Assembly: GCA_050950285.1 (NCBI GenBank)
Contig: JBMNHG010000002.1
Coordinates: 824,654 to 888,653, forward strand
Origin: Kiritimatiellia bacterium
GTDB lineage: Bacteria; Verrucomicrobiota; Kiritimatiellia; RFP12; JBMNHG01
Direction of reading: 5' to 3'
DNA: 64,000 nt
Shown: one piece after another, positions 1-64,000 of the stretch
Numbering within the stretch: the first letter of the stretch is position 1
Layout of the letters: every line of letters begins with the position of its first letter
Translations under genes and position numbers: made by a program
The notes under the pieces: generated by a model
The model's database searches: none
Told to the model about the DNA's origin: nothing
Seen by the model: the letters and a program-made list of their open reading frames with translations, nothing else

Positions 1-252
1 CACTTCGACCCCTGGTGGAATCCCGCCGTGGAGGATCAGGCCACCGACCGCGCCCACCGCATCGGGCAGAAACGCACGGTGTACAGCATCAAGCTCATCG
101 CCCAGCAGACCATCGAGGAGAAGGTGCTCGCCCTCCAGCAGCGCAAGCAGGCCCTCATCCGCGCAACCGTCGGCACCTCCGACGACGCGATGCTCAAGGC
201 CCTCTCCTGGCGCGACGTGCAGGAACTCCTCGCAGACGTCCCCCCGGGCTAG
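1..252 (+). CDS. SNF2/DEAD-box helicase, C-terminal fragment (5' partial)
   Basis: Frame 1 reads HFDPWWNPAVEDQATDRAHRIGQKRTV...TIEEKV, the SNF2 helicase C-terminal motifs; stop TAG at 250-252. Confidence 0.93.
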   Translation, partial: HFDPWWNPAVEDQATDRAHRIGQKRTVYSIKLIAQQTIEEKVLALQQRKQALIRATVGTSDDAMLKALSWRDVQELLADVPPG

Positions 253-289
253 CCTCAAGTTCCCCGCCCGGAAGCGAAGCGTGGATGCG

Positions 290-322
290 AAAAAGCCGCC
301 CCCGTGCAGGGAGGGCGGCTTT
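290..322. terminator. Bidirectional intrinsic terminator between convergent genes
   Basis: AAAGCCGCCC (292-301) / GGGCGGCTTT (313-322) stem with A and T tracts, between the helicase (+) and the regulator (-). Confidence 0.7.
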
Positions 323-376
323 CACGTCGAGCCCCGCCCGCCTCCGTCCGGCGAAGGCGGGCGGGCGCGGAGTCCG

Positions 377-1408
377 CTAGGAACATGCGACGCGGAGCGA
401 TCCGCGCGGGGAGACGCCGGGCTTCACGATGCGGCGCCTGGGAGCTTTCCCGTCGACGGCGTCTTCGACCGCTTCGCCAATGGCGCCGGCGATCGCGTCC
501 AGGTCGTACGAGAGGCTGGCGATCGGCGGGACGCCCAGACCGGAGTACTTGGAGTCGTACCGGCCGACGATGGAAAGGTCGTCCGGCACGCGGATGCCGT
601 TGTACATCAGCTTCTGGAGCGATTGCAACGCCACGGCGGCGGTAAGCTCGACGAAGACGTCGATGCGCTTCTGGCCGGCCAGGCCCACAAAGGAGTCCGG
701 ATCGTCTTGCGCCGAAATCGGAATCGCGGTGCCGCCTCCGTGCGCCATGGCGGCGCAGAATGCGGTCCCCATGGGATCGTCGGTCTTGCCATCCTCCGAG
801 ACGACGCGGTCGTCCATCCGAATCGCCGCATTGCGGAACCCGTTTTCCAGAAGACAGGAGGCGAGCACGTGGGCCTCTTCGCGGGCGGGAGACACCACCT
901 CGAACCATTGGGGATTCTTGGCCGCCACGCCCACGTTGGCATAGACGATGTGCTTGAAGAGGCCCAGTGTCCGGGGCTCGACGTAGGCGGCTTGCTCCAG
1001 CAACACCAGCGTATCCGGCGCACGGAGCCCCTTCACCACCCGCTGGCTCCAATCAAAGAGCACATCCGGATCCGGATTCCAGGCGATGATCTCCAAATCG
1101 AATTCTTTTTGGATCAACGAGGCGCAGATGTGATGGAACGCCGCGGCGTCGAGCCGCTTGTCCGAAGGGAGCATCACGGCCACCCGGGCACGCGCCGGAC
1201 GCCGGATCACCTTGGTGCCCACGCGGGGGACGCCGCGAAGCACGCCCTCCCGGCCGAGTTCGCCCAGTGAACGGCGAAGCGTGTCGACCTTGCAGTCCAG
1301 CACCTTCGCCAGTTCGTGGATCTCGGGAAGAAATTCGCCGACGGGATACTTGCCTGCACGCAACAGGTGGATCAATCGTTGTTTCGCATTTTTGTACAGA
1401 GGTGGCAT
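377..1408 (-). CDS. GntR-HTH / LacI-type ligand-binding transcriptional regulator
   Basis: N-term PLYKNAK..G.YPVGEFLP..ELAK.L.C...TLRRSL..L.REG.L (GntR wHTH); C-term GIRVPDDLSIVG.YD...PPIASL (LacI sensor); AGGAG SD upstream of ATG 1408. Confidence 0.85.
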   Translation of the reverse strand: MPPLYKNAKQRLIHLLRAGKYPVGEFLPEIHELAKVLDCKVDTLRRSLGELGREGVLRGVPRVGTKVIRRPARARVAVMLPSDKRLDAAAFHHICASLIQKEFDLEIIAWNPDPDVLFDWSQRVVKGLRAPDTLVLLEQAAYVEPRTLGLFKHIVYANVGVAAKNPQWFEVVSPAREEAHVLASCLLENGFRNAAIRMDDRVVSEDGKTDDPMGTAFCAAMAHGGGTAIPISAQDDPDSFVGLAGQKRIDVFVELTAAVALQSLQKLMYNGIRVPDDLSIVGRYDSKYSGLGVPPIASLSYDLDAIAGAIGEAVEDAVDGKAPRRRIVKPGVSPRGSLRVACS

Positions 1409-1739
1409 AGGACAACTCCTGGTTTGTTCGTTCGATGAGTCGTAGAGTGTTGGAATCGACTGTTCTGAAACGCATCGGTTGGGATGTGACATCGCATGGG
1501 AAAGGGGAAACACGGGCAAATTCCCCTGTGTTTTTCCCATTTCATCATTACGATTGAATCAACAGGATAGGAAAGGATGATGGAAATGTCAATAAAACAT
1601 GATTTTGACGTTGCCCGTCGAAGGCCGCCCTGGGTGCCTCCGCCTTCCAAACGTCCTTCCAGACTTACTCCGCATGCCTCCAAAAACCCCCGCCAGTCCG
1701 GGGCCAGTCGATTGGCCATGGATTGACGGGGGGGTGAAA

Positions 1740-1813
1740 TGGAGCGGGCGATGGGAATCGAACCCACGTAAGAAGCTTGGGAAGCTCCTATTCTGCCATT
1801 GAATTACGCCCGC
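1740..1813 (-). tRNA. tRNA-Gly (anticodon CCC)
   Basis: Reverse complement GCGGGCGTAATTCAATGGCAGAATAGGAGCTTCCCAAGCTTCTTACGTGGGTTCGATTCCCATCGCCCGCTCCA: cloverleaf, GTTCGA T-loop, encoded CCA, 74 nt. Confidence 0.97.
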
Positions 1814-2031
1814 AGGAAACAGGGTTCGGCATGTGGCGTGCAGGGTAGCCGGGAAACGGCCCGGATTCAAGCCAAAAGTGTCGGCAGGGGAAGATTTCGC
1901 GGGGACATTTCATCCGCCCTGGCCGGACGGGGGCGCAACCGCGGTGCCGGCGGCTTAGCCGGCCGGACGGCCTCCGGTTTGCGGCCGCGCCATTGAACCG
2001 CCCCTCGTCCGTTTCCGTTTACACCATGAGA

Positions 2032-3255
2032 ATGCCGTTCTTCCGTTACAAAGCGCGGGATGCCGCAGGGCGTCCACGGGGCGGGCGCCTGGAGGCGTCC
2101 GATGCGGCGGCATTGTCGCGCCACCTGCGCGGCGAGGGGTGGCTGGTGCTGGCCGTCGAGGAGGAATCCTCCCCGGAAACGGATGCGGGGCTTCCGCCCC
2201 GCTGGAATCCCGCCTGGTTGCTGCCGGTGGCGTCGCTCGACCTCGAGCTGGGCATGCGGCAAGCCTCCTCGATGCTGAAAAGCGGCGTGCCGCTTACGCT
2301 GGCGCTGCAAACGGTCGCCGCCCAGGCGCGCCGCCCCCGCGCCATGCGGGCCTGGCTCTCGCTGCTCGAGCGGGTTCGTTCGGGCGAAAGCCTCTCCGGG
2401 GCGATGGCGGAGCAGCCGCGCGTCTTCGCGGACGAAATCGTCCAGCTCGTGCGCGTGGGCGAGCATTCCGGCGAACTGGATGCGGTCTTCGGGCGGGCCG
2501 CCGACCAACTCGCGGCGCGCCGCGAAGTGCGGGCGCTGGTGCTCAATGCGCTGCTGTATCCCTGCCTCACCATCCTGATGGCGATTGGCGTGTCGGTTTT
2601 CCTCGTGGCGAGCGTGATTCCCAAAATCGCGGCCTTCCTGAAAACCGGCAACACCACGCTCCCGCCGCTGACGCAGTCGCTGATGGACCTCTCGGACTGG
2701 ATTCGCGGGAACGGCGCGTACGTCCTGGCGGGCATCGTCCTCTTCGCCGTGCTCTGGACGGTGGTGCGGCTTTTCCCCAAAGGCCGCGAATCCGAGGATG
2801 CCTTGCTCCTGCGACTCCCCGTTTCCGGGAAGATCCTGCGCATCTCCGGAACGGCGGTCTTCGCCCGCGTGATGGCCATGCTGCTGGAAAGCGGCGTCAC
2901 CCTCCTGGACTCGCTGCGCGTCGTCGGGAACGTGCTCGGCAACCGGCGCCTCGCCCGCCGCATCGCGGACGCCCGCGAGGAGGTGATGCGCGGCGAGCCG
3001 CTTTCGGCCGTGCTCGCGCGAGCCCCCGAATTCCTGCCGATGCTCGCCCGCATGACCGCCGTGGCCGAGACCACCGGATCGCTGGGCGAATCCTTCCACG
3101 AGGTGGCGCGCTTCCACGAGACCCTCCTCGCCATCACCGTCAAACGCCTTTCCGCCACGCTCGAGCCGGTCACCATCCTCGTCACCGGATCCATCGTGGG
3201 GTTCGTGTACGTCTCCTTCTTCCTCGCCCTTTTCTCGATGGCCAACGCCGTCTAG
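2032..3255 (+). CDS. gspF: Type II secretion / type IV pilus inner-membrane platform protein (GspF/PilC)
   Basis: MPFFRYKARD..G....G.LEA start, ML.SGVPL..AL, GE.SG.LD, ALLYP, second T2SSF repeat with E.TGSL...LEP; start could be 2026. Confidence 0.93.
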   Translation: MPFFRYKARDAAGRPRGGRLEASDAAALSRHLRGEGWLVLAVEEESSPETDAGLPPRWNPAWLLPVASLDLELGMRQASSMLKSGVPLTLALQTVAAQARRPRAMRAWLSLLERVRSGESLSGAMAEQPRVFADEIVQLVRVGEHSGELDAVFGRAADQLAARREVRALVLNALLYPCLTILMAIGVSVFLVASVIPKIAAFLKTGNTTLPPLTQSLMDLSDWIRGNGAYVLAGIVLFAVLWTVVRLFPKGRESEDALLLRLPVSGKILRISGTAVFARVMAMLLESGVTLLDSLRVVGNVLGNRRLARRIADAREEVMRGEPLSAVLARAPEFLPMLARMTAVAETTGSLGESFHEVARFHETLLAITVKRLSATLEPVTILVTGSIVGFVYVSFFLALFSMANAV

Positions 3256-3272
3256 CCCGAAAGGAATCCCCC

Positions 3273-5438
3273 ATGAACCGCCTTTCCGCCGCCTTCCTCC
3301 TCCTCCTCCTGGCCGCCTGCGCGACGGCTCAGGAAACGGCTCCCGCCCCCGCGCCGCGCGACGACCCCATGCGCCCCACCCGGCACATGGCCGACGTCCT
3401 GCGCGGCGCCGCCGGGAATCTCGACGGCATGTCGCTCCGCGCCCTCGTGGTGGGGGCTTCGGGTGACGGCGCGGCCCTTCTTTCCACGCCGGGGGACGAG
3501 GCCCTCGTCGTGGGCGCGGGCGCCGTCGTCCCGCAGACCATCGCGGGAGTGCGCGTCCCGCTCGAGGTGGAGGCGGTCACCCCCGAGGGCGTTTCCTTCG
3601 TCTCCCCGGCGCGCGAGACGCCGCTTCTCCTCCCCGCGACGCTGCAGGCGGCGCCCGCCCCCGACGAAGCGGCCTCCGAGACCATCCTGCGCCACGCCGA
3701 ATGCCGCGACGTGCCGATGGAAATGCTGATGCGCATGATCTCCGGCCAGACCGGCCTGAACATCTCCACCTCCGGCAAGGCGGGGAAGACGCCCGTGACA
3801 CTCTCGCTCCGCAACGTCGAAGCCGACGTCGCCGTGGAGGAGGCCTGCCTCGCGACCGGACTCTGGTTCCGCAAGGAAAGCGGGTCCGGCGTCGTGCGCG
3901 TCACCACGATGGACGAATACAGCGAGTCGCTCTCCTCCTTCCGCGAGGAGCAGACCGAGACCTTCACGCTGCTCTATCCGAACGTAATCGAAGTAGCCTC
4001 GGTCATCTACGGGCTCTACCCCGAGCGCGTGATGCTCTCGCTGGGCGAGGAGGAACTCCTCGATGACGAGCAGAACGACATTTCCCGGCGCTTCGAACGC
4101 TTCAACACCATCGCCGAAAGCGGCGGGTCGTCCTTCCTGGAGATGGATCCGGGCAGGACGTCCTCCTCCGGCGGCTCCGGCGGCGGCACCCTGTCCTTCA
4201 ACGACGGCCGCGTCACGATGGTCGGCCCCGTCCACCAGACCGTCACCCTCGAGGACGCCCGGCGCCTGGCCGCCGCCGAACGCCTTGCGGACACCAACGC
4301 CCTCGGCAACACGCTGGACACGATCCAGTCCCGGGCCGCGAACATCTTCGTGACCGTCAGCCGCAAGAACAGCATGCTGATGGTCCGCTCCAGCGACACC
4401 CGTGCGATGGACGACATCCGCGCGCTCGTGAAACGCCTCGACGTGCCTACGCCCATGGTGCTTCTCGAGGTCAAGGTGCTCGAACTGCAACTCGACGACG
4501 ACTTCACGTCCACCTTCGAATTCGCCGCGTACGAGGACGCCGACGGCACGACGCCCGTCGCCGACCGCTTCGCCTTCACCGACGCCGGCGGGAACCCCCG
4601 CTACCGGACATCGGGCGGCAGACGCGACTGGGACGATGTCGCCGCGGGCTTCCCCGGCTTCAATCCGCTCCTCAACGAGCCCATGGGCGACGCCTTCTCC
4701 TTCCGTCTCCTGAGCCGGCACCTCCAGGCGCGCATCCAGCTGCTGGAGAAAGACGGGAAGGCCCGCACGCTCGCGACGCCCCTGCTGCTCACCGCGAACA
4801 ACGAAGTCTCCCGCCTTTTCATCGGCGAGGAACGCCCGATGGTGAAGAACATCACCAGCCAGACCATCGCGAGCGGCGACACCACCATCACCGTCCCCCA
4901 AACGGAAATCGAGTTCCAGGCCGTGGGCACGCTGCTGCTCATCACGCCCAACATCAACGCGGACCGCACGGTGACCCTCCGGCTCCTGCAGGAGAATTCC
5001 GAAATCCAGCCGAACGCCGCGACCATCCCCATCTACAGCCTGGGGAGCGGCGGGATCGTGCAGAACGTGCCCATCGACGTCGTCTCCTCGCGAAGCGTCA
5101 CCGGCACCTTCGTGGCGAAGGACCGGATGTCCATCGCCGTGGGCGGCCTGATCAAGGAGACCGAGGCCGAACAGGTCCGGCGCATCCCGCTCCTCGGAAG
5201 GCTCCCGCTCCTCGGCTGGCTCTTCCGCGGCACGGAGACGGTGAAGCGCCGCACCGAACTCATCGTCATGGTGAAACCGCACGTCATCAGCACGCCCGGC
5301 GAAGCCGGAGCCGTCAGCCGCCGCACGCTGGACGACGTCTCGGCCCACGCCGCCCGGGACGCCCGGCCCTCCCTGAACGTGATGAAAGCCGACCCCTTCG
5401 AAGCCACCCCCGCCACCGGAGAATGGGCAGGGGAATAA
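3273..5438 (+). CDS. gspD: Secretin (GspD/PilQ family) with signal peptide and an extra N-terminal domain
   Basis: Signal peptide MNRLSAAFLLLLLAAC; LDVPTPMVLLEVKVLE, LATP.LLT.NN, L.ITPNIN, GGLI, RIPLLGRLPLLGWLF...RRTELIV..KPHVI; AAGGA SD. Confidence 0.92.
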   Translation: MNRLSAAFLLLLLAACATAQETAPAPAPRDDPMRPTRHMADVLRGAAGNLDGMSLRALVVGASGDGAALLSTPGDEALVVGAGAVVPQTIAGVRVPLEVEAVTPEGVSFVSPARETPLLLPATLQAAPAPDEAASETILRHAECRDVPMEMLMRMISGQTGLNISTSGKAGKTPVTLSLRNVEADVAVEEACLATGLWFRKESGSGVVRVTTMDEYSESLSSFREEQTETFTLLYPNVIEVASVIYGLYPERVMLSLGEEELLDDEQNDISRRFERFNTIAESGGSSFLEMDPGRTSSSGGSGGGTLSFNDGRVTMVGPVHQTVTLEDARRLAAAERLADTNALGNTLDTIQSRAANIFVTVSRKNSMLMVRSSDTRAMDDIRALVKRLDVPTPMVLLEVKVLELQLDDDFTSTFEFAAYEDADGTTPVADRFAFTDAGGNPRYRTSGGRRDWDDVAAGFPGFNPLLNEPMGDAFSFRLLSRHLQARIQLLEKDGKARTLATPLLLTANNEVSRLFIGEERPMVKNITSQTIASGDTTITVPQTEIEFQAVGTLLLITPNINADRTVTLRLLQENSEIQPNAATIPIYSLGSGGIVQNVPIDVVSSRSVTGTFVAKDRMSIAVGGLIKETEAEQVRRIPLLGRLPLLGWLFRGTETVKRRTELIVMVKPHVISTPGEAGAVSRRTLDDVSAHAARDARPSLNVMKADPFEATPATGEWAGE

Positions 5439-5601
5439 CCCGCGCCCTCCCCTCCCCCGTCTCCGCGGGTTCCGCCGCCCTCCCCGGCGGCGGGCCGCCC
5501 CTTTTTCGCGGAAGCAGCGGAGGCGGGAGGGCGGCACGGCACGCGCCGCCCCTGGAATTCCGCTTGCCGCCTGGAGGCTTTGACTTTACCATGGATTTGC
5601 C

Positions 5602-8600
5602 ATGAGCTCCTTTGCCCAAAACACGGCGGCGGAAGACAGCCTGTCTTCTTCGCTTTTCGACATCGAACGGGAGAAGACCCCCTTCTTCCGGCGACTGGAT
5701 TGGTCGGCCTTCTGGACCGCCACCATCCTCTCGTTCCTTGTCTACTTCTTCACCCTGGCCCCGACGGTGACGCTCGAGGATTCGGGGGAACTGGCCGTGG
5801 CCGGCGACCACCTGGGCGTGCCGCATCCTCCGGGATACCCGATCTGGACGATGATTTCGTGGTGCTTCGCGCGCATCTTCTCCTGGGTGACCTACCGGGG
5901 CCAGCCCACGCCCGCCTGGTCGATCGCGCTGGGCGGATCGGCGGTCTTCGGCGCGATCGCCGCCGGCCTCACCGCGATGCTCATCACGCGCTCCGGCTCG
6001 GACATGCTCGCCGCGCTCCGCAAGGATCCCGAAGGCGCGCTGGGCGGCGGAGGCGCCGCGGCGGACGGCCGGCGCGACGATGTCATCTGCTGGGCGGGCG
6101 GCGTCGCGGGCAGCCTTCTCTTCGCCTTCAGCCCCGTCATGTGGTCGCAGGCGACCATCTGCGAGGTGTACGCGCTGAACGCCTTCTTCCTGATGGCGGT
6201 GATGCTCATGACGTACCGCTGGATGCGACGCCCCACGCGCGGGCTGCTGTGGGGGACCGCCTTCGTCTTCGGCCTGGGCCTCACCAACTACCAGGTGCTC
6301 CTGCTGGCGATCGTGCCGTTGATCATCGTGATCTTCCTGCGCGACTTGAAGCTGTTCCGCGACTTCCTGCTCGTGGCCATTCCCATGCTGCTCACGCTGT
6401 GGGTGCTGAAACTGGGTTCGCTCCTGCCCATGGAAGGCTTCCCGAAACACGAGCCCATCCAGGGCAAGAGCCTCATGTACTCCCCGGGGCTCTTCTACGG
6501 CGGGCTGGCCATCGCGGGAATAGGCTTGCTCGCGGCGCTCGTCGCGGACGGACTGCGGCGCGCCCGCCGTGACGATGCGGCCGGCTACGCCGCATGGGGC
6601 GCCACGGGCGCCCTGGGGCTGGGGCTGGTCACGATGTTCGCCGCCCGCTTCTCCACGGTGGAAGTTTCCCCCGCGCGAGACTTCGAGGCCTTCGCGGCAC
6701 TGGTGGATCCGCGCATCTACATGGACGCGGCGACCGCGCTCGTGGGCGCGCTGGGCGCGCTCGTGGCGGGCGGACTGCTTCGTCGCGGGCGTCCCCGGTC
6801 CGACCCTGCGGCATGGCTCCCGATGGCGCTCTTCGCCGCCTTCGGGCTGTGGCTCCTCCTTACCGCGGCCGGCGTCCGGGAACCCCCGCCCTACCACCTG
6901 AAGCACCCCGGAGAACTCGTAGGCGACCCCTTCAACTGGGGCGTGGTGATCCTCGGCTTCCTCGCCGCCATAGCGGTCCTCTTCGCCCTGTCCTGCACCA
7001 CCCCCGCAGGGCTCTACTACGCCCTCGGCACGACGCTCGCGAACCTTGCGCTGCTCCTGCTGCTGAAGCGGGGCGCATTGCTGGGCCTCACCCACCCCGC
7101 CACCTGGTGGTTCTGGACGCCCGTCTGCCTGAACTTCGTCTACCTGGCGCTCGCGTGGCTCTTCCTGCCCCACGGCCGCACCGTCTCCCTCACCGTGCTC
7201 GCGGCCGAGGCCGGCGTGGCCTTCTACGCCTACATGCCCATCGTCTCCGACCTGCGCAACCCCCCGATGAACTGGGGCTACCCCCGCACGTGGGAGGGCT
7301 TCAAGCACGCCATCACCCGCGGCCAGTACGAGAAACTCGCGCCCACCGACATCTTCTCGTCGCGCTTCGTGAAACAAGTGGGCGCGTACTTCACCGACCT
7401 CCGCACGCAGTTCACGATGCTCGTGGCGCCGCTCGGCTTCCTCCCCTTCGCCGTGTGGCACTTCCGGACGAAGAAGCGGGGACGCGTTCACGCCCTGCCC
7501 GTGGCCATCGCCCTCTTCGCAGTCTCGTGCCTGTTCGTCATCCTCGCGGTCATCCCCGACGTCGAGGTTGTCTTCGACCGCCTGCGCCTCGACAAGTGGG
7601 TCGTGGGCGGCATGCTGCTTCTCGCCGCGGCCGGCGGCGTGATCATCGCCCTCTCGCAGTATGGCGACCTGCTGGAGCGCGTCTACCGGCGCCGCGACCT
7701 CACCGAAACGCTCACGCTGGGCGTCTCCCTGCTCGGCATCGCCGGCGCGCTCGCCCTCTTCTGCACGAAGGGATTCTATGCCGTCTTCGAGGCGGACGAC
7801 CTCCTGGCGCGGGCCAGGCAGAACCTCCCGCAGCTCCAGGCAGGCGCCATGCTTCTCTCCGTGGCGGTCGTCGCCGCCCTGCTGGTGGGCCTGCCCATCC
7901 TGCGCCGCCGCGCCCGCGACCGCCATGGGCTCGACTTCGCGATGGGCGACGTCGCCCAGCAGTGGCTGATCGCCACCGTCGCCGCCTTCCTCATGATGTC
8001 CATCCTCCTCACCGTGCTCGCCAACCCCAAGGGCGACCTGCAGGACGCCTTCATCCAAAAGGTGAAGTTCATCTCGTCCCACGGCCTCTTCGCCATCTGG
8101 ATCGGCTACGGCGCCATCCTCGCGCTGGCATTCCTCGGCACCTTCCTCGAACGCCTCTTCCGCCGCCGCGAGGCGGACACCCTCCTCGACACTGCGCCCC
8201 GCGACACCCCCCACCCTGCCGCGCGCTTCCTCCACGCCCTGGCCATCGGCGCGGCATGCCTCCTCCCGCTGATCCCCATCCACCAGAACTACTTCAACGA
8301 GCGCCTGGTCTTCGAACTCGGTGGCGCCGAGCAGAACGGCCACGACTACGGCTGGCAGTTCGGCAACTTCCAGCTCCGCGGCGCCGAGGCCATCCTCGAA
8401 GAACTGGAACGCGACGAAGAGCCCCTGCCCAACCCCTACTATCCGCCTGCGATGACCACCAACGCCGTCTTCTTCGGCGGCACCGACCCCGGACGCTTCG
8501 TGCCCACCTACATGATCTATTCGGCACTCGTCCGCCCCGACGTCTTCATCATCACCCAGAACGCCCTCGCCGACAACACCTACATGAGCGTCGAACGCGA

Positions 8601-9882
8601 CCTGTACGGCGACGACATGTGGATCCCCACCCCCGAGGATTCCGCAAGGGCCTTCCAAATCTATGTCGACGAGGTCGAGTCCGGGAAGCGCCCGCGCAAC
8701 GCCGATCTCATCATCGACCACGGCCGCGTCCAGGTCTCCGGCGCCCTCGGCGTCATGGAAATCAACGGCATCCTCTGCGAAATGATGTTCGAACGCAACA
8801 AGGCGCTGCACGACTTCTACGTGGAGGAATCCTACGTGATCCCATGGATGTACCCCTACTTCACGCCCCATGGCCTCATCCTCAAGCTCAACCCCGAGCC
8901 GTGCGAATTCACCAGCCGGCACCAGCGCGACGACCTCGATTTCTGGGACTGGTACACCCGCCGCCTGATCTACTCGAAGAACTTCCGCCGCGACGTCGTG
9001 GCCCAGAAGTCCTTCTCGAAACTCCGCAGCGCCATCGCCGGATGCTATACCTTCCGCAACAAGATCCACGAGGCGGAGCAGGCCTTCACCGAAGCACGCA
9101 TGCTCTACTGCGTGAGCCCCGAGGCCACCTTCCGCATGGTGCAGGACGTCTACCTCCGCTCCCGCCGGAACGAAGACGCCATCGACATGTTCGCCGAATT
9201 CCTCAAGATCGACCCGAACAACGAACGCGCCGCCGAGTTCTATCGCTATCTCCTGAAAATCCAGAAGAACGAAAACCGCATCCAGGAAATCGCCGCACAA
9301 GTCGAGCCCGGCAAGCCCCCCTCCTCCTCGCAGCTGCTCGAAATGGCCGGATGCTACGCCGAACTCGGCAGCGACCCCATGGCCGCCCGCTGCATCGACT
9401 CCGCCATGTCGGATCCGGCCCTTTCCTACGCGCAAGCCACGAACGCCCTCTTCCTCGCCACGGCGTCCTCCAGCTTCCCCGTGGCCGCGAAGGCGGCAGA
9501 CGCCGCGCTCCGCCTGGCCGGAGATTCCCCCGACGCCGAACTCGTGCTGCTCGCCGCCAAAGCCTATGGAGCCTCCGGACAACACGCGAAGATGGCCCCC
9601 CCCCTCGCGCGCCTGCTCAAAACCGATCCCTCCCGATGGGAGGCCTGGTTCTACCTCGGCGCCTTCTATATGGCCCGAAACGACATCGACCGCGCCGGAG
9701 AGGCCTTCAGCCGCGCCGTGCGGGAAGGCGGCGAGGCCGCCGCTACCGATTTGCTCCAGAAGGATCCCGTCATCCGCGAAGCCTACATGGCCTTCGTCAA
9801 CGCCCGTTCGACAATGAAACCACGGCCCCATGCGCCGAACGCCACGGGGCTCCCCGGATCCCCTGGCGACCCCCTCCGCTGA
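5602..9882 (+). CDS. DUF2723/TMEM260-like multi-TM glycosyltransferase with C-terminal TPR-like repeats
   Basis: TLAPTVTLEDSGEL...LGVPHPPGYP, WSQA..EVYALN, NPPMNWG.P.TWEGF...ITRGQY; many TM helices; helical TPR-like C-terminus. Confidence 0.85.
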   Translation: MSSFAQNTAAEDSLSSSLFDIEREKTPFFRRLDWSAFWTATILSFLVYFFTLAPTVTLEDSGELAVAGDHLGVPHPPGYPIWTMISWCFARIFSWVTYRGQPTPAWSIALGGSAVFGAIAAGLTAMLITRSGSDMLAALRKDPEGALGGGGAAADGRRDDVICWAGGVAGSLLFAFSPVMWSQATICEVYALNAFFLMAVMLMTYRWMRRPTRGLLWGTAFVFGLGLTNYQVLLLAIVPLIIVIFLRDLKLFRDFLLVAIPMLLTLWVLKLGSLLPMEGFPKHEPIQGKSLMYSPGLFYGGLAIAGIGLLAALVADGLRRARRDDAAGYAAWGATGALGLGLVTMFAARFSTVEVSPARDFEAFAALVDPRIYMDAATALVGALGALVAGGLLRRGRPRSDPAAWLPMALFAAFGLWLLLTAAGVREPPPYHLKHPGELVGDPFNWGVVILGFLAAIAVLFALSCTTPAGLYYALGTTLANLALLLLLKRGALLGLTHPATWWFWTPVCLNFVYLALAWLFLPHGRTVSLTVLAAEAGVAFYAYMPIVSDLRNPPMNWGYPRTWEGFKHAITRGQYEKLAPTDIFSSRFVKQVGAYFTDLRTQFTMLVAPLGFLPFAVWHFRTKKRGRVHALPVAIALFAVSCLFVILAVIPDVEVVFDRLRLDKWVVGGMLLLAAAGGVIIALSQYGDLLERVYRRRDLTETLTLGVSLLGIAGALALFCTKGFYAVFEADDLLARARQNLPQLQAGAMLLSVAVVAALLVGLPILRRRARDRHGLDFAMGDVAQQWLIATVAAFLMMSILLTVLANPKGDLQDAFIQKVKFISSHGLFAIWIGYGAILALAFLGTFLERLFRRREADTLLDTAPRDTPHPAARFLHALAIGAACLLPLIPIHQNYFNERLVFELGGAEQNGHDYGWQFGNFQLRGAEAILEELERDEEPLPNPYYPPAMTTNAVFFGGTDPGRFVPTYMIYSALVRPDVFIITQNALADNTYMSVERDLYGDDMWIPTPEDSARAFQIYVDEVESGKRPRNADLIIDHGRVQVSGALGVMEINGILCEMMFERNKALHDFYVEESYVIPWMYPYFTPHGLILKLNPEPCEFTSRHQRDDLDFWDWYTRRLIYSKNFRRDVVAQKSFSKLRSAIAGCYTFRNKIHEAEQAFTEARMLYCVSPEATFRMVQDVYLRSRRNEDAIDMFAEFLKIDPNNERAAEFYRYLLKIQKNENRIQEIAAQVEPGKPPSSSQLLEMAGCYAELGSDPMAARCIDSAMSDPALSYAQATNALFLATASSSFPVAAKAADAALRLAGDSPDAELVLLAAKAYGASGQHAKMAPPLARLLKTDPSRWEAWFYLGAFYMARNDIDRAGEAFSRAVREGGEAAATDLLQKDPVIREAYMAFVNARSTMKPRPHAPNATGLPGSPGDPLR

Positions 9883-9911
9883 CACCCACGCCGCTCCGAA
9901 AGCCCAACCCT

Positions 9912-10904
<993 letters not shown>

Positions 10905-11035
10905 GCTTCCCCCCGGCACCTCTTCGCCCATTCCAGCGCGACGAGAAGACGACGCGCTGCAGTGGCGCTTGCGCCCCCTTGGCGTTCTTCCGCCGCCCCA
11001 CCCCTCCCACGGCTGCGGGGGCGGGGTGAAAAGGC

Positions 11036-11064
11036 TTGCGTTTTCCCAGACGAATCGGTATATT
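11036..11064 (+). promoter_or_regulatory. Candidate sigma70 promoter for the hyf/ehr operon
   Basis: TTGCGT-17 nt-TATATT in an AT-rich patch about 180 nt upstream of hyfB. Confidence 0.5.
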
Positions 11065-11080
11065 ATTTGCAATTTTTTTA

Positions 11081-11188
11081 GGTGGAGGCGGCGGTTCCCG
11101 GAAGCGTCGCGCCTCGGTCCGGATTGCCGGGCAACTCCACCCCGCAAGCATTCCGGCCGGGACCGCAGGCAAGGGCGGTCTTTTCATT
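11081..11188 (+). promoter_or_regulatory. Structured 5' leader with intrinsic terminator (attenuator/riboswitch candidate)
   Basis: GGTGGAG/CTCCACC closes two hairpins; GACCGC-AGGCAAGG-GCGGTC-TTTTCATT terminator; competing pairing 11091-11101 with 11157-11166. Confidence 0.45.
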
Positions 11189-11241
11189 GTCCGGGGGGAC
11201 ATCGCCGGGCCTGCCTCCCCCACTTTTGAAAGGATTTTGCC

Positions 11242-13227
11242 ATGTGGTCGCTGGAACTTGTCTGTCTGGCCCTGCTGCTCGCCGCTCTCAGCGGTGTGCC
11301 GGGGCTCGGACTGCGCCGCCATCTGGCGGGTGGCGAGCGTATCGCCGCCGTATTGATGGGCTGCGCCGCCCTTCTCGGCCTGGCGGGCGCCATCGGCGGA
11401 CTGTGCAGTACGGTGGATGCCGTGGGCGTCTTCCCCTGGCCGGTCGCGGAGCATGGGTTGGTGGGGCTCGACCCGCTAAGCGCCTTCTTCCTCGTGCCGG
11501 TCTTCCTGATCGGCGGACTGGGTTCGTTCTACGGCCTCGGATACTGGTCGCATCAGCAGAAACCCGTTACTGGCATTCGGTTGCGCCTCTGCTGGGGCGC
11601 GCTGGTGGCCGGCATGGGGCTGCTGGTCATCAGCCGCCATGCGCTGGTCTTCCTGCTGGGATGGGAGATCATGGCGCTGGCCGCCTTCTTCCTGATCGTG
11701 GCCGAGGAGCACCAGGCGGAGAGCCGCCAGGCCGGCTGGGTCTATCTGATCGCCACGCACGTCAGCACGCTCACGCTGCTGGCGCTCAGCGTGGTGTGGC
11801 GGCGGGCCACCGGCTCGTACCTCATGGATCCGAACGCGCTGGAGCTGCTCACCGCCAGGCAGCTCAACTACCTCTTTGTCATGATCCTGATCGGCTTCGG
11901 CATCAAGGCCGGTCTCATGCCGCTCCACTTCTGGCTGCCGGGCGCGCATGCCAATGCGCCGAGCCACGTCTCGGCCATCATGTCGGGCGTGGTGCTCAAG
12001 ATGGGCATCTACGGCCTGGTGCGCTGGCTCGGCCTGCTGCCGGTGCCGCCGGTCTCCTGGGGCATCGTGATCTTCACGCTGGGCGCGGTCAGCGCGCTCC
12101 TCGGGATTCTCTTCGCCATCGGGCAGCACGACCTCAAGCGCCTGCTGGCCTACTCGAGCGTCGAGAACATCGGCATCATCCTGCTGGGTCTCGGCATGGC
12201 GCTGATCGGGCGCGCAACCGGACGCATCGAGTGGGTGGCGCTGGGGCTGGCGGGCGGTCTGCTGCACGTCTGGAACCACAGCCTCTTCAAGCCGCTGCTC
12301 TTCCTCTGCGCCGGCTCCGTGATCCATGAGACGCACACGCGCCAGATCGACCGCCTGGGCGGCCTCGCCAAGAGCATGCCCTGGACGGCGGCCTGCTGCA
12401 TCGTGGGTGCGCTGGCCATCTGCGGCCTGCCGCCGCTCAACGGCTTCGTCAGCGAGTGGCTGATCTACCTCGGCATGCTGCGCGGCATCTTCGCCTCCGG
12501 AGGCGGCGCCCTGGTCGCCATCGGCGTGCCGTTGCTGGCGGTGATCGGGGCGCTGGCGGTGGCCTGCTTCGTGAAGGTGGTCGGCATGGTCTTTCTTGGC
12601 GAGCCCCGGACCGAAGAGGCGCGGCACGCCGCCGAGGCGCCCGCGCCCATGCGCATCACGATGACGGTGTTGGCCGGGGGCTGCATCCTGATCGGCTTGG
12701 CACCGCTGCTGGTGGCGCCGGCGCTCGATGCCGCTTCGGCCGGCTGGCTGGCCGGCATGGAGACGGAACCCCTGCGGCTGGCGGAGCGTGTGTCGCTGAA
12801 TATCGTCGGACTGCTGGCGCTCGTGCTCGTCGCGCTTGGCGCGGGAATGGCGCTGCTGGCGCGGCGCCGGGCCATCGGTGCCCGCACCGGCCCCACCTGG
12901 GACTGCGGCTATGCCGCACCGACACCGCGGATGCAATACACGGCGGCCTCTTTCGTGCGTACGATCATCCGCATCTCCGGCAGCGTGCTGCGGCCGCACG
13001 AGAAGCCGCCGGAGGTCGTCGGGCTCTTCCCGGAGCCGACCCGCGCGCAGAGCCACGTCGACGACGCCGTGCTGGATCGGGTGATCGTGCCGGCGGCGCA
13101 GCGCATCGAGCGGGGTTTCTCCTGGTTCCACCGCTTCCACCGCGGCCAGATCCAGCACTACCTGCTCTACATCCTGGTCGCGATGATCGTACTGCTTGTC
13201 TGGAGCCTGCTGGGGGTGAAGGGATGA
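11242..13227 (+). CDS. hyfB: Hyf/Ehr antiporter-like membrane subunit (HyfB/NuoL-like)
   Basis: GFGIKAG..PLHFWLPGAHANAPSHVSA.MSG, DLKRLLAYSSVEN.G, HSLFK.LLF, GLPPLNGF.SEW, TWDCGY...RMQYT. Confidence 0.92.
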   Translation: MWSLELVCLALLLAALSGVPGLGLRRHLAGGERIAAVLMGCAALLGLAGAIGGLCSTVDAVGVFPWPVAEHGLVGLDPLSAFFLVPVFLIGGLGSFYGLGYWSHQQKPVTGIRLRLCWGALVAGMGLLVISRHALVFLLGWEIMALAAFFLIVAEEHQAESRQAGWVYLIATHVSTLTLLALSVVWRRATGSYLMDPNALELLTARQLNYLFVMILIGFGIKAGLMPLHFWLPGAHANAPSHVSAIMSGVVLKMGIYGLVRWLGLLPVPPVSWGIVIFTLGAVSALLGILFAIGQHDLKRLLAYSSVENIGIILLGLGMALIGRATGRIEWVALGLAGGLLHVWNHSLFKPLLFLCAGSVIHETHTRQIDRLGGLAKSMPWTAACCIVGALAICGLPPLNGFVSEWLIYLGMLRGIFASGGGALVAIGVPLLAVIGALAVACFVKVVGMVFLGEPRTEEARHAAEAPAPMRITMTVLAGGCILIGLAPLLVAPALDAASAGWLAGMETEPLRLAERVSLNIVGLLALVLVALGAGMALLARRRAIGARTGPTWDCGYAAPTPRMQYTAASFVRTIIRISGSVLRPHEKPPEVVGLFPEPTRAQSHVDDAVLDRVIVPAAQRIERGFSWFHRFHRGQIQHYLLYILVAMIVLLVWSLLGVKG

Positions 13228-14129
13228 TGGACCACGTGATACATCTGTTGATCCTGCTGTTGCTGCCGCCGCTGCTGCTGGGGGTGATCACCAAGACCAA
13301 GGCGTGGTTCGCCGGCCGCCGCGGCCCGTCGGTCTTCCAGCCCTACTACGACCTGCTCCGTCTCTGGCGCCGCGGCATGGTCTTCAGCACCACCACCACG
13401 TGGGTCTTCCGCCTGGGGCCGATCGTCACGCTGGCGGCGGCGCTGCTGGCGGGACTGCTGGTCCCCTTCGGAGGCACCTCGGCACCCATCCGCTTTTCCG
13501 GCGACCTGATCCTCTTCGCCTACCTCTTCGCCCTGGGGCGTTTCTTCACGACCGCCGCGGCGCTTGATACGGGCTCGGCCTTCGAGGGGATGGGCTCGGC
13601 GCGCGAAGTGACCTTCGCCTGCCTCGCCGAACCGGCCCTCTTCCTGGCGCTGATGGTGCTGGCGCGCCTCTCCGGCTCGCTGTCGCTCGGCACGATGCTG
13701 CATGCCACGACCGGCGGCGTTCCCGCCGAGATCGTCGCGCCGCTGGTGCTCGTCGCCATCGGGCTCTTCATCGTGCTGCTGGCGGAGACCTGCCGCATCC
13801 CGGTGGACGATCCCACCACGCACCTGGAGCTGACGATGATCCACGAGGCCATGGTGCTCGACCACAGCGGTCCGCTTTTCGGCGCCATCCTCTACGGGTC
13901 GGCGGTCAAGCTGCTCGTGCTGGGGGCGCTCCTCTATCATGTGGTGGTGCCCGCCTACTTCGGGAACGCCCTCGACTGGCTCGTCTTCCTGGCGGGCATG
14001 CTCGGCCTCGCGGTCGTCATCGGCATCGTCGAGTCGATCATGGCGCGCCTGCCGATGCACAAGGTCCCCGTCCTGCTGGTCGGCGCGGTGCTCTTCTGCG
14101 GCCTGGGGTTCATCCTGATGATCCGGTGA
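13224..14129 (+). CDS. hyfC: Hyf/Ehr membrane subunit (HyfC/HycD/NuoH-like)
   Basis: GRRGP...QPYYDL.RL, DTGSAFEGMGSARE, E..RIPVDDP.THLELTMIHEAMVL; ATGA overlap with hyfB. Confidence 0.92.
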   Translation: MMDHVIHLLILLLLPPLLLGVITKTKAWFAGRRGPSVFQPYYDLLRLWRRGMVFSTTTTWVFRLGPIVTLAAALLAGLLVPFGGTSAPIRFSGDLILFAYLFALGRFFTTAAALDTGSAFEGMGSAREVTFACLAEPALFLALMVLARLSGSLSLGTMLHATTGGVPAEIVAPLVLVAIGLFIVLLAETCRIPVDDPTTHLELTMIHEAMVLDHSGPLFGAILYGSAVKLLVLGALLYHVVVPAYFGNALDWLVFLAGMLGLAVVIGIVESIMARLPMHKVPVLLVGAVLFCGLGFILMIR

Positions 14130-14133
14130 TGCC

Positions 14134-14775
14134 ATGACTACGCTGCTCAACACTCTTCTCGTCATCGTTGTCGTACTCAACTTCTTCATCCTCGGCACCG
14201 GGCGCATCGCCTCGGTGATCCGCTCGGTCGCCCTCCAGGGCGCGCTGCTGGGCCTGCTGCCGCTGCTGATGCACTCGCACCTGACGCCCCCCGTCGTGCT
14301 GTCCGTGCTGATGACGGTCGCCATCAAGGGCCTGCTCATCCCCTTCATGATGTTCCGTGCCATGGGCCGCATCCAGATCCGGCACGAGGTGGAACCGTTC
14401 ATCGGCCTGCAGACGTCGGTCATCCTCGGAGCCATTGGCACGGGTGTTGCCCTGCTCTTCTCCAACCGGCTTCCTCTCGCCGCGGAGCATGCCCACCTGC
14501 TGATCGTCCCGGCATCATTGTCGACGATGCTGACGGGCTTCCTGCTGCTGATCACGCGCTACAAGGCGCTGAGCCAGGTGATGGGCTACCTCGTACTCGA
14601 GAACGGCATCTTCTGTTTCGGCGTGCTGCTGGTCGAGGGCCTGCCGCTGGTCGTCGAGATGGGCGTGCTGCTCGACCTTCTCGCGGGTATCTTCGTCATT
14701 CTCATCATCGTCAACCGCATCAGCAAGGCCTTTGCCTCGCTCGACACCCGCCACCTGGCCACGCTGAAGGAGTAA
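14134..14775 (+). CDS. hyfE: Hyf/Ehr membrane subunit (HyfE-like)
   Basis: A.QG, K...IP, Q..GYL.LENG, VE.G.LLD, ends DT..L..LKE. Confidence 0.9.
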   Translation: MTTLLNTLLVIVVVLNFFILGTGRIASVIRSVALQGALLGLLPLLMHSHLTPPVVLSVLMTVAIKGLLIPFMMFRAMGRIQIRHEVEPFIGLQTSVILGAIGTGVALLFSNRLPLAAEHAHLLIVPASLSTMLTGFLLLITRYKALSQVMGYLVLENGIFCFGVLLVEGLPLVVEMGVLLDLLAGIFVILIIVNRISKAFASLDTRHLATLKE

Positions 14776-14782
14776 CGAACGG

Positions 14783-16207
14783 ATGGCCTATCTCTTCCTC
14801 TTTCTGCCACTGTCGATGGCCGTCCTCGCGGCGCTCACGCCCTCGAACCGCCTGCGCCCCTGGCTTCTGCCGGCAAACGGCGTGTGCCACTTCATCATGA
14901 CCTGCCTCACGCTGGCGCATCCGGCCTGGTGGACGACCGGCGCGTGGTTGGCGCTCGACCCGCCGGGACGGCTGGTGCTGCTGGTGGTCAGCACGCTCTA
15001 TCTCGCCTGCTCCTTCTATGCCGTGGATTTCCTGCACAAGCTGCCTGAGCGCTCGAACCGCGTCTTCTGCGTTTGCATGCTGGCCTTTTCCGGCCTTGCG
15101 GGGCTGGTGGCCTGGTCGCAGCACCTGGGCCTGGTGTGGGTGGCGATCGAAGGCACGACCCTGGTCACCGCGCCACTGGTCTACTTCAACCGCACCCAGC
15201 GCAGCATCGAGGCCTCCTGGAAGTACCTGCTGATCAGTTCGGTGGGCATCGCCATCGCGCTGCTGGGCACCTTCTTCCTGGCCTATGCCGCCGTCCATGC
15301 CGGCCTGCCGGCCTCGCTGAACCAGGCTGATCTGGCCAAACTTGCGCCGCACCTCTCGCGCTCCTGGGTACGGGCGGCCTTTGTCATGCTGCTGGTAGGC
15401 TACGGCACCAAGATGGGCCTGGCGCCGATGCACACCTGGAAGCCCGACGCCTACGGCGAGACGCCGGGCGTGGTCGGCGCGATCCTCTCGGGCGGTGTCA
15501 CCAGTTGCGCCTTCCTGGCCCTGATGCGCTCGACCCGGATCTGCCTGGCGGCTGGCGAGGGGGTCTTTGTCTCGCGCCTGCTGATTGCCATCGGCCTCTT
15601 CTCGATGGCCGCGGCCGCCATCTTCATGATCGGCCAGCGCGACTTCAAGCGCATGCTGGCCTACTCCAGCGTCGAGCACATGGGCATCCTCGCGCTGGGG
15701 CTGGGCATCGGCGCACCGGCGCTCCGCGGCACGCTGTTGCACGTGATGACCAATGGACTGACCAAGGGCGTGCTGTTCCTCACGGCCGGCAACATCCACC
15801 GCGCCTTCGGTTCCAAGAACACGAAGCAGGTCACCGGCGCGCTGCGGCGCGTGCCGCACTCGGCCTGGCTCTTCATGATCGGCTTCTTCGCGATTACCGG
15901 AGCGCCGCCCTTCGGCCCCTTCGTCAGCATCCTCGGCATCCTCGACGGCGCGGTCGCGACCGGACGCATGGCGGTGGCCTGGGGCTTCCTGGCGCTGCTG
16001 ATGCTCGTCTTTGTCGGCATGGGCGCCACCGTGCTCAAGATGCTGCAGGGCGGTGCTCCCGATGAGGTGCCATGCCACGAGCCCCGCCTCGCGGTCGTGC
16101 CGGCAGCACTGCTGATGATATGCGTGCTGCTGCTCGGACTCGCCATACCCTCGCCGGTCGCCAGCCTGATCCGCGACGCGGCAGCCTTCCTGGAGGTGCG
16201 GCCATGA
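14783..16207 (+). CDS. hyfF: Hyf/Ehr antiporter-like membrane subunit (HyfF)
   Basis: W.AIE.TTL, EASWKYL, GYGTKMGLAPMHTWKPDAY.E.P, DFKRMLAYSSVEHMG. Confidence 0.92.
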   Translation: MAYLFLFLPLSMAVLAALTPSNRLRPWLLPANGVCHFIMTCLTLAHPAWWTTGAWLALDPPGRLVLLVVSTLYLACSFYAVDFLHKLPERSNRVFCVCMLAFSGLAGLVAWSQHLGLVWVAIEGTTLVTAPLVYFNRTQRSIEASWKYLLISSVGIAIALLGTFFLAYAAVHAGLPASLNQADLAKLAPHLSRSWVRAAFVMLLVGYGTKMGLAPMHTWKPDAYGETPGVVGAILSGGVTSCAFLALMRSTRICLAAGEGVFVSRLLIAIGLFSMAAAAIFMIGQRDFKRMLAYSSVEHMGILALGLGIGAPALRGTLLHVMTNGLTKGVLFLTAGNIHRAFGSKNTKQVTGALRRVPHSAWLFMIGFFAITGAPPFGPFVSILGILDGAVATGRMAVAWGFLALLMLVFVGMGATVLKMLQGGAPDEVPCHEPRLAVVPAALLMICVLLLGLAIPSPVASLIRDAAAFLEVRP

Positions 16208-17736
16208 CGTCTAGCCCCAAACTGAAGCCGTTGCATAACGGAGAGGCCGTTCCGCTGGCCGAACTGCCGCACCTCTCCAACCGCGATTTCGCCGCCGCCC
16301 TGCGGGACGGCGTCACGGCCGGCCAGCGCGTGAGCGCCCTCTTCGGCACCATGCGGCCCGGTACCGAGGCCATCCGCGTCTATCTCGTGCTGGCGGACGA
16401 TGCGCAGCACCGGCTCTTGGCCGGCACCACCGATATCGAGGGCGGCTCCTACCCCTCGCTGACGCCCGCCTGCCCGCAGGTCCACATGTTCGAGCGCGAG
16501 CTTGCCGAGCAGTTCGGACTGCGCGCGGTAGGCCATCCGTGGTTCAAGCCGGTACGCTACTGCCGCTCCTGGAACGGACGCGACGCCTGGGACCGCCCCG
16601 GCGATCAGGAACTGCCCCCCGCCGTCGGCGACTTCTACCGCGTCGAGGGCGAGGAGGTGCATGAGGTGGCGGTAGGCCCCGTGCATGCCGGCGTCATCGA
16701 GCCGGGCCACTTCCGCTTCCAGTGCGGCGGCGAGCAGGTTTACCATCTCGATATCGCGCTGGGCTACCAGCACCGCGGTATCGAGGAGGCGCTCATCGGC
16801 GGCCCCAACACCCGCACGCGCTCCCTCATCGAGACCATCGCCGGCGACGCCACGGTGGCCCACACCACGGCCTATGGCATGCTGGTCGAGGCGCTCGCGG
16901 GTGTCGAGGCACCCCCGCGCGCCCAGGCTATCCGCGGTATCGCGCTCGAACTCGAGCGCCTCGCCTGCCACATCGGCGACCTCGGCGCACTCGCGGGCGA
17001 CATCGGCTACCTGCCGACGGCCAGCTTCTGCGGCCGCATCCGCGGCGACTTCCTCAACATGACGGCGCTGCTCTGCGGCAACCGCTTCGGACGCGGGCTG
17101 GTCAGACCCGGCGGGGTGGCCTTCGATCTCGAATCCGCCCGCGCCGACAAGCTCCGGCACGCGCTCGCGGCTGGCGAGAAGGACGCCACCACCGCCATCA
17201 GGCTGCTCTGGGAAACCCAGTCGGTGCTGGCGCGTTTCGAGGAGGTCGGCGCGGTCTCCGCCGCCGTGGCCATCGAGCTGGGACTCGTCGGGCCGGCGGC
17301 ACGCGCCTCGGGACTGGCGCGCGACATCCGCCACGACCAGCCTGCCGGCATCTTCCGCAAGGAACGCCCCAGATGCGTCACCTGCCCCACCGGCGATGTC
17401 CAGGCGCGCGCCTACGTGCGCTGGCTCGAGATCCAGCACTCGCTCACCTTCATCCGCACCCAGATCAGCCTTATGCCGGAAGAGGGCCCGCTGCACGTGG
17501 CGACCGGCCCGCTGGCGCCCGACTCCTTCGCCGTGGCCATGACCGAGAGCTGGCGCGGCGAGGTCTGCCATGCGGTCATCACCGACGGCGAGGGGCGGCT
17601 GGCGCGCTACAAGGTGGTCGATCCATCCTTCCACAACTGGCCCGGTCTGGCGCAGGCCCTGCGCAACCAGGCCATCTCCGACTTCCCGATATGCAACAAG
17701 AGCTTCAATCTGTCCTACTGCGGACACGATCTGTAA
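16204..17736 (+). CDS. hyfG: Hydrogenase-large-subunit-like protein (HyfG/HycE; NuoC+NuoD fusion) lacking Ni-ligating cysteines (Ehr large subunit)
   Basis: FERELAEQFG...GHPW, VGPVHAGVIEPGHFRF, LGYQHRGIE, GLVGPAARASG, ESWRGE, DPSFHNW; ETIAGD and SFNLSY replace the two CxxC sites. Confidence 0.9.
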   Translation: MTSSPKLKPLHNGEAVPLAELPHLSNRDFAAALRDGVTAGQRVSALFGTMRPGTEAIRVYLVLADDAQHRLLAGTTDIEGGSYPSLTPACPQVHMFERELAEQFGLRAVGHPWFKPVRYCRSWNGRDAWDRPGDQELPPAVGDFYRVEGEEVHEVAVGPVHAGVIEPGHFRFQCGGEQVYHLDIALGYQHRGIEEALIGGPNTRTRSLIETIAGDATVAHTTAYGMLVEALAGVEAPPRAQAIRGIALELERLACHIGDLGALAGDIGYLPTASFCGRIRGDFLNMTALLCGNRFGRGLVRPGGVAFDLESARADKLRHALAAGEKDATTAIRLLWETQSVLARFEEVGAVSAAVAIELGLVGPAARASGLARDIRHDQPAGIFRKERPRCVTCPTGDVQARAYVRWLEIQHSLTFIRTQISLMPEEGPLHVATGPLAPDSFAVAMTESWRGEVCHAVITDGEGRLARYKVVDPSFHNWPGLAQALRNQAISDFPICNKSFNLSYCGHDL

Positions 17737-17746
17737 GGATGCGCCC

Positions 17747-18526
17747 ATGATCAAAGCCACCCTCGCACGTCTCCAGCAGCGCTACCGGACGATCCGCTAT
17801 CCGGATGGACCGCCACCGCCGCTGCCCGACCGCTTCCGCGGCCGCCCGCTTTTCAACACCGCGGCGTGTGCCGGTTGCGACCACCCCTGCGAGGCCGCCT
17901 GCCCCACCGGCGCCATCGGACGCTACGATCCCGACGGTATCGATCTGGGACGCTGCCTCTTCTGCGGCGCCTGCGCCGCCGCCTGCCCGCATGACGCCAT
18001 CACCTTCGACGGCAGCCACCAACTGGCGGCGCGCGAGCGCGAGGCGCTCTCCGTGCCGCGCGGCGAGAAGGTCGAGGCCGCCGCCGCCGCGCTGGATGCG
18101 CGGCTGCGCAGGCTCTTCGGACGCTCCCTCAAGCTGCGCCAGGTCAGCGCCGGCGGCTGCAACGCCTGCGAGGCCGACAGCAACGTCCTGACCACGGTCG
18201 GCTGGGATCTGAGCCGCTTCGGCATCCAGTTCGTCGCCTCGCCGCGCCATGCCGACGGCCTGCTGATCACGGGCCCCGTCACGCGCAACATGGCGCTGGC
18301 GCTCCGCAAGACCTACGACGCCGTCTCCGATCCGCGTATCGTCATCGCCGTCGGTTCCTGCGCCATCTCGGGCGGTCCCTTCATCGACATGCCCGAGTCG
18401 GGCAACGGCGCCGCCTCGGTCGTGCCGGTGGATCTCTATGTGCCGGGCTGTCCGCCCCATCCGCTGACGATCCTCGACGGACTGCTGCGCCTGATCGGCC
18501 GCATCGAGGAGCGGCAGCGCGGATGA
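17747..18526 (+). CDS. hyfI: Ferredoxin (NuoI-like) fused to hydrogenase small subunit (HyfI/HycG/NuoB-like)
   Basis: CAGCDHPCEAACP and CLFCGACAAACP, then GGCNACE, SPRHAD, GSCAISGG, PGCPP. Confidence 0.9.
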   Translation: MIKATLARLQQRYRTIRYPDGPPPPLPDRFRGRPLFNTAACAGCDHPCEAACPTGAIGRYDPDGIDLGRCLFCGACAAACPHDAITFDGSHQLAAREREALSVPRGEKVEAAAAALDARLRRLFGRSLKLRQVSAGGCNACEADSNVLTTVGWDLSRFGIQFVASPRHADGLLITGPVTRNMALALRKTYDAVSDPRIVIAVGSCAISGGPFIDMPESGNGAASVVPVDLYVPGCPPHPLTILDGLLRLIGRIEERQRG

Positions 18527-18599
18527 GGAGCGCGCCTGCGGCCTGGAAACAGCGGGCCGCATGAACGGGCAGCTGTTTCCGCTGTCATGGCAGCTCCTG

Positions 18600-21122
18600 T
18601 CACGCGCCCGCTGGCATGTTCTCGAACACCCTAAGCGCGTCTCTGCGTGTGATTACCGTGTCGTAAAGGCCGATGTCCTCGCCCTCGTGTCTGTTGATCC
18701 CCGTGTAGCACAGGCTCGCGTCCTCGTAGCGCTTGAACTTGTAGACCGCGTCATTCATCAAGGCACTGTTGAATACTCCCAGACTTACCAGCAGGTCGAA
18801 GTCCTTCACCGACAGCCCCGTGACCTTCTTGAACAGGCCCGGCTCCAGTTGTGTTATCACGTCCTTGAGTGTCCGTTCCCGGTAGTCGGTAAGATACATG
18901 AAGATGGGGATCCGTGTGGCAAGCTTGATGAGGTTCTCCTGGATGCGCTTGCGCAGGCTCCTGTACTCCTTCTCCTCTGCGGAAAGCTCCTGCCTCTCCT
19001 TTTTGGACAACTCCTCGGCGTTCGCCTCCTTGCGGGCCTTCTTCACGGCTTCCGACTTGTTTATAATCGTCTCGATGTCCTGATTCAGGTTGCGGAAGCC
19101 CTCGATGCCCATGAGGGCGTCGATCGCCTTTTCGTTCGCCATGAGACGGCTCAAGGTATCGTTGTCGACGTTCACCAGCAGGGCGCTCTGCCAGCGTCGC
19201 GCCAGCAGGGTGGCCGATGTGCCGCTCATCGCGATGTCGAGAATCCCGGCGGCGTCAATCTGCTTCATGGAACTTCCGTCGTAGGCCAGTACCGGCAGGA
19301 AGCGTATGAACTCCTCCACCTTCTTTTCCGGGTTGGCCTCGTTGACGTTCAGACGGCAACTGTAGTCGGCAATCTGTCGCAGCGCCCGGTCCGGTGCAAA
19401 GTCGAAGACGTAGCACTCCTCCTTGATGATTTGCTCTTCATTCGGCGACTCGCCATCCGGATTGCGTACCGTCCAGGGGGATTGCACCCGGAATGCGGCC
19501 TGGAAGTAGGTTTCCGGGCTGGATGAGTTGCGGAGCATGAGAATGCCAGTCCACGGCTTCACCGTGACGCCCGTGGTCAGCTTGCCGCAGGAGAGTGTAA
19601 TGGTCTTGGTCTTGAGGGGATCATCCATCGCCTCCAGCACCGGGGGCAACGCCGCCGCACCAATGCCGGCGGCACTCCCGGCGGCCACGATGACATCGTA
19701 GTCGTGGTAGAAACGGTTCTGCCGCTTCTTTAACAGGTTGCTCATAGCATGACACGCCGCCACGCTCGGCAGGAACCAGAACGTGTGAGAAAGTACGCCC
19801 AAGAGCCGCACATCTGAGAACGGCATCGGCGGCTTCTGCGCGCCGAGTTTCAGGTTGTCAACGCTGGTCGGCATGAAGGCACCGCGAATCAGGTCCAGCC
19901 ACTTCTGGACCTCGTCCTCGTATTTGAAATGCGCCTGATTACCGACACCCTCAGCGGAGAAAAAAACATTCAGGTCGAACTCGTTGAACTCGCCCTGCAT
20001 GGCGATTTCCCGAATCGCATCCGGGAGCTGGTAAGTTAGCAGCACCATGCGGGGGAGGGCGGCGTAGGGGTTGTCTGGTCCCTTCCACTCCTGCTTTGCC
20101 CGCTGCTCGTCCGAATAGGTCCAGCTATAGATCTGCTCCTCGATGAACTCGCCGGATGCTATGGCCCGGAAGGGTGTGCCGGAGAGGTAGAGATAGGCGT
20201 CCGAGGTGATGGGCATGGTGTCCTGGTCGAAGATGTCGATGCCTTCGCCCTTGCCGAAGGCGATCTCCTTTTCATCTTCGGCTTCAAACAGATCCTTTGC
20301 TTTCTCGCGCCATGCGCCATAGTGGTATTCGTCAAGGATCACGCAATCCCAGTTGATCGTGTGTACCCACTCGTTCTTGGTTTTGATGCCGCCCGTGCTT
20401 GGATTGCGTCCCAGATAGTCCAGAAAAGAGCCGAAACAGACGATCGGGCGCCTCTTGTCGGCCTCCTCGTATGTGAGACCGCCGGGCTTGATGAACTGCC
20501 AGCCCTCGAAGTCCACATGCCGCTTCAAGTCCTCTTCCCAGGCGCTCTGCACGGCCGGCTTGAATGTCAGCACGAGCACTTTGCGCCATTTCATCCTCTT
20601 TGCGAGCTGGTAGGCGGCAAAGGTCTTTCCGAAGCGCATCTTGGCATTCCACAGAAAATGCGGGGGCTTGTTGTGATTGGACTTGTCCTTGCGCCACCTG
20701 GTGAAGTAGGCCGCTGTCTTCGCGACGGCCGCCTCCTGTTCCGGGCGCATCCTGAAATCCAGCGAGCGGTTCTCCTCGTCCAGTTGCCCGGTCCGTACCG
20801 CGATAACCGCCGCTTTCACGTCGTCAACCGTGCAGCGGAACCATTCGCCCTCCGGATTCCTTATGCCGTTGTTCCGCAGCATCTTGTGGACGTCGTGGTC
20901 GGTGAATACACTGCCGTCATTCCGCATGGCGGACTCTTCCATGACTATGCGGTACGGCAGTTTGCCGGGGCGCAGCGTAGGATACTGCCGGGCAACGCGT
21001 TCTCTAGCGCCCACGGTTGTGTATCCCACCTTAAGCATACCCGCATACTGCGGGTTCGTGTCCTCGTAGGCGTAGATCGTTGGTCGCGATGCCGGACGCG
21101 GAGGAAAGAAATCATTGCTCAC
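18600..21122 (-). CDS. GIY-YIG-like (T5orf172-type) nuclease fused to SF2 helicase, putative restriction subunit
   Basis: IYAY...LKVGYT..R.RV..Q and GEWF at the N-term; AKMRFGKT, DEYH, LSGTPF, YFQAAFRVQSP. Confidence 0.8.
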   Translation of the reverse strand: MSNDFFPPRPASRPTIYAYEDTNPQYAGMLKVGYTTVGARERVARQYPTLRPGKLPYRIVMEESAMRNDGSVFTDHDVHKMLRNNGIRNPEGEWFRCTVDDVKAAVIAVRTGQLDEENRSLDFRMRPEQEAAVAKTAAYFTRWRKDKSNHNKPPHFLWNAKMRFGKTFAAYQLAKRMKWRKVLVLTFKPAVQSAWEEDLKRHVDFEGWQFIKPGGLTYEEADKRRPIVCFGSFLDYLGRNPSTGGIKTKNEWVHTINWDCVILDEYHYGAWREKAKDLFEAEDEKEIAFGKGEGIDIFDQDTMPITSDAYLYLSGTPFRAIASGEFIEEQIYSWTYSDEQRAKQEWKGPDNPYAALPRMVLLTYQLPDAIREIAMQGEFNEFDLNVFFSAEGVGNQAHFKYEDEVQKWLDLIRGAFMPTSVDNLKLGAQKPPMPFSDVRLLGVLSHTFWFLPSVAACHAMSNLLKKRQNRFYHDYDVIVAAGSAAGIGAAALPPVLEAMDDPLKTKTITLSCGKLTTGVTVKPWTGILMLRNSSSPETYFQAAFRVQSPWTVRNPDGESPNEEQIIKEECYVFDFAPDRALRQIADYSCRLNVNEANPEKKVEEFIRFLPVLAYDGSSMKQIDAAGILDIAMSGTSATLLARRWQSALLVNVDNDTLSRLMANEKAIDALMGIEGFRNLNQDIETIINKSEAVKKARKEANAEELSKKERQELSAEEKEYRSLRKRIQENLIKLATRIPIFMYLTDYRERTLKDVITQLEPGLFKKVTGLSVKDFDLLVSLGVFNSALMNDAVYKFKRYEDASLCYTGINRHEGEDIGLYDTVITRRDALRVFENMPAGA

Positions 21123-22629
21123 CGTTCGCCTCCATCGGACGGATCATGGACTCGATGAAGGCGATCTCGTCCTGGGTAAGCCTGTATTTCTCGTACAGCA
21201 CCTCGTCGGTCCAAGTACGGTTCCAGGGTTGCCGAGGCACCCATGTATAAGTCGAGCGAGTGGCGTGTTGGCTAATTTTTCGTAGCGATACAAGGAATCG
21301 GAAGAACCGTGTGCGCAGGTAGCTGTTGAGACTTTTCGCCTGCCTTTCTGACGAGACGTAGAAAAACAAATACGTCTGTGTACAGACGGATGGAGATTCT
21401 GCGACGAAACTTGGGCCGAGAACCGTTGCGGGTCGTGTCCCTCGCTCGCCGTAGGCTTGGGGAACCATGACCTTCCACGTGTCGATCAGATGGGCGCTCT
21501 TGCCGATGTCCTTGCGGTTGATCCACCCGATCAGGCGTTTGCCCTTGCGGTTGTAGTGCAATGCTACATCGTTCGGATTCTGCTTTTCTTTGTGGAAACC
21601 GTCAAAGTTAGATGTCCATCCAAACTCCTTGTCCACAGAAAGTATTTCGGTGATAGACGGCTCGCCTGCCTTGAGGACTTTACGGAGAATCTTCAGTGCG
21701 CGAATGTCTCGCACGAACACGTCGAATTCGTTTAGATCGCGAGCCACGGGGCCAATCGTCTCGTCCGCGCTGATGGAAGTGACCTCGCAATCGCCTTCGT
21801 TATCGCGGTCCCACAGGAAATAGCAGACCCCACCTTCGAAATCCACGCCAGGGAAGACGGCATCCATGCGTTCATAGTCCACCAGTTTCCGGATTCGGCG
21901 GTCTGACAACATTGATTTGCGAAAGTCCGATAAGCCCAGGCCCCCCGCCATCCAGCGAGATGGAAGTATCATGGAAAGGAACCGCGGTTTCAGTTTCTTG
22001 GCTTGATCCACGAATTTATTGTAAATGGGGATGTCGCGGGTTCCGCCATCTGAACCCATTTGATAGGGTGGATTGCTGACAATGACATCAAACTTCATGT
22101 TGAATATCTCCTCCGGCTTCTCGGCATGAAGAAAGTGATACGCATGGGTTTCCAGCTCAGGGCCGCGGTCGTATGCGTCCTTGCTTGCTCCGCAGAACAC
22201 ACAGTGTCCCTTTTCCCATGTGTGTTCCACCCGTCCGTAGCGGATGTTGCCGTCGGGGGTGTTGAAGGTTTCGCAGACGGAGTACTTTCCGTTGGCGGTC
22301 TTGGAACAGTAAACGGACCGGCGCGACAGCAGGGCGGTCAACTCCGTGATGGCGAGCCCGTAAAGCTGGTTCTTGAAGATGTGGTTCATCCGCTTCTGGC
22401 GATCGGGGATTTGCGGCTCCAGTCCCGTGTCCAGCCGCTTGGCGATCTCGCGCAGGAAGACGCCCGACTTGCAGCCGGGGTCGAGGAACGTCGCCTTCCT
22501 GTCGGTCCAGAGTGCCGGAGGAAGGAGGTCGAGCATGCGGTTGACCAGCTCCGGCGGAGTGAAGACCTCGTCGCTGCTTAGATTGGCCAGGCAGGAGAGA
22601 ACGTCGGGGTTGTAGCTACTGCTGGGCAT
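21112..22629 (-). CDS. N6-adenine DNA methyltransferase (Eco57I-like domain) with target-recognition region
   Basis: DEVFTP, FLDPGCKSGVFL, FDVIVSNPPYQ; overlaps both neighbours; lower-GC TRD segment. Confidence 0.88.
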   Translation of the reverse strand: MPSSSYNPDVLSCLANLSSDEVFTPPELVNRMLDLLPPALWTDRKATFLDPGCKSGVFLREIAKRLDTGLEPQIPDRQKRMNHIFKNQLYGLAITELTALLSRRSVYCSKTANGKYSVCETFNTPDGNIRYGRVEHTWEKGHCVFCGASKDAYDRGPELETHAYHFLHAEKPEEIFNMKFDVIVSNPPYQMGSDGGTRDIPIYNKFVDQAKKLKPRFLSMILPSRWMAGGLGLSDFRKSMLSDRRIRKLVDYERMDAVFPGVDFEGGVCYFLWDRDNEGDCEVTSISADETIGPVARDLNEFDVFVRDIRALKILRKVLKAGEPSITEILSVDKEFGWTSNFDGFHKEKQNPNDVALHYNRKGKRLIGWINRKDIGKSAHLIDTWKVMVPQAYGERGTRPATVLGPSFVAESPSVCTQTYLFFYVSSERQAKSLNSYLRTRFFRFLVSLRKISQHATRSTYTWVPRQPWNRTWTDEVLYEKYRLTQDEIAFIESMIRPMEANGEQ

Positions 22630-23272
22630 GGGCGAGCTCCATGAAGTGAACCGGTGGATACTCCCTGACCGGTGTAGGGATGAACACGTCCTCGCCAAGA
22701 TCGGAGAAGAGCGGCAACTCCTTCACGCCCTCGTGTGACAAAAGGTCATGGAAGGTGAAGTCCCGCCGCTTGATCAGGCTCCCGTTGACCGGCGACCATT
22801 CGGAAAAAACGATGTGTTCGGGGTTTGCTCCCACGGTCTTGAGGGTCAGGGCATCGCCCCGGACTATGTTGCGCCCGAGGATGAAACGTACCGCCTCGCG
22901 GCACTTCTCCTTTGCGCGACTTCTATAGAGGCGGGCATAAAAATCGCGGTCGAAGATGTCGTAGAGTCGGTCGCGGCACTGCCGGACATTGTCCTCCAGA
23001 ATGTCGATGCCGTAGATCGAGGAGACGGCCAGGACCGCGTTGCGCTCGAACTCAAGTTGCGACTGGCCGTAGCGTTTTTCAACGACCGTCAGCTTGCGCT
23101 CCAGAATCACGGCCAGGAAGTTGCCGTTGCCGCAGGCCGGCTCAAGGAAGCGGGAGTCAATGCGCTCGGCCTCCTGTTTTACAAGATCCAGCATGGCGTT
23201 GACCTCGCGCTTGCCGGTCAGCACCTCGCCGTAGTCCGCTACCCGCTTTTTAGAGATGACGTGCGATTCCAT
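22616..23272 (-). CDS. Short SAM-binding methyltransferase-like protein (no NPPY motif)
   Basis: RV.DYGEV.T..REVNAMLDLV, FLEPACGNGNFL, IYGIDILEDN, NIV.GDAL; no catalytic motif IV follows. Confidence 0.82.
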   Translation of the reverse strand: MESHVISKKRVADYGEVLTGKREVNAMLDLVKQEAERIDSRFLEPACGNGNFLAVILERKLTVVEKRYGQSQLEFERNAVLAVSSIYGIDILEDNVRQCRDRLYDIFDRDFYARLYRSRAKEKCREAVRFILGRNIVRGDALTLKTVGANPEHIVFSEWSPVNGSLIKRRDFTFHDLLSHEGVKELPLFSDLGEDVFIPTPVREYPPVHFMELAHAQQ

Positions 23273-23498
23273 CGATCCTTCCAGACGCCAAGCCGAGAAT
23301 GGCGTTACGCTCACAGGGGAGGAGGCCAGAGATTGGCCTCCAACCGCCGCTGAGTGCAGAAACGCTTGTATTCTTGGCTGTATCTCGTACCGTCCATTCT
23401 TTTAGTATAGAATAATGCTTCTTGAGAGCTGGTGCAAGCGGATGTTTTCGATTTTGGTCGTAAATCATCGGCATCCTGTCGTAAAATAGCCGGGCACC

Positions 23499-24893
<1,395 letters not shown>

Positions 24894-25034
24894 GTGGGTA
24901 GGAGCAGTGGGCAGTGGCATGCGGGCCTTGAATAACGGGATGGTCGAAAGAATCGAAGCAGAACCATTTGCCTGCGGCTCGCCCTTCCTTCGCGCTACTT
25001 TGCGTCCCCTGGCGGCTTCATTCCTTGCAGTACC

Positions 25035-25084
25035 GTTGCACTATTGCAACCAACGCAATGCGTGGTGTCGCATTCATGCGACAC
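25035..25084. promoter_or_regulatory. Two palindromic enhancer (UAS) sites, consensus GTYGCA-N4-TGCRAC
   Basis: GTTGCA-CTAT-TGCAAC (25035-25050) and GTGTCGCA-TTCA-TGCGACAC (25065-25084), about 100 bp upstream of a sigma54-like box. Confidence 0.65.
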
Positions 25085-25170
25085 AATCCATACGCGCCAC
25101 TTGCCGTTGCCATCTCGTTAAAATGCTGTGGTGCAGCATTCTAGCGCGTATATCCGCCCGTTTGGCCATG

Positions 25171-25187
25171 TTGGCACGCTTTCTGAT
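25171..25187 (+). promoter_or_regulatory. Sigma54-type -24/-12 promoter (non-canonical -12)
   Basis: TTGGCACGCTTTCTGAT: TGGCAC at -24 matches; GG-N10-GA instead of GC. Confidence 0.55.
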
Positions 25188-25221
25188 ACTCCATAGGTGA
25201 ACGTTTAGGATGACAATCGCC

Positions 25222-25695
25222 ATGAAGACACTTTTACTGACAACCTGGAACGGCCGGATCTCGCCGGTATTGGATGTGGCGCGTCAGGCGGAGCTTGTGA
25301 CGGCCGATGCGGAAGGCATCGCATCGCGGACGACCGTGAAGCTGCCGGGCAAAGATCCCGAGGGCCAGGCGGAAGCCCTGCGGGCCTTGAAGCCGCAGGT
25401 GCTGGTTTGCGGCGCGGTCTCGCGCCCCCTGGCCTCTCTGCTCATGGCGGATGAGATCCAGCTGGTTCCCTTCAGGACCGGCGCGGTCGACGAGATCATC
25501 GAGGCGTGGCTTCAGGGACACCTTGACGAGGCGGCCATCCTGATGCCCGGATGCCGCGGTCGCCGGATGGGCTGGTGCCAAGGCCGGGGACGTGGCCGCC
25601 AGGGGCGGCATGGCGGCGCGGGACGCGGCGGCGCCGGCACGATGCTTGCGGCAATCCGGAATTGCAGAGCCCGAAGGAAAGGACAGACAAGATGA
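25222..25695 (+). CDS. NifB/NifX-family (FeMo-cofactor-binding domain) protein with Gly/Arg-rich tail
   Basis: W.GRISPVLDVA, VLVCGAVS, G.VDEII.AW..G.L....LMPGC.GRR; start could be 25210. Confidence 0.8.
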   Translation: MKTLLLTTWNGRISPVLDVARQAELVTADAEGIASRTTVKLPGKDPEGQAEALRALKPQVLVCGAVSRPLASLLMADEIQLVPFRTGAVDEIIEAWLQGHLDEAAILMPGCRGRRMGWCQGRGRGRQGRHGGAGRGGAGTMLAAIRNCRARRKGQTR

Positions 25696-26056
25696 AGCTG
25701 GTGATGACTTCCACGGGGGATACGCTGACGTGCACGCTTGATCCGCGTTTTGGCCGCGCCAGGTATTTTATCGCCGTGGACACGGAGACCGGGGCATTCG
25801 AAGGCCCATGAGCAATCGGCAGAACCTCCAGGCCGCGCAGGGCGCGGGAATCCAGGCGGCGCAGAGCGTCGTCGACATGGGCGCGGAAGCGGTGGTGACC
25901 GGCAATGTCGGCCCCAAGGCCTTCCGCGTGCTCGATGCGGCGGGCATCGCCGTCTATCTCTGCGGCGAGGCCAGCGTGGAAGAAGCGCTGGAACGCTTCA
26001 GGAAGGGCGAGCTGAAGGCCGTTGATGGCGCCAACGTGGGAGGCCACTGGGCGTGA
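25692..26056 (+). pseudogene. NifB/NifX-family Orange-protein (MTH1175-like) homologue, split by a frameshift near 25805
   Basis: MKL..TS.G..L...LDPRFGRA.YF..VD.ET (25692-25811) continues in another frame as N.QN..AAQGAGIQAAQ...VTGNVGPKAF..ANV.GHW (25808-26056). Confidence 0.8.
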
Positions 26057-26637
26057 GCACGACGGGCTATACCTTCCGTCCGATCGGCATCGTCCGTACC
26101 GGGCACACGGAGGCGGCAAGGACGCCGATCCAGCCCGTCTTTGCGGATGATTGCAGCGGACGGGCCGAGGTGCTGCCGGAGTTTGCGGACGGATTGAAGG
26201 ATGTCGAGGGTTTCTCGCATCTTTACCTTCTCTACGTCTTTGACCGGGCTGACGAATCGCGGCTGTTGCTGAAGCCCTTCATGCAGGATGTCGTGCGGGG
26301 CGTCTTTGCCACGCGCGCGCCGCGTCGTCCGAATGCTATAGGGCTAAGCATCGTGCGTCTGGTACGGCGCGAAGGAAACGTGCTGTATTTTCAAGGGGCG
26401 GACATGCTGGATGGCACTCCGCTTCTCGATATCAAGCCCTACACGGCAACGTTCGACCGGATCGAGACTATCCGCAATGGTTGGCAGGACGAGGTCGATC
26501 CCGTGGAGGCGCGCCGCCGGGGGCGGCGCGGCTATACGGGGTCGGCATCACAGACTGGCGACGAGCCGGGTGCCGACGAAGCCCGCGGCCAGCTTCAAGC
26601 CGCGAGGTGCCGGAAGAGCACGGAAGAGCACAACTGA
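26053..26637 (+). CDS. tsaA: TsaA/TrmO-family SAM-dependent tRNA (t6A37) methyltransferase
   Basis: PIG, GL.DVEGFSH, RGVFATRAPRRPNAIGLS, DMLDGTPLLDIKPY. Confidence 0.9.
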   Translation: MSTTGYTFRPIGIVRTGHTEAARTPIQPVFADDCSGRAEVLPEFADGLKDVEGFSHLYLLYVFDRADESRLLLKPFMQDVVRGVFATRAPRRPNAIGLSIVRLVRREGNVLYFQGADMLDGTPLLDIKPYTATFDRIETIRNGWQDEVDPVEARRRGRRGYTGSASQTGDEPGADEARGQLQAARCRKSTEEHN

Positions 26638-26710
26638 TTACAAAAGGTTTCCGAGCCTAGTAGTGGTCGGCCGGAAACCTGTCACATCGGCCACAGTTGA
26701 GAGGTACAAC

Positions 26711-27070
26711 ATGCCAAGAGGCGATGGAACAGGACCCATGGGAATGGGTCCGATGACGGGGCGCGCAGCCGGTTTCTGCGCGGGATACGGGGTTCCGGGA
26801 TGCCAGAACCCGGTTGGCGGTCGCGGCGGTATGGGTATGGGGCGCGGGTTGGGCGCAGGTCGCGGCTTCGGCTGCGGCGGCCGCGGCTGGCGCAACCAGT
26901 TTCATGCCACCGGCCTGACCGGATGGCAGCGGGCCGCAGGCGGTTTTGCTCCGGCGGAACTGTCCGCCGAGCAGCAACTGGCTGCGCTGAAGAGCCAGGC
27001 CGAGTTTGCCGAGAAGCAGCTCGATGGAATCCGGCAACGGATCCATGAGCTGGAAACGAAGACCGAGTAG
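26711..27070 (+). CDS. DUF5320-family Gly-rich protein
   Basis: MPRGDGTGPMGMGPMTGRAAGFCAG, GRGWRN.F.ATGL.GW.R, coiled-coil tail; GAGG SD. Confidence 0.85.
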   Translation: MPRGDGTGPMGMGPMTGRAAGFCAGYGVPGCQNPVGGRGGMGMGRGLGAGRGFGCGGRGWRNQFHATGLTGWQRAAGGFAPAELSAEQQLAALKSQAEFAEKQLDGIRQRIHELETKTE

Positions 27071-27152
27071 GATGTCGCAGTTCCCCGTCCTCCGAAACGA
27101 AGCGGGGGGCGAGGAGAGTCTCACGCAAGAACAAGAAAGGAAGAGGTGCAAG

Positions 27153-27416
27153 ATGCCTGGAAGAGATGGAACAGGCCCGTTGGGCGGCGGTCCGGGAAGC
27201 GGACGTGGTTTGGGCGGATGTGGTCTGGGTGGACGCGGCGCAGGCGGCGGCCGAAAGGGCGGCGGCAGGCGCATGGGCGGCATGGGATTGGGTGCTGGCG
27301 GCAACTGCGTTTGCCCCAAGTGCGGCAAGACCGTGCCCCATCAGGTCGGCGTGCCCTGCACACGGGTCGCCTGTCCCGACTGCGGAACCAAGATGACGCG
27401 CGCCGCCGGGGCGTAA
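27153..27416 (+). CDS. DUF5320-like Gly-rich protein with C-terminal Cys cluster
   Basis: MPGRDGTGP.G.GPG.GRG.G.C, then CVCPKCG..VPHQ.G.PC....CP.CG..M.R. Confidence 0.8.
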   Translation: MPGRDGTGPLGGGPGSGRGLGGCGLGGRGAGGGRKGGGRRMGGMGLGAGGNCVCPKCGKTVPHQVGVPCTRVACPDCGTKMTRAAGA

Positions 27417-27438
27417 TCGAAAGATCGAGGCGCACACG

Positions 27439-29265
27439 ATGGCGACACTGACCATTGCCAGCGGCAAGGGGGGGACGGGCAAGACCACCTTCGCCGTGAA
27501 CCTGGCGTATGCGCTCGCACAACGCGGCGACAAGGTGCGGCTGCTGGACTGCGATGTCGAGGAGCCGAACGACTTCCTCTTCGTCAAGCCGGCTTTCACC
27601 GGCGAAGAAGAGGTGACCGTTCTCAAGCCGGTATGCGATGCCGGCGCCTGCACGGGCTGCGGCCAGTGCGCCGAAGCGTGCAACTACAACGCCATTGCCG
27701 TGGTCAAGGGGAAGGTTCTGATCTTCAACGAACTGTGCCACTCGTGCGGTGTCTGCTCCTTCGTATGCCCGGAAAGGGCGTTGTCGGAAGAGCCTGCCGT
27801 CATCGGCAAGGTGCAGGTGGCGGAAGCCCCTCCCGGCCGCAAGCCGGACGATGGTGCGGCAGGCTTCTTCTTCGCGCACGGCATGCTCGACATCGGCGAG
27901 GCGCTGGGACCGAACATCGTGCGCGCGGTCAAGACCCACGTGGAGCCCGACGCCATCAACATCATCGATGCCGCGCCGGGCACGGCGTGCTCGGTTGTCG
28001 CGGCGGTACAGGGCGCCGACGCCGTGCTGTTGGTGACGGAGCCGACGCCCTTCGGCTTAAACGATCTGAAGCTCGCGGTCGGGCTGACGCTGGAACTGGG
28101 CGTGCCGACGGGCATCGTCGTGAACCGTTCCGACGGCGAAGACAAGCTGATCGCCGATTACGCCCGCGCCCACGGCATTCCGATTGCCGGGCGCATCCCC
28201 TTCAAACGGGAATATGCCGAGGCCTACTCCGGCGGCGGAATCCTGGTGGATCGGTTCCCGGAATTCCGGAGCAACCTGCTGCAAATCTACGACAACCTGC
28301 AGACGGCGAAACCGCCCGTGCCGGAGATCGAGGCCTTCGCCGTGTCCGAGGCGGCCAGGCCGCCGTTTGAGAAGGGAACCGCGAAGTGGTTCCGGGAAAT
28401 CACGGTCATCAGCGGCAAGGGCGGCACCGGCAAGACCACGCTGGTGGCCTCGCTGGCACAGCTGGCGCAGGAGAAGGTGCTGGCGGACAACGATGTCGAT
28501 GCCGCCGATCTCCACCTGTTGCTGACCCCCGTCGTGCTTGAGAAGCATGACTTTGCCGGCGGCACGAAGGCCACGATCGATCCCGGCAAGTGCCTGGGAT
28601 GCGGAGTGTGTGCCGCCATCTGCCATTTCGATGCCATCCACAAGGAGGGCACCGTCTACCGTATCGACGAGATGCGTTGCGAGGGATGCGGACTCTGCCC
28701 GCGCGTCTGCCCCGCAGGCGCCATCCATAGCGAACGCAACATCACGGGCCAGTGGTTTGTCTCGTGGACGCCATGGGGGGCGATGACGCATGCCCGCCTG
28801 GGCATCGCGGAGGAGAACTCCGGGCGTCTGGTGGCGCGCGTCCGCGAGCGGGCGGCGGAACTCGCCGACGAGCTGCACCTGCCGTTGATCCTCGGCGATG
28901 GCCCCCCGGGCACCGGCTGTCCGGTCATCGCCTCCGTCACGGGAACCGACCTGGTCGTGATCGTCACGGAGCCTACGGTCTCCGGGGTTCACGACATGGA
29001 GCGGGTGCTGAAACTGACGAGGCACTTCGGCGTGCCGGCCGTGATCGTAATCAACAAGGCGGATTTGAACGCCGGGCAGGCTCAGCGAATCGAGACGATC
29101 GCCAGCCAGGCCGGCTCGCGTGTGATTGGCCGCATTCCCTTCGACAAGGAGGTCAACGACGCGCTGATGGCCGGCAAGACGGTGATCGAATTCGGGAATG
29201 GCAAGGCGTCGCAGGCCATCCGGGAGATCTGGCGGCAGATTCAGGCGACACTCGAGAAGTGTTGA
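27439..29265 (+). CDS. Fusion of two MinD/Mrp-like P-loop ATPases, each with a 2x[4Fe-4S] ferredoxin insert
   Basis: ASGKGGTGKTT and ISGKGGTGKTT; DCDVEEPN and D.DVDAADL; four ferredoxin Cys motifs; PGTAC/PPGTGC; VTEPTPFG and VTEPTVSG. Confidence 0.92.
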   Translation: MATLTIASGKGGTGKTTFAVNLAYALAQRGDKVRLLDCDVEEPNDFLFVKPAFTGEEEVTVLKPVCDAGACTGCGQCAEACNYNAIAVVKGKVLIFNELCHSCGVCSFVCPERALSEEPAVIGKVQVAEAPPGRKPDDGAAGFFFAHGMLDIGEALGPNIVRAVKTHVEPDAINIIDAAPGTACSVVAAVQGADAVLLVTEPTPFGLNDLKLAVGLTLELGVPTGIVVNRSDGEDKLIADYARAHGIPIAGRIPFKREYAEAYSGGGILVDRFPEFRSNLLQIYDNLQTAKPPVPEIEAFAVSEAARPPFEKGTAKWFREITVISGKGGTGKTTLVASLAQLAQEKVLADNDVDAADLHLLLTPVVLEKHDFAGGTKATIDPGKCLGCGVCAAICHFDAIHKEGTVYRIDEMRCEGCGLCPRVCPAGAIHSERNITGQWFVSWTPWGAMTHARLGIAEENSGRLVARVRERAAELADELHLPLILGDGPPGTGCPVIASVTGTDLVVIVTEPTVSGVHDMERVLKLTRHFGVPAVIVINKADLNAGQAQRIETIASQAGSRVIGRIPFDKEVNDALMAGKTVIEFGNGKASQAIREIWRQIQATLEKC

Positions 29266-29341
29266 CAAGGTTGGCTTGGAGCGAGGCGTTTACCATAATG
29301 AAAACCACTACTAACTCGGCCACAATTCATACTGCAAAACA

Positions 29342-29390
29342 GGGGCACGGGTTTTCCAACCCGTGACACGGACAGGAATGTCCATGCCCC
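29342..29390. repeat. Solitary REP doublet (REPIN) of the family flanking the RAYT gene
   Basis: GGGGCACGGGTTTTCCAACCCGTG-A-CACGGACAGGAATGTCCATGCCCC, the same units as at 49839-51188. Confidence 0.9.
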
Positions 29391-29457
29391 TTTCCCAACT
29401 CCAAATTCCAGCTCCCAATGCCTAAATCCCCGCGCGTAGCGCTATTTGTGGCCGGGT

Positions 29458-30413
29458 TAGTAGCATCCCATAGGCGGCTGAAAGCGGCGGGCATATTGCC
29501 CCCTTTCCCCATTGATTTGCAGGGTTTTTTGGGCATGTGCTATCCCACGGGCCGGCTCGCGAATGGCTCGAATCCTTGGAAATAGAGCTGTTTCCCGACA
29601 ATTACAGGGCGCTTTGGGCCGCCTGCCGTCCCATACTTCCGCAGGGCGTCGAGCAGGTCGATCCTCATCCAGACGGCGGACCTGACGACCCCGGCGAGCC
29701 GGGAAAAGCTCAGTCCCCATTTCGAGACGTGCTTGAGGAATCGCAGCAGCAGATGCGCCAGCAGCCCGATCCAGACCTGCCACTTGACCGCGTTCTCGTT
29801 GTACCCGACGAAATCCGCGAGCTGGAGCGTCTGCTTGAGTGCCTTGAAGAACGACTCGATGACCCACCGGGCGCGGTAGAGGTCGGAGACGGTGCGGGAG
29901 CTCCACGCGAAATGGTTGGTGATGAACGTCATTTCCCGCTCCTGCCCGTCCACCTCGACGACGGCGACGACGCGGCGCAGGGGCCCGGGGTACTTCCCGC
30001 CGTCAGCCTGCCCCGCAGGCGCATGGTCTGGTCCTTGAGTATGCGCCGGTCCGGAGGTGCTCGAACACCTCCCAGTAGAGCAGCGCCAGCACATGGCTGG
30101 CGCAGGAGAATCTGCGGATGTCCGCCCCGGCGTCGCGCGCGATCCTGTCCGGCAATCCCGCGGGAATCCACTGGACGACAAATCCACTGGACGATCTGGC
30201 GCAGGGTGGTGTACGATGTTCTTGCTGGCCTCTCGGTTGCGCGTTTACGCGCCTTGGTCGATTTTTTTTCATGATGCCTGTAGGCTACAGGCAGACGGTT
30301 GGGAGGTCAGCCTTTTTCCCCAATCCGGGTCGGCACTCTCGTCTTGAGCGCGTGCGCTGACTTCCAACGGGGGAAGGCAGGAGTGATTTCGGCAAGCCTA
30401 TGGGATGCCAGTG
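29458..30413 (-). mobile_element. Internally deleted IS4-family element (transposase pseudogene) with terminal inverted repeats
   Basis: IRs TAGTAGCATCCCATAGGC (29458) and GCCTATGGGATGCCAGTG (30396-30413), 15/18; C-term FITN...LYRARW.IE.FFK.LKQ.L (29540-30000); N-term fragment 30003-30272. Confidence 0.85.
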
Positions 30414-30435
30414 TAATGAAAACAAGAGGCTTAAC

Positions 30436-31452
30436 ATGAAAAACGAGGCTATGATGAATGATCCTGAAGCATTTGCCGCCGCAGGGGGCGACAAGCTGCC
30501 TGCCATGCTCTACCGGCGGCTGGGGCGCACCAACCTGCGGGTGTCGGAACTCGGCTACGGCGCGGCCCGCGGCGCGGTGGAAGACCGGCAGCAGTTCATC
30601 ACTACCGTCAAGAGCGCCATCGATGCCGGTATCAACTTTGTGGATACCGCCGCCGACTATGAGGATGGCGCCAGCGAGGAGGCGCTCGGGGAGGCGCTGC
30701 GCGGGCATGACGACGTGATCGTCGAGACCAAGTACCGTCCTTATGATGGGTGGGCACCCGCAGCCAACTATACCGGATCGCCCGACGCGCTGGTGGCCTC
30801 CGTGGAGCGCAGTCTGCGGCGTCTGCGGCGCGATCATGTGGATATCCTGCTGGGGCATGGTATCCGGACGCTGGAGTCGCTCGACCGCTTCATGTCCGAT
30901 GGCTGTTGGGATGCCATGGTGCGCCTGCGCGACCAGGGCAAGGTGCGCTTCATCGGCATCAGCGAGCTCTCGGAGGGCGACGGTACGCACGAGATTCTGC
31001 GCCATGCCGTGCCTACCGGCGCGTTCGATGTGGTCATGCTCACGATCAACATTTTTCTCCAGACGGCGGCTGAGGAGGTGCTGCCGCTCTGCCGCAAGCA
31101 CGACGTGGGTACCGTGGTGATGATGCCGCTGAACCAGGCGTCGAGGGAGTCGGGGCTGGTCTCGGTGCCGGCGGCGCTGGAGAGTGTGCGGCGCGGCATC
31201 GCGGCGGGCTATCTGCCGGACGAGCCTCCCTACACCAACCCCGGTCTATTCGATTTCCTGCAACCCTACAGCATCCCCGAGGCGGCCCTGCGCTATGTCC
31301 TTGCACAGGAAATCGGCACCTGCTGCGTCGGCGCACGCGCCCCGGAGCGGGTGCGGCAGAACCTGCGGGCAGTGGAGCCGCCCTATCTGGATGCCGCCCG
31401 GATGGAGCAGTTGCAGACCCTGTTCGGGCGTCTCCGGACGCAAGTTCGTTGA
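30436..31452 (+). CDS. Aldo/keto reductase
   Basis: YRRLGRTNLRVSELGYG, GINFVDTA.DY..G.SEE.LG, ETK, SVERSLRRL, GKVRFIGIS; start could be 30451. Confidence 0.9.
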   Translation: MKNEAMMNDPEAFAAAGGDKLPAMLYRRLGRTNLRVSELGYGAARGAVEDRQQFITTVKSAIDAGINFVDTAADYEDGASEEALGEALRGHDDVIVETKYRPYDGWAPAANYTGSPDALVASVERSLRRLRRDHVDILLGHGIRTLESLDRFMSDGCWDAMVRLRDQGKVRFIGISELSEGDGTHEILRHAVPTGAFDVVMLTINIFLQTAAEEVLPLCRKHDVGTVVMMPLNQASRESGLVSVPAALESVRRGIAAGYLPDEPPYTNPGLFDFLQPYSIPEAALRYVLAQEIGTCCVGARAPERVRQNLRAVEPPYLDAARMEQLQTLFGRLRTQVR

Positions 31453-31470
31453 CCTGTTGAAAGGAATTGC

Positions 31471-32427
31471 ATGATGAAGATTTTGCAGATCATGGCACCG
31501 CAGGAGACCGTGGTGCGCGAGGTGGATATCCCGCAGCCGGGTGCCGGCGAGGTGCTCATGCGCGTGAATGCCGTGACCACCTGTCCCCAGTGGGACTTGC
31601 ACCTGTGGCACAACGAGCCGATGTTTGCGGGTGGCACCCTCGAGTTTCCCTATACGCCCGGCCAGCCGGGGCATGAGGCCACCGGGGTGATCGAGGCGGT
31701 CGGCGAGGGGGTTGCAGGGCTGGCACCCGGCGACCGCGTGAGCGCCTGGCGCGATCCGGGGCACAACCTGCCGGGATGCTATGCGCAGTATGTGGTACAC
31801 CGCGCGGAGAACGTCATCCGGGTTCCCGACGGTCTATCCGACGAGGCGCTGGCACCGGTCGAGCTGGCGATGTGCGTGGGTACCGTGTTCCGCATGCTGA
31901 AGTCGATGGATGCGATACGCGGACGCAGCTTCGGGGTCAGCGGCCTCGGGCCTGCGGGTCTGGTGGCGCTCCAGATGGCCAGGGCCGAGGGTGCCAGCGA
32001 GGTTATCGGGTTTGATCTGAATCCCGGGCGGCGCGCGGTGGCGTGCCGGCTTGGCGCCAAGGCGTGCTATGATCCGCGCGAAGTCGCGGAAGATGCGGCG
32101 TCTCCGCGCTTCGAGACCTCCGTGGACTGCGTGGGTGCCAAGGCCAGCGTCGAGTTCCTGATGGACCGGACGAATGATGCCGTGGGGCTGTTCGGCGTGC
32201 AGCGCGAGGATTATACCTACCGTCCGCGCCACAACCGCCTGCGCCTGTGTGGCTACAAGGGACATTGCCGCGAGTCGGCCGAATATGCGGTGGATTTGAT
32301 CCGCAGGGGGCAGCTCGACCTCGCACCGCTGGTCACCCACCGCCTGCCGCTCGAGCGCTATGCCGAGGGCATCAGGCTGCTCGAGCAACAGCAGGCGCTC
32401 AAGATCTGCTTCCTGCCGTGGGCTTGA
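31471..32427 (+). CDS. Zn-dependent alcohol dehydrogenase-like (MDR) oxidoreductase
   Basis: P.PG.GEVL, C..WD, PGHEA.G.IEAVGEGV..L.PGDRV, GLGPAG, LVTHR.PLE. Confidence 0.88.
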   Translation: MMKILQIMAPQETVVREVDIPQPGAGEVLMRVNAVTTCPQWDLHLWHNEPMFAGGTLEFPYTPGQPGHEATGVIEAVGEGVAGLAPGDRVSAWRDPGHNLPGCYAQYVVHRAENVIRVPDGLSDEALAPVELAMCVGTVFRMLKSMDAIRGRSFGVSGLGPAGLVALQMARAEGASEVIGFDLNPGRRAVACRLGAKACYDPREVAEDAASPRFETSVDCVGAKASVEFLMDRTNDAVGLFGVQREDYTYRPRHNRLRLCGYKGHCRESAEYAVDLIRRGQLDLAPLVTHRLPLERYAEGIRLLEQQQALKICFLPWA

Positions 32428-32569
32428 GACCGCCGGAGGCGGCCTCAAGCTGCCAGGGTTCAGGGTTCAGTTGGGCCACCGGAGACCGAAGGGTGCCAGT
32501 TAGAACAGGTCAGAGACAAGATTTTCAGGATTTTCCCGGACTGCCCCGCTGCTGTTTTTTGACGGAATA

Positions 32570-32665
32570 GAGCCTTTGCAAAACCCATTGCTTGCACGTG
32601 GCACGGGCATCCTGCCCGTGTTTCATGGGCGGAACGCCCATGCCGCGAGGGGGTTTGCAAGAGCC
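32570..32665. repeat. Second-family REP doublet nested in an imperfect inverted repeat (MITE-like)
   Basis: GTGGCACGGGCATCCTGCCCGTG-TTT-CATGGGCGGAACGCCCATGCCGC (32598-32646) flanked by TTTGCAAAACCC / GGGGTTTGCAAG. Confidence 0.7.
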
Positions 32666-32685
32666 CCATTGTTAAGAACCACGTC

Positions 32686-33561
32686 ATGATTACAACTTTT
32701 GCATGCATCCCCTGTCTGGCACGGCAGGCGGCCGAAGCGGCCGAGATGAGCGTGGCCGATCCGGCGCGGCGCGAGGAACTGGTGCGGTTGCTGCTGCGTG
32801 AGATTGCCGATACGGATTGGAAGGTCTCGCCGGTGCGGATTTCTCAGTTGATGCAGCGTCGCGTGCGCGAATTCAGCGGCAAGCCCGATCCCTACCGGGA
32901 ACTCAAGACACGCATGAACGACGCGGCCCTCGAGCTGTTGCCGGCGCTGGCCTCCGCCGCAGCGGAGCGACCCGATCCGCACGAGGCGGCGGTACGGCTG
33001 GCGATCGCGGGCAACCTGCTCGACGCCGGTTCGAGGGAGCGTCTGATGCCCGAGGAGCTGGCTGAGCACCTCGCCCGTATCTGGGAACTGCCGCTTGTGG
33101 GCGACGTGGCGGCGCTCTTCCGCGCGGCGGAGTCGGCGCAGCGGATCCTCTATCTGGCGGACAACGCCGGCGAGATCGTCTTCGACAAGCTGCTGGTCGA
33201 GGCGCTGCCGCGGGGCCGCGTGACTCTGGTTGTGCGCGGCGTGCCGGTGCTCAACGACGTCACGCATGAGGATGCCGTCGTGGCGGGGCTGCACGAGGTG
33301 GCCGAGGTGATCGACAACGGCTCGGATGCGCCGGGAACGATCCTTGACGAGACCTCGCCCGCCTTCCGGCAGCGATTCCGCGAGGCCGACCTGATCATCG
33401 CCAAGGGGCAGGGCAACTTCGAGACGCTCTCGGAGGTCGATGCGCCGATCTACTATCTGCTGACCGTCAAGTGTCCGGCAGTGGGCAAGGCCATCGGGGC
33501 ACCGGTAGGCGCCATGGTCGTCAAGCCGGCGACGTCTGTAAGGAGGAGTGCGGCCGCATGA
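32686..33561 (+). CDS. ARMT1-like / DUF89 damage-control phosphatase
   Basis: CIPC..RQ, DPY.E.K, AIAGN..D, YLADNAGE..FD, P.LND.T, IIAKGQGNFETL, VKC. Confidence 0.92.
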   Translation: MITTFACIPCLARQAAEAAEMSVADPARREELVRLLLREIADTDWKVSPVRISQLMQRRVREFSGKPDPYRELKTRMNDAALELLPALASAAAERPDPHEAAVRLAIAGNLLDAGSRERLMPEELAEHLARIWELPLVGDVAALFRAAESAQRILYLADNAGEIVFDKLLVEALPRGRVTLVVRGVPVLNDVTHEDAVVAGLHEVAEVIDNGSDAPGTILDETSPAFRQRFREADLIIAKGQGNFETLSEVDAPIYYLLTVKCPAVGKAIGAPVGAMVVKPATSVRRSAAA

Positions 33562-34394
33562 ATGCTTCGCTCAATGTCACGCTACTGGCCGAAAACACCG
33601 CAGAGGGCAGGGGAATCCGTGGGGAGCACGGGCTGGCCTTCTGGATCGAGCGCGATGGACAGCGCATCCTCTTCGACACGGGCCAGGGACTTGTCCTCGC
33701 CGACAATGCCAAACGCCTGGATGTGGAGCTTGCCGCCGCGGATGCCCTTGTGCTCAGCCACGGACACTACGACCACACGGGCGGAGTGGCGCAAGTGCTG
33801 GCGGCGGTGAACCGGGAACTGCCGGTCTACGCGCATCCCGCTGCGCTGGAGGCCAAGTACCATGCCGCCGGTAGCGGTGTCCGCGAAATCGGCATGCCCG
33901 CGGCATGCCGTCAGGCGCTGGAGACGCAGGCGCAGCTCATCCTTTCGACGACGGGATCAACCATTGCCGAGGGAATCCGCACCAGCGGCGAGATTCCGCG
34001 CATCCATCCCGAGGAGATTTCGGACGAGCATTTCTGCCTCGATGCCGCAGGTCAGGTGGTTGATCCCATTGCCGACGACCAGGCATTGATCGTGGGGACC
34101 GGGTCGGGTGTCGTGGTTTTGCTGGGATGTGCCCACGCAGGATTGGTCAACACGTTGGATCACGTGCGAGAGCTGACGAATGGAGCCCCGATCCGGGCGG
34201 TTGTCGGCGGCATGCACCTGCGTAATGCAACTCCCGAGCGGCTCGAGTGGACCGTGCGCGAGTTGCAGCGGTTTAACATCGCCCGGCTCTATCCCATGCA
34301 CTGCACCGGCTTTGCGGCGGCCGCCACGCTGTGGAAGGCGCTGCCGGGGCGCGGGCAGGTGGCCGGCGCGGGCACCACCCTGACGTTCGACTAG
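33558..34394 (+). CDS. MBL-fold metallo-hydrolase
   Basis: GEHGL..WIE, LFDTGQ, LSHGHYDHTGG, DDQAL, GCAHAG..N, GGMHL, PMHCTG. Confidence 0.9.
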   Translation: MNASLNVTLLAENTAEGRGIRGEHGLAFWIERDGQRILFDTGQGLVLADNAKRLDVELAAADALVLSHGHYDHTGGVAQVLAAVNRELPVYAHPAALEAKYHAAGSGVREIGMPAACRQALETQAQLILSTTGSTIAEGIRTSGEIPRIHPEEISDEHFCLDAAGQVVDPIADDQALIVGTGSGVVVLLGCAHAGLVNTLDHVRELTNGAPIRAVVGGMHLRNATPERLEWTVRELQRFNIARLYPMHCTGFAAAATLWKALPGRGQVAGAGTTLTFD

Positions 34395-34583
34395 GATGAC
34401 GTCTTTTGGACGGGATGCGACTCGGTCGCAGCAAACGTCAATAAGGTCAGTCAAGTCAACAAGGTCGAAATACCGCCGCGCCCGCCTTGCGTCTTCGCCG
34501 ACGCCCGCCGGCGCACCGCTGTGGCGGCTTGACTTTGCCACTCGCCTGGTGCTTAATGGCGCTACTCTCCTAGAGGGACGCTT

Positions 34584-35243
34584 ATGGCATTTCAAGGTCA
34601 TCTCAAGTTCGGCAAATCCATTCTGCACGGCGCTGAGGAACGGCTCAAAGCCTTCCTGCTGCCGCGTGTGCCGCGCCGGGTCGAGACCTATCACCTGACC
34701 CTCACGACCGTGCTGTGGTCGGCGCTGATTCCCTGCTTCTGCTATCTGGCGCGCGGCTCGATCCACTGGCTCTGGGGGGTCAACGTCTGCATTGTCGGCC
34801 AGTATATCACCGACCTCCTCGATGGCGCCGTCGGCCGCGCGCGCAATACGGGCCTCAAGCGGTGGGGCTACTATGTCGACCACTTCCTCGACTACATCTT
34901 CCTCGGTTCGATCTTCTTCGGCTATGCCGTCCTGCTGCCGGCCGTCTACCACAAGATGATCCTCTTTGCCCTGGTCATGTTCGTCGGCTTCATGGTGCAT
35001 GCCTTTCTGGAGTTCGCCTGCACCAACCGCTTCACCATCTCCTATCTGGGGGTCGGCCCGACCGAGGTGCGGTTGCTCTTCATCGCGATCAACGTGCTGC
35101 TGATCATCTTCGGCAAGACCCATCTGGCGGCAGCGCTGCCGTATGTCGTCACCGGCTCGTTCTTCGGGCTCTTCATCACGGTCTACCGGACGGCGCGCAA
35201 GCTGTGGCAGATGGACATGGAGGAGAAGCGGCGGTCCACATGA
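34584..35243 (+). CDS. CDP-alcohol phosphatidyltransferase family protein
   Basis: D..DGAVGRAR......WGYYVDHFLD signature; GPTE.R; multiple TM segments. Confidence 0.85.
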   Translation: MAFQGHLKFGKSILHGAEERLKAFLLPRVPRRVETYHLTLTTVLWSALIPCFCYLARGSIHWLWGVNVCIVGQYITDLLDGAVGRARNTGLKRWGYYVDHFLDYIFLGSIFFGYAVLLPAVYHKMILFALVMFVGFMVHAFLEFACTNRFTISYLGVGPTEVRLLFIAINVLLIIFGKTHLAAALPYVVTGSFFGLFITVYRTARKLWQMDMEEKRRST

Positions 35244-35959
35244 ACGAACCCTTCCGAAGGCGCTTTCTGGTTGCGCTGGCCACATTGACGGTGGCCGGCG
35301 GTCTTGTCTGGTGGGGCGTGCATCCCGCGACCCGCCTCGTCGGCCTGATCCTGCTTATCGTCGCGGGGCTTGGGCTGGCGCTCGCGGTACGCGACCTGCG
35401 CCGCCACCGCCGCCACAGCCGGACCTACCTGCGCCACTTCGCCGTGGCCTACGCGCCGCACTTTGTCGTCGCCATTCTCCTCGCCGCGCTGCTCCGCGCC
35501 TGGATACTCTTCGCGCCCCCCGAGCCCTCGCCGCTGCTGGCGGTAGAGGGCACCTCGTTGCAGGAGCGGATCCGCGCCGACACCGTGCGCCTGCTGGCCA
35601 CGACCAACGACAGCCCCGCGGCCCGCCAGCTCTGCCACGAGCTGGCGCAGACCTACCAGACCTTCTTCCAGATCGACGCCGTCGCCCACGCGAAGGTGCA
35701 CACCGATGCCTTTCTGCTCTCCTACGCCGCCCTGCTCCGCGAGACCGGCTGGCGCGTCAGTGCGGAGGATGGAAGCGAGGTCGCCCGCCCGGTCCGCGTG
35801 CGGCTTGCGGCCAGCGCCGCCTACCTTCCCCTGATCCGCGGCAACAGCCCCGACAACCCCCTCCTGCCGCTGATCGACGAGGCGCGGCAGCAGATTCCGG
35901 AACGCCGCATGCCGCGCTACCCGCTGCACGCGCTGCGCCGCTACGCCCTGCCGGAGTAG
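35240..35959 (+). CDS. Hypothetical membrane protein
   Basis: ATGA-coupled to the upstream gene; three N-terminal hydrophobic segments; no motif recognised. Confidence 0.6.
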   Translation: MNEPFRRRFLVALATLTVAGGLVWWGVHPATRLVGLILLIVAGLGLALAVRDLRRHRRHSRTYLRHFAVAYAPHFVVAILLAALLRAWILFAPPEPSPLLAVEGTSLQERIRADTVRLLATTNDSPAARQLCHELAQTYQTFFQIDAVAHAKVHTDAFLLSYAALLRETGWRVSAEDGSEVARPVRVRLAASAAYLPLIRGNSPDNPLLPLIDEARQQIPERRMPRYPLHALRRYALPE

Positions 35960-36039
35960 CGGGGATGTGCCGGTTGGATCGCAGCGGGGCTTGTGCGTAG
36001 GGCCGGCCGGTCATCGTAATCGATGCCCGCAAAACGCCA

Positions 36040-37689
36040 TCAGGAAGGCGGCGGAAGCGCGGCCATGGCCTGCTGCAGGTTCGGATAGAACATCCGGTCG
36101 CCCGGCAGCTCGTCCCAGCCGGCTCTTCGGACGATATCCCTGACGCCCGCCTTCATGCCGGCGCACGCGAATTGCACGCCGGCGGCGGCGCAGTCGCGCA
36201 TCAGCTCCGTCAACATCGACACGGCCACGCCGTCGATGTCGTTGACGCCGGACATGTCCAGCAGCACCCAGCGCACCTCGGGACGTTGCGCCAGCAGCGC
36301 CCGGATCCGCTCTTCCACAAACCCGGCATTGGCGAAATAGAGGCTGGCTTCGAAACGCAGGATCAGCAGCCACGGCAACGTGGCCGCATCCGGATAACGA
36401 CGGAGGTCGCGGAACTCCTGCTCCCCGACCCGTCCCAGAATCGACATCCCCGGGCGGGCGCTACGCAGGACGAACAGCGCCAACGAGAAGGCGATACCGG
36501 CCAGCAGCCCTTTGTCCATCCCGAAGCCCAGTGTCACCAGGAAGGTCGCCAGGAAGATCCAGCCGTCGGCCTGCTTGACTTTGAAGAGGTACCGCGCTTC
36601 CTTGAAATCGATCAGGCCGATGACCGCCACCAGGATGATCGCCGCCAGCACCGCATTGGGCAGGTGGGTGAACAGCGGGGTCAGGAACAACAGCGTCAGC
36701 AGCACCAATGCGGCCGTGACGACCGACGCCAGCGGCGTGCGCGCGCCGGCCTGGTAGTTCACCGCAGTGCGGGAAAACCCGCCTGCGACCGGGTATCCGG
36801 AAAACAGTCCGCCCGCCACATTGGCCAATCCCAGCCCGAGCATTTCACGATTGGCGTCGATGCGGTACTTCTCGCGGGTGGCGATCCACTTCGCCACCGC
36901 GATGGACTCCATCGTGCCGACAAAGACGATCATCCATGCCGACGGCAGCAGGTGTCGTATGCCATTCCAGGAGATGTCGGGCAAGCGCCAGGACGGCAGG
37001 CCGCCGGAGACCTCCCCAACCGCGCGCACGCCGTACTCCTCCAGGTGGAACGCCCAGACCAACAGGGTGGCTACGACGATAACCGGCAGGGTGACGGGGA
37101 AGCGCCAGCCCTTGAGGCGGGCCAGAAGCAGAATCGCGACGGCGCCCAAACCGATCGCGAGCGTCGGCAGATGCGTGTCGGGGAGCTTGCGCAGCACGTC
37201 CAGGGCCAGCGCCAGCACGGAGTTTCCGCCCGAGAGCTTGACCCCCAGCAGATGCCCGAACTGGCTGAGGCCGATCAGAATCGCGCCTGCGGAGGTAAAG
37301 CCGCTGACCACGGCATGCGAGACGAAGTTGAGCAGGAAGCCCGCGCGGCACAGCCCGAGTGCGATTTGAATCGCCCCGACCAGCAGCGCCAGCGCGGCCG
37401 CCCGGCTGGCTATCGTTGTCAAATCGGCGGCGGCGCCGGCCGGTCCGGCGCAGGCGTCGGCCACCAGCAGCGACACGATCGCCACGGGGCCGACCGCGAG
37501 CTGCCGCGACGTGCCCAGGAGCGCATAGGCCAGCAAGGGCACGGTCGAGGCATACAGCCCGACCACAGGCGGCAACCCGGCCAGCATCGCGTAGGCCATC
37601 GCCTGCGGCACCAGCATCACCGCGACAACCAGCCCGGCAATGCAGTCCTTCCGCAAGTCCTGTCGGCTGTAGCTCCGCAACCAGGTCAC
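36040..37689 (-). CDS. sulP: SulP/SLC26 anion permease with STAS domain
   Basis: D.IAGL.VAV.LVPQAMAYA.LAGLPP..GLY, GTSRQL.VGP, GGFSRTAVN..AGART, LYFANA, D.SGVN.ID; GTG start approximate. Confidence 0.92.
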   Translation of the reverse strand: MTWLRSYSRQDLRKDCIAGLVVAVMLVPQAMAYAMLAGLPPVVGLYASTVPLLAYALLGTSRQLAVGPVAIVSLLVADACAGPAGAAADLTTIASRAAALALLVGAIQIALGLCRAGFLLNFVSHAVVSGFTSAGAILIGLSQFGHLLGVKLSGGNSVLALALDVLRKLPDTHLPTLAIGLGAVAILLLARLKGWRFPVTLPVIVVATLLVWAFHLEEYGVRAVGEVSGGLPSWRLPDISWNGIRHLLPSAWMIVFVGTMESIAVAKWIATREKYRIDANREMLGLGLANVAGGLFSGYPVAGGFSRTAVNYQAGARTPLASVVTAALVLLTLLFLTPLFTHLPNAVLAAIILVAVIGLIDFKEARYLFKVKQADGWIFLATFLVTLGFGMDKGLLAGIAFSLALFVLRSARPGMSILGRVGEQEFRDLRRYPDAATLPWLLILRFEASLYFANAGFVEERIRALLAQRPEVRWVLLDMSGVNDIDGVAVSMLTELMRDCAAAGVQFACAGMKAGVRDIVRRAGWDELPGDRMFYPNLQQAMAALPPPS

Positions 37690-37700
37690 GGCGAGGTTCC

Positions 37701-39077
37701 TCAGCGGTTTTTCTGCGAGGCCCGCCAGGCGATCATGCCGCCGATCAGGGTGAAGACCTTCGGATAGCCCATCGACTTCAGGATGCTGCCGGCGATGTTG
37801 CCGCGATAGCCGGAACCGCAGACGGTGGTGATGTGACGGGCCTTGTCCAGGTCGAAATCCCCCGCGATGATGTTGCCGATCGGAATGTGTACCGCCCGCT
37901 CGATATGACCGGACGCCCATTCGATGTCGGAACGCACATCCACCACCAGATGGTCGGGATATTTGTCCATCACCTCCTTCAGGCTCTCGGGGGTGAGCTG
38001 GGGCAGATGATCCAAGGGCTTGGCCTGCGCCGCCCAGCCGCTGACGCCGTCGCCGAGATAGCCGATCAGGCGGTCATAACCGGCCCGGCGGTAGAGGTAC
38101 GCGGCCTCCGCCGCCTTGGCGGGCGTGTCCGCGACGACGATGAGATCGGTGTCCGCCGACACCACCATCCCCAGCCAGTTCACCGAAGATGGCACCAGGC
38201 CGATGTTCACGGAACCCCGGATATACGCTGCGCCGAACGCGCTCGGCGCCCGCGTATCGACAATTTTCGCCCCCCGGGCCAGCGCCTCCTCGACCTGCTG
38301 CACATCCAGCAGATTGAAGGGTACGGCCTCGGCCAACGGAGCGGGACCGCGCCGGTTCTTGTCGACCATCACCGCGAAGTTGTCCGGCCGGACCTGGAAG
38401 CCCGTGGTCATGATCTCGTGGAACCGCTCGAAGGGCATGTTGTCCAGCAGCGGGTTGTTGCGGCGCTCGAACCCCAGCGTGGACACCGGCTTGGGGCTCA
38501 TGCCGCGACCGCACAGCGAGCCCTCGCCGTGGGCGGGGTAGACCTCCACCCAGTCGGGGAAGCGGGCCAGCTTCACGTACAGGCTGTCGTACAGGTTTTT
38601 GACCTGCTCCTCCAGCAAATCCGCCCCGGCCAGGTCGGGGCGACCGATGTCGCCGATGAACAGAAGGTCGCCCGTCAGCAGCGCGAAAACGTCTTCCGAC
38701 CGGCCGTGATCCGTCACGGCGAAACTCACCGAGTTCGGCGTGTGTCCGAAGGTTTCGATCACCTCCAGCTCCGCGGCTCCGAAGCGGAAGCGGTCGCCGT
38801 CGCGCAAGTCCTCGTGCGGATATTCCGCCGCGACGCCGGGGTGCACGTAAATCTTCGCGCCGGTCCGCGCCGCCAGCTCGTTGCTGCCGGTGATGTGGTC
38901 GGCGTGCAGGTGCGTGTCGAAAATGTGCGTGATCCGGACGCCGTGCTGCTGAGCCGCCTGCAGGTATCGCTCGACATGCCGCTCGGGATCGACCACGCAG
39001 GCCGTTCCGGCCGCCGGACAGCCGATCAGGTAGGAGAAGCACCCCAGACCATCCACCTTGAATTGCTGAAACAACAT
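37701..39077 (-). CDS. MBL-fold persulfide-dioxygenase-like domain fused to two rhodanese domains (CstB-like)
   Basis: DTHLHADHITG, GHTP, TGD.LF.GD.GRPDL, YPAHG.GSLCG; C-terminal DVRS..EW..GHI and CGSGYR active loop. Confidence 0.9.
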   Translation of the reverse strand: MLFQQFKVDGLGCFSYLIGCPAAGTACVVDPERHVERYLQAAQQHGVRITHIFDTHLHADHITGSNELAARTGAKIYVHPGVAAEYPHEDLRDGDRFRFGAAELEVIETFGHTPNSVSFAVTDHGRSEDVFALLTGDLLFIGDIGRPDLAGADLLEEQVKNLYDSLYVKLARFPDWVEVYPAHGEGSLCGRGMSPKPVSTLGFERRNNPLLDNMPFERFHEIMTTGFQVRPDNFAVMVDKNRRGPAPLAEAVPFNLLDVQQVEEALARGAKIVDTRAPSAFGAAYIRGSVNIGLVPSSVNWLGMVVSADTDLIVVADTPAKAAEAAYLYRRAGYDRLIGYLGDGVSGWAAQAKPLDHLPQLTPESLKEVMDKYPDHLVVDVRSDIEWASGHIERAVHIPIGNIIAGDFDLDKARHITTVCGSGYRGNIAGSILKSMGYPKVFTLIGGMIAWRASQKNR

Positions 39078-39110
39078 GCCCTTTCCTCCTGGCGCGGGCG
39101 AAGCCCACAA

Positions 39111-39143
39111 CCCTCATCCCGGCCCTCTCCCGGCGGGAGAGGG
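39111..39143. repeat. CCCTCACCCC-type palindromic intergenic repeat
   Basis: CCCTCATCCCGGCCCTCTCCC-GGC-GGGAGAGGG hairpin between prx and the MBL gene. Confidence 0.7.
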
Positions 39144-39204
39144 TGAGAGAGGGCGAGAGGGTGAAACAACTTGTTTTCTATCGTGCTTGTTGACCCGTAA
39201 GGCA

Positions 39205-39861
39205 CTAATCCAGTTTCTTGTAGCTGAACCACCAGTCGAACGCTTCATACCCCTCTTCGCGGCGCTTCTCGATGGCGGCGACGCTGGATGGCGGCGGGAC
39301 AATGACCTTGTCCCCGATCAATTCATTGTTCGGCCAGCCTGCCGGCATGGCAACCTTCTTGGAGTCGGAGACCTGCAGGGCCTTGACCGCACGGACGACC
39401 TCGTCGATATTGCGGCCAATCTCCTGGGGATAATACAGGATCAGGCGGATGATGCCCTCGGGATCGCCCACGAAGACCGCGCGCACCGTGTTGGTGCCCT
39501 TGCCGGGATGCAGCATCCCCAGCTTCAGCGCGATGGCGTCATTGGCGGCGATAACCGGGAACTCGATGTCGACCTTCAGTTCGCTCTTGATCCACTCGAT
39601 CCATTTGATGTGCGAGAAAACCTGGTCGATCGACATTCCAACCAGCTTGCAGTTCAAAGCCTTGAACTGGTCGTAGCGCTTTTGGAACGCGACAAATTCG
39701 GTTGTGCAGACCGGGGTGAAGTCCGCCGGATGGCTGAACAGCACAAACCAGCTCCCCTTCAAATCGCCCGGAATGTTCATCGGACCGTGCGTGGTCGCAA
39801 CCGACAACTCCGGAAACTTATCGCCCAACAACGGCATGCTGTTTTTTGACTCTTCCATCAT
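39205..39861 (-). CDS. Peroxiredoxin (Prx6/TDXH type)
   Basis: [32 protein letters not shown]-terminal DWWF motif without flanking Cys. Confidence 0.93.
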
Positions 39862-40041
39862 GATGTTACCTTTCAACGGAATAATGAAAACATACCCGAC
39901 CGATCACGCCACGCGGCGTGAATCCGCCCTGAAGGAACTTCCTTCATATGCAACAGTATCCTAAAAAACGGCTCGCCTGTCAATCCAAAGCACGTATCGA
40001 ACGCATCGGAAACGGGCTTGGACTTCGCGTCACGAAGGCCA

Positions 40042-43000
40042 TCAACAGGACATGGGCAGTATCCAGCCCTTGCGTGTGAAGAGGAGCAGGGCGGTGACGC
40101 GTGAGGGGTCGAGGTTGAGCAGGTGGGCTGCGGCGCGGGCGTAGAGCCGCATCTGGAAGGCGTAGCCCTCGGCCGATTCGCGCATGTCGCCCTCGGTCTC
40201 GATGCGGTTGCTCTTGTAGTCGAAGACCGTCGCGCGCACTGCGCGCCCTTCAGCATCCCGCTCGATGACGACGCGGTCGAAGCGGCCACCGGCCAGTTGC
40301 GGCCCCTCGGGCCCCTCGAGCACCAGCTCGAAGGGGGCCTCGCGCCAGACCTCGGCACTTGGAGCGTCGGCCGGACGTGACAAGGCGCGCCGGATATCGT
40401 CGTTCTTCAGGCAGTTGCGGAACTGGCGCTCGACGTCGTTCAGCAGGATGGCGGACTCGGCCGCGGTACGGCGCCACTCGGCAATGATCGCCTCGATATC
40501 CGCCGTCTCCAGCCACTCGATCCGCTCGAAGAGGCGGTGGATGGCGGAACCGAAGGCGCGCACGTCGCCGGCCTCGGCGTTGAAGAGCCAGTGGGCCGGG
40601 AAGGCCCGTCCGGCCTCCTGCAGTTTCGAGGGCTCGTGCCGCGTCAGCTCGACGGCATAGGTCAGCGGTAGCGGCTCCGCTGCCTTGCTGTCCGCCGGTG
40701 CCGGATCCGGTACCTTGACCCGCTGGTGCCAGAGGCGGTCGCCGGTCTGGTAGAGTATGCGTGCGGCGCCGTTAGGCAGTTGCTCGTCGAGCGTCTCTGT
40801 CACGAGGCGCTCGCGCAGCAGGTCGGCCTCGCGGATGACCTTCGCGCTCTTTGCGCGGGTCGGTATGACCATGACCAGCGCCTGCTTGGCGCGGGTCAGC
40901 GCCACGTAGAGCGTGCAGAGCTGGGCGAAGTTGGCCTCGGCATATTCGCGCTCCTGTGCCTGCAGCGGCGCACCGCCGACGGCCTCCAGCAAATCGTTCT
41001 TCAGCGGGTCGAGCACCCAGTCATCGCCCGTCAGGAATGTTGGCCGCCCCGGCTTGCCGAAGCTCTTGGCGTTGGCGCTGAAGGGCACCACCACGAGGTC
41101 GAAGCCCAGTCCCTTGGCCTGGTGGATCGTCATCACGCGCACGGCACCCGCCTCGGCGCTGCTCCTGACCTGGTAGGCGGCGACATGGTCGGCAAAGGCG
41201 TCGGCATCGCAGAGGCCTTGGGCGTCGAAGGCCTCCGCCGCCGTCAGCAGCTCGAGCAGGCGCTGCTGTCCGAAGGCATCGAGGTCGCCAAGCGCGGCGC
41301 CCCACTGGCGCAGGGTGGCGGCAAAACCATGCGTCTGCAGCTCTCCCAGCACGCGGGCGGGGAGTTCTTCGATGGAGCCCAGGCGATCCAGCCTTGCCAG
41401 CGGGCTCATCTGCAGATGGCGCAGGGCGACGGTGTCGCCGGGATGGGCGGCGTAGCGCACCAGCGCCAGCAGCAGCGTCACCACGGGATGGTCAACGATG
41501 CCGCCCTTGCCCTCGTGTACCACCGGCACGCCGGGCAGCAGGCGCCGCAGGGTGTCGACGCAGGCGCGTCCCGAGTTGTTGTCGCGGACAAGAACCGCCA
41601 CCGAGAGGTGCGCCAGCGACGGGCCAGCCTCCTGGAGTACCGCGGCAACGGCCTTATAGGCGGCGGGCTCGAGGGTTTCCTCCTCCTCGTCCTCATTCTC
41701 CGCAGATCTTCGTTTGCCAGTGGAGGATTCGTACTCCACCAGCGCGGCATAGCCCTCGCCCTCGCCCTTGCGGGCGCTTTCATGCCTTTCCCAGAAACGG
41801 CCAAAGGCCTCGACGACGTCCGGGCGCGGTCCGCCATCCTTCACGCTGGGCTCCCAGCCGGCAAGATCGTCGAAGACGGCGTTGACCGCATCAATAACCG
41901 CCGGCAGCGACCGGTAGCATCTGGTGATCGACTCGAGGGCGATGGCCCGCCGGCCGAGGCGGCCATACTTGTCGAGCACTTTGTGGAAAAGACGGTGGTT
42001 GCCGCCGCGCCAGCCATAGATCGACTGCTTGACGTCGCCCACGTAGAAGAAGGAGCGTTCCTCGTCCTGCATGACCTCGTCAATCAGGTTTTCCAGCGCC
42101 TGCCACTGGTTGTCGCTGGTATCCTGGAACTCGTCGAGCATCCAGTGGTCGAGCTGGCTGTCGAGGCGGTAGTCTATGTAGAGACGGTTGGGGTTGGGGG
42201 AGCCGCGGTTGAGGCTCGGCACGGCCGCACCGGTACCCAGCAGCCGCGACAGATCCTCGAAGGTGAAGGGGCCGCCGCTTGCCAGCGACTCGTTATAGTA
42301 CGCATCGTAACGCTCCAGCACCTGGCGCAGGCCATGTGTCTTCGAGGCGGCGCGGTCAATCTCGACGGCAATCAGGTTGATGATCGCGCGGCGCAGGTCG
42401 GGCCAGAGCGCGGCGGGCACCGGATAGTCCTGTCTGTAGTAGGTCAGGGTTGGCGGCGCATCGTGTTCGGCCGCGGCCATCAATTGCTGCGCGACCCGGG
42501 TACTCAAGTCCGGGCAGGGCTTGTCGAGCGCGTGCTCCATGCCCGCGCGCGCCAGCCTGGCGCATGTTTCGCCCAGGCTCCTGGGGCGTCCACTCGCGCC
42601 GAAAACGGTCTCCAGCGCTGCCGCCAGCGCGTCGGCGGTATAGCCGTTGCCGGTCGGGGGATGTTCCCACCAGCGCCCGTTGCCGGGCCAGATGCGAAGG
42701 GTGTCGCCCCAGTGGTGGTCCTTATGATTGCGGTAGAAGTCGTAGCCGTCGGTGATCAGCCTGTCGAGCGTTATGCCGAGCTGCTTGTCCTCCTGCCCCG
42801 CGCGGGCCAGGCGGAGTTCGGAGAGCAGCGCGCCACCCTCCTTGCCGGCGCCCTGGGCGGGGTCGAAGAGGCGGGTGAAAATGGCCTGCCGCAGGGCTTG
42901 GGCCTCGCCGCTGTCGCCGTCCATGGGGCGTGTGTCGGGCGAGATGCCGAGTTCCAGCGGGAAGGCGTTGACGATGCCGAGGATGAAGCTGTCCAGGGTG

Positions 43001-43323
43001 CCGATGCGCAGGCGGTGGCTCTGGTCGAGTAACTGGCGCAGCAGCGTGATATAGGCCTCGGGGGAGTCTTCGGGAGCCGGCAGTCCCTCGCGGGCGATCG
43101 TGTCGCGGGTTTCGGCGCGTGTCCTGCCGTCGGTGGCGGCAGCGGCCAGGCGGGCGACGATCTTGTCGAAGATCTCGCCGGCCGCCTTGCGGGTGAAGGT
43201 CAGCGCGCAGATGCGGTCGGGCGGAATGCCCGCGGCCATCAGGCCGAGGTAGCGGTGCGCCAGCCGGAAGGTCTTGCCCGTGCCGGCCGAGGCGGAGATC
43301 GCGCGGTTCTGAAGCTGGTTCAT
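40042..43323 (-). CDS. addA: UvrD-type helicase-nuclease (AddA/RecB-like)
   Basis: ASAGTGKT, LTFTRKAAGE, DEFQDT, VGDVKQSIY.WRG, MTIHQAKGL.F, LYVALTRA, C-terminal G.FDR...DYK...Q..LY. Confidence 0.92.
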   Translation of the reverse strand: MNQLQNRAISASAGTGKTFRLAHRYLGLMAAGIPPDRICALTFTRKAAGEIFDKIVARLAAAATDGRTRAETRDTIAREGLPAPEDSPEAYITLLRQLLDQSHRLRIGTLDSFILGIVNAFPLELGISPDTRPMDGDSGEAQALRQAIFTRLFDPAQGAGKEGGALLSELRLARAGQEDKQLGITLDRLITDGYDFYRNHKDHHWGDTLRIWPGNGRWWEHPPTGNGYTADALAAALETVFGASGRPRSLGETCARLARAGMEHALDKPCPDLSTRVAQQLMAAAEHDAPPTLTYYRQDYPVPAALWPDLRRAIINLIAVEIDRAASKTHGLRQVLERYDAYYNESLASGGPFTFEDLSRLLGTGAAVPSLNRGSPNPNRLYIDYRLDSQLDHWMLDEFQDTSDNQWQALENLIDEVMQDEERSFFYVGDVKQSIYGWRGGNHRLFHKVLDKYGRLGRRAIALESITRCYRSLPAVIDAVNAVFDDLAGWEPSVKDGGPRPDVVEAFGRFWERHESARKGEGEGYAALVEYESSTGKRRSAENEDEEEETLEPAAYKAVAAVLQEAGPSLAHLSVAVLVRDNNSGRACVDTLRRLLPGVPVVHEGKGGIVDHPVVTLLLALVRYAAHPGDTVALRHLQMSPLARLDRLGSIEELPARVLGELQTHGFAATLRQWGAALGDLDAFGQQRLLELLTAAEAFDAQGLCDADAFADHVAAYQVRSSAEAGAVRVMTIHQAKGLGFDLVVVPFSANAKSFGKPGRPTFLTGDDWVLDPLKNDLLEAVGGAPLQAQEREYAEANFAQLCTLYVALTRAKQALVMVIPTRAKSAKVIREADLLRERLVTETLDEQLPNGAARILYQTGDRLWHQRVKVPDPAPADSKAAEPLPLTYAVELTRHEPSKLQEAGRAFPAHWLFNAEAGDVRAFGSAIHRLFERIEWLETADIEAIIAEWRRTAAESAILLNDVERQFRNCLKNDDIRRALSRPADAPSAEVWREAPFELVLEGPEGPQLAGGRFDRVVIERDAEGRAVRATVFDYKSNRIETEGDMRESAEGYAFQMRLYARAAAHLLNLDPSRVTALLLFTRKGWILPMSC

Positions 43324-46166
43324 GGCGTGACCCTCCACGGAACGGACGGCGGTTCAATCGTATTGGCCGGATCGTCGAGCAGGAGCCCGGCAAAGTCGTC
43401 CTCGTAGCCGCTCCTGAGACTGCCCGGCGGCCAGAATTTCCCATCCCGGATGTTGGCGACCACCGCCCGCGCGCAGGCCATGGCCGAATCCTGCAGGGCA
43501 TCGGTGTAACCATCCCAGAGCAGGAAGCCGGTATCGCCCAGCGCACTCGGCAGCGCGATGTAGCCCGTCTGGACATCGGGGCCCAGCTCACCGCGCACGA
43601 ACTCGCGGTAGAGCGGCAGTTGCAGGTCGGTCCAGCGTCTCTTAATATCTTTGCCATCCGGGTTGATGAGCAGCGCGGAGAGCTCCGCCTCGGGGATTGG
43701 CTCGTCCTCGCGGGCGGGGGCAAAATGGGTCTCGACGGGACTCCTGGCCTTGTCGCTGGTCTTGTAGTCGAGGATGACGCAGACGCCAGTCTCCCTGTGG
43801 CGATCTATGCGGTCGATTCGTCCGTTGATGGTCACGCCACCGATGATGCAGGATAGCGCCTGCTCATTCTTCACGATCTCCCATCCCGCCGCGTGCCACT
43901 CCACCTGTCTGGCGGCGAAGGCGCGCAGGCGGCGCACGGCGCTATCGAGGGCTAGCTCGACCCCCAGCCAGGGGCTGGCGCCGTAGCGCCGGCGGCAGTT
44001 CTCCCGCAGATGCCGCTCCAGCCAATCGCCCAGCCTCGCGGCATCGCCGCAGCCCCAGACGGCCTTCCCCGCGTCGGCCATGGCCTCGAGCGTGTCATGC
44101 ACGAGGGTGCCGAAGGCCCGTGCATCGGGCTCGCGGGCGCGGTCGTCGAGTACCTCCATGCCGAGCACCTCGGCGAGGTAGAAGCGCAGCGGGCTGGCGA
44201 GGTAGGTCTTGATGGACGAGGGCGAGAGGCGGTGTGTGCGCTTGTCGCTGATGACCGCGGGTGGCAGCAGGGCGGGATCGAGCTTGAAGCTGATCTGGTA
44301 GGCCGAGGCACTGCGCGCCGCTGTCGGTTCGCTGAAGAGCAGCTCGGCGCGGGCGACCAGTTGCTCGTCGGGGCAGCGGAAGAGGAGCCGCGAGGGGCGC
44401 AGCGGATCGCCGGCCGCCGAGGTCTTGCCCACCAGCAGGACTATGCGTCCGGCGGTGCGGCGCTGGGCCAGCAGGGCCGTCAGCACGTAGGCGTCGCGCG
44501 CCACGCGCATGGCGTCGTCGCGCAGTCCGAGCCTGTTGCGCAGCGTGTCGGGCAGGAAGAGGTCGCCCACCTTGCCGTCGGGCACATAGCCCTCGTTCAT
44601 CCCCGCGACGAAGAGCAGCGGGGCGGGGTTCCAGGCCAGCTCGAGCCAGCCCTCGAGCTCGAGCGGTTCCTGGTTGCGTTCGGGGCGTATCTGTCCCTCG
44701 CGCAGACGCGCCAGGAGCACGGCAGCGGCCGTGTCGTCCGCCGGAGCGGCGGCTCCGGCGCTCTCCAGCTCGCGCAGGACACCGTCGAAGGCGGTGACAT
44801 CCTGCTGGAAGGCGGCATCGGCGGGGTTGTCGTCGTGCAGGAGGCGCGATTTGTAGATCTCCTGCAGCACATCGCGCAGGCCTCCGGCCAGTCCGCCCTC
44901 GTTCAGGTGCCGCCGCCAGTGCCGTATCCGGTCGAGCGCCCCGGCAGGTGGACGGCAGGCCTGTTCGCCGTCGCGCTGGTACATGTCGGCCAGCGTGACG
45001 GGCAGGTGTTCCGTCTGGAAGGCGTCCAGATCCCGCAGAAGGCCGGTGGCGTTGCCGAGTGCCGCCAGGACGTCGGGATGGCGCAGCAGGGTGGCGACCG
45101 CGTCGTAGCTGTCGCGCGCGCGCAGATCGAGCAATGCCTGCACGAGGCGGTAGAGGGGCGAATCGCTGAAGGGGCGGTTGCGCGGATCGAAGGCGGGCAG
45201 CCCGAGGGTCGCCAGTTCGCGCTGCAGCGGCCCGACCGCCTCCTGATCGGGCACGCCGATGGCGATCTGCGGCGTCTCTCCATCCGCCGCAGCGGGCGGC
45301 GCGGCCTGCAAGGCCTCGGCCACTGTGCGGGCGATGCGCGCGGCCTGTTCCTCGGGGGTAGCTTCGAGCCTGAGGACGGCGTTGCCCACGTCGATCTGCC
45401 GGGCGGCCCACTTCTCCGGCAAGGGGCGTCCCCAGGCATCGAAGAGCGCGGCCTCATCCGGGGGCGCGGCCACGAGCACCTCGACGGCGACGCCGGCCGC
45501 GCTCCAGCGCGTCAGGAGCGTCAGGAGCAGCTCGGGCGGATCGGGCAGCGCCGCCAGGATGACGCGCCTGACCTCCGCCGGCACCGGCGCGCCGGTGGCC
45601 TGGGCCAGCTTGACGGCCAGCGGATCGTTCAGTTTCCATGCGGCGAGCTGGCGCATGTAGCGGTCCTCGAGTTCGGCCAGCTCGTTCCAGCGCTCCTGCT
45701 CCTCGAGCTCCGCGCCCCTGGCGGCGACCTGTCCGAGCGACAGGTTGCCATCGGCCAGTTCGCGGCGCAGCTCCTGGAAGCGGCGCGCCACCGGCAGGGC
45801 CCAGTTGCAATCGGAGGGACGGTCGCGCCGCGTGCCGAGCAGCGCGGGGCATGCGCCGGGCTCGATGGCGGTCAGTACCGCCACCCAGGCCAGCAGGGAT
45901 TGCAGTGCCGTGGCGGTACCGGGGGCGGCTTCCGGCTCGAGCAGCACGGGGGGCGTGATGATCTCCGGGCCGAGCAGTGCCCGTCCGCATTTATGGGCGG
46001 CCACCGGCAGTGCGTTCCGCAACCGCCAGCTTGACTGGCGCGTCGGCACCACCAGCAGGGTGTCGCGCATGTCGGCACGCGCCGCGGGGGTGCCGTCCAG
46101 AAGGTAGGCCGGAACGGTCTCGCAGAGCGGCCGGTCCCAGCCCAGGAAATGGCGTGTTGTGCCCAT
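43320..46166 (-). CDS. addB: AddB/RecC-like inactive helicase with PD-(D/E)XK nuclease
   Basis: Degenerate N-terminal helicase (VVPT), GMNEG..P, LSPSS..TYL..P.RFYL, FGTL.H, GRIDRID, LDYKT, LQLPLY; overlaps addA. Confidence 0.88.
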   Translation of the reverse strand: MGTTRHFLGWDRPLCETVPAYLLDGTPAARADMRDTLLVVPTRQSSWRLRNALPVAAHKCGRALLGPEIITPPVLLEPEAAPGTATALQSLLAWVAVLTAIEPGACPALLGTRRDRPSDCNWALPVARRFQELRRELADGNLSLGQVAARGAELEEQERWNELAELEDRYMRQLAAWKLNDPLAVKLAQATGAPVPAEVRRVILAALPDPPELLLTLLTRWSAAGVAVEVLVAAPPDEAALFDAWGRPLPEKWAARQIDVGNAVLRLEATPEEQAARIARTVAEALQAAPPAAADGETPQIAIGVPDQEAVGPLQRELATLGLPAFDPRNRPFSDSPLYRLVQALLDLRARDSYDAVATLLRHPDVLAALGNATGLLRDLDAFQTEHLPVTLADMYQRDGEQACRPPAGALDRIRHWRRHLNEGGLAGGLRDVLQEIYKSRLLHDDNPADAAFQQDVTAFDGVLRELESAGAAAPADDTAAAVLLARLREGQIRPERNQEPLELEGWLELAWNPAPLLFVAGMNEGYVPDGKVGDLFLPDTLRNRLGLRDDAMRVARDAYVLTALLAQRRTAGRIVLLVGKTSAAGDPLRPSRLLFRCPDEQLVARAELLFSEPTAARSASAYQISFKLDPALLPPAVISDKRTHRLSPSSIKTYLASPLRFYLAEVLGMEVLDDRAREPDARAFGTLVHDTLEAMADAGKAVWGCGDAARLGDWLERHLRENCRRRYGASPWLGVELALDSAVRRLRAFAARQVEWHAAGWEIVKNEQALSCIIGGVTINGRIDRIDRHRETGVCVILDYKTSDKARSPVETHFAPAREDEPIPEAELSALLINPDGKDIKRRWTDLQLPLYREFVRGELGPDVQTGYIALPSALGDTGFLLWDGYTDALQDSAMACARAVVANIRDGKFWPPGSLRSGYEDDFAGLLLDDPANTIEPPSVPWRVTP

Positions 46167-46646
46167 GTTCACCTATAAACGGCAGTTGTGCGGGCGGGAA
46201 CCGGGCAATGCCCGTATCCATCGGCTTTGGGTGAAACCCGCGATACGGGGATCATAACACAAAGCGCAACGATGCGTCCTATACTTTCCGTTTTTACCTG
46301 AAAACAGAGCACGGGACAAACAGCATCGTTGCGTGGGTATCCCGGCCCGCCATCCCAGCCCCTTCCGTACCCTGTCACCAGCCGATTACCCGCTTGATTC
46401 AAAAGCGTCTCTGTACCATCATCCCTATCCATAACGATACGACTCGGAGTTCCGAAATGAGCGAGAAAGGGATCAAGACGGATTGCCCCCGAACGTGGCC
46501 GGGGTGCCTGCGACACGGGAACTGCAAACGCCGTTACACGCCGTCTTTCAAGCAGGCTTGCCCCCGATTCTCCATTGTTTTACAATGACGGTGCAACAGG
46601 AAAAGGGATGTTGTGCGACGCGTTAGACATGAAGGATAAATGACCG

Positions 46647-48203
46647 ATGGCAAGGCAAAACGGCAACGGAAAATCTTTGGAAAAATGGATATGGGATGCC
46701 GCCTGCTCCATCCGCGGTGCCAAAGAGGCCGCCAAGTTCAAGGATTTCATCCTGCCTCTGATTTTTACCAAACGGCTGTGTGATGTCTACGACGATGAAC
46801 TGAATCGCATCGCCCAAAAGGTTGGCTCGCGCGCGAAGGCCTTTAAACTCGTGCGCCACGATAAAAAGCTGGTACGCTTCTTTGTGCCGCTGCAGCCAGA
46901 GGATCCGAACGACGAGGTTTGGTCCGTGATCCGCAAGCTCTCGGACAAGATCGGCGAGCGGCTGACTTCGCACCTGCGGGCCATTGCGGATGAGAATGCG
47001 TTGCTCAAGGGCATTATCGACCGCGTGGATTTCAACGCTACCACGCATGGCGTGCGAGACCTTGACGACACCCGCCTCTCCAACCTCATTGAACGCATTA
47101 GCGAGAAGCGCCTCGGGCTTAATGACGTGGAGCCGGACATCATCGGGCGCAGTTACGAGTACCTGATCCGCAAGTTCGCCGAGGGCGGCGGGCAGAGCGC
47201 CGGAGAGTTCTACACCCCGCCCGAGGTCGGCACCATCATGTCCCGCGTCCTCCAGCCCGAGCCCGGCATGGAAATCTACGACCCCACCTGCGGCTCCGGC
47301 GGCCTGCTCGTGAAATGCGAGATCGCCGCCATGGAGGCGGCCCGGGACGAAAAGCCCGCCCCGCTCAAGCTCTACGGGCAGGAATACACGCCCGAGACCT
47401 GGGCCATGGCCAACATGAACATGATCATCCACGACATGGAGGGCCAGATCGAGATCGGCGATACCTTCCGGAACCCTAAGTTCCGAAAGGGCAATCGGCT
47501 CCAGACCTTTGACCGCGTCGTCGCCAATCCCATGTGGAACCAAGATTGGTTCACCGAGGCCGACTACGATGCCGACGAGTTCGACCGCTTCCCCGCCGGG
47601 GCGGGCTTCCCCGGCAAGTCCTCCGCCGACTGGGGCTGGGTCCAGCACATCCACGCCAGCCTGAACGAACGCGGACGCGCGGCCATCGTCCTCGACACCG
47701 GAGCCGCCTCCCGCGGCTCGGGCAACGCCGGCACCAACAAAGAGAAGAACGTCCGCCAGTGGTTCGTGGACCGGGATCTCGTCGAAAGCGTGCTCTACCT
47801 GCCGGAAAACCTCTTCTACAACACCTCCGCCCCCGGCATCGTCCTGTTCCTCAACAAGGCCAAGCCCCCGAAACGCCGTGGCAGGGTCTTCCTCGTCAAC
47901 GCCTCCCAGATCTTCGAGAAAGGCGACCCCAAGAACGTCATCCCCGCCGACGGCATCGACCGCATCGTCGAGACGCTCGTCGGCTGGCAGGAAGCGGAGA
48001 AGCTCAGCCGCGTCGTCGATCATGCCGAACTGAAGCGGAACGACTACAACATCTCCCCCAGCCGCTACATCCACACCGGCGACGAAGCGACCTACCGCCC
48101 CATCCCGGAGATCGTCGCGGAACTCGACGCCATCGAAGCCGAAGCGCGAGAGACTGACCACGCGCTTCGGGCCATCCTCAAGCAACTGGGGGTTGGCGCA
48201 TGA
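46647..48203 (+). CDS. hsdM: Type I RM methyltransferase subunit
   Basis: LE.WIWDAACSIRG, IG..YEYL..KFA, GEFYTP, YDPTCGSGGLL, LYGQE, VANPMW (motif IV variant), LP.NLFYNT, YNISP.RY. Confidence 0.95.
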   Translation: MARQNGNGKSLEKWIWDAACSIRGAKEAAKFKDFILPLIFTKRLCDVYDDELNRIAQKVGSRAKAFKLVRHDKKLVRFFVPLQPEDPNDEVWSVIRKLSDKIGERLTSHLRAIADENALLKGIIDRVDFNATTHGVRDLDDTRLSNLIERISEKRLGLNDVEPDIIGRSYEYLIRKFAEGGGQSAGEFYTPPEVGTIMSRVLQPEPGMEIYDPTCGSGGLLVKCEIAAMEAARDEKPAPLKLYGQEYTPETWAMANMNMIIHDMEGQIEIGDTFRNPKFRKGNRLQTFDRVVANPMWNQDWFTEADYDADEFDRFPAGAGFPGKSSADWGWVQHIHASLNERGRAAIVLDTGAASRGSGNAGTNKEKNVRQWFVDRDLVESVLYLPENLFYNTSAPGIVLFLNKAKPPKRRGRVFLVNASQIFEKGDPKNVIPADGIDRIVETLVGWQEAEKLSRVVDHAELKRNDYNISPSRYIHTGDEATYRPIPEIVAELDAIEAEARETDHALRAILKQLGVGA

Positions 48204-48610
48204 AATTCAGCCCCCAAGCAACCGTCAAGGATTCCTTGACAGTTCAAGCCGAGAATGCGCGGAATGAGAAAGCGAACAGCGCTCTCCGCCAAAACCGCGT
48301 CGAAAAAGGCGAACTTGGTCAAAATCCAGTTGTCCGGGATTTCCGGACAACTGCGGCTGACGGCAAAATTTACGGCGTGCTTCACTACAATCTGAAGGCC
48401 ATTCTGGCTGTTGGCTTCAGAGTTAAATCGCCCCGTTTCACACAATTCCGTCGCTGGGCCAACACCCAGCTTCAAGAATTGATCGTCAAAGGCTTCGTCA
48501 TGGACGACGAACGCCTCAAGAACCCCGGCGGATGGGACTACTTCGACGAACTGCTCGCCCGCATTCGCGAGATTCGGGCAAACCGCAAGCAACTGGGGGT
48601 TAAGACGTGA
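48200..48610 (+). pseudogene. RhuM-family (virulence RhuM/Fic-associated) fragment
   Basis: VR.FRTTAADGK.Y...HYNL..ILAVG.RV.S.R.TQFR.WA...L.E..KGFVMDDERLK...DYFDELL.RIR.IRA, then an abrupt KQLGV tail copied from hsdM. Confidence 0.8.
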
Positions 48611-50327
48611 GCGCAACAGCAAAGCTTGCCGACGTTGCCAAAATTGTGATGGGGCAATCGCCCCCATCCACCAGTTATAACGACGTCGGAGAAGGGCTTC
48701 CCTTCTACCAAGGGAAAACGGATTTCGGAGCGACTTACCCGACACCACGCATTTATTGCCGCGAGCCAAAAAAACTGGCGGAATCCGGGGACATTCTGAT
48801 GTCCGTTCGTGCCCCAGTGGGTGCAACGAACCTCTGCGACAGGCAATCCTGCATCGGTCGGGGCATCGCCGCGATTCGGGCGAAGGGCATCGACCGCGAC
48901 TTCCTCTATTTCTATCTCAAGGAGATTGAGGACTACATCGACAGTCTTGGCTCTGGCGCAATTTTCAAGGCAATCAACAAATCACAGCTAGCCACGCTAC
49001 CCATCAACAAAGCAGGCATCCCACTTCCCGAGCAGAAGAAGATTGCGCACATTCTTTCGACGGTGCAGCGGGCGATCGAGGAGCAGGAGCGGATCATCCA
49101 GACCACCACCGAGCTGAAAAAGGCTCTCATGCACAAGCTCTTCACCGAAGGCCTCCGCAACGAACCCCAAAAGCAAACGGAAATCGGCCCCGTGCCTGAA
49201 AGCTGGGAGGTGTGCCGCTTCGAGGATGCCGTAAGTATCAAAAGCGGCCAAGTTGACCCAACGCGGCCTCCGTTCTCTAACTTGCTACACGTCGGTTCTG
49301 AGAATATCGAAAGCGACTCTGGGAGGCTGATAAACTTACAAACAAATGCAGATCTCAAGATATCTAGTGGCAATTACCACTTCACGCCTGAAGACGTTCT
49401 ATATTCAAAGATTCGACCTTACTTAAACAAAGTGGCGTTACCGAATTTTGAGGGGACGTGTAGCGCGGACATGTATCCACTACGGTCAAACTTCCATTTT
49501 ACACGAGAGTTTTTGTTCTATTACCTACTTTCTGATGGTTTCAAAAAGAAGCCGTCTCGTTCCAAGACAGAACGGGAATTCCAAAAATCAATCGCTTGCA
49601 ACTTGGTAGCATTCAATTGCCCTGTCCGTCAAAGGCGGATCAGAAGGAAATTGCGGACATCCTCGCCTCGTGTGACCGAAAACTGCATTCCGCCCGGCAG
49701 AAACAAGCCGCTCTCCAAGACCTTTTCCGCACCCTCCTTCACGAACTGATGACCGCGAAGATTCGCGTTCATGAACTGGAGTTTACGCCCAAGGAAGCCC
49801 ACAGGGAAGGGGCGCAAGGCAAAGAAGCACAAGAGACAGGGGCACGGGTTTTCCAACCCGTGGACGCAATCACGGACAAGAATGTCCGTGCCCCCAGGAA
49901 TGTCCATGCCCCCAAGAATGTCCGTGCCCCGTTACCATTGCAAAAAGACAAAGGGGCACAAGGCAAAGGGGCAAAAGGAAAAGGGGCACGGGTTTTCCAA
50001 CCCGTGGACGCAATCACGGACAGGAATGTCCGTGCCCCCAGGAATGTCCATGCCCCCAGGAATGTCCGTGCCCCGTTACCAGTGCAAAAAGACAAAGGGG
50101 CGCAAGAGACAGGGGCACAAGAGACAGGGGCACGGGTTTCCCAACCCGTGGACGCAATCACGGACAAGAATGTCCGTGCCCCCAGGAATGTCCATGCCCC
50201 CAGGAATGTCCGTGCCCCGTTACCAGTGCAAAAAGAGAAAGGGGCACAAGACAAAGGGGCACAAGGCAAAGGGGCAAAAGGAAAAGGGGCACGGGTTTTC
50301 CAACCCGTGGAGGTGAAAGCACCATGA
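48607..50327 (+). pseudogene. hsdS: Type I RM specificity subunit, frameshifted at the A5 run 49543-49547, with the 3' frame running through the REP array
   Basis: TRD1 MGQSP...G.PF.QG..DFG, SVRAPVG; central PLPEQ.KIA.IL...ELKKALM..LFT; TRD2 YSKIRPYLNK; -1 frame RTGIPKINR..P....Q.EIA.IL...LFRTLLHELMTAKIRV; conserved HsdS ends about 49790, first stop 50327. Confidence 0.9.
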
Positions 50328-50406
50328 ACAAAAGCGTCCATGCGTCTGAAAGTGAAACCACGGACAAGAATGTCCGTGCCCCCAAGAATGTCCGTGCCCC
50401 CAGGAA
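49805..50406. repeat. Tandem REP/REPIN array upstream of RAYT
   Basis: GGGGCACGGGTTTYCCAACCCGTG at 49839, 49983, 50127, 50286 (periods 144, 144, 159), each followed by CACGGACARGAATGTCCGTGCCCC plus 18-nt and 15-nt sub-repeats. Confidence 0.97.
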
Positions 50407-51097
50407 CGCCTGTGCTCCTGTACCTTTCCAAGAGCCCCCAAGCCCCCAAGAGCCTCTGCATTTCCATGAAGACGCCGTTTTCTACAACAGCCTTGCGCAG
50501 ACGGATGCGCACCGAAGGAACCTGCCCCATTGGCAACAAGGACATGTGTGGTGCTTTGTGACGTGGCGTCTCGCCGATTCTTTGCCAAAGGCGAAGTTGG
50601 ATCAATGGAATGCAAATCGCAACGCATGGCTCACACAAAACCCCAAGCCTTGGGACGACGAAACCGAAGCCGCCTATCACGAAACATTCTCCCGCCTGAT
50701 CGATGAATGGCTGGATCAAGGCATCGGCTCGTGCGTGCTGCGAGATCCGGCCAACGCGAAAATCGTGGCCGACGCATTGACGCATTTCAATGGCGAACGA
50801 TACGAAATCGCCTCGTTCGTCGTGATGCCCAACCATGTGCATGTGCTGTTCCGCCCGCTTGGAGACCATCGGCTGCCGGAAATCCTGAAATCGTGGAAAG
50901 GCTTCACGGCGCGGGAAATCAACAAGAGGATGGGGAAGACGGGGACTCTTTGGCAAGATGAGTATTGGGATCGGCTGGTTCGCAGTGAACGACACTTCTT
51001 CAAGGTGGCGGAATACATCCGCCAAAATCCGAAAAGCAACGGGGCACAAGGCAAAGGGGCACGGGTTTTCCAACCCGTGGAGGTGAAAGCGCCATGA
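50324..51097 (+). CDS. rayT: REP-associated tyrosine transposase (RAYT, HUH/Y1 family)
   Basis: RRNLPHW, FVTWRLADSLP, VVMPNHVH (HUH), SWKGFTA..IN, LWQ.EYWDR..R, catalytic YI..NP; flanked by REPs. Confidence 0.93.
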   Translation: MNKSVHASESETTDKNVRAPKNVRAPRNACAPVPFQEPPSPQEPLHFHEDAVFYNSLAQTDAHRRNLPHWQQGHVWCFVTWRLADSLPKAKLDQWNANRNAWLTQNPKPWDDETEAAYHETFSRLIDEWLDQGIGSCVLRDPANAKIVADALTHFNGERYEIASFVVMPNHVHVLFRPLGDHRLPEILKSWKGFTAREINKRMGKTGTLWQDEYWDRLVRSERHFFKVAEYIRQNPKSNGAQGKGARVFQPVEVKAP

Positions 51098-51188
51098 ACA
51101 AGAGCGTCCATGCGTCTGAAAGTGAAACCACGGACAGGAATGTCCGTGCCCCCAGGAATGTCCGTGCCCCCAGGAATGTCCGTGCCCC
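51041..51188. repeat. REP/REPIN unit downstream of RAYT (direct repeat of 50283-50406)
   Basis: 51053-51176 matches 50283-50406 with 4 mismatches; three 18-nt GAATGTCCGTGCCCC units. Confidence 0.95.
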
Positions 51189-51219
51189 AGCATAAAACAT
51201 CTTGCGAAAGGACGCCCCC

Positions 51220-54159
51220 ATGCCCAAACCCACCGAACATAAGACCGTGCAATCTCGGCTTCTGGCATACGCGCAGGAGATCGGGTGGACGTATGTGCCG
51301 AGGGCTGAGGCGGAGGCGCGGCGCAGGTTCGATCCCGGCGGTGCGACACAAGAGGAGCGGGCGCGGTCGGCATCGCTTTTCTTCGGCGAACGCCTGCATG
51401 CGCAGGTGTGCGCGTTCAATCCGCAGTATCGCGAGACCGAGGGGGCGCTGGTCGGTGAGTTCCAGCGGTTGCACAGCGATATCTACGGCAATCGGAATTT
51501 TTTGGAGGTGCTGCGCAACCGGCGCACCTTTTTCTGCGAGGAGGAGCGGCGTGAGTTGGATCTGACCGTGATCGACTACGGTGACCTCGACCGACCGCAT
51601 GACGCGCGGCGCAACGTGTATGAGGTGACCGAGGAGTTCGTGGTCAGCAACAGTCGCTTTACCACACGCGAGGACGTGGTCTTTCTCATCAATGGCATCC
51701 CCGTGCTTTTCGTGGAGTGCAAGAACGCGACCAAAAGCGAAGCTGTCGCCTTGGGCGTGGATCAGATCCGGCGTTACCACACCGAGACGCCGGAAAGCAT
51801 GGTGCCGCAGATGCTCTTCACGGCAACCGAGGCGATCGGTTTTGCGTACGGCGTGACGTGGAATACGGTGCGGCGCAATATCTTCAACTGGAAAAGCGAG
51901 AAAGCCGGCAACCTCGAAGCGAAAGTGAAGGCGTTCTGTGCGGTGCCGCATGTGCTACGGCTGCTGCGGGATTTCATCGTGTTCGCGGAGAAGGATGAGG
52001 AGCTGCAGAAAATCATCCTGCGCCAACATCAGGCGGCAGCCGTGGATCGGGCCGTGGCGCGGTGTTTAGACCCGATTCGCACGCGCGGGTTGGTCTGGCA
52101 CACGCAGGGCAGCGGCAAGACCTTCACCATGATCAAGGCGGCGGAGTTGCTCTTCAGAGCCCCTGAGGCGGAGAAGCCAACGGTGCTGCTGCTGATCGAC
52201 CGCAACGAATTGGAAGACCAGATGCTCAAGAATTTGGCGTCGGTGGGTCTGGGCAACGTGGCGCACGCGGACTCAATGGCGGCGCTGGTTCGTCTGCTGC
52301 GCTCGGACTACCGGGGGATCATCGTGACGATGATCCACAAGTTCCGCGACATGCCGGCGAACCTCAACACGCGTCCGAACATCTACGTGCTCATCGACGA
52401 AGCGCACCGCACCACCGGCGGCGACCTCGGCACCTTTTTGATGGCGGGGCTGCCCAACGCGACGTTCATCGGCTTTACCGGAACGCCGATAGACAAAACC
52501 GCCTACGGTCGCGGCACGTTCAAGACCTTCGGCTGTGAGGATGACAAGGGATATTTGCACAAGTACTCCATTGCGGAGAGTATCGCGGACGGCACGACCT
52601 TGCCGCTCTACTATGGCATGGCGCCGAACGAGATGCTGGTGCCGCACGAGGTGATGGAGGAGGAGTTTCTCGCTTTGGCCGAGACCGAAGGGGTGTCGGA
52701 TGTCGAGGAACTGAACCGGATTCTCGACCGGGCGGTGAATCTCAAGAACTTCCTTAAAGGCAAGGAGCGTGTGGCGCAGGTGGCGGCCTATGTGGCCGAG
52801 CACTACCGGACGAATGTTGAGCCCATGGGCTATAAGGCCTTTCTGGTGGCGGTAGACCGCGAGGCGTGCGTCTTCTACAAGGAGGCGCTGGACACACTGC
52901 TGCCACCGGAGTATTCGGAGATCGTCTTCACAGGCAACAACAATGATCCGCCGCATCTTAAGCGCTGGCATCTTGATCCCCAGCGCGAGAAGCATATCCG
53001 CAATGACTTCAAAAAGCCGGACCAGACACCCAAAATCCTGATTGTCACCGAAAAGCTGCTGACCGGGTTCGATGCGCCGATCCTCTACGCGATGTATCTG
53101 GACAAGCCTATGCGCGATCACACGCTTTTGCAGGCAATCGCACGAGTGAACCGTCCCTACGAAAATGAGGCGATGGAGAAGGTCAAGCCGCATGGCTTCG
53201 TGTTGGACTTCGTGGGGATCTTCGACAAGCTCTCCCGGGCACTGGCCTTCGACAGCAAGGAGGTCGACGCCATTGTCAAAGACATCCGGCTGTTGAAGCA
53301 GCTCTTCAAAGCCAAGATGGAGTCTGTTGCTCCGGCTTATCTGGCGCTGATCGAGCGGTACTTTGACGACAAGGACGTCGACAATCTGATTGAACATTTC
53401 CGTGACAAAGAGCGACGCAAGACCTTCTTCCGGGAGTACAAAGAGATTGAGACGCTCTACGAAATCATTTCGCCGGATGCCTTCCTGCGACCGTTCATGG
53501 ACGATTACGCGACGCTTTCAAACATCTACGAGGTGGTGCGCAACACCTATGTGCGTCGGGTGTTTGTGGACCGCAATTTCCTGGGCAAGACCAACGAACT
53601 GGTGCAGCAGCATATTGGCGCGACGATGGAGGTCGGGGCGGAGTCGGTCAAAGTGGGCCTGGAGATGCTCGAAGCGATCCGGCACACGAACGCGGGGAAG
53701 GCCACCAAGGTCATCAACCTGATCAAGGCGATTGAGAAGCAGGCGGCGAAAGAGAGCGACGACCCATTTTTGATTGCTCTGAGTGTGCGGGCTCAAGCAG
53801 TGTTGGAGAAGTTCGAGGACCGCCAACTCACAACCGAGGAAGCACTGGAGGAGCTACAGCGCGAGATCGAAAAGGAGGAGAGGCGCAAGCGCGAGCAGGC
53901 GAAGCGCGGAATGGACAGCCTGACCCACTTCGTGTTCTGCAAGTTAGAAGAGAACGGCATCCCGAGCGCCGAGGAGGTGAGCCGTCAGGTGGCTGCCGCC
54001 TTTATCCAATACCCGAATTGGCGCGACAGCGAGGCGGAGTTGCGTGAACTGCGTAACCACGTTACTTTTGCTCTAGTCGCGGTCGAGGACGATTTTGGAA
54101 AAGTGACAGCCATCGTTGAAGCTCTGTTTTCGCTTCTTTGCAGGGAGGGCCGGTCGTGA
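51220..54159 (+). CDS. hsdR: Type I RM restriction subunit
   Basis: D.VFLING.P...ECKN...QI.RY, HTQGSGKT, IDEAHR, GFTGTP, LLTGFDAP, LLQAIARVNR; AAGGA SD. Confidence 0.95.
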   Translation: MPKPTEHKTVQSRLLAYAQEIGWTYVPRAEAEARRRFDPGGATQEERARSASLFFGERLHAQVCAFNPQYRETEGALVGEFQRLHSDIYGNRNFLEVLRNRRTFFCEEERRELDLTVIDYGDLDRPHDARRNVYEVTEEFVVSNSRFTTREDVVFLINGIPVLFVECKNATKSEAVALGVDQIRRYHTETPESMVPQMLFTATEAIGFAYGVTWNTVRRNIFNWKSEKAGNLEAKVKAFCAVPHVLRLLRDFIVFAEKDEELQKIILRQHQAAAVDRAVARCLDPIRTRGLVWHTQGSGKTFTMIKAAELLFRAPEAEKPTVLLLIDRNELEDQMLKNLASVGLGNVAHADSMAALVRLLRSDYRGIIVTMIHKFRDMPANLNTRPNIYVLIDEAHRTTGGDLGTFLMAGLPNATFIGFTGTPIDKTAYGRGTFKTFGCEDDKGYLHKYSIAESIADGTTLPLYYGMAPNEMLVPHEVMEEEFLALAETEGVSDVEELNRILDRAVNLKNFLKGKERVAQVAAYVAEHYRTNVEPMGYKAFLVAVDREACVFYKEALDTLLPPEYSEIVFTGNNNDPPHLKRWHLDPQREKHIRNDFKKPDQTPKILIVTEKLLTGFDAPILYAMYLDKPMRDHTLLQAIARVNRPYENEAMEKVKPHGFVLDFVGIFDKLSRALAFDSKEVDAIVKDIRLLKQLFKAKMESVAPAYLALIERYFDDKDVDNLIEHFRDKERRKTFFREYKEIETLYEIISPDAFLRPFMDDYATLSNIYEVVRNTYVRRVFVDRNFLGKTNELVQQHIGATMEVGAESVKVGLEMLEAIRHTNAGKATKVINLIKAIEKQAAKESDDPFLIALSVRAQAVLEKFEDRQLTTEEALEELQREIEKEERRKREQAKRGMDSLTHFVFCKLEENGIPSAEEVSRQVAAAFIQYPNWRDSEAELRELRNHVTFALVAVEDDFGKVTAIVEALFSLLCREGRS

Positions 54160-54476
54160 GCGGAGGCGGCGAAAGGGAACGTTTCAAGGCACGGGTCTTG
54201 GCGTGGGCGGACAAGCTGGGCGTCAAGGCGCATGCGGTCTACATCCGACCGATGCGGCGCAAATGGGCGTCCTGTTCCACGACCGGCACGTTAAGCTTCA
54301 ATGCTGATTTGGTTGGGATGGACACGGCGCTTGGCGACTATGTGATCGTGCATGAACTCCTGCACTTCTCGGTACCCAATCACGGCAAACTCTGGAAAAG
54401 CTTGATGCGAGCCCATCTTGGCGATTACGAAGCTTCCGAAGCGGCATTGAAACAGTGGGTTCCCGACAAGGCCTAG
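54156..54476 (+). CDS. Short YgjP/M48-like metallopeptidase-domain protein
   Basis: M..KWASCS..G.LSFN..L....DYVIVHELLH..VPNHG..W; GTGA overlap with hsdR. Confidence 0.88.
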   Translation: MSGGGERERFKARVLAWADKLGVKAHAVYIRPMRRKWASCSTTGTLSFNADLVGMDTALGDYVIVHELLHFSVPNHGKLWKSLMRAHLGDYEASEAALKQWVPDKA

Positions 54477-54506
54477 AAAGTTGCGGAGGAACACGAAAGG
54501 GCACCG

Positions 54507-54564
54507 TTGCTTGCAGGTGCGCAAGCGTCTGCTTGCCCGTGTTTCATGGGTGCGCCCATGCCAC
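54507..54564. repeat. Degenerate copy of the 32588-32646 REP doublet
   Basis: Shares TTGCTTGCA.GTG, TGCCCGTGTTTCATGGG and CGCCCATGCC.C with 32588-32646. Confidence 0.7.
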
Positions 54565-54644
54565 AAAAGCCCCCGTGCCATGCCCCCAAAAACCTTCGCG
54601 CCCTTCGTGTAAGAAACAACGTGGTTTGAGAAAGATGCCGAATC

Positions 54645-55433
54645 ATGAGTGCCATTGCAGACGCAAAGCAGGAAGAAATCAAGAGGCGACTTCGTGAGAT
54701 CGGGCGCACCGAGGGCGTTCGTATCCTCTACGCATGCGAATCGGGCAGCCGCGCGTGGGGCTTCCCCTCCGCCGACAGCGACTACGACGTGCGTTTCATC
54801 TACGCCCATCCGACCGAGTGGTATCTGTCGCTCGAGACCGGCCGCGACGTGATCGAGCGCCCGATTAACGATGATCTCGACATCAGCGGCTGGGACATCC
54901 GCAAGGCGCTCAATCTCTTCCGCCGTTCCAACCCGCCGCTATTGGAGTGGCTCCAGTCTCCCATCGTCTACATGCGCGCGCCGGGTTTCGTCGAGCGGAT
55001 GCGGGAGCTGATGGTCACGCACTATGATCCCCGCGCCTGCATGCACCACTACCTGCAGATGGCGCGCGGAAACTGCCGCGAATTTCTCAAGGGCGAGCGC
55101 GTGAGAACCAAGAAATACTTCTACGTGCTACGCCCCGTCCTCGCCTGCCTCTGGCTCGAGCAGGGACGCGGCCCCGTGCCGACCCTCTTCCAAACACTGG
55201 TGGATACGCTTGTGCCTGAGGGTGAGCTGCGGGACACGATCAACGAGCTGGTGGAACGCAAGCGGAACGACCGTGAAGTGGCCGACGGCCCCCCGATCCC
55301 GGTCTTCAACGAATTTCTCGGTTCGCAGCTTTTACGCCTGACGCAGAGCACCCGGCAGCTCACAAAGGCGGGCACCAGGGATGTCGAAGAACTCGATGCC
55401 TTCTTCCGCGCCACCATCGGCTACAGGGAGTAA
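54645..55433 (+). CDS. Pol-beta-superfamily nucleotidyltransferase (YcgL/RlaP-like)
   Basis: LYACESGSRAWGFPS.DSDYDVRFIY, RDVIE, GWD.RKAL.L...SNP.L.EWL.SP, KKYFYVLRP. Confidence 0.9.
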   Translation: MSAIADAKQEEIKRRLREIGRTEGVRILYACESGSRAWGFPSADSDYDVRFIYAHPTEWYLSLETGRDVIERPINDDLDISGWDIRKALNLFRRSNPPLLEWLQSPIVYMRAPGFVERMRELMVTHYDPRACMHHYLQMARGNCREFLKGERVRTKKYFYVLRPVLACLWLEQGRGPVPTLFQTLVDTLVPEGELRDTINELVERKRNDREVADGPPIPVFNEFLGSQLLRLTQSTRQLTKAGTRDVEELDAFFRATIGYRE

Positions 55434-55651
55434 GGGCCGGAGCGAAGCGGTGGCGCAACCCCCGGCGGTTCGGTACAAGGCAAAGCAGGCATTCTTGCTC
55501 AACCGGCCAAGCGGGGTTATGGGCGTCGAGTGCGTGCCTTGTGCGTCCGCAACCGGAAGCGTGGACTCTTCTGTTTCGCCATCTCCACCTTCACCAGAAA
55601 TACACGACTTCCCCACACACCTGCCGCCAGCCGATTCCCCGCGAAGGGAAT

Positions 55652-55681
55652 TTGACATTTCTCCGCCCGTCCGGCTACTCT
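55652..55681 (+). promoter_or_regulatory. Candidate sigma70 promoter
   Basis: TTGACA-18 nt-TACTCT about 80 nt upstream of the sialidase-like gene. Confidence 0.5.
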
Positions 55682-55762
55682 TTCCGCAGATGGTTCGTGG
55701 GAACAGACGGCGGATTGCGTCTGGCGACCCATCTGCTGCCCGACGAGGAGACTGGACGAAGG

Positions 55763-56806
55763 ATGAATACCCGAATCAGGCTGGTCCACTGCGACACGCT
55801 AAGCTGCGAACCGATCTTGCGGAGGACGCCGGACGGCCACTTGCTGTGCGTCAGCCAATGTGGCGACCTCTACGAACCGGCCCCCGGAAACCGCGTTTAT
55901 GCCTTCCGGAGCGAGGATCAGGGGGAGAGCTGGCATCGCGTCGGCTCCGTGTACCCCGAGACGGGCGAGGCGGTCTATGCTACCGAGGTGATGGTGCTCG
56001 ATGGCGTGGCCAGCGCCTTCCTGCAGGTCCACAGCGGCCGTTTCCTCAACATGCGGTGTGTCGTCATGCAGAGCCGGGACGGCGGCCTGACCTGGACGGA
56101 TGCCGGCGCGCCGCCGCACTTCCCGACCTTCTGCTTCATGCGCGGCATGCTGCCGTTGGGCAACGGCGAGATCCTCCTCGCGTGCCAGTACTTTCCCGTT
56201 TCGCAGGAGGAGAACGCCCGGCTGGTGATCGCCAGCCACAATATCGCGAACCCCGTTCACCAGAAGGGCGTCTGGGACGCCGCCGTCGATCACGTTGGCA
56301 ACGACGTGATCATCAGCGCCGACCGCGGCAAGACCTTCGAGCGCTTCGCCGGGCCAAGGATTCCCATCAAAGGCACGACCGGACGAGGCTGGGCCTGGAC
56401 CGAACCGACCCTCGCGCCGCTGGCGGACGGAAGGCTGGCCATGCTCTTGCGCGTGGACGGAAGCGGCCGCCTGTGGCGCAGCGAGTCGCCGGATCTCGGC
56501 CGGACCTGGACCGAGGCCGTGAAGACGGACATCCCCAATCCCGGCAACAAGCCGAAGCTGATCCCGATGCCGGACGGGCGTATCGCGCTGATCCACACGC
56601 CGAATGCCACCCCCGGCTTCACGAACCGCCACCCGCTTTCGCTCTGGATCAGCGACGACGGTCTTGCCTCCTTCACGGACAAGCGGGTGGTGACCGACTT
56701 CCCGGGCAACTACTGCTACCCGGACGGATTTTTCGAGGATGGACATATCCTGTTCACGATCGAGATCAACCGCCACGAGATTCTCTTTTTTGACTGCGAG
56801 GTGTGA
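55763..56806 (+). CDS. BNR/Asp-box beta-propeller (exo-alpha-sialidase-like)
   Basis: Asp-boxes SEDQGESW, SRDGGLTW, SADRGKTF, SPDLGRTW, SDDG; EP and YP motifs; no signal peptide. Confidence 0.85.
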   Translation: MNTRIRLVHCDTLSCEPILRRTPDGHLLCVSQCGDLYEPAPGNRVYAFRSEDQGESWHRVGSVYPETGEAVYATEVMVLDGVASAFLQVHSGRFLNMRCVVMQSRDGGLTWTDAGAPPHFPTFCFMRGMLPLGNGEILLACQYFPVSQEENARLVIASHNIANPVHQKGVWDAAVDHVGNDVIISADRGKTFERFAGPRIPIKGTTGRGWAWTEPTLAPLADGRLAMLLRVDGSGRLWRSESPDLGRTWTEAVKTDIPNPGNKPKLIPMPDGRIALIHTPNATPGFTNRHPLSLWISDDGLASFTDKRVVTDFPGNYCYPDGFFEDGHILFTIEINRHEILFFDCEV

Positions 56807-56821
56807 ACGAAGGCGCCAGGA

Positions 56822-57427
56822 ATGAAAACAGAACCCATGCCATCGGCGTGTTCCACCCATGCATTCGCAGGCGACGCCGCTACCGGCCGTCCGGCCGCGT
56901 GGGCCCAGCCCGTCAAAATGGCAGGTGTCCCCAATCTGCACCAAGTCAATCCAAGCCTGTACCGCAGTGCCCAGCCCTCCGCCCTCGGCATGAAAAATCT
57001 CAAGGCGAACGGAATCGAAACGATCATGAATCTCCGCTCCTTTCATTCCGACAGGGACGAGATTGGCAGCACCGGACTCGGATACGAGCATATCTACATG
57101 AAAGCCTGGCATCCGGAACGGAAGGAGGCTGTCCGATTCCTCCAGATCGTCACCAATGAAAAGAGAACTCCCGTCCTCGTCCACTGTCAGCACGGTGCGG
57201 ATCGCACCGGGGCGATGTGCGCCTTGTACCGCATCGCGGTCCAGGGCTGGACAAAAGAGGAAGCCATTCGCGAAATGATCGACGGCGGCTTTGGCTTCCA
57301 TGCGATTTGGGACAACCTTCCCGACTGGATCGAGGCATTGGATATCGAGGCCATCAAGAAGGATGCGGGAATCGAGACAAGCGCAAAAACAAACTCCTGC
57401 AGGCGAAAGCCGAAAGACCGCGGCTGA
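56822..57427 (+). CDS. Protein-tyrosine/dual-specificity phosphatase family protein
   Basis: PNLH.V...LYRSAQP, PVLVHCQHGADRTG (CX5R). Confidence 0.92.
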   Translation: MKTEPMPSACSTHAFAGDAATGRPAAWAQPVKMAGVPNLHQVNPSLYRSAQPSALGMKNLKANGIETIMNLRSFHSDRDEIGSTGLGYEHIYMKAWHPERKEAVRFLQIVTNEKRTPVLVHCQHGADRTGAMCALYRIAVQGWTKEEAIREMIDGGFGFHAIWDNLPDWIEALDIEAIKKDAGIETSAKTNSCRRKPKDRG

Positions 57428-57672
57428 GGCGTGACGTTCCGCATGCCCTGCAATCAGGTCGAGGCGCTGCGGGGATGACGGGTGGCATGCGAGAATCGGC
57501 GCACCTGTCAAGGACAAGGCTCCCAAACGGGCCAGGATGGCGCCCAGGGGCATTCCCTTTGCGAAGTCGCCCCAAAGCAACCGGGATCGAGCGGATTTTT
57601 CGGGATTGATTTTTGCTCGCAGGCAAAGTTTGCCACGTGTATACTTTGCGCTTTCAACCCGGTTCAACACCC

Positions 57673-60600
57673 ATGATTATCCGATTCTACAGATTACGGT
57701 CCCTGTTTCACGGCGCGCTGCTGGCGGGCTGTGCCGCCCTGTTGTTGCCGGCCGCCGGGAGCCGGGCGGCACCGTCGGACGAGGCGGCGCTCTGGCGGCG
57801 GGCCGGAGATGTCCGCGGGCAGGAAAGGCGCGGAGCGGTGGTCCGGGAGTTGCGGGAGGCAGGACGGGCCCACCGCAGGCGGGCCGCCGCACGGGCGCGC
57901 CTGCTGAAGCTGCCCCTCCGCGAGGAGCTGCCCGATGGACGGGTGCGCGAGATCATAGGGTGGGAGGGCAGACGCCCGCTCTACTATACCACCCTCAATG
58001 CCAACGCCGCCATCAGCACCGGCGCCAACCTCCTGCGGGCGGAACCCTACCTGGCCGACGGCGCGGGCTGGACGGTCGGCATCTGGGATGGCGGCAGCGT
58101 CCGCACCACCCATCGCGAATTGACGGGCCGCGTCACTTCCATGGACGGCGCATCCCCGGACTATCACGCCACGCACGTCGGCGGGACCATCGCCGCCACC
58201 GGCGTGACCGCCACCGCACGCGGCATGGCCATCGCCGCGCACATCGACAGCTACGACTGGAACGACGACAGCAGCGAGATGTCCTCCCGCGGAGCGTCGT
58301 ATGGCGGCGAACCGGGGAAAATCGCGCTCTCGAACCACAGCTATGGCTATATTTCGGGCTGGGATCGCACCGGCTCCCCCTCGCCGGCCTGGATCTGGTA
58401 TGGCTCGGGCACCACGGCGGCGGGCTTCGAAGAGGAGTTCGGGAAGTACAATTCCTATGTCCGCAACATCGACTCGCGCGCCTACAGCCTGCCCTATTAC
58501 CTGATCTTCTGGGCGGCAGGAAACGACCGCTCCGACAATCCCTCCGCCGGCGCCAAAGTGGCGCTCGACCCCAACGACCCCTACACGGTCGTCGCCTATG
58601 ATCCGGCGCAGCATCCCGGCGGCGACGGCGCCTACCGCGGCGGCTACGAGAACATCGCCTTCGAAGCGCTGGGCAAGAACGTCGTGTCCATCGGCGCGGT
58701 CAAGGACGCCGTCACCGGCGGCGCGCGCGACCCCGCCAAGGCCGCCATGACCACCTTCTCGTGCTGGGGGCCGACGGACGACGGGCGCATCAAGCCGGAC
58801 CTGGTCGCCAACGGCTACTCGCTCTATTCCAGCACCTCGTCGGGCGACGCCGCCTACGCCACCATGAGCGGCACCAGCATGGCCACGCCCAACGCCACCG
58901 GCACCGCCCTCCTGCTGCTGGATCTCCACGGCAGGCTCTTCCCGGGGCAGTACCTGCGGGCCAGCACGCTCAAGGGGCTGCTGATCCACACCGCCGACGA
59001 CCTCGGCACGCCGGGGCCGGACTACGGCAACGGCTGGGGATTGATCAACGGCCTGGCCGCCGCCGACCTGCTGGCCGCCATGCAGGCCGACCCCGCCGTG
59101 CCGCGGATGATCGAGCAGCAGCTCACCACCCTCGTCACGACGCGCTCGCACCCCTTCACCTGGGACGGCGTCTCGCCCATCCGCGTCACGCTCTGCTGGA
59201 CCGATCCCGCAGGCGTCGCGACAACGGCGGCCGACTCCCGCACCCCGCGGCTGGTGAACAACCTCGACCTGCGCGTCACCGGGCCGTCGGGCTCGGTACA
59301 CCTCCCCTGGGTCATGCCCTTCGTCGGCACGTGGACCCCGGAGTCGATGTCGGAACCCGCCACGACCGGCACCAACGACACCGACAATGTCGAGCAGGTG
59401 TACATCGCCGACCCGCCCGTGCCCGGGGAATATCAGGCGGTCGTATCCTTCAGCGGCCTGCTGTCCAACAGCCCGCAGCACTACTCGCTGCTGGTTTCCG
59501 GCGCCACGAGGAGTCCGCCGGATCCGCAAACGCTCTCGCCCGACTGCGCCGAGACCGGCGGCCAGAGCGAGCTGGCCATCACCGGCGAAGATTTCGCCGA
59601 AGGCGCCACGGCCGTCTTCTACCGCGACGGCCAGCCGGAGGTGGCGGCGACGGTTTCCAACGTCACGCCCACCGCCATCGCCTGCACGCTCGACACCACG
59701 GCGATGGTGCCGGGAGCCTGGAGCCTGCGCGTGACCAATCCCGACGGCAAGACCGGCACGCTCGCGGGCGCCTTGGCCGTGGTCGCCACGCTGCACGGCC
59801 AATCCTTCGACGCCGGCGCACCGGGATGGAGCGCCACGCGCACCACCGGCACCGGTTCTCCCGGATGGATCCTGACGACGGCCCAAAGCCACTCGCCGTC
59901 GAACGCCTACTTCTGCCCGGGGCCGGCGCAAAGAGTGACGGACAACCTCATTTCCGAACCCTTCGCCCTCTCCGCCACGGCCCAGCGGCTGCGCCTGCAT
60001 TTCTGGCACACCTACGACATGGAGACGTGCGACGGCGGCCTGCTCGAGGTCTCGCCGGACGACGGTGCCACCTGGTACGAAATCGGAGCCGCAGGCTCCG
60101 GCGCCTCCTTTGTGCAGGGCGGCTACACCACCACGATCGCGCGACGGTTTTTCACATCCAACCGATACGCCGAACTCTACGGCAAACCGGCCTGGACCGG
60201 CAGCGGCGGCAGCCAGTTCGCGGAGGTCGTCGTGGCGCTGGACACGGCGGTCTACGGCGGAGCCACGCTGCGCGCGCGCTGGCGGTTGAGCACGGACAAC
60301 AGCACGGCCAGCCCAGGCTGGCATGTCGACAGCGTGCGGATCGCCGGCTACGACACGGCCAATGCCGCGCCGATCATCGTCGCGCAGGCTGCGGCCGATC
60401 CGACGAACGTGACCGGTACCGCCACATCGCTGAGCGTATCGGCCATCGACGATGGCGGCAGCGCGGCACTGGCCTACACCTGGTCGGCCGACGCGCCGCC
60501 GGAGCATCCGGTCGCCTTCGCGGCCAACGGCACCAACACCGCCCGCCAGACCACCGCGACCTTCTCCGCCCCCGGCAGCTATCCGTTCCTGGTGACCGTG

Positions 60601-61182
60601 ATGGACGCCGAAGGGCTCGCCGCCACCAGCGGCGTGGCCGTGACCGTACAGCCGACGCCGTCCTCGATCGGGGTGGCACCCGCCGCGGCCGAGGTGGAAA
60701 GCGATCGGCAGCAGTTGTTCGCGGCCGAGGCCCGCGACCAGTTCGGCGGGCTCCTCGTGCCGCAGCCTGCGTTCGCATGGAGCGTGGAGGGCGGGGGTTC
60801 GATTGACACCAACGGGCTCTTCACGGCCAACACGGCGACCGGCGGTCCCTACACGGTGACGGCCTCCGCGCTGGGCCTGCAAGGCCATGCGAGTGTCACC
60901 GTGGTGGCCCCGCCGCCCGTCTACTGGGCGCTGGGCGTCGAGGCTTCGCCGTCCGAAGGCGGCACGGCGAGCGGCAGCGGGATCTATCTCGAAGGCACCC
61001 GCGCGCCCCTCGCGGCTGCGCCGGCGGAGGGATGGCTCTTCCGCTACTGGAGCGGCAGCGGCATCGCCGACACCAACGCGGCGACGACCACGGTGCTGAT
61101 GGACGCGGACAAGCTCGCGACGGCTCATTTCGAGCCCATCCCGCCGCCACCGTCCAATGCCACGATCCTCATGCTGAAGTAG
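57673..61182 (+). CDS. Secreted S8 subtilase with C-terminal IPT/Ig-like, jelly-roll, PKD-like and InlB-B-like domains
   Basis: Signal peptide; IWDGG, HATHVGGT, WAAGND, GPTDDGRIKPD, SGTSMATP; beta-rich repeats. Confidence 0.92.
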   Translation: MIIRFYRLRSLFHGALLAGCAALLLPAAGSRAAPSDEAALWRRAGDVRGQERRGAVVRELREAGRAHRRRAAARARLLKLPLREELPDGRVREIIGWEGRRPLYYTTLNANAAISTGANLLRAEPYLADGAGWTVGIWDGGSVRTTHRELTGRVTSMDGASPDYHATHVGGTIAATGVTATARGMAIAAHIDSYDWNDDSSEMSSRGASYGGEPGKIALSNHSYGYISGWDRTGSPSPAWIWYGSGTTAAGFEEEFGKYNSYVRNIDSRAYSLPYYLIFWAAGNDRSDNPSAGAKVALDPNDPYTVVAYDPAQHPGGDGAYRGGYENIAFEALGKNVVSIGAVKDAVTGGARDPAKAAMTTFSCWGPTDDGRIKPDLVANGYSLYSSTSSGDAAYATMSGTSMATPNATGTALLLLDLHGRLFPGQYLRASTLKGLLIHTADDLGTPGPDYGNGWGLINGLAAADLLAAMQADPAVPRMIEQQLTTLVTTRSHPFTWDGVSPIRVTLCWTDPAGVATTAADSRTPRLVNNLDLRVTGPSGSVHLPWVMPFVGTWTPESMSEPATTGTNDTDNVEQVYIADPPVPGEYQAVVSFSGLLSNSPQHYSLLVSGATRSPPDPQTLSPDCAETGGQSELAITGEDFAEGATAVFYRDGQPEVAATVSNVTPTAIACTLDTTAMVPGAWSLRVTNPDGKTGTLAGALAVVATLHGQSFDAGAPGWSATRTTGTGSPGWILTTAQSHSPSNAYFCPGPAQRVTDNLISEPFALSATAQRLRLHFWHTYDMETCDGGLLEVSPDDGATWYEIGAAGSGASFVQGGYTTTIARRFFTSNRYAELYGKPAWTGSGGSQFAEVVVALDTAVYGGATLRARWRLSTDNSTASPGWHVDSVRIAGYDTANAAPIIVAQAAADPTNVTGTATSLSVSAIDDGGSAALAYTWSADAPPEHPVAFAANGTNTARQTTATFSAPGSYPFLVTVMDAEGLAATSGVAVTVQPTPSSIGVAPAAAEVESDRQQLFAAEARDQFGGLLVPQPAFAWSVEGGGSIDTNGLFTANTATGGPYTVTASALGLQGHASVTVVAPPPVYWALGVEASPSEGGTASGSGIYLEGTRAPLAAAPAEGWLFRYWSGSGIADTNAATTTVLMDADKLATAHFEPIPPPPSNATILMLK

Positions 61183-61290
61183 GGGAGACCGCCGGGGCGG
61201 CGGGGTGGACGCGAATGCGGGAAATCCGACGGCAATCCACCCAAGCGGAGCCTTGTGCCCACGCGGACGGAATGGTACATTGGCGCACGA

Positions 61291-62949
61291 ATGACTGGAC
61301 TCTTACAGATTGCCGGCGGGTTGGCCCTCTTCATGTTTGGCATCCGGCTGCTCAGCTCCGGCATGGAGAAACTGGCAGGCGAAAACATCCAGCGCTGGCT
61401 GGGCAAGGTCGTCGATGGCCGCTTTCGGAGCGCCGTCTTCGGCACCGTGGCCACCGCCTTCCTGCAGAGCAGCGGCCTGCTGATGGTGACGATGATCGGC
61501 CTGATCAACGCCAACCTGATGACGGTGCAGCAGTCCATCGGCATCATGCTGGGGCAGGAGATCGGAACCACCGTCACGGCGCAGATCGTGGTCTTCGACA
61601 TCGGCGCCTTCCGCCTGCTGCTGGTGATTTTCGGCTTTGCCTTCCTGGAGTACTTCGACAACCGCGACTGGAAAAAGTACGGCGAGATCATGATGGGCCT
61701 GGGCCTGATCTTCGTAGGCATGACCTACATGAAGAACTCCCTGGACGACCTCCTGAAGATTCCGTATTTCAAGGAGCTGCTCGTCACGATGGGACAGCGC
61801 CCGCTGATCGGAATCCTGGCCGGCATCGTCGTCACCGCCGTAACCCAGAGCAGCACCGCGGTCACCAGCATGGCCGTGGCGATGGGCATGAACGACGCCA
61901 TCACGCTGCAAGGCGCGATCGGCATCATCCTCGGCGCCAACATCGGCTCGTGCATCACCGGCCTGGTCGCCTCCTTCGGCCAGTCCGACACGGCCCGCCA
62001 GGCCTCGATCGCGCAGATCCTGATCAACGTCTTCGGCGTGCTCCTCTTCATGCCCTTCATCGGACAGTACAGCAACCTGGTCGCCGCGACCGCAGACAAC
62101 CTCCCGCGCCAGATCGCCAATGCGCACACCATCTTCAACGTGGCGGTCAGCCTCGTGCTGATGCCCTTCATACGCCAGATTGCCATCGTCTCGGAGTGGC
62201 TGACGCCCAAGTCGCGCAAGGAAGAGAAGCCCAAGGCCGCGATCTACATCGACGAAAACCAGTTCAGCGTGCCCTCGGTGGCCCTCCGCGAAGCCGCGCG
62301 CGAGCTGGTCCGGGTAGGACACATCACGGCCGAGATGGTCTTGGACGCGGGCCGTGCGCTGATCGACCTGGATCCGGAGCGGATCCGGCACGTCATCTCG
62401 CGCGAGGAGGAACAGGTCGACCGGATCGACAAGGAACTGACGCGATTCATCAACCAGCTGATGAACCGCGATCTGGCCCGTGCGCAGCAGCAGCGCTGCT
62501 TCCAGATCAAGAGCCTGCTGGTCGACATCGAACGCATCGGCGACATGGCCGAGGATATCGCGGGCTTCGCCCAGGAGCGGATCGACAACAACGTCCCCTT
62601 CACGCCGGCGGCCGTCGCGGACCTACAGATGTTGTGCCGGCATGCGCACGAGACCTATGTGCTGGCCATCGAGTGCTTCGCGGAGTCCGACGCCGAAAAG
62701 GCCCAGCACGTCTGCCAGCTCGAGAGCGAGTTCGACCGGCTCTACGAACGCACCCGGCAGGCCCACATCCGCCGTCTGGAAGCCGGCGGTTGCCAGGCGC
62801 AGGCGGACGTGATCTTCACCGAAGCCCTGCGAATCCTGGAACGCATCAGCGACCATGCCGACAACCTGGCCGTCAGCGTATCCCGGGCTCATGCAGAGCG
62901 GCAGGCGGACAAGTTCTCCATCCGCCGCCGGACTCCGGCCCCGGCGTGA
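61291..62949 (+). CDS. Na+/phosphate cotransporter with PhoU-like C-terminal domains
   Basis: GGL.LF.FG, two QSS repeats, GANIG, RQIANAHT.FN, DIERIGD, LERISDHA.N. Confidence 0.92.
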   Translation: MTGLLQIAGGLALFMFGIRLLSSGMEKLAGENIQRWLGKVVDGRFRSAVFGTVATAFLQSSGLLMVTMIGLINANLMTVQQSIGIMLGQEIGTTVTAQIVVFDIGAFRLLLVIFGFAFLEYFDNRDWKKYGEIMMGLGLIFVGMTYMKNSLDDLLKIPYFKELLVTMGQRPLIGILAGIVVTAVTQSSTAVTSMAVAMGMNDAITLQGAIGIILGANIGSCITGLVASFGQSDTARQASIAQILINVFGVLLFMPFIGQYSNLVAATADNLPRQIANAHTIFNVAVSLVLMPFIRQIAIVSEWLTPKSRKEEKPKAAIYIDENQFSVPSVALREAARELVRVGHITAEMVLDAGRALIDLDPERIRHVISREEEQVDRIDKELTRFINQLMNRDLARAQQQRCFQIKSLLVDIERIGDMAEDIAGFAQERIDNNVPFTPAAVADLQMLCRHAHETYVLAIECFAESDAEKAQHVCQLESEFDRLYERTRQAHIRRLEAGGCQAQADVIFTEALRILERISDHADNLAVSVSRAHAERQADKFSIRRRTPAPA

Positions 62950-63145
62950 CCGGCGCCAAAGCAGTCCGCAGCCTACCGGGTTACGGAGCCGGTACCCCAT
63001 CCTTCCCGCCCAGGTCATCCACCAGCGTCATCTTCTGGATTCGCCTTCGCTCCATTTCCTGATCATCCGGCTCGTTGATCCCAACACCCGCGGTTTCTGT
63101 AACGAGGCCATTCGTCTCCACCAAACTGCCGTTCATCATGGTTAC

Positions 63146-63694
63146 TCACCAATCGGCACAACCATCCCATTCCCCGCTCCCGCTGTGATAGCTCGATACG
63201 CCACTGCAGAGAGGAAAGCGCGGGGAATCGCACCAGCCAAACGCGTAGCCATTCGTCCGCTTGACGTAGAAAGAGCCATCCCTGAGGTAAACGGACAGCG
63301 AGCGGCGATCTTCCGGAAGCATGGATTCAATCCCGTCCGGATAGTCGCCGTGTTCCCTCTTGTAGGCGTCGAGCTTGGGAATGAGCGCCTCGCAAAACTC
63401 CCTGGCCATGCGGTTCTGCTCGCGCTTCAAATGGCCTGCCCGCGACACCCCGAGCAGACTGGCCAGAAGAAACAGGCTGACACCCGTACAGATACCGGGC
63501 AACAGGCGCCATCTCCCGCAAGAGACCGCGAGCGACACTGCCGCGACGAGGAGAAGCGGCCCCGAAAGATACCGCGCCCCATACAGGGCCATTTCACCAT
63601 ACGGCATCACGCCGACCGCGAGCGACGGGCCGATCACGGCCCACACTCCACCGGCAACCAGCCCCACGATAACTGGCACTACAAGCCGCTTCAT
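63146..63694 (-). CDS. Hypothetical membrane protein
   Basis: 182-aa ORF with GGAG SD, three hydrophobic segments, then L..YK.EHG.YP..; somewhat lower GC. Confidence 0.65.
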   Translation of the reverse strand: MKRLVVPVIVGLVAGGVWAVIGPSLAVGVMPYGEMALYGARYLSGPLLLVAAVSLAVSCGRWRLLPGICTGVSLFLLASLLGVSRAGHLKREQNRMAREFCEALIPKLDAYKREHGDYPDGIESMLPEDRRSLSVYLRDGSFYVKRTNGYAFGWCDSPRFPLCSGVSSYHSGSGEWDGCADW

Positions 63695-64000
63695 TTCACT
63701 GGCACTCCATAAGCGATGCCGGAACCACCCGGCATGTTGTCACCTGGCAACCATTCTACTATGCAAGGACACGCGTTGCAAGCAACCGGCCAGCGACAGC
63801 GGCAGGCCGTGTCGGTCGAATCGTCCTCGTCCTCGAATTAATCGAGATGATCGAATCTGTCGAATCACTCGATTCTATCGATTCCATCGAAGCCCCATTC
63901 GAATCCCGCTCCCTCCGCCATAAATTCCGGGAATTGCGCAAGTATTGACCAGCATGCTCAAATAGGATACAACATGCGGCGGCAAAGTTGAGGAGTTTGT

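Follow-up and report, generated by a model that had tools for sequence, protein, structure and literature searches.

The 64,000-nucleotide stretch of a Kiritimatiellia genome analysed here (the window) contains a type I restriction-modification (RM) operon in which a RAYT gene and REP hairpins lie in coding frame between hsdS and hsdR. We consider it rather likely that this RAYT-REP cassette is a read-through passenger, which persists in type I RM operons, where the peptide it encodes is tolerated, and which spreads between species with the operon. Since none of the three frames of this strand has a stop in the REP hairpins, translation would continue through the cassette. Earlier accounts present RAYTs as immobile, extragenic and inherited vertically, and the founding of a REP family in a new lineage is an open question. 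Here, a mobile RM operon carries near-identical RAYT alleles in two bacterial families, the alleles occupying different positions, and matching REPs abound in both hosts. The allele series, the mosaic structure of the operon and the correction of a frameshift in hsdS are new.

Gene organization

On the basis of ORFs and profile matches in the window, the gene order is hsdM-rhuM-like-hsdS-RAYT-hsdR-ygjP, all on the forward strand. The methyltransferase gene hsdM (46647..48203) matches Pfam N6_Mtase and HsdM_N and encodes the motifs DPTCGSG and NPMW. A short RhuM-like passenger gene (48200..48610; partial PADLOC PDC-S05-like match) overlaps the ends of hsdM and hsdS, the latter occupying 48607..50327. 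Downstream of RAYT (50324..51097), a REP-encoded mini-ORF of 33 codons (51094..51195, ending at TAA 51193) is found in the hsdR frame. HsdR itself (51220..54159; 979 aa) has intact nuclease, Walker A and DEAH motifs, and a gene for a ygjP-like peptidase domain (54138..54476) is the last of this operon family. All three type I RM genes therefore have intact motifs, hsdS being intact only by read evidence. Most relatives of this RAYT sit in the HsdR linker, near residue 228; in the window this linker is empty.

The original prediction of an intact HUH/Y1 RAYT gene amid five REP doublets, between hsdS and hsdR, was borne out, with H171-V-H173 and Y231 in place. Alignments and the read contigs of sequencing runs X2 and X4 define a cassette of about 1436 bp (49782..51217); these contigs join 49781 to 51218, with or without letters in between, and skip the cassette, the shorter side of the join being 30 nt.

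The hsdS gene and its tail

As assembled, hsdS is frameshifted; one base has been lost in a run of A residues (49542..49546), and the frame of the start codon ends at 49749. The extra A at 49542 is present in all six sequencing runs (six studies, one of which may be the source sample), and we therefore ascribe the frameshift to an assembly error. The true HsdS would be 573 amino acids long, by arithmetic from the read-corrected frame. A pseudogene or phase-variable hsdS was considered and ruled out, the A run being intact in 6/6 runs; it has one length in all of these, though contigs drop rare variants.

Past its conserved LMTAKIRV end (49769), the C-terminal frame of HsdS runs for 185 codons through the REP repeats to a TGA (50325-50327), which overlaps the RAYT ATG. 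A stop-less run of about 180 codons up to this ATG had been predicted, and its extent holds, but the frameshift at 49542 had been missed. HsdS has lost its stop and extends into the array, a condition that close alleles share as a 77-codon tail or a fusion, or lack altogether. The tails of the three closest alleles measure 185, 77 or 299 (fused) codons, and allele L114 is a full HsdS-RAYT fusion of 713 amino acids. Alleles L115 and L116 are 96-98% identical to the window in TRD1 DNA, yet have a normal stop 7 codons past the motif, one of the outcomes that were to refute the original model. Normal ends (1-18 codons) occur in 13 of the 16 RAYT-bearing loci with a located hsdS end; 42 control hsdS genes have tails of 5-25 codons.

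Type I RM systems vary hsdS by exchange of TRDs, and the present alleles resemble these in that TRD2 differs between them with breakpoints in conserved spacers, the difference being that the REPs lie outside the exchanged part. In this genome, tblastn gave one hsdS match, and neither a further hsdS copy nor an invertase turned up. With a single hsdS match, one A-run length and an array placed after the last conserved region, the locus does not have the features of a phase-variable type I system. The original model holds that nicking of REPs or growth of the array remodels or switches HsdS, and gives the repeat tail a function within the specificity subunit. In its favour, the tail is read in frame in three alleles and begins at an identical point each time, TRD2 differs among near-identical alleles, and REP spacings are in multiples of three (3n). 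We nevertheless regard the model as very improbable, because the TRD2 exchanges map not to REPs but to conserved spacers (about 49189-49213 and 49691-49713). These spacers lie 70-650 nt upstream of the first REP, and the exchanges are seen as well on contigs that lack the RAYT-REP cassette altogether. The tail follows the last conserved region and cannot alter a TRD, its length and sequence vary (185, 77, fused), the near-identical TRD1 of L115 is followed by a normal stop, and most relatives have RAYT in HsdR together with a normal HsdS. Specificity switching by the tail, array expansion or REP cutting is thus unsupported.

The tail is probably a tolerated by-product and not a switch, and is itself probably unimportant. 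Its composition suggests that it is disordered, as does the low-confidence modelling of these repeats in RAYT. HsdS might still work with such a C-terminal tail, by analogy with EcoKI HsdS carrying a GFP tag, a fusion reported to be functional (PMC2914225).

REP array and stop/start junction

The array proper (49807..50313) consists of three REP doublets and a fourth hairpin. The hairpins of the five doublets start at 49843/49871, 49987/50015, 50131/50159, 50290/50359 and 51060/51129; folding of the first doublet gives z = -4.8. The predicted tandem periods of 144, 144 and 159, with 18- and 15-nt sub-units, were confirmed. Between 49790 and 50313 there is not one TAA, TAG or TGA in any of the three forward frames, and a resampled 144-nt unit is stop-free in a given frame in 43% of cases; the open hsdS frame is therefore no more than expected by chance, and stop-freedom was discarded as proof of selection. 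The three frames end at TGA 50325, end at TGA 50314, or continue into RAYT. From the sequence, any phase of the array looks viable, L114 being the fusion phase. A conserved NVRAPR peptide was also rejected, since relatives read the same REP hairpins in other frames.

Within ORFs, all nine distinct REP spacings in the four closest alleles are 3n, versus 4/9 for the other REP clusters of this genome; these spacings are not independent, the units being built from common 15- and 18-nt blocks. The 3n periodicity looks non-random, and this part of the claim of a 3n, stop-free array stands, while stop-freedom is not special and the tail is 77 codons, fused or absent in close alleles. That one frame is kept though other phases look viable counts against a mere passenger and hints at selection on the peptide or on coupling.

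That the array or its read-through is an assembly artefact has a negligible probability. One proven error lies 260 nt upstream and no short-read contig spans the array, the exact copy number being that of the assembly, but the private parts of unit 1 (49885-50008), unit 2 (50029-50144) and unit 3 (50168-50277) are all covered by short-read contigs with 0-1 differences, and the independent assemblies G040 and L114 share the hsdS-array join. The array is accordingly real.

Junction unit 1 (50290..50327) contains a REP hairpin, a Shine-Dalgarno-like GGAGGTG (50309-50315), which lies partly inside a predicted 4-bp mini-hairpin, and the ATGA stop/start overlap. Translation of RAYT looks coupled to that of the HsdS tail: ribosomes finishing at ATGA would melt the mini-hairpin at the RAYT ribosome-binding site, and RAYT would in this way borrow the expression of the operon. 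What survives of the proposed co-translated RM-RAYT module is the array in coding frame, a coupling that looks real and the recurrence of the RM-RAYT link, without the specificity switch. A 156-nt junction repeat (50263-50418) has a second copy, 92% identical, at 51033..51188, which holds the RAYT stop and the fifth REP doublet; the ancestry of the operon switches in the same segment. By the biochemistry of its family, RAYT may nick and rejoin single-stranded REP hairpins, and nicking with slippage, together with homologous exchange, could change the array length, move the cassette between REP-marked sites and seed REPs chromosome-wide.

Distribution of the RAYT clade

Thirty-seven of 50 related RAYT loci, across 57-96% identity, are located in one type I RM family, as are 33 of the top 38. 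Within this operon family the clade uses three sites, the hsdS end, HsdR residue ~45 and, in most cases, the HsdR linker at ~228, where 19 of 20 two-sided insertions are in frame on both sides with flanks of 54-294 nt. At its three sites, the clade is nearly always in frame. Four close alleles comprise a 185-codon tail, a 77-codon tail, an HsdS fusion and an HsdR fusion, and provide a comparison set for free versus fused RAYT activity and for the relevance of RAYT to restriction. Inteins and other in-frame parasitic elements bear nucleases and survive inside the coding sequence of conserved genes. The cassette may be likened to these as a nuclease-bearing element within coding sequence; a splicing domain was not seen, and the insert would remain in the protein.

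An ordinary REPtron might have landed by chance in a variable hsdS-hsdR cargo slot of one lineage, without a lasting RM link, in which case read-through, 3n units and the mosaic would be accidents of REP sequence and slippage. The hsdS-hsdR gap in controls does range from about 0 to 5.8 kb, with unrelated cargo, REPs are stop-poor by composition, and the genome's 89 further REP hairpins fall essentially outside genes (a rough call from a simple hexamer score, which also missed the low-GC operon REPs). A single landing is, however, insufficient to account for a clade that uses three different sites in one operon family, most often lying in frame inside hsdR, and we consider it improbable.

The fidelity of the clade to one RM family (33/38) exceeds what plain tolerance would give, which speaks against the passenger reading and could mean a function in restriction. 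RAYT would then be a domesticated accessory nuclease of this family, either fused to HsdR or HsdS or expressed together with them, processing single-stranded DNA in restriction, with a role in defence, restriction alleviation or repair of self-inflicted cuts, and with REPs as docking or regulatory sites. Besides the 37/50 recurrence, this would suit the invariance of the catalytic residues H171, H173 and Y231 in 30 aligned RAYT cores, the purifying selection on RAYT (dN/dS about 0.03-0.12), and a fusion partner that switches between HsdR and HsdS with co-expression kept. We think it unlikely. None of 80 sampled HsdR relatives carries RAYT, in a sample ranked by similarity to uninterrupted HsdR and so biased to empty alleles; RAYT is patchy on a quick HsdR tree, RAYT-bearing HsdRs being interspersed among RAYT-free ones, with many open forks in this and the RAYT tree; RAYT is intact where HsdR has decayed (L129, L131-L133 and L138); and no PADLOC model matches it. 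In the wider subfamily, moreover, 14 of 28 phylum loci have the RAYT core in a common frame with a different protein, the partners including LeuRS, XseA, PriA and radical-SAM enzymes, and RM genes accounting for 3 or 4 of the 14. The scatter on the HsdR tree, the intact RAYTs beside decayed hsdR copies, the low dN/dS and this range of in-frame partners all favour the passenger reading.

Mosaic structure and probable transfer

The passenger reading includes spread between species, and the window operon is a mosaic with its breakpoint in the REP segment. Its RAYT agrees with that of genome G040 at 38 of 43 informative sites, while its hsdR is 95-100% like L114 and 63-88% like G040. The junction copies are partly homogenised, so the crossover can be placed no finer than 51041-51230. 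The REP segment may have served as a crossover zone, joining an hsdM-hsdS-RAYT half to the hsdR of another lineage. RAYT is 99% identical in G040, which belongs to a different bacterial family, and among 319 genomes of the order near-identical TRD1 DNA occurs in G040 only. The window and G040 have no neighbouring genes in common, the G040 contig being 15 kb, with mis-binning possible. The GC content of the operon region dips to 48-64%, versus 66-74% upstream. With its clade in frame at three sites and such a copy in another family, this RAYT does not behave as extragenic, fixed and vertically inherited.

REP hairpin copies number 89 in G000 and 115 in G040, and are absent from 57 of 61 genomes. 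In this genome hairpin-B has 94 matches (at most two mismatches), five of them at the RAYT locus, a recurrence typical of REPs. G023 has 33 hairpin copies in a different doublet layout and no close RAYT was found there, and G000 carries two further Y1 genes, one of them preceded by a REP doublet at a distance of about 200 bp; this RAYT is therefore the putative, not the proven, owner of the REPs. Tentatively, the clade could be an RM-operon-homing element, in which stop-free REPs and a portable stop/start junction allow entry, exit and movement among translated sites, RAYT-nicked REP segments re-pair M/S with foreign R halves, and each transfer seeds about 100 REPs. If true, the life cycle of RAYTs would include a mobile stage, and RM systems would have an element-driven way to reassort.

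The RAYT protein and related systems

The TnpA-REP-like HUH/Y1 nuclease has 257 amino acids, with the HUH motif encoded at 50834-50842 and Tyr231 at 51014-51016. It scores 40 bits against Pfam Y1_Tnp (cut-off 23), and its structure model has the Y1 fold and matches 4ER8 and IS200-family TnpA, 4ER8 being also the best sequence match (E 3e-4). The NCBIfam REP_Tyr_transpos equivalog score is 74.5 bits (cut-off 80) and that of the IS200 model 29.9 (cut-off 55). Its single copy and low IS200 score set it apart from IS200/IS605 transposons, and no tnpB-like ORF was seen among the RAYT neighbours. The N-terminal 49 and C-terminal 20 residues are REP-encoded and of low confidence in the model.

The motifs NHVH (170-173), WQ (210-211) and YIRQNP (231-236) agree with the signature of TnpA-Y1 subclass 2.7 ([ND]HVH, WQ, YI[LR][NQ]NP; a motif match, made without the subclass HMMs), as do the long variable N-terminus and long REPs described for it by Quentin et al. 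2018 (PMC6006769). Those authors discarded long fusion proteins, and the word "restriction" does not occur in their main text. They describe in-frame REP insertions in the RAYT gene itself (subclasses 2.4 and 2.8), whereas here whole RAYT cassettes lie in host genes. We found no paper that describes RAYT inside type I RM genes or as a fusion with them, in a search thin on subscription journals; the additional files of Quentin 2018 and additional file 3 of Di Nocera 2013, which lay outside it, may list such cases. Bertels and Rainey (bioRxiv 2021.07.10.451892) state that a RAYT keeps to a single extragenic space and that horizontally transferred elements lack RAYTs; the present RAYT, in contrast, has evidence of both transfer and change of position. 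Intragenic REPs, most abundant in Opitutus terrae (Di Nocera 2013, PMC3733652), and the Rickettsia RPEs cited there are palindromes that, as here, are read in frame and lie in linkers or at termini. The clusters reported reach 82 residues, whereas the translated array here has 185, with a transposase and a stop/start junction with a ribosome-binding site.

In its HUH motif and single Tyr, the nuclease resembles that of the REPtrons (E. coli TnpA-REP, PDB 4ER8; Corneloup 2021, PMC8266576), as does the arrangement of a single-copy gene between inverted hairpin doublets that are repeated some 90 times, chiefly in intergenic regions. In contrast to REPtrons as described there, the gene and the REPs fall within coding frames of an RM operon, and the foot, the bases 5′ of the REP stems, is GGGG, or GGAG in some dispersed copies, and not GTAG or the wider GT[AG]G. 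A few dispersed REPs have GTAG three bases further up.

Organization of the operon and its cassette

The RAYT-REP cassette (49782-51217) is a real feature of the type I restriction-modification (RM) operon. The plus strand carries hsdM (46647-48203), a short RhuM-like gene of 136 aa (48200-48610), hsdS (from 48607), a repeat array of REP doublets, the Y1/HUH gene RAYT (50324-51097), hsdR (51220-54159) and, downstream of the latter, a ygjP-like gene; the motifs of hsdM and hsdR are intact. The original prediction of an intact RAYT between hsdS and hsdR among REP doublets is borne out by a 257-aa ORF with the motifs NHVH, WQ and YIRQNP, and by doublets of two hairpins with 8-bp stems, inverted relative to each other. 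The array has periods of 144, 144 and 159 nt with sub-units of 18 and 15 nt, and a 156-nt unit flanks the RAYT core on either side, its copies being 92% identical. The best PDB sequence match of the RAYT protein is E. coli TnpA-REP; its predicted structure (mean pLDDT 70.7; <50 for residues 1-49 and the C-terminal end) matches 4ER8 and IS200-family TnpA.

The match of the RhuM-like gene to Pfam Virulence_RhuM and PADLOC PDC-S05 covers no more than their N-terminal third; the gene may be truncated, given that its 3′ portion is similar to the hsdM end. A gene for an RlaP-family nucleotidyltransferase (54645-55433) lies directly downstream of the operon. Upstream, the RM island is adjoined by a minus-strand pair of large genes (40042-46172) whose ORF translations have the look of an AddAB/RecB-type helicase-nuclease.

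At each ATGA overlap a REP hairpin lies upstream, followed by a GGAGGTG ribosome-binding-like site that pairs in a predicted 4-bp mini-hairpin. The window has two copies of this junction unit, and genome G040 and the compared loci L114 and L115/L116 have one each. Its TGA closes the upstream frame in every copy, and the ATGA arrangement may result in translational coupling.

Reading frame of hsdS

In the assembly, the hsdS frame stops at 49749 and the conserved C-terminal region lies in a different frame. This break is an assembly error, since an extra A at 49542 is carried by all six sequencing runs (six studies, bioreactor and digester metagenomes), one of which may be the source sample of the assembly. 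With this base HsdS is predicted to comprise 573 aa, 185 codons of them past the conserved end; control tails measure 5-25 codons (median 11) in the 42 of 80 RAYT-free loci where the conserved-end motif was located. The proposed run of about 180 codons through the array is therefore recovered at 185 codons, but not in the frame that begins at the hsdS start as assembled, which has lost one base. Sequence private to each of the three array units is present in short-read contigs, which speaks against an assembly artefact, the outcome that was to have refuted the proposal.

The open frame, originally held to be unusual, is not special. No stop triplet occurs between 49790 and 50313 in any plus-strand frame, and a given frame stays open in 43% of resampled units. 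Of the three phases, one ends at TGA 50325 and one at TGA 50314, and the third continues into the RAYT. The spacing in multiples of three is better supported as special: it holds for 9/9 distinct REP spacings within ORFs (window, G040, L114 and L115; those across a junction or the RAYT core excluded), which are not nine independent events because blocks are shared, as against 4/9 in other REP clusters of the genome.

Nor is a normal hsdS stop always missing before the array. L115 and L116, with a TRD1 96-98% like that of the window, have one, and their RAYT forms a fusion with HsdR near residue 45. The hsdS tail of G040 has 77 codons, with longer arrays at both RAYT ends, and in L114 HsdS, REPs and RAYT form a single 713-aa ORF. 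L114 also has a 347-aa gene (548-1591) between rhuM and hsdS, the N-terminus of which seems TIR-like. The repetitive tail of HsdS arose recently, varies among alleles and is a by-product. It is probably tolerated by the enzyme, by analogy with EcoKI HsdS, which still methylates with a C-terminal GFP tag according to the available text of that report (PMC2914225).

Mosaic alleles

G040 belongs to the same order as the genome holding the window and to a different family, and its RAYT core is 99% identical. It shares the hsdM end, rhuM and TRD1 (93-100% from the hsdM end to TRD1), and its TRD2 differs. The window agrees with G040 at 38 of the 43 informative sites in RAYT, but in hsdR it is closer to L114 (95-100%) than to G040 (63-88%). 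At least one allele is recombinant, and its breakpoint falls within the REP segment, from 51041 to ~51230. Among 319 genomes of the order, G040 alone gives a full-length TRD1 DNA match; the flanking addAB-like genes are not common to the window and G040, and the operon is GC-poor relative to its genome.

The original prediction had the array remodelling or switching the specificity subunit. The TRD2 breakpoints lie in conserved spacers, away from the REPs. Contigs of two runs (X2 and X4) contain apparently cassette-free joins of 49781 to 51218 at a depth equal to a different TRD2, the shorter side of the join being 30 nt. Switching through the REPs is very improbable.

Near the hsdR start of G040 (C26; L021), REP doublets unaccompanied by a RAYT lie in frame at HsdR residue ~45. 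In L115 (5300-5560) the N-terminal part of HsdR occurs as duplicated fragments, each with REPs at its end, and HsdR starts duplicated without REPs are seen in L040, L078 and L080.

Distribution of the RAYT clade

The RM family holds 37 of 50 metagenome loci with RAYT-core relatives and 33 of the top 38; several of the remaining loci are short contigs. The core sits in the nuclease-motor linker of 20 loci, with HsdR parts on both sides, and is in frame at both ends in 19; this site is empty in the window HsdR. The hairpin reading frame differs among loci, and the RAYT (dN/dS ~0.03-0.12) is intact in several loci where HsdR has an early stop or deletion. No RAYT core was found in 80 genome loci with HsdR relatives, a set ranked by similarity to uninterrupted HsdR. 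RAYT-bearing HsdRs are dispersed among RAYT-free ones in a quick tree with many weak forks. A real role of the RAYT in restriction is to be kept in mind, given how closely the clade keeps to a single RM family; we regard such a role as unlikely.

The subfamily occurs in 94 of 401 phylum genomes, and 48 of 150 matches, among those listed, fall in frames of at least 500 codons. The core shares one frame with another protein in 14 of 28 phylum loci examined; the partners are HsdR, Eco57I- and MmeI-type enzymes and a DUF1156 protein, and in addition LeuRS, XseA (3), PriA, radical-SAM enzymes (3), a phosphatase and an esterase. RAYT and REPs lie in frame inside leucyl-tRNA synthetase (L213; G648:C31) and in genes for the exonuclease VII large subunit (L221/L222/L228), PriA (L234) and B12 radical-SAM proteins (L231/L232/L235). 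The lasting outcome is a RAYT clade that is linked to RM, tolerates different frames and moves horizontally, and whose allele series is a usable resource.

Relation to known systems

As far as sequence can tell, read-through, positions, conservation and mosaicism are established, and the cassette is probably a read-through passenger of the RM operon. Stop-free REPs would allow RAYT and arrays to occupy translated positions, the operon would provide expression and transport, and nicking, slippage and recombination at REPs could change how long the arrays are and where they lie, and bring operon halves into new pairings. The RAYT presumably nicks REPs as does E. coli TnpA-REP, described in the accessible part of PMC8266576 as cleaving and recombining single-stranded REP at CT and as requiring a GTAG foot, which is unmatched here.

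The element would work in the manner of a REPtron; unlike REPtrons, its REPs have no GTAG foot. Its RAYT matches the motifs of subclass 2.7 as available from Quentin 2018 (PMC6006769), and is neither extragenic nor vertical in the sense used in the available part of Bertels and Rainey (bioRxiv 2021.07.10.451892). In-frame REPs are already known, as the accessible portion of Di Nocera 2013 (PMC3733652) records; in that of Bertels 2017, restriction appears solely in a reference. No description of RAYTs in type I RM genes was found in the literature, covered mostly without subscription journals and supplements.

REPs elsewhere in the genome

Among 61 genomes, the REP hairpin has 89 copies in the genome of the window, 115 in G040, 33 in G023 and 4 in G048; it is absent from the other 57, including the congener G001 (92% complete). 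In the genome of the window, copies outside the operon have coding signal on neither side by a rough score. The G023 copies, which differ in layout and for which a close RAYT was not found in that genome, and two additional Y1 genes in the genome of the window count against a clean assignment of the REPs to this RAYT.

One of these genes (C8:57452-57796) is IS200-like and accompanied by large palindromic repeats of its own; a doublet of the window's REP family lies ~200 bp upstream. The other (C8:340721-340951) has a weak score and a long C-terminal extension. Tandem arrays of the same doublet occur at C2:967582-968135 (period 66), C2:570536-570714 (51), C6:189099-189729 (121) and C11:239334-241032 (559). 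The same three-doublet cluster is present at C10:49578-50172 and C11:877-1470, except that one spacing is 240 against 239; the assembly may have duplicated this stretch and made a further one-base error in it.
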